The notes beneath the pieces were generated by a model. That model saw nothing but the letters and a program-made list of their open reading frames with translations. It searched no databases and was not told the DNA's origin. DNA of 595 nucleotides from Escherichia coli (lineage in GTDB: Bacteria > Pseudomonadota > Gammaproteobacteria > Enterobacterales > Enterobacteriaceae). Made by a program: the position numbers and the translations under genes. Numbering within the stretch: the stretch's first letter is position 1; every line of letters starts with the position of its first letter. Shown here piece by piece: positions 1 to 595 of the stretch. The DNA is taken from the NCBI RefSeq assembly GCF_003334255.1, contig NZ_QOWU01000217.1; one strand, written 5' to 3'.

Positions 1-68
1 AATCCGCTCCGTATACCGTGAGAGTGACATCGTACCGGGAGAACAGACAGCCATCAGCATACTGAAGC

Positions 69-90
69 AGCGCACAAAAAATATTGCGCT
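69..90. repeat. Inverted repeat AGCGCA / TGCGCT with a 10-nt A-rich spacer (CAAAAAATAT)
   Basis: Read directly: 69-74 AGCGCA is the reverse complement of 85-90 TGCGCT. Could form a stem-loop in RNA or be a protein-binding dyad. Function unknown. Confidence 0.35.
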
Positions 91-157
91 TCCACTTCAC
101 GTCCACCAGCAACAGCCCCCACCCCAGGAAAAGACGTTAGTAAGCATCGCCGTTGAT

Positions 158-170
158 CCGGAGTCTCCGG
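158..170. repeat. Inverted repeat CCGGAG-T-CTCCGG (6-bp arms, 1-nt centre)
   Basis: Read directly: 158-163 CCGGAG is the reverse complement of 165-170 CTCCGG. Lies about 40 bp upstream of ATG 209. No T-tract follows, so it is not an intrinsic terminator. Confidence 0.5.
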
Positions 171-200
171 CTCAGTACCTCCAGCGCCAGAAACCACAAC

Positions 201-208
201 GGGAAGAG
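201..208 (+). promoter_or_regulatory. Putative ribosome-binding site for the DUF1364 gene
   Basis: Purine-rich GGGAAGAG directly upstream of ATG 209. Spacing is short (about 4 nt from the GGGA core) and the match to the AGGAGG consensus is imperfect. Confidence 0.4.
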
Positions 209-478
209 ATGCCTGTATACACGCGCTGGGTAAAAACGCAGAAATGCATGACGTGCGGTAATCAGGCAGATGATCCGCATCACATCATTGGTCATGGACT
301 GGGAGGGATGGGAACAAAGGCTGACGATTTGTTTGTTATTCCGTTGTGCCGTAAATGCCATAACAAACTACATGCCGGAGTAAAAGATTTTGAAGAAAAA
401 CACGGCAGTCAGCTGTTGTTGCTGATTCGTTTTTTAATGCACGCGAGAAATTCGGGTGTTCTGAAGTGGAAAGCATAA
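209..478 (+). CDS. DUF1364-family (YbcO/NinX-like) small Cys/His-rich phage protein, putative zinc-binding HNH-like nuclease; 89 aa, complete if the ATG at 209 is the true start
   Basis: ORF-track ORF ATG 209 to TAA 476-478. Translation has CxxC (C13,C16), DPHHI (H24,H25), a Gly-rich GHGLGGMGTK segment and LCRKCHNKLH (C47,C50,H51,H55). From memory this resembles E. coli DLP12 YbcO (GTKPPD / IACSACH region), which sits immediately upstream of rusA in that prophage. Purine-rich GGGAAGAG at 201-208 is a possible Shine-Dalgarno. Start is uncertain because the frame is open upstream to position 2. Confidence 0.75.
   Translation: MPVYTRWVKTQKCMTCGNQADDPHHIIGHGLGGMGTKADDLFVIPLCRKCHNKLHAGVKDFEEKHGSQLLLLIRFLMHARNSGVLKWKA
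466..473 (+). promoter_or_regulatory. Putative ribosome-binding site for rusA, embedded in the 3' end of the upstream CDS
   Basis: Purine-rich GTGGAAAG with a GGA core about 8 nt upstream of ATG 479. Together with the TAA-ATG abutment this is consistent with translational coupling. Confidence 0.4.
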
Positions 479-595
479 ATGACCGAACGCATAGAATTTG
501 TTTTGCCTTACCCGCCGACGGTGAACACTTACTGGCGACGCCGTGGCAGCACATATTTTGTATCAAAAGCCGGGGAGCGTTATCGCCGGGCAGTG
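479..595 (+). CDS. rusA: RusA-family crossover junction endodeoxyribonuclease (Holliday junction resolvase), N-terminal 39 codons only; continues beyond the 3' window edge
   Basis: ATG at 479-481 immediately after the TAA of the upstream gene. Translation MTERIEFVLPYPPTVNTYWRRRGSTYFVSKAGERYRRAV matches the recalled N-terminal pattern of E. coli RusA (LPWPPSNNRYYRHNRG...VSAEGQAYRDNV): the LP-aromatic-PP-x-x-N, Y-aromatic-R-x-x-RG, VS, G-x-x-YR and V positions coincide. Not in the ORF track because it is truncated by the window end. Confidence 0.85.
   Translation, partial: MTERIEFVLPYPPTVNTYWRRRGSTYFVSKAGERYRRAV

Follow-up and report, generated by a model that had tools for sequence, protein, structure and literature searches.

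The stretch of DNA analysed here (hereafter the window; 595 nucleotides from Escherichia coli) is identical (100%) to positions 6001-6595 of a prophage locus of E. coli G1/2, which we refer to as L001. By megablast, 13 E. coli chromosomes carry the window at 100% identity, while 2286 of 5426 complete E. coli genomes, and additionally 15 phage records, match at least 80% of its length. The coding sequence matched was in every case annotated as 'DUF968 domain-containing protein' or 'YdfU family protein', and RusA followed it. The host element is a lambdoid E. coli prophage, and the gene belongs to its early-right operon, where the order in L001 is hokD, two genes present in L001 only, a 90-aa ORF, the YdfU-family gene, rusA and Q. 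The arrangement beside rusA and the gene for the antiterminator Q is the same in L001, L002 and L005-L012, and a rusA/Q prophage context has been described for His-Me finger group 7 (PMC5714182). The features of the window, all on the plus strand, are as follows.

1-478, plus strand: YdfU-family (DUF968) coding sequence, the 3' 478 of 1059 nt (RefSeq, ORF list and translation).
2-94, plus strand: end of the mostly helical middle domain, codons 195-225 (IRSVYRESDIVPGEQTAISILKQRTKNIALPL; model, DUF968 match and pN/pS).
95-145, plus strand: Gln/Pro-rich flexible interdomain linker, codons 226-242 (HVHQQQPPPQEKTLVSI; pLDDT <50).
146-208, plus strand: conserved N-terminal arm of the C-terminal nuclease module, codons 243-263 (AVDPESPAQYLQRQKPQREE; K258, D246 and P257, pLDDT 75-94).
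209-211, plus strand: ATG that is the internal Met264, not conserved as a start (Lys or Asn in other alleles; weak anti-Shine-Dalgarno pairing).
209-475, plus strand: predicted C-terminal HNH / His-Me finger nuclease domain, codons 264-352.
479-595, plus strand: 5' part of rusA (Holliday junction resolvase), annotated by RefSeq as RusA family at L001:6479-6859 (translation MTERIEFVLPYPPTVNTYW...).

When the window is translated, frame 2 is free of stops from position 2 to the TAA at 476-478, a run of 158 codons that reads ...HVHQQQPPPQEKTLVSIAVDPESPAQYLQRQKPQREE before reaching the Met at 209-211. The other two forward frames first terminate at TGA 19-21 (frame 1) and TGA 63-65 (frame 3), and no ATG, GTG or TTG was found in frame within positions 2-208. 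On each of these points the preliminary description of the window, which was made from its letters alone, was correct. When the window was shuffled 20,000 times, frames open from the edge over at least 69 codons turned up in 3.0% of the shuffles, and frames open over at least 158 codons in 0.005%. The 69 open codons by themselves are thus only mildly unusual; the open frame as a whole, at 158 codons, is not due to chance.

The reason for the open frame becomes apparent once the window is placed in its locus. RefSeq annotates a coding sequence at L001:5420-6478 (WP_187002331.1; 1059 nt, 352 aa) in frame with frame 2 of the window; codon 194 ends on window position 1 and codon 195 starts on position 2, so that residues 195-263 come from positions 2-208 and Met264 from the ATG at 209. 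The frame runs open to the edge solely because this edge falls within a gene. Following the frame upstream for a start codon with a ribosome-binding site, as had been suggested, led to a GTG at L001:5420, 581 nt upstream of window position 1 and behind TGGAGGTAAC. Both the GTG and the preceding TGGAGGTAAC are present in 11 of the 11 loci compared, and the GGAGG Shine-Dalgarno sequence at this GTG is strong and conserved, even though the N-terminal parts of the 11 alleles that share it are just 71-98% identical at the nucleotide level. Pairing with the anti-Shine-Dalgarno sequence at the 3' end of 16S rRNA was calculated at -10.6 kcal/mol for the GTG, compared to -4.3 kcal/mol for the ATG at 209 (approximately the 25th percentile of positions within this coding sequence) and -3.3 kcal/mol for the rusA ATG. 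We infer the GTG start from this conservation and from the Shine-Dalgarno sequence; the GTG and the 352-aa length are annotation-pipeline calls that are kept across diverged alleles.

We are thus all but certain that the open frame at the window edge is the middle of an annotated 352-aa YdfU/DUF968 prophage gene. As this gene is already known and annotated, the observation is an ordinary one, a window-edge effect; the result corrects a misreading and in itself matters little. It does carry a general lesson, namely that an ORF with no start codon between the window edge and its first ATG is to be treated as truncated.

Independent of annotation, the alleles of the gene bear on whether positions 2-208 encode protein. 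Among 11 alleles, pooled pN/pS was 0.29 for codons 195-263, 0.13 for codons 2-194 and 0.30 for codons 264-352, with a value of 0.12 for residues 195-222, and the variable sites in codons 195-263 fell 18/17/37 on the three codon positions, an excess at the third. Within 2-208, the indels that separate close alleles are solely 3-nt gaps in the QQQPPP run, forming a block 6 columns wide near window position 110. Additionally, Pfam returned a single match to DUF968 (PF06147) covering residues 161-344 (E 5.9e-62, model positions 2-169 of 171), which runs across position 209 and takes in all of window 2-208. PHROG 96 matched residues 1-349 at E 1e-161, and the 69-aa translation of 2-208 matched the same family by itself at 6.4e-14. 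NCBIfam contained no family for the full protein or for the 69-aa segment, and gave for the 89-aa ORF that starts at position 209 only a sub-threshold IscB HNH match. Rfam gave no match to an RNA element in the window at E<=1.

Homologous proteins extend these observations. Among the closest protein clusters, 120 in number, almost every one is 352 aa long, and 26 representatives from a set clustered at 50% identity (320-370 aa, 28-50% identity) align with the protein from end to end. K258 never varies in 35 full-length homologs (24-49% identity), and at least 90% of them keep D246 and P257; all three residues are encoded inside window 2-208, within the motif VDPEPPAxxMxRPKxxRW. Judged by these comparisons, positions 2-208 are coding and under in-frame purifying selection.

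The layout of the protein was examined with AlphaFold, using the alignment of 35 sequences as input. The model has a mean pLDDT of 87, with residues 226-242 as the sole long segment below 50, and its pTM of 0.57 leaves the arrangement of the domains relative to each other undefined, as would be expected for domains on a flexible tether. The window opens in the end of the middle domain, which includes a predicted helix at residues 211-220 and, within codons 195-225, an ExD motif that is partly conserved in distant homologs. The linker that follows varies in length and sequence and carries large indels among distant homologs. The preliminary description had proposed a start upstream of the window and an N-terminal extension with a Gln/Pro-rich linker; the upstream start and the linker (residues 226-242) were both found, but 'extension' understates what lies ahead of the ATG at 209, as 263 of the 352 residues precede this codon and the 89-aa ORF represents the C-terminal domain only. 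Between the linker and this domain lies the conserved arm. The C-terminal module also occurs by itself in three short homologs (P0215, P0231 and P0204), which begin just before the VDPExPA motif of the arm and so place the boundary of the module at about residue 240 and not at Met264.

The C-terminal domain carries the motifs CxxC (276, 279), DPHH (285-288) and CxxCH (311-315) and has the beta-beta-alpha-metal core of HNH / His-Me finger nucleases, with the catalytic His ending the first strand. In the window's allele the two zinc-site pairs are C276-x2-C279 and C311-x2-C314, of which C276 is invariant, and these CxxC-type pairs are predicted from the sequence to form a structural zinc site. 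Two allele types exist for the C-terminal part, with 35-80% nucleotide identity between them, and they differ in the fourth zinc ligand: type A, to which the window belongs, has CRKCHN, while type B has CRKHHN or CREHHN, where the CRKHH or CREHH stretch places a His at the position of the fourth Cys. Searches of PDB sequences yielded nothing at E<=1 with the protein and nothing at E<=10 with the 35-sequence profile. The resulting domain map offers boundaries for constructs, comprising the middle domain, the 226-242 linker, the arm with D246, P257 and K258, and the HNH core.

For the N-terminal ~160 residues, no relative was found in Pfam or the PDB. This part (residues 1-160, L001:5420-5900) matches PHROG 11007, a family of unknown function. 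C93 and C118 are invariant in it and W119 and D122 nearly so (consensus CQ...LCWHHDN), and a beta-hairpin at 105-118 followed by a helix at 119-125 is predicted. This part may contain a second zinc/beta-beta-alpha-like element in degenerate form. An Orf-like N-terminal domain, as suggested for DUF968 proteins of Gram-positive phages by comparison with lambda Orf (PMC4118853), is not supported for the enterobacterial protein, as hhalign of the family profile against lambda NinB/Orf gave a probability of 0.07%.

Two other accounts of positions 2-208 had been put forward with the open frame. According to one, they are a non-coding leader, of 145-190 bp in the preliminary description, and the true gene is the 89-aa YbcO/DUF1364-like ORF that begins at the ATG at 209. 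This ORF is indeed near YbcO (96 aa) in length and homologous to it over residues 274-348, there is no start codon in frame within 2-208, and databases contain some short proteins homologous to the C-terminal module alone. The leader is nevertheless refuted because 2-208 shows purifying selection with a third-position excess and holds residues that are invariant or nearly so in homologs down to 24% identity, and because a single DUF968 match crosses position 209. Homologs uniformly starting at the equivalent of Met209, which had been named as a sign that the upstream part is not coding, were not observed; full-length homologs align end to end across this position, and P0215, P0231 and P0204 start upstream of VDPExPA instead of at Met264. 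Met264 itself is missing from other alleles (Lys in K-12 YdfU, Asn in other type-B alleles) and position 264 is unconserved among distant homologs. The Shine-Dalgarno sequence at this ATG is weak, and no sigma-70-like promoter was found in the window. We consider a leader extremely improbable. The second account had a different upstream gene ending at one of the two other-frame stops (TGA 19-21 or 63-65), with frame 2 open by accident. Both stops exist and 69 open codons arise in about 3% of shuffles, but the idea fails because the sole upstream gene on the forward strand, the 90-aa ORF, ends at L001:5418, 583 nt short of the window. In the extended locus, neither of the other two frames has a forward ORF of 60 aa or more that extends into the window, and the selection signal and the family matches are all in frame 2. 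To this account we attach practically no probability at all.

It could further be asked whether type-A alleles make dual use of the gene, expressing the 352-aa protein together with a free 89-aa HNH domain by internal initiation at the ATG at 209. This codon sits just past the conserved arm and about 10 residues ahead of the first zinc-ligand Cys, with the purine-rich GGGAAGAG directly ahead of it, and the free domain would resemble stand-alone YbcO. Were this the case, the linker region would be both a recombination junction and a control point for protein isoforms. Met264 is confined to type-A alleles, however, the Shine-Dalgarno pairing is unremarkable (25th percentile of the coding-sequence background) with no spacer before the ATG, and the product would be devoid of the D246/P257/K258 arm, which the three stand-alone homologs keep. 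Internal initiation therefore appears very unlikely, and the reading of 2-208 as the interior of one 352-aa coding sequence is the one followed below.

With the gene defined in full, its family assignment could be revisited. The preliminary description had labelled it a DUF1364 gene. Pfam instead gives DUF968 both for the full protein and for the 89-aa ORF by itself (model positions 91-169, E 3.1e-37), and neither query matched DUF1364 (PF07102) at E<=10. The profile match, collinear similarity to YdfU of E. coli K-12 and the prophage context all place the protein in the YdfU/DUF968 family. The YdfU encoded by the Qin prophage of K-12 (b1560, NP_416078) is 77% identical to it over 348 residues with 0 gaps, and the two genes are alike in length (349 vs 352 aa), in the GTG start with its Shine-Dalgarno context and in lying upstream of Q; both proteins have the three-part layout, in which a Q-rich linker is combined with an HNH motif at the C-terminus. 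K-12 YdfU differs in carrying a type-B C-terminal allele (CRKHHN, Lys264, 3 residues shorter), whereas the window's allele is type A (CRKCHN, Met264), and Qin is without the rusA that follows the window's allele.

The relationship to DUF1364 is more distant. YbcO of the DLP12 prophage, a DUF1364 protein, stands alone at 96 aa and has neither the N-terminal and middle domains nor the linker, and compared with the roughly 90-100 aa of stand-alone DUF1364 proteins the present ORF encodes 352 aa, a start at the ATG at 209 being unsupported. The C-terminal domain nonetheless shares a fold and remote homology with YbcO (PDB 3g27): residues 274-348 align with it at an hhalign probability of 82.7%, while BLASTP finds a single 30-residue stretch at 43% identity and nothing else. 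DUF968 (YdfU) and DUF1364 (YbcO) have been placed together in His-Me finger group 7 (Jablonska et al. 2017, PMC5714182). With this placement, the hhalign match and the position of the DLP12 YbcO gene immediately upstream of rusA, the DUF1364 label is an understandable one. The protein is a DUF968/YdfU member, and DUF1364 is a distant, superfamily-level relative of its C-terminal domain only.

Two further phage systems are relevant for comparison. The closest structural relative is Ref of phage P1, a RecA-dependent HNH nuclease associated with recombination (recombination enhancement function; PDB 3plw). Neither phmmer nor hmmsearch against PDB sequences detected a sequence match to it, and it is without the ~225 residues of N-terminal domains found in the YdfU-family protein. 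NinG/Rap of lambda is a nuclease encoded in the equivalent ninR interval, which separates the replication genes from Q; hhalign showed no meaningful similarity between it and the family (7% probability, confined to the CxxC stretch).

These features can be combined into an account of the gene and its product. The gene begins 581 nt upstream of the window at the GTG with its strong GGAGG site and ends at the TAA at 476-478, against rusA. In the polypeptide, the residues encoded by 2-208 run from the last helix of the middle domain through the disordered Gln/Pro linker to the conserved arm (VDPESPAQYLQRQKP), which leads into the zinc-binding HNH domain. The YdfU-family protein may act as a metal-dependent DNA nuclease in which the linker tethers the N-terminal and middle domains; these domains may target or regulate the HNH domain, either directing or restraining it, and the protein may work with RusA on phage recombination or replication intermediates. 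We infer a nuclease because the gene abuts rusA, occupies the interval that holds the DNA-processing genes of lambda (Orf, Rap) and encodes a protein whose closest structural relative is P1 Ref; this role and the cooperation with RusA are suggested by analogy, from the gene order, from the structural likeness to both YbcO and P1 Ref, and from the published placement of DUF968 alongside DUF1364 (PMC5714182).

At its 3' end, the TAA of the YdfU-family gene directly abuts the ATG of rusA (TAAATG, window 476-481). Together with the weak Shine-Dalgarno pairing at rusA (-3.3 kcal/mol), this junction suggests that translation of rusA is coupled to that of the YdfU-family gene. In type-B alleles, a gap of 12 nt lies ahead of rusA.

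Comparison of the window with the other loci (L002, L004-L012) showed the gene to be an intragenic mosaic whose junction falls in the linker region, at window positions 80-170 (L001:6080-6170). Up to about window position 100, the window's allele has 95-100% nucleotide identity to L009 (O104:H21); from about position 140, this identity drops to 55-68%. The reverse pattern is seen relative to L002 and L005-L008, with 71-90% identity over most of the N-terminal part and 94-100% from about window position 140, except for one block at 86-91%. Many genomes match window positions 1-168 only. The location of the exchange point in the linker region indicates that the N-terminal and HNH modules have been reassorted there.

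Several minor features of the window and its surroundings were also recorded. Two overlapping terminator-like hairpins with a T-run (CGGCAGTCAGCTGTTGTTGCTG and ATTCGTTTTT) lie at window positions 403-437, 40-75 nt before the stop codon; with two such sites found against 0.7 expected in shuffles, their presence in the coding region is probably due to chance. An antisense ORF of 74 aa with an ATG start (window 137-361, minus strand) overlaps the coding region for the linker and HNH domain and is unannotated in all loci fetched, and the repeats within the window comprise short matches in two copies, with no evident meaning. Elsewhere in the L001 prophage, a homolog of QueH (epoxyqueuosine reductase) is encoded upstream (L001:1797-2462), and Q is followed by a DNA methyltransferase gene and then by tRNA-Ile and tRNA-Arg genes (L001:8252-9512). 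In E. coli FORC 064 (L013:920-1985), the homologous gene is a pseudogene cut at the equivalent of approximately window position 90; after it come a TerB-family pseudogene, a DUF3927 gene and an IS66 element, which suggests a rearrangement.

Follow-up and report, generated by a model that had tools for sequence, protein, structure and literature searches.

A C-terminal His-Me finger (HNH) domain predicted in a DUF968/YdfU-family prophage protein encoded next to rusA in Escherichia coli

A 595-nucleotide stretch of Escherichia coli prophage DNA (contig NZ_QOWU01000217.1; "the window" below is this whole analysed stretch) encodes on its + strand, at positions 245 to 373, the translation CMTCGNQADDPHHIIGHGLGGMGTKADDLFVIPLCRKCHNKLH. 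The segment combines a C-x2-C pair, an HH dyad and a C-x2-C-H-x3-H tail, which raises the question of which protein carries this Cys/His arrangement and whether that protein is a nuclease. The original prediction assigned it to a free-standing DUF1364 (YbcO-like) protein of 89 residues with an HNH-like, zinc-stabilized motif. The arrangement itself is exact in the translation. The regular expression C..C.{5,12}HH.{15,30}C..CH...H is matched once by the protein and by 0 of 200,000 shuffles of its residues; the expectation calculated analytically is ∼7e-8. The reading favored here, with a probability of roughly 0.8, is that window positions 146 to 475 encode a nuclease domain of the His-Me finger (HNH, beta-beta-alpha-metal) type at the C terminus of a 352-residue prophage protein of the YdfU family, with predicted zinc-binding and catalytic roles for the motif residues.

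Gene boundaries and family

On the + strand, frame 2 has no stop codon between window base 2 and the TAA at 476 to 478. In the RefSeq record NZ_CP116067.1 this frame is part of a 352-codon coding sequence (locus L001, 7420 to 8478; WP_021565037.1, "DUF968 domain-containing protein") whose start codon lies 581 nt upstream of the window. Window positions 2 to 478 (+) thus hold the last 158 codons and the stop of a ydfU-family (DUF968) gene, as indicated by the open frame, the RefSeq coding sequence, Pfam and PHROG. The 89-residue open reading frame is the last quarter of this coding sequence, which runs on through the left window edge, and its ATG at 209 to 211 (+) is the internal Met264 codon within an open and homologous upstream frame. 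Met264 is unconserved: the nearest cluster representative (P0002) has Arg at this position, and the consensus of the family has Trp. Full-length homologues usually have 320 to 370 residues, and some database entries of ∼100 residues span the nuclease domain alone. The residue numbers counted earlier from that ATG (C13, C16, H24, H25, C47, C50, H51 and H55) are correct for that start and are converted by adding 263; in true numbering, the motif residues are C276, C279, H287, H288, D303, C310, C313, H314 and H318.

The full protein matches PF06147 (DUF968) with an E value of 4.9e-62 over residues 160 to 344, covering model positions 1 to 169 of 171, and the same profile is matched by 43/43 aligned homologues. 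PHROG 96 ("HNH endonuclease") is matched end to end at 1.5e-161. The window translation alone matches DUF968 over its residues 2 to 150 (E = 8.4e-50) and PHROG 96 over residues 2 to 155 (E = 3e-66). Phages of Escherichia, Klebsiella, Salmonella, Citrobacter and Vibrio contribute 175 records with full-length relatives, which carry the annotation YdfU family or HNH endonuclease. PF07102 (DUF1364/YbcO) gives no match at an E value of ≤10 with the window translation, the full protein or the isolated domain, while YbcO as the positive control scores 8.9e-43; among 43 family members, none reaches ≤0.001 and 6 reach ≤0.1. Judged by these profiles, the protein is a member of the DUF968/YdfU family, a sister of DUF1364 in the His-Me finger group, and the DUF1364 label is not upheld. 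The label is wrong only narrowly, because a 2017 classification of the His-Me finger superfamily unites DUF968 and DUF1364 in its group 7 and names RusA and Q as neighbors (PMC5714182). A zinc-finger HNH motif at the DUF968 C terminus has also been described (PMC4118853).

Profiles of HNH enzymes agree with this placement. HNHc_6 (PF16784) is matched with an E value of 1.7e-6 over model positions 119 to 184 of 204 and, in a further search, with one of 1e-7; the Pfam HNH and HNH_5 profiles are matched weakly. Profile searches thus bear out the HNH half of the original prediction and not its PF07102 half. The Ref profile PF16786 is not matched by the window protein and is matched by 1/43 homologues at ≤0.001 and 9/43 at ≤0.1. 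NCBIfam gives no match for the full protein and a lone subthreshold IscB match for the 89-residue piece (E = 0.01, 15 bits against a cutoff of 175). PADLOC returns 0 matches, which leaves a defense-system role without support.

The TAA of the ydfU-family gene (476 to 478, +) directly abuts the ATG of a gene for a RusA-family Holliday junction resolvase, of which the first 39 codons lie in the window (479 to 595, +). This gene is identified by its translation and the RefSeq annotation, and the full RusA protein matches the NCBIfam RusA model at 5.7e-22. The contiguous stop and start codons (TAAATG, 476 to 481) are compatible with translational coupling of the two genes. Further open reading frames of at least 20 codons in the window comprise four antisense frames and two in other sense frames. 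Neither window strand contains an Rfam family or a promoter-like site. A weak terminator-like hairpin with a T run lies at 403 to 433 on the + strand, inside the gene and ∼45 nt before its stop; it has 7 pairs, 3 of them G-C, and the terminator scan yields 2 overlapping sites against 0.7 ± 0.8 expected. The hairpin is probably a chance occurrence. Thirteen complete E. coli genomes contain lambdoid prophage DNA with 100% identity to the 595-base window, and homologous sequence occurs in 3268 of 5426 complete E. coli genomes (∼60%).

Predicted fold and conserved residues

AlphaFold models the full-length protein, from 64 aligned sequences, with a mean pLDDT of 89.9 and the isolated domain of residues 255 to 352, from 43 sequences, with a pLDDT of 94.0 and a pTM of 0.83. 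The sole segment with a pLDDT of <50 in the full-length model is a flexible Pro/Gln-rich linker at residues 226 to 240 (window 95 to 139, +), a gap-rich and variable stretch of the alignment, which joins the N-terminal and middle part to the nuclease domain. The C-terminal domain (residues ∼243 to 352; window 146 to 475, +) consists of a conserved RPK...WVK lead-in helix, a beta-beta-alpha core and two further helices. DSSP assigns strands at 285 to 288 and 306 to 309 and a helix at 311 to 319 in both models. In the models, residues 285 to 319 form the beta-beta-alpha core of the His-Me finger/HNH superfamily. An HNH-like fold is present in the predicted structures, as the original prediction had expected.

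Homing and packaging enzymes are not among the closest structures to the predicted domain, which are Ref and YbcO. Further structural matches are Cap5, McrA, ScoMcrA, the GVE2 HNH enzyme, TagI, the Cas9 HNH domain and the Gme HNH enzyme; the full-length model returns the same list. A Foldseek search with the full-length model gave only E values of >1. Sequence and profile searches of PDB chains find 3g27 alone, with E values of 0.7 to 1.3, and sequence similarity to any solved structure is accordingly weak. Comparison of the domain profile by hhalign gives probabilities of 95% (E = 3e-8) for Gp16 of the Staphylococcus aureus phage phiNM1, 81% for YbcO and 75% for Ref.

Conservation was taken over ∼40 to 60 homologues with identities down to 25 to 30%. 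The first C-x2-C (C276 and C279; window 245 to 256, +) provides the predicted structural zinc ligands 1 and 2. C276 is invariant in alignment A3, C279 is Cys in 47/63 sequences, and the pair aligns with C145/C148 of Gp16 and C96/C99 of Ref. The first strand (D285 to H288; window 272 to 283, +) ends in the HH dyad, where H287 is His in 52/60 and H288 in 52/61 sequences; H288 aligns with H32 of YbcO, H157 of Gp16 and H113 of Ref. The second strand and the helix (window 335 to 376, +) carry C310, C313, H314 and H318, and this segment aligns with C181, H184, H185 and H189 of Gp16. C310 is Cys in 49/57, H314 is His in 51/57, and H318 is His in 50/56 sequences. Position 313 is Cys in 20/57 and His in 27/57 sequences, and the window allele has Cys as this fourth ligand (window 356 to 358). 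In a minority of the family (e.g., with PLSHDAH or PIRTDEH), the second and third zinc ligands are absent while the catalytic histidines are kept.

The most conserved residue of the nuclease domain is D303 (window 326 to 328, +), which is Asp in 57/59 sequences and invariant in A3. The usual Asn position, 5 residues before the Cys, holds no Asn, as was recognized from the start; the segment TKADD leaves no gap in the motif but contains D303 as its second Asp, 7 residues before C310. Read from the sequences, an Asp 7 residues before the third zinc ligand is also found in YbcO (D47) and Gp16 (D174).

The N-terminal domain (residues 1 to 160; L001, 7420 to 7900) has a conserved Cys/His motif of its own, with the consensus CQ...LCWH(H/C)DN. 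C93 is Cys in 50/53 and C118 in 49/50 sequences, and the motif lies on a predicted hairpin (105 to 110 and 113 to 118) followed by a helix (119 to 125). It may form a second zinc site. Pfam gives no match for the N-terminal 169 residues, and the N-terminal domain has no convincing match in the PDB. The idea that this hairpin and helix are a diverged copy of the C-terminal HNH unit is unsupported (BLASTP E = 0.09; hhalign, 4%). The N-terminal ∼150 to 230 residues of the family also occur in longer proteins with other C termini (P0147, 598 residues; P0176, 582 residues; P0177, 807 residues; P0146 and P0155), which makes this domain appear an independent module.

Related proteins and predicted chemistry

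YdfU from the Qin prophage of E. coli K-12 shows 77% identity with the protein over 348 ungapped residues and agrees with it in full-length architecture and in its Pfam and PHROG matches. The two differ in the fourth zinc ligand, which is Cys in the window protein (CRKCH) and His in K-12 YdfU (CRKHH). At the DNA level, identity to K-12 ydfU (L006, 3256 to 4305, - strand) is ∼73 to 93% over the first 660 nt of the gene and falls to ∼55 to 75% from window position 80 to 140 onward (∼85% to ∼60%). The diverged allele of the nuclease domain suggests mosaic exchange within the gene.

Three characterized or structurally solved proteins share the domain core. YbcO of the DLP12 prophage (PF07102; PDB 3g27), for which a nuclease function was predicted (PMC4999995), is a single-domain protein of 96 residues compared to 352 here. 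It shares the core HI..G.GTK..DL...C..CH with the window protein (13/30 residues) and differs in having AH instead of HH, no H-x3-H (CHDEID) and a first zinc knuckle of C-x7-C. Ref of phage P1 (PF16786; PDB 3plw) is a RecA-dependent HNH nuclease that cuts DNA in vitro and contains two Zn ions, one of them bound by three His residues and a sulfate in the active site (PMC3973344). Where the window protein has a folded 240-residue N-terminal part (pLDDT of ∼90), Ref begins with a DNA-binding tail that is basic and disordered, and where the YdfU family has D303, Ref has a His (H123). H153, the third His ligand of Ref, is located further downstream and is equivalent to H131 of colicin E9 (PMC3973344).

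Gp16 of phiNM1 (HNHc_6, PF16784) shows 35% identity in the HNH domain, and the Pfam cross-matches between it and the window protein are reciprocal. Gp16 matches HNHc_6 positions 2 to 204 at 5.7e-117, compared to positions 119 to 184 of 204 for the window protein. C279, H288, C310, H314 and H318 correspond to C148, H157, C181, H185 and H189 of Gp16, and C313 corresponds to H184. Gp16 is a nickase on plasmid DNA in vitro and binds RecA (PMC12817073). The mutations C148A, C181A and H184A abolish its toxicity, H185A and H189A relieve growth inhibition partially, and H157A leaves it unrelieved (PMC12817073). Profiles of the N-terminal and middle parts show no similarity by hhalign to lambda Orf/NinB, YbcN or Gp16, and the Orf-like N-terminal domain of Gram-positive DUF968/HNHc_6 proteins is for that reason undetectable here. 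The NinG/Rap branch-specific endonuclease of lambda is likewise the product of a zinc-finger HNH-type gene located in the nin region, with the replication genes on one side and Q on the other (PMC4118853). Its motif is of the T4 endonuclease VII-like form CxxC...H...N...CxxCN, and comparison of the domain with NinG gives 5.8% by hhalign, with nothing detectable past the first CxxC.

From these alignments, C276, C279, C310 and C313 are predicted to hold a structural zinc that would staple the beta-hairpin to the helix, the inferred site being C4 here and C3H in half of the family. H288, which closes strand 1, would be the general base that activates water; this role is assigned from its alignment with the His of YbcO reported to superimpose on catalytic His residues (PMC4999995). 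The catalytic divalent metal would be held at the scissile phosphate by the two helix histidines, H314 and H318, possibly with H287 as a third ligand, giving a three-His arrangement like that of the colicin DNases and P1 Ref. D303 is likely the stand-in for the Asn of the H-N-H motif, whose structural place it would fill. Suspended by the Pro/Gln linker from the N-terminal part, the nuclease domain would nick or cut DNA intermediates of phage recombination or replication, in a role analogous to that of lambda Rap by position and to those of P1 Ref and phiNM1 Gp16 by domain type. By this analogy, the protein is most likely a nickase or endonuclease that depends on a metal and acts on such intermediates; a nuclease activity of the window protein would be extrapolated from relatives that share only a core of ∼65 residues with it. 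The catalytic assignment is insecure, since H157A, the counterpart of H288, is neutral in Gp16 and H185A and H189A have partial effects (PMC12817073).

The same Gp16 data lend themselves to another explanation, in which the domain is a noncatalytic zinc-finger module that uses the HNH scaffold for binding DNA or protein, for instance in the recruitment of RusA or RecA, without cutting DNA: zinc-finger mutants of Gp16 are null, and mutants of its "catalytic" histidines are partly defective or neutral (PMC12817073). The PdcB-like members of the family (P1 pdcB, L004, 2905 to 3948; P0190, P0204 and P0228) form a subgroup that points the same way. These proteins keep the four Cys residues and the Asp and have lost HH, H314 and H318, as in the sequence CQSCQRDIE of PdcB; they are probably catalytically dead HNH proteins, judging by these residues, and indicate that the scaffold can persist without catalysis. 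P1 encodes both PdcB and Ref, the latter being the closest structural match. The window protein, on the other hand, keeps every catalytic His, the ∼87 to 90% conservation of these positions across the family speaks for selection on catalysis, and both Gp16 and Ref cut DNA in vitro (PMC12817073, PMC3973344). A purely binding role is therefore considered improbable for the window protein, although it is the strongest of the competing explanations.

Gene neighborhood and significance

The ydfU-family gene lies in a nin-like region of the early-right operon and is followed by rusA and then by a gene for a Q-type antiterminator, so that the phage recombination context proposed for the motif is borne out by a phage region holding rusA. 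Of 7 loci inspected, 5 have rusA either directly next to the gene or separated from it by one gene (the window locus, mEp390, Stx2a_WGPS2, Citrobacter phage Chris1 and Vibrio phage Pm34). The exceptions are Qin, where ydfU lies just upstream of a Q homologue, and Vibrio phage Her. The position between the replication/nin genes and Q is fixed in phages of E. coli, Citrobacter, Klebsiella and Vibrio and is far from the terminase genes. Lambda Rap/NinG and YbcO occupy the same map position, and ybcO in DLP12 is likewise found upstream of rusA.

This fixed position bears on the possibility that the gene encodes an HNH enzyme of another kind, either a selfish homing endonuclease or a packaging protein associated with terminase, of the HK97 gp74 type. 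Phage HNH genes are often mobile or linked to packaging (PMC12817073, PMC12315714), and the C-terminal part of the gene has diverged from the K-12 ydfU allele. Against this stand the constant location away from the terminase genes, the conserved N-terminal part of 240 residues that is also carried and the resemblance of the domain to Ref and YbcO among solved structures, and such an origin is very unlikely. Least credible of all, to the point of being negligible, is the free-standing 89-residue YbcO-like protein starting at ATG 209: YbcO is a stand-alone protein of the same map position with a common H..GxGTKxxDL...CxxCH core, and some ∼100-residue entries consist of the domain only, but PF07102 fails to match where the YbcO control succeeds, the open upstream frame matches DUF968 and PHROG 96, and homologues are longer as a rule, with an unconserved Met264.

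The preferred reading, a nuclease domain at the C terminus of a 352-residue YdfU-family protein, can be extended to a more specific and doubtful proposal, namely, that the YdfU-type proteins of lambdoid phages are Ref-like, RecA-guided nickases that make or process D-loops and junctions, which the cotranslated RusA would resolve, with the N-terminal domain as a new targeting module. Only three points lie behind it: Ref as the closest fold, the interaction of Gp16 with RecA and the adjacent rusA. A dependence on RecA, as in Ref and Gp16, is possible by analogy.

The HNH/His-Me finger nature of the family, its kinship with YbcO/DUF1364 and its RusA/Q neighborhood were published between 2014 and 2017, and RefSeq already annotates DUF968. 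The main gain for this locus is one of correction: the family is DUF968 and not DUF1364, the gene boundaries are those of a 352-residue protein, and a near-invariant Asp probably takes the place of the "missing Asn". For the biology of E. coli prophages, the work on Gp16 and Ref suggests, by analogy, that this very common prophage gene may have a RecA-linked nickase function.

Follow-up and report, generated by a model that had tools for sequence, protein, structure and literature searches.

Genes at the locus

The stretch of DNA analyzed here (595 nt, referred to as the window) appears to cover the joint of two genes located late in the early-right ('nin') operon of a lambdoid E. coli prophage. 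It holds the 3' part of a gene of the DUF968/YdfU family and the start of rusA (Table 1). Several complete, annotated E. coli chromosomes that bear prophages contain the window at 100% identity. In one of these (NZ_CP116067.1), the sequence sits inside a lambdoid prophage in which regulators and replication-type genes, hokD, a 90-aa hypothetical gene and the 352-aa DUF968 gene are followed by rusA, a Q-type antiterminator, a DNA methyltransferase gene with tRNAs, and holin and lysozyme genes. A query centred on the junction recovered the exact junction of the window in 1,746 of 5,426 complete E. coli genomes, and the same query matched the rusA part alone in approximately 1,450 further genomes.

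Table 1. Features in and around the window. Positions are those of the window unless preceded by L001, which is the coordinate system of the surrounding locus.
Feature	Position	Strand	Description and evidence
DUF968 gene (WP_021565037.1), complete	L001 7420-8478 (window -580 to 478)	+	RefSeq, 1,059 nt
DUF968/YdfU-family gene, 3' part	2..478	+	codons 195-352 and stop (last 159 codons); open frame, RefSeq, Pfam
Mosaic segment, C-terminal nuclease domain and junction	150..489 (approximate)	+	sliding nucleotide identity to loci L165 and L166
Internal Met264 codon, ATG	209..211	+	no stop upstream in frame; Lys in K-12 YdfU
HNH/His-Me finger core, C-terminal domain	245..373	+	C276-x2-C279, D-D-P-H287-H288, D303, C310-x2-C313-H314, H318
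Purine-rich patch GAAGTGGAAAG	463..473	+	weak rusA Shine-Dalgarno, -3.3 kcal/mol, 7-nt spacer
TAA stop codon of the DUF968 gene	476..478	+	read from sequence
rusA start and codons 1-39 of the 126-aa RusA Holliday-junction resolvase	479..595	+	remainder beyond the window; RefSeq WP_021565038.1
rusA (WP_021565038.1), complete	L001 8479-8859	+	RefSeq
Q-type antiterminator gene	L001 8856-9677		RefSeq

The hypothetical gene, the DUF968 gene, rusA and the Q gene form a same-strand block with gaps of +1, 0 and -4 nt around the junction, and the block is flanked by terminator-like sites at L001 6760 and 9760. No promoter-like site was found near rusA, and no promoter-like or terminator-like signal separates it from the DUF968 gene. 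Co-expression of the two genes, which the sequence-only reading had proposed, is thus well supported by the context of the layout; the genes of the nin block would be transcribed together upon induction of the prophage.

The upstream reading frame is without a stop codon from base 2 of the window to position 478. The mechanical list of open reading frames begins at position 209 because frames running off the window were not listed. The start codon of the complete gene is a GTG, located four bases past a strong Shine-Dalgarno sequence, GGAGGT (-10.6 kcal/mol). The length of 352 aa is the modal length of the homologues, hundreds of which are exactly that long.

The downstream gene is a genuine rusA. 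Its product matches Pfam RusA (PF05866) at 1.8e-15 and phrog_34 at 6e-56, and it scores 5.7e-22 against NCBIfam PRK09786, which is below the curated cut-off of that model. The protein is 40% identical to K-12 RusA. Beyond the 595-base window, the full-length protein retains the equivalents of D70, D72, K76 and D91 (E. coli numbering) in an RRRD-x-DN-xx-K motif and a DD motif; Asp70, Asp72, Lys76 and Asp91 are residues with catalytic roles in RusA (PMC10956419).

The upstream protein and its predicted nuclease domain

The 352-aa protein matches Pfam DUF968 (PF06147) at 4.9e-62 over residues 160-344 and also HNHc_6 at 1.7e-6. A full-length match was obtained to phrog_96, annotated as 'HNH endonuclease' in PHROGs (5e-162, residues 1-349). 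The 89-aa fragment encoded from position 209 matches DUF968 on its own at 3.1e-37. The sequence-only reading had assigned the upstream gene to DUF1364, but Pfam YbcO/DUF1364 (PF07102) gave no match at E<=10 with either the 352-aa protein or the 89-aa fragment, whereas K-12 YbcO itself scores 8.9e-43 against this family. The DUF1364/YbcO label was rejected on these grounds and on size, the protein being 352 aa long as compared to approximately 95 residues for the stand-alone YbcO. DUF1364 is a distant sister family of DUF968, and the earlier label was thus a near miss.

The similarity to YbcO is confined to a short region. BLASTP of the fragment against YbcO aligned 30 residues and no more. With a profile of the domain, the best solved relative was YbcO (PDB 3g27, E 0.003), and an hhalign comparison of the domain with YbcO gave 87% probability across 34 columns. 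The profile and hhalign matches agree with the published placement of DUF968 and DUF1364 together in group 7 of the His-Me finger superfamily (Jablonska et al. 2017, PMC5714182). A search of PDB sequences with the full protein returned no match.

All characteristics of group 7 were found in the C-terminal domain: a beta-beta-alpha-metal core, the catalytic His, an Asp/Asn, the metal-binding His and the zinc-binding Cys pairs. We conclude that the C-terminal domain is predicted to adopt the zinc-bound fold of an HNH (His-Me finger) nuclease, with phage P1 Ref and YbcO as the most similar proteins. The nuclease function of YbcO and of the DUF968/DUF1364 group is in itself a prediction (PMC4999995, PMC5714182). 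Members of the DUF968 family from phages of Gram-positive bacteria consist of an Orf-like domain and an HNH domain (Curtis et al. 2014, PMC4118853).

The stop-start junction

The TAA stop codon of the upstream gene (476-478) is directly followed by the ATG of rusA (479-481) with a gap of 0 nt, and the two genes are in the same frame (479-209 = 270). The purine-rich patch is present at 463-473, inside the end of the upstream gene. All three features agree with what had been read from the sequence. The abutment was observed in 60 of 60 near-identical viral loci, scanned with a 10-sequence alignment; the stop codon is TAA in 28 of these and TGA in 32.

The abutment is nevertheless ordinary and not beyond chance, because the other joints of this operon and those of phage 82 are equally tight, and because 24% of the same-strand gene pairs in E. 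coli K-12 are separated by -8 to +6 nt (PMC10666635). The neighbouring joints in the window prophage measure +1 and -4 nt, and every joint in the nin operon of the phage 82 record is an overlap (-4, -1, -8, -4, -4 and -4). Since all junctions of the operon are equally tight, the tightness says nothing about a partnership, and the proposal that it signals a functional link between the two proteins is not borne out. A gap of 0 nt is also rarer than gaps of -4 or -1 nt, which weighs somewhat against the translational coupling discussed below.

The RNA around the junction is predicted to be no more stable than shuffled controls (z = +0.62), and no structure hiding the rusA start was found. A mechanism in which translation opens an RNA structure that masks this start is therefore not indicated. 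Rfam gave no match in the window.

Probable mosaic origin of the junction

A sister lineage, represented by E. albertii, O157:H7, strain 190 and four viral contigs, sheds light on how the abutment may have arisen. The loci of E. coli O157:H7, strain 190 and E. albertii have the same gene order as the window. The N-terminal domain of the upstream protein is 85-87% identical between the two lineages and RusA is 84-87% identical, whereas the C-terminal domain allele of the sister lineage is only 60% identical to that of the window. The junction differs as well: it reads TAA-AAGAGGTGACTG-ATG in the sister lineage, with a 12-nt spacer, AAGAGGT(T/G)ACTG, instead of the abutment. The AAGAGGT(T/G) element in this spacer is a canonical Shine-Dalgarno sequence (-6.5 to -7.1 kcal/mol). 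In a base-for-base alignment, the TAA of the sister lineage corresponds to TGG in the window lineage, so that the latter reads four extra codons (KWKA) through the spacer of the sister; the Shine-Dalgarno sequence is lost and rusA starts 4 nt earlier.

The nucleotide identity to the O157 and strain-190 loci (L165 and L166) is 80-90% up to position ~150, drops to 45-73% from ~150 to 489 and rises to 95-100% from position 490. Thus, the identity profile suggests that the nuclease domain and the junction were exchanged as one module with its right edge at the start of rusA. Judged from these alignments, the abutment appears to be a side effect of mosaic evolution, the swapped-in nuclease domain running four codons further. 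The finding of one RusA lineage behind different nuclease-domain alleles argues against a co-adapted protein pair.

Plausible translational coupling

Based on the sequence of the junction, translational coupling from the DUF968 gene to rusA is plausible. The Shine-Dalgarno sequence of rusA is among the weakest in the locus, the neighbouring genes having values of -7.8 to -10.6 kcal/mol. The layout has the properties of termination-reinitiation pairs, with both genes on the same strand, no separating signal and a gap of 0 nt that falls within the stop-start distance class of -8 to +6 nt defined previously (PMC10666635). Termination-reinitiation in E. coli needs such short distances, and experiments in this species have shown that most overlapping pairs are strictly coupled and that coupling falls off steeply as the distance grows (PMC6728339, PMC10666635). 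Because the stop and start codons abut and the Shine-Dalgarno sequence is weak, ribosomes that end translation of the nuclease gene probably reinitiate at rusA, and the output of rusA would depend, at least in part, on translation of that gene. A weak Shine-Dalgarno sequence with an abutment and a good Shine-Dalgarno sequence with a spacer look like alternative solutions in the two lineages, as expected if the abutted version relies on reinitiation. The retention of the abutment in all 60 viral loci, despite the change between TAA and TGA, also adds to the plausibility of coupling.

Taken together, we favor the explanation that the window holds a mosaic operon joint between the end of a DUF968 gene and rusA, with probable reinitiation at rusA and with the abutment as an evolutionary by-product. 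We assign this reading a probability of approximately 0.75.

The main alternative, which we consider possible but clearly less likely, is that rusA initiates independently from its own weak, A-rich and unstructured region and that the abutment is a matter of compact gene packing without consequence for regulation. The RNA at the junction lacks structure, leaving the rusA start accessible with nothing to block independent initiation, and a GGA/GAAG element is located 7-8 nt 5' of the start codon. In the sister lineage, translation of rusA clearly relies on an ordinary Shine-Dalgarno sequence in the 12-nt spacer, and therefore rusA has no intrinsic need for coupling; furthermore, the contribution of coupling differs between gene pairs (PMC10666635). 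However, independent initiation would have to depend on one of the weakest Shine-Dalgarno sequences of the locus, and in E. coli distances of 0 to +2 nt usually keep most of the reinitiation, with most of the tested overlapping pairs being strictly coupled. The abutted junction with its weak Shine-Dalgarno sequence and the junction spaced by 12 nt with a strong one, both of which occur naturally, represent a ready-made test system for coupling.

The sequence-only reading had also suggested, with reference to K-12, that expression of rusA could depend on read-through from the upstream gene. It is correct that K-12 rusA is silent: the defective DLP12 prophage is untranscribed, and insertions of IS2 or IS10 restore transcription (PMC1636454, PMC10956419). 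However, this precedent concerns transcription in a defective prophage and not translational read-through, and it therefore has no bearing on translational dependence in a prophage that is apparently intact.

Gene neighbourhoods of rusA

We surveyed the neighbours of rusA for both nuclease families. In the phage collection, for which the counts are not dereplicated, 309 records match the YbcO family, 149 of them over the full length. RusA is located directly downstream in approximately 132 of the 149 records with a full-length homologue, as defined by a chimeric YbcO+RusA query covered to at least 80% in one place. These records extend down to 49-61% identity and include HK620, SPN9CC and phages of Yersinia and Mannheimia.

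For DUF968, we selected one genome per species and analyzed the 80 best-matching loci, mostly from Enterobacterales. The locus scans rely on the peptide patterns ADDPHH and CRxCH and are biased to Enterobacterales, and a small number of the contigs have the appearance of assembly contamination. RusA was identified within 3-4 kb by an HMM built from the same loci (E<1e-4), and the HMM for the HNH domain was likewise local. In this set, rusA is located directly downstream of the DUF968 gene in only 2 of the 80 loci. It is found directly upstream in 9 loci, mostly with a 4-nt overlap, at a distance of 0.7-1.2 kb upstream in 28 loci, with an Ant/KilA-type regulator gene in between, and 1.4-2.9 kb upstream in 6 loci; one more locus has rusA upstream with no gap size assigned. 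No rusA was identified within 4 kb in 33 loci, and the contig is truncated in one case. The constant downstream neighbour of DUF968 is a Q-type antiterminator gene, directly adjacent in approximately 60 of the 80 best-matching loci and also in the Qin prophage of K-12. In the phage collection, again counted with redundancy, the DUF968-type domain was found in 133 records, 44 of which have rusA within joining distance. The order seen in the window occurs in approximately 17 of the 133 records, and the order is reversed in Klebsiella phages.

Rap/NinG and Orf/NinB were considered as replacements for RusA and rejected, as phmmer identified no homologue of either within 4 kb of the DUF968 loci that lack RusA. 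No RusA was seen beside the stand-alone 90-100-aa proteins of the DUF968 type in metagenomes, but the contigs there are ~1 kb long and thus uninformative. RusA was also observed beside Ref-like genes in phages of Vibrio and beside rap in mEp044.

Thus, the conserved gene order cited in the sequence-only reading holds for YbcO but not for the DUF968 family to which the upstream gene belongs. The order of DUF968 followed by rusA is an Escherichia feature and not a conserved pair, although RusA and the group-7 or Ref-like nucleases tend to share the nin region.

A possible functional partnership with RusA

An action of DUF968 and DUF1364 proteins together with RusA in recombination is a published hypothesis (PMC5714182, PMC4118853), and both proteins of the window probably serve phage recombination or replication restart. 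A stronger version would be that the small nuclease-like protein has RusA as its dedicated partner, possibly in a complex, with coupling setting their stoichiometry for the processing of recombination intermediates. The adjacency of YbcO and RusA in phage records down to 49% identity is in line with this idea, as are the positions of RusA beside Ref-like and Rap nuclease genes, the enrichment of short overlaps among genes for subunits of complexes, and the architectures reported from CDD in which DUF968 is fused to Erf, Rad52 or RusA (Curtis et al. 2014, PMC4118853). In the protein sets examined here, by contrast, no DUF968-RusA fusion was present among 269 homologues, and such a fusion was discarded as a candidate. 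The scattered positions of rusA around DUF968 genes, the constancy of Q as the 3' neighbour and the overlap of every joint in the phage 82 nin operon speak against a dedicated pair. The same applies to the free exchange of modules at the junction, by which the same RusA lineage is found beside such divergent nuclease domains. RusA is described as a homodimer that acts independently (PMC10956419); it has no need of a partner, and a complex with the DUF968 protein would be hypothetical. We therefore consider a dedicated pair unlikely.

A broader proposal, which we rate marginally lower still, is that His-Me finger nucleases of the Ref, YbcO and DUF968 types and RusA form a recurrent two-nuclease recombination module of temperate phages, with the tight linkage setting their ratio. 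In such a module, cutting or nicking of D-loops or stalled forks would be the task of the HNH enzyme, and the junctions it produces would be resolved by RusA. If true, this would give two large families of uncharacterized proteins their first function.

Proposed internal start and fusion products

The sequence-only reading had described the upstream gene as an 89-aa gene starting at position 209. That an 89-aa stand-alone HNH protein is made from this ATG, either as the sole product or alongside the long protein as an isoform initiated internally, is very improbable. The sequence GGGAAGAG precedes the ATG, and Met264 is kept in 119 of 121 close homologues, but this conservation is uninformative because the close homologues are at least 89% identical. 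Many stand-alone homologues of 90-115 aa begin to align at about Met264, and ATG 209 therefore marks a domain boundary and not a gene start. As the main start of the gene, it is ruled out by the open frame upstream, by the Lys found at this position in K-12-type proteins and by its poor Shine-Dalgarno sequence (-4.3 kcal/mol with a spacer of only 2-3 nt); the RefSeq gene of 1,059 nt and the 352-aa homologues also contradict a short gene. The full-length DUF968 protein was modelled with high confidence on both sides of Met264 (pLDDT 86).

Least credible of all is a DUF968-RusA fusion protein made by read-through of the in-frame TAA, for although the two frames are separated by a single stop codon and fused architectures are said to exist elsewhere (PMC4118853), the stop is retained in all 60 related loci with alternation between TAA and TGA, the spacer of the sister lineage contains both a TAA and a TGA stop in frame, the 269 homologues include no such fusion, and neither a read-through signal nor an RNA structure was found.

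Comparison with known systems

The junction is an ordinary and already annotated operon joint, and as such it is already known. Both genes are annotated in RefSeq, the layout with a nuclease gene, rusA and Q has been known since 1996 from the sequence of phage 82, and the RusA neighbourhood and a recombination role of DUF968/DUF1364 proteins were proposed in 2014 and 2017. The observation made in the earlier reading is thus partly confirmed and its interpretation partly supported, with three corrections: the upstream sequence is a gene fragment and not a small gene, it belongs to DUF968 and not to DUF1364, and the tight spacing characterizes the operon as a whole.

A known relative of the upstream protein is found in the Qin prophage of K-12. 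YdfU (b1560) is 77% identical over the full length and has the same two-domain layout, and its gene occupies the same place in the prophage, just ahead of Q. Unlike in the window, the Q-like ydfT directly follows ydfU with no rusA between them. The C-terminal domain of YdfU is approximately 59% identical, and it has CRKHH where the window protein has CRKCH. Phage P1 Ref, a RecA-dependent HNH nuclease (PDB 3plw), gave no significant sequence match to the window protein and is without the 240-residue N-terminal part that is present in the latter.

The reinitiation pairs studied by Huber et al. (2019, 2023) resemble the window pair in being same-strand pairs of the -8 to +6-nt class. They differ in that their distances are usually -4 or -1 nt, whereas the window pair has a distance of 0 nt, which is outside those tested.

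The ybcO-rusA pair of DLP12 and the orf96-rus pair of phage 82 (Mahdi et al. 1996; X92588.1) also have a gene for a His-Me finger nuclease-like protein directly before rusA. Both pairs are located in the nin region with a tight junction, as in the window, and are followed by Q after a short ORF. However, YbcO is a stand-alone protein of 96 aa from a different Pfam family (PF07102), the likeness of which to the window protein is limited to a core of 30-40 residues, and RusA of DLP12 is 40% identical to RusA of the window. In K-12, ybcO and rusA overlap by 4 nt (GTGA) and the Shine-Dalgarno sequence is strong (-11.7 kcal/mol), unlike at the abutted junction of the window.

Mosaic structure of the DUF968-rusA junction

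The C-terminal nuclease domain of DUF968 and the junction with rusA form a mosaic module, with approximate boundaries at positions 150 and 489 of the window. Inside this segment (~150-489), the window and the sister E. coli DUF968-rusA loci share only 45-73% nucleotide identity, as compared to 80-90% upstream and 95-100% downstream. The jump to 95-100% after ~489 therefore places the right edge of the module exactly at the 5' end of rusA.

A weak terminator-like hairpin was located within the DUF968 coding region, approximately 55 nt upstream of the stop codon. The stem consists of 7 pairs, 3 of which are G-C. The scan of the 4-kb region returned 11 terminator-like matches, as compared to 4.1 +/- 2.0 expected, and this hairpin is probably a chance occurrence.

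Features of the window and of the surrounding prophage locus L001 (NZ_CP116067.1)
Feature	Window	L001	Remark
Weak hairpin, then ATTCGTTTTTT	403-424	8403-8427	Terminator-like in scan
Conserved Cys/His cluster, C93 ... L-C118-W-H-C121-D-N	outside	7696-7790	Residues 93-125, N-terminal half of the 352-aa DUF968 protein
QueH-like epoxyqueuosine reductase gene, hokD, DNA methyltransferase, tRNA-Ile, tRNA-Arg, small ORF annotated TolA		3797-4462, 4700-4855, 10252-11512, 11791-12219	Same prophage

Neighbors of rusA in other phages

The rusA gene of Vibrio phages abuts, or overlaps with, a gene whose annotation reads "recombination enhancement RecA-dependent nuclease" (Ref-like HNH), and that of mEp044 abuts rap; records MG592489.1, MG592457.1 and PP180004.1 are cited as examples of rusA beside Ref-like or rap genes. 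Thus, RusA is a recurrent neighbor of several different families of His-Me finger nucleases. The nin operon of phage 82 (X92588.1) has an overlap at each of its six successive gene junctions (-4, -1, -8, -4, -4 and -4 nt), and in every case a ribosome-binding site is annotated within the preceding gene.

Aberrant homologs and probable contaminant sequences

The abutted junction of the window recurs in IMGVR_UViG_2859821903_000003, where the match to the RusA HMM begins 777 nt past the stop codon, an offset which suggests that rusA is interrupted. Among the homologous proteins, P0106 (419 aa) is a DUF968 protein with a frameshift, running out of frame into rusA. In P0001 (411 aa) and P0003 (449 aa), segments of DUF968 are duplicated internally. 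Prophage sequence of the Enterobacterales type was also observed inside assemblies from unrelated taxa, namely a 1,472-nt contig of the MAG "Collinsella sp." (97% identical to the window protein) and "Chryseobacterium sp. 18061". Both are likely to represent contamination or mis-binning.

Cys/His sites of the DUF968 protein

In the AF2 model, the N-terminal Cys/His cluster is located on a beta-hairpin and a helix, and may represent a second treble-clef or a degenerate His-Me finger; no convincing structural neighbor was found for the N-terminal domain of the 352-aa protein. The zinc site of the window lineage (gene at L001 7420-8478) is of the canonical CxxC...CxxC type, with the sequence CRKCH, whereas K-12 YdfU (3256-4305 in the Qin prophage locus L003) and many relatives carry CRKHH or CREHH, in which the fourth Cys is replaced by His.
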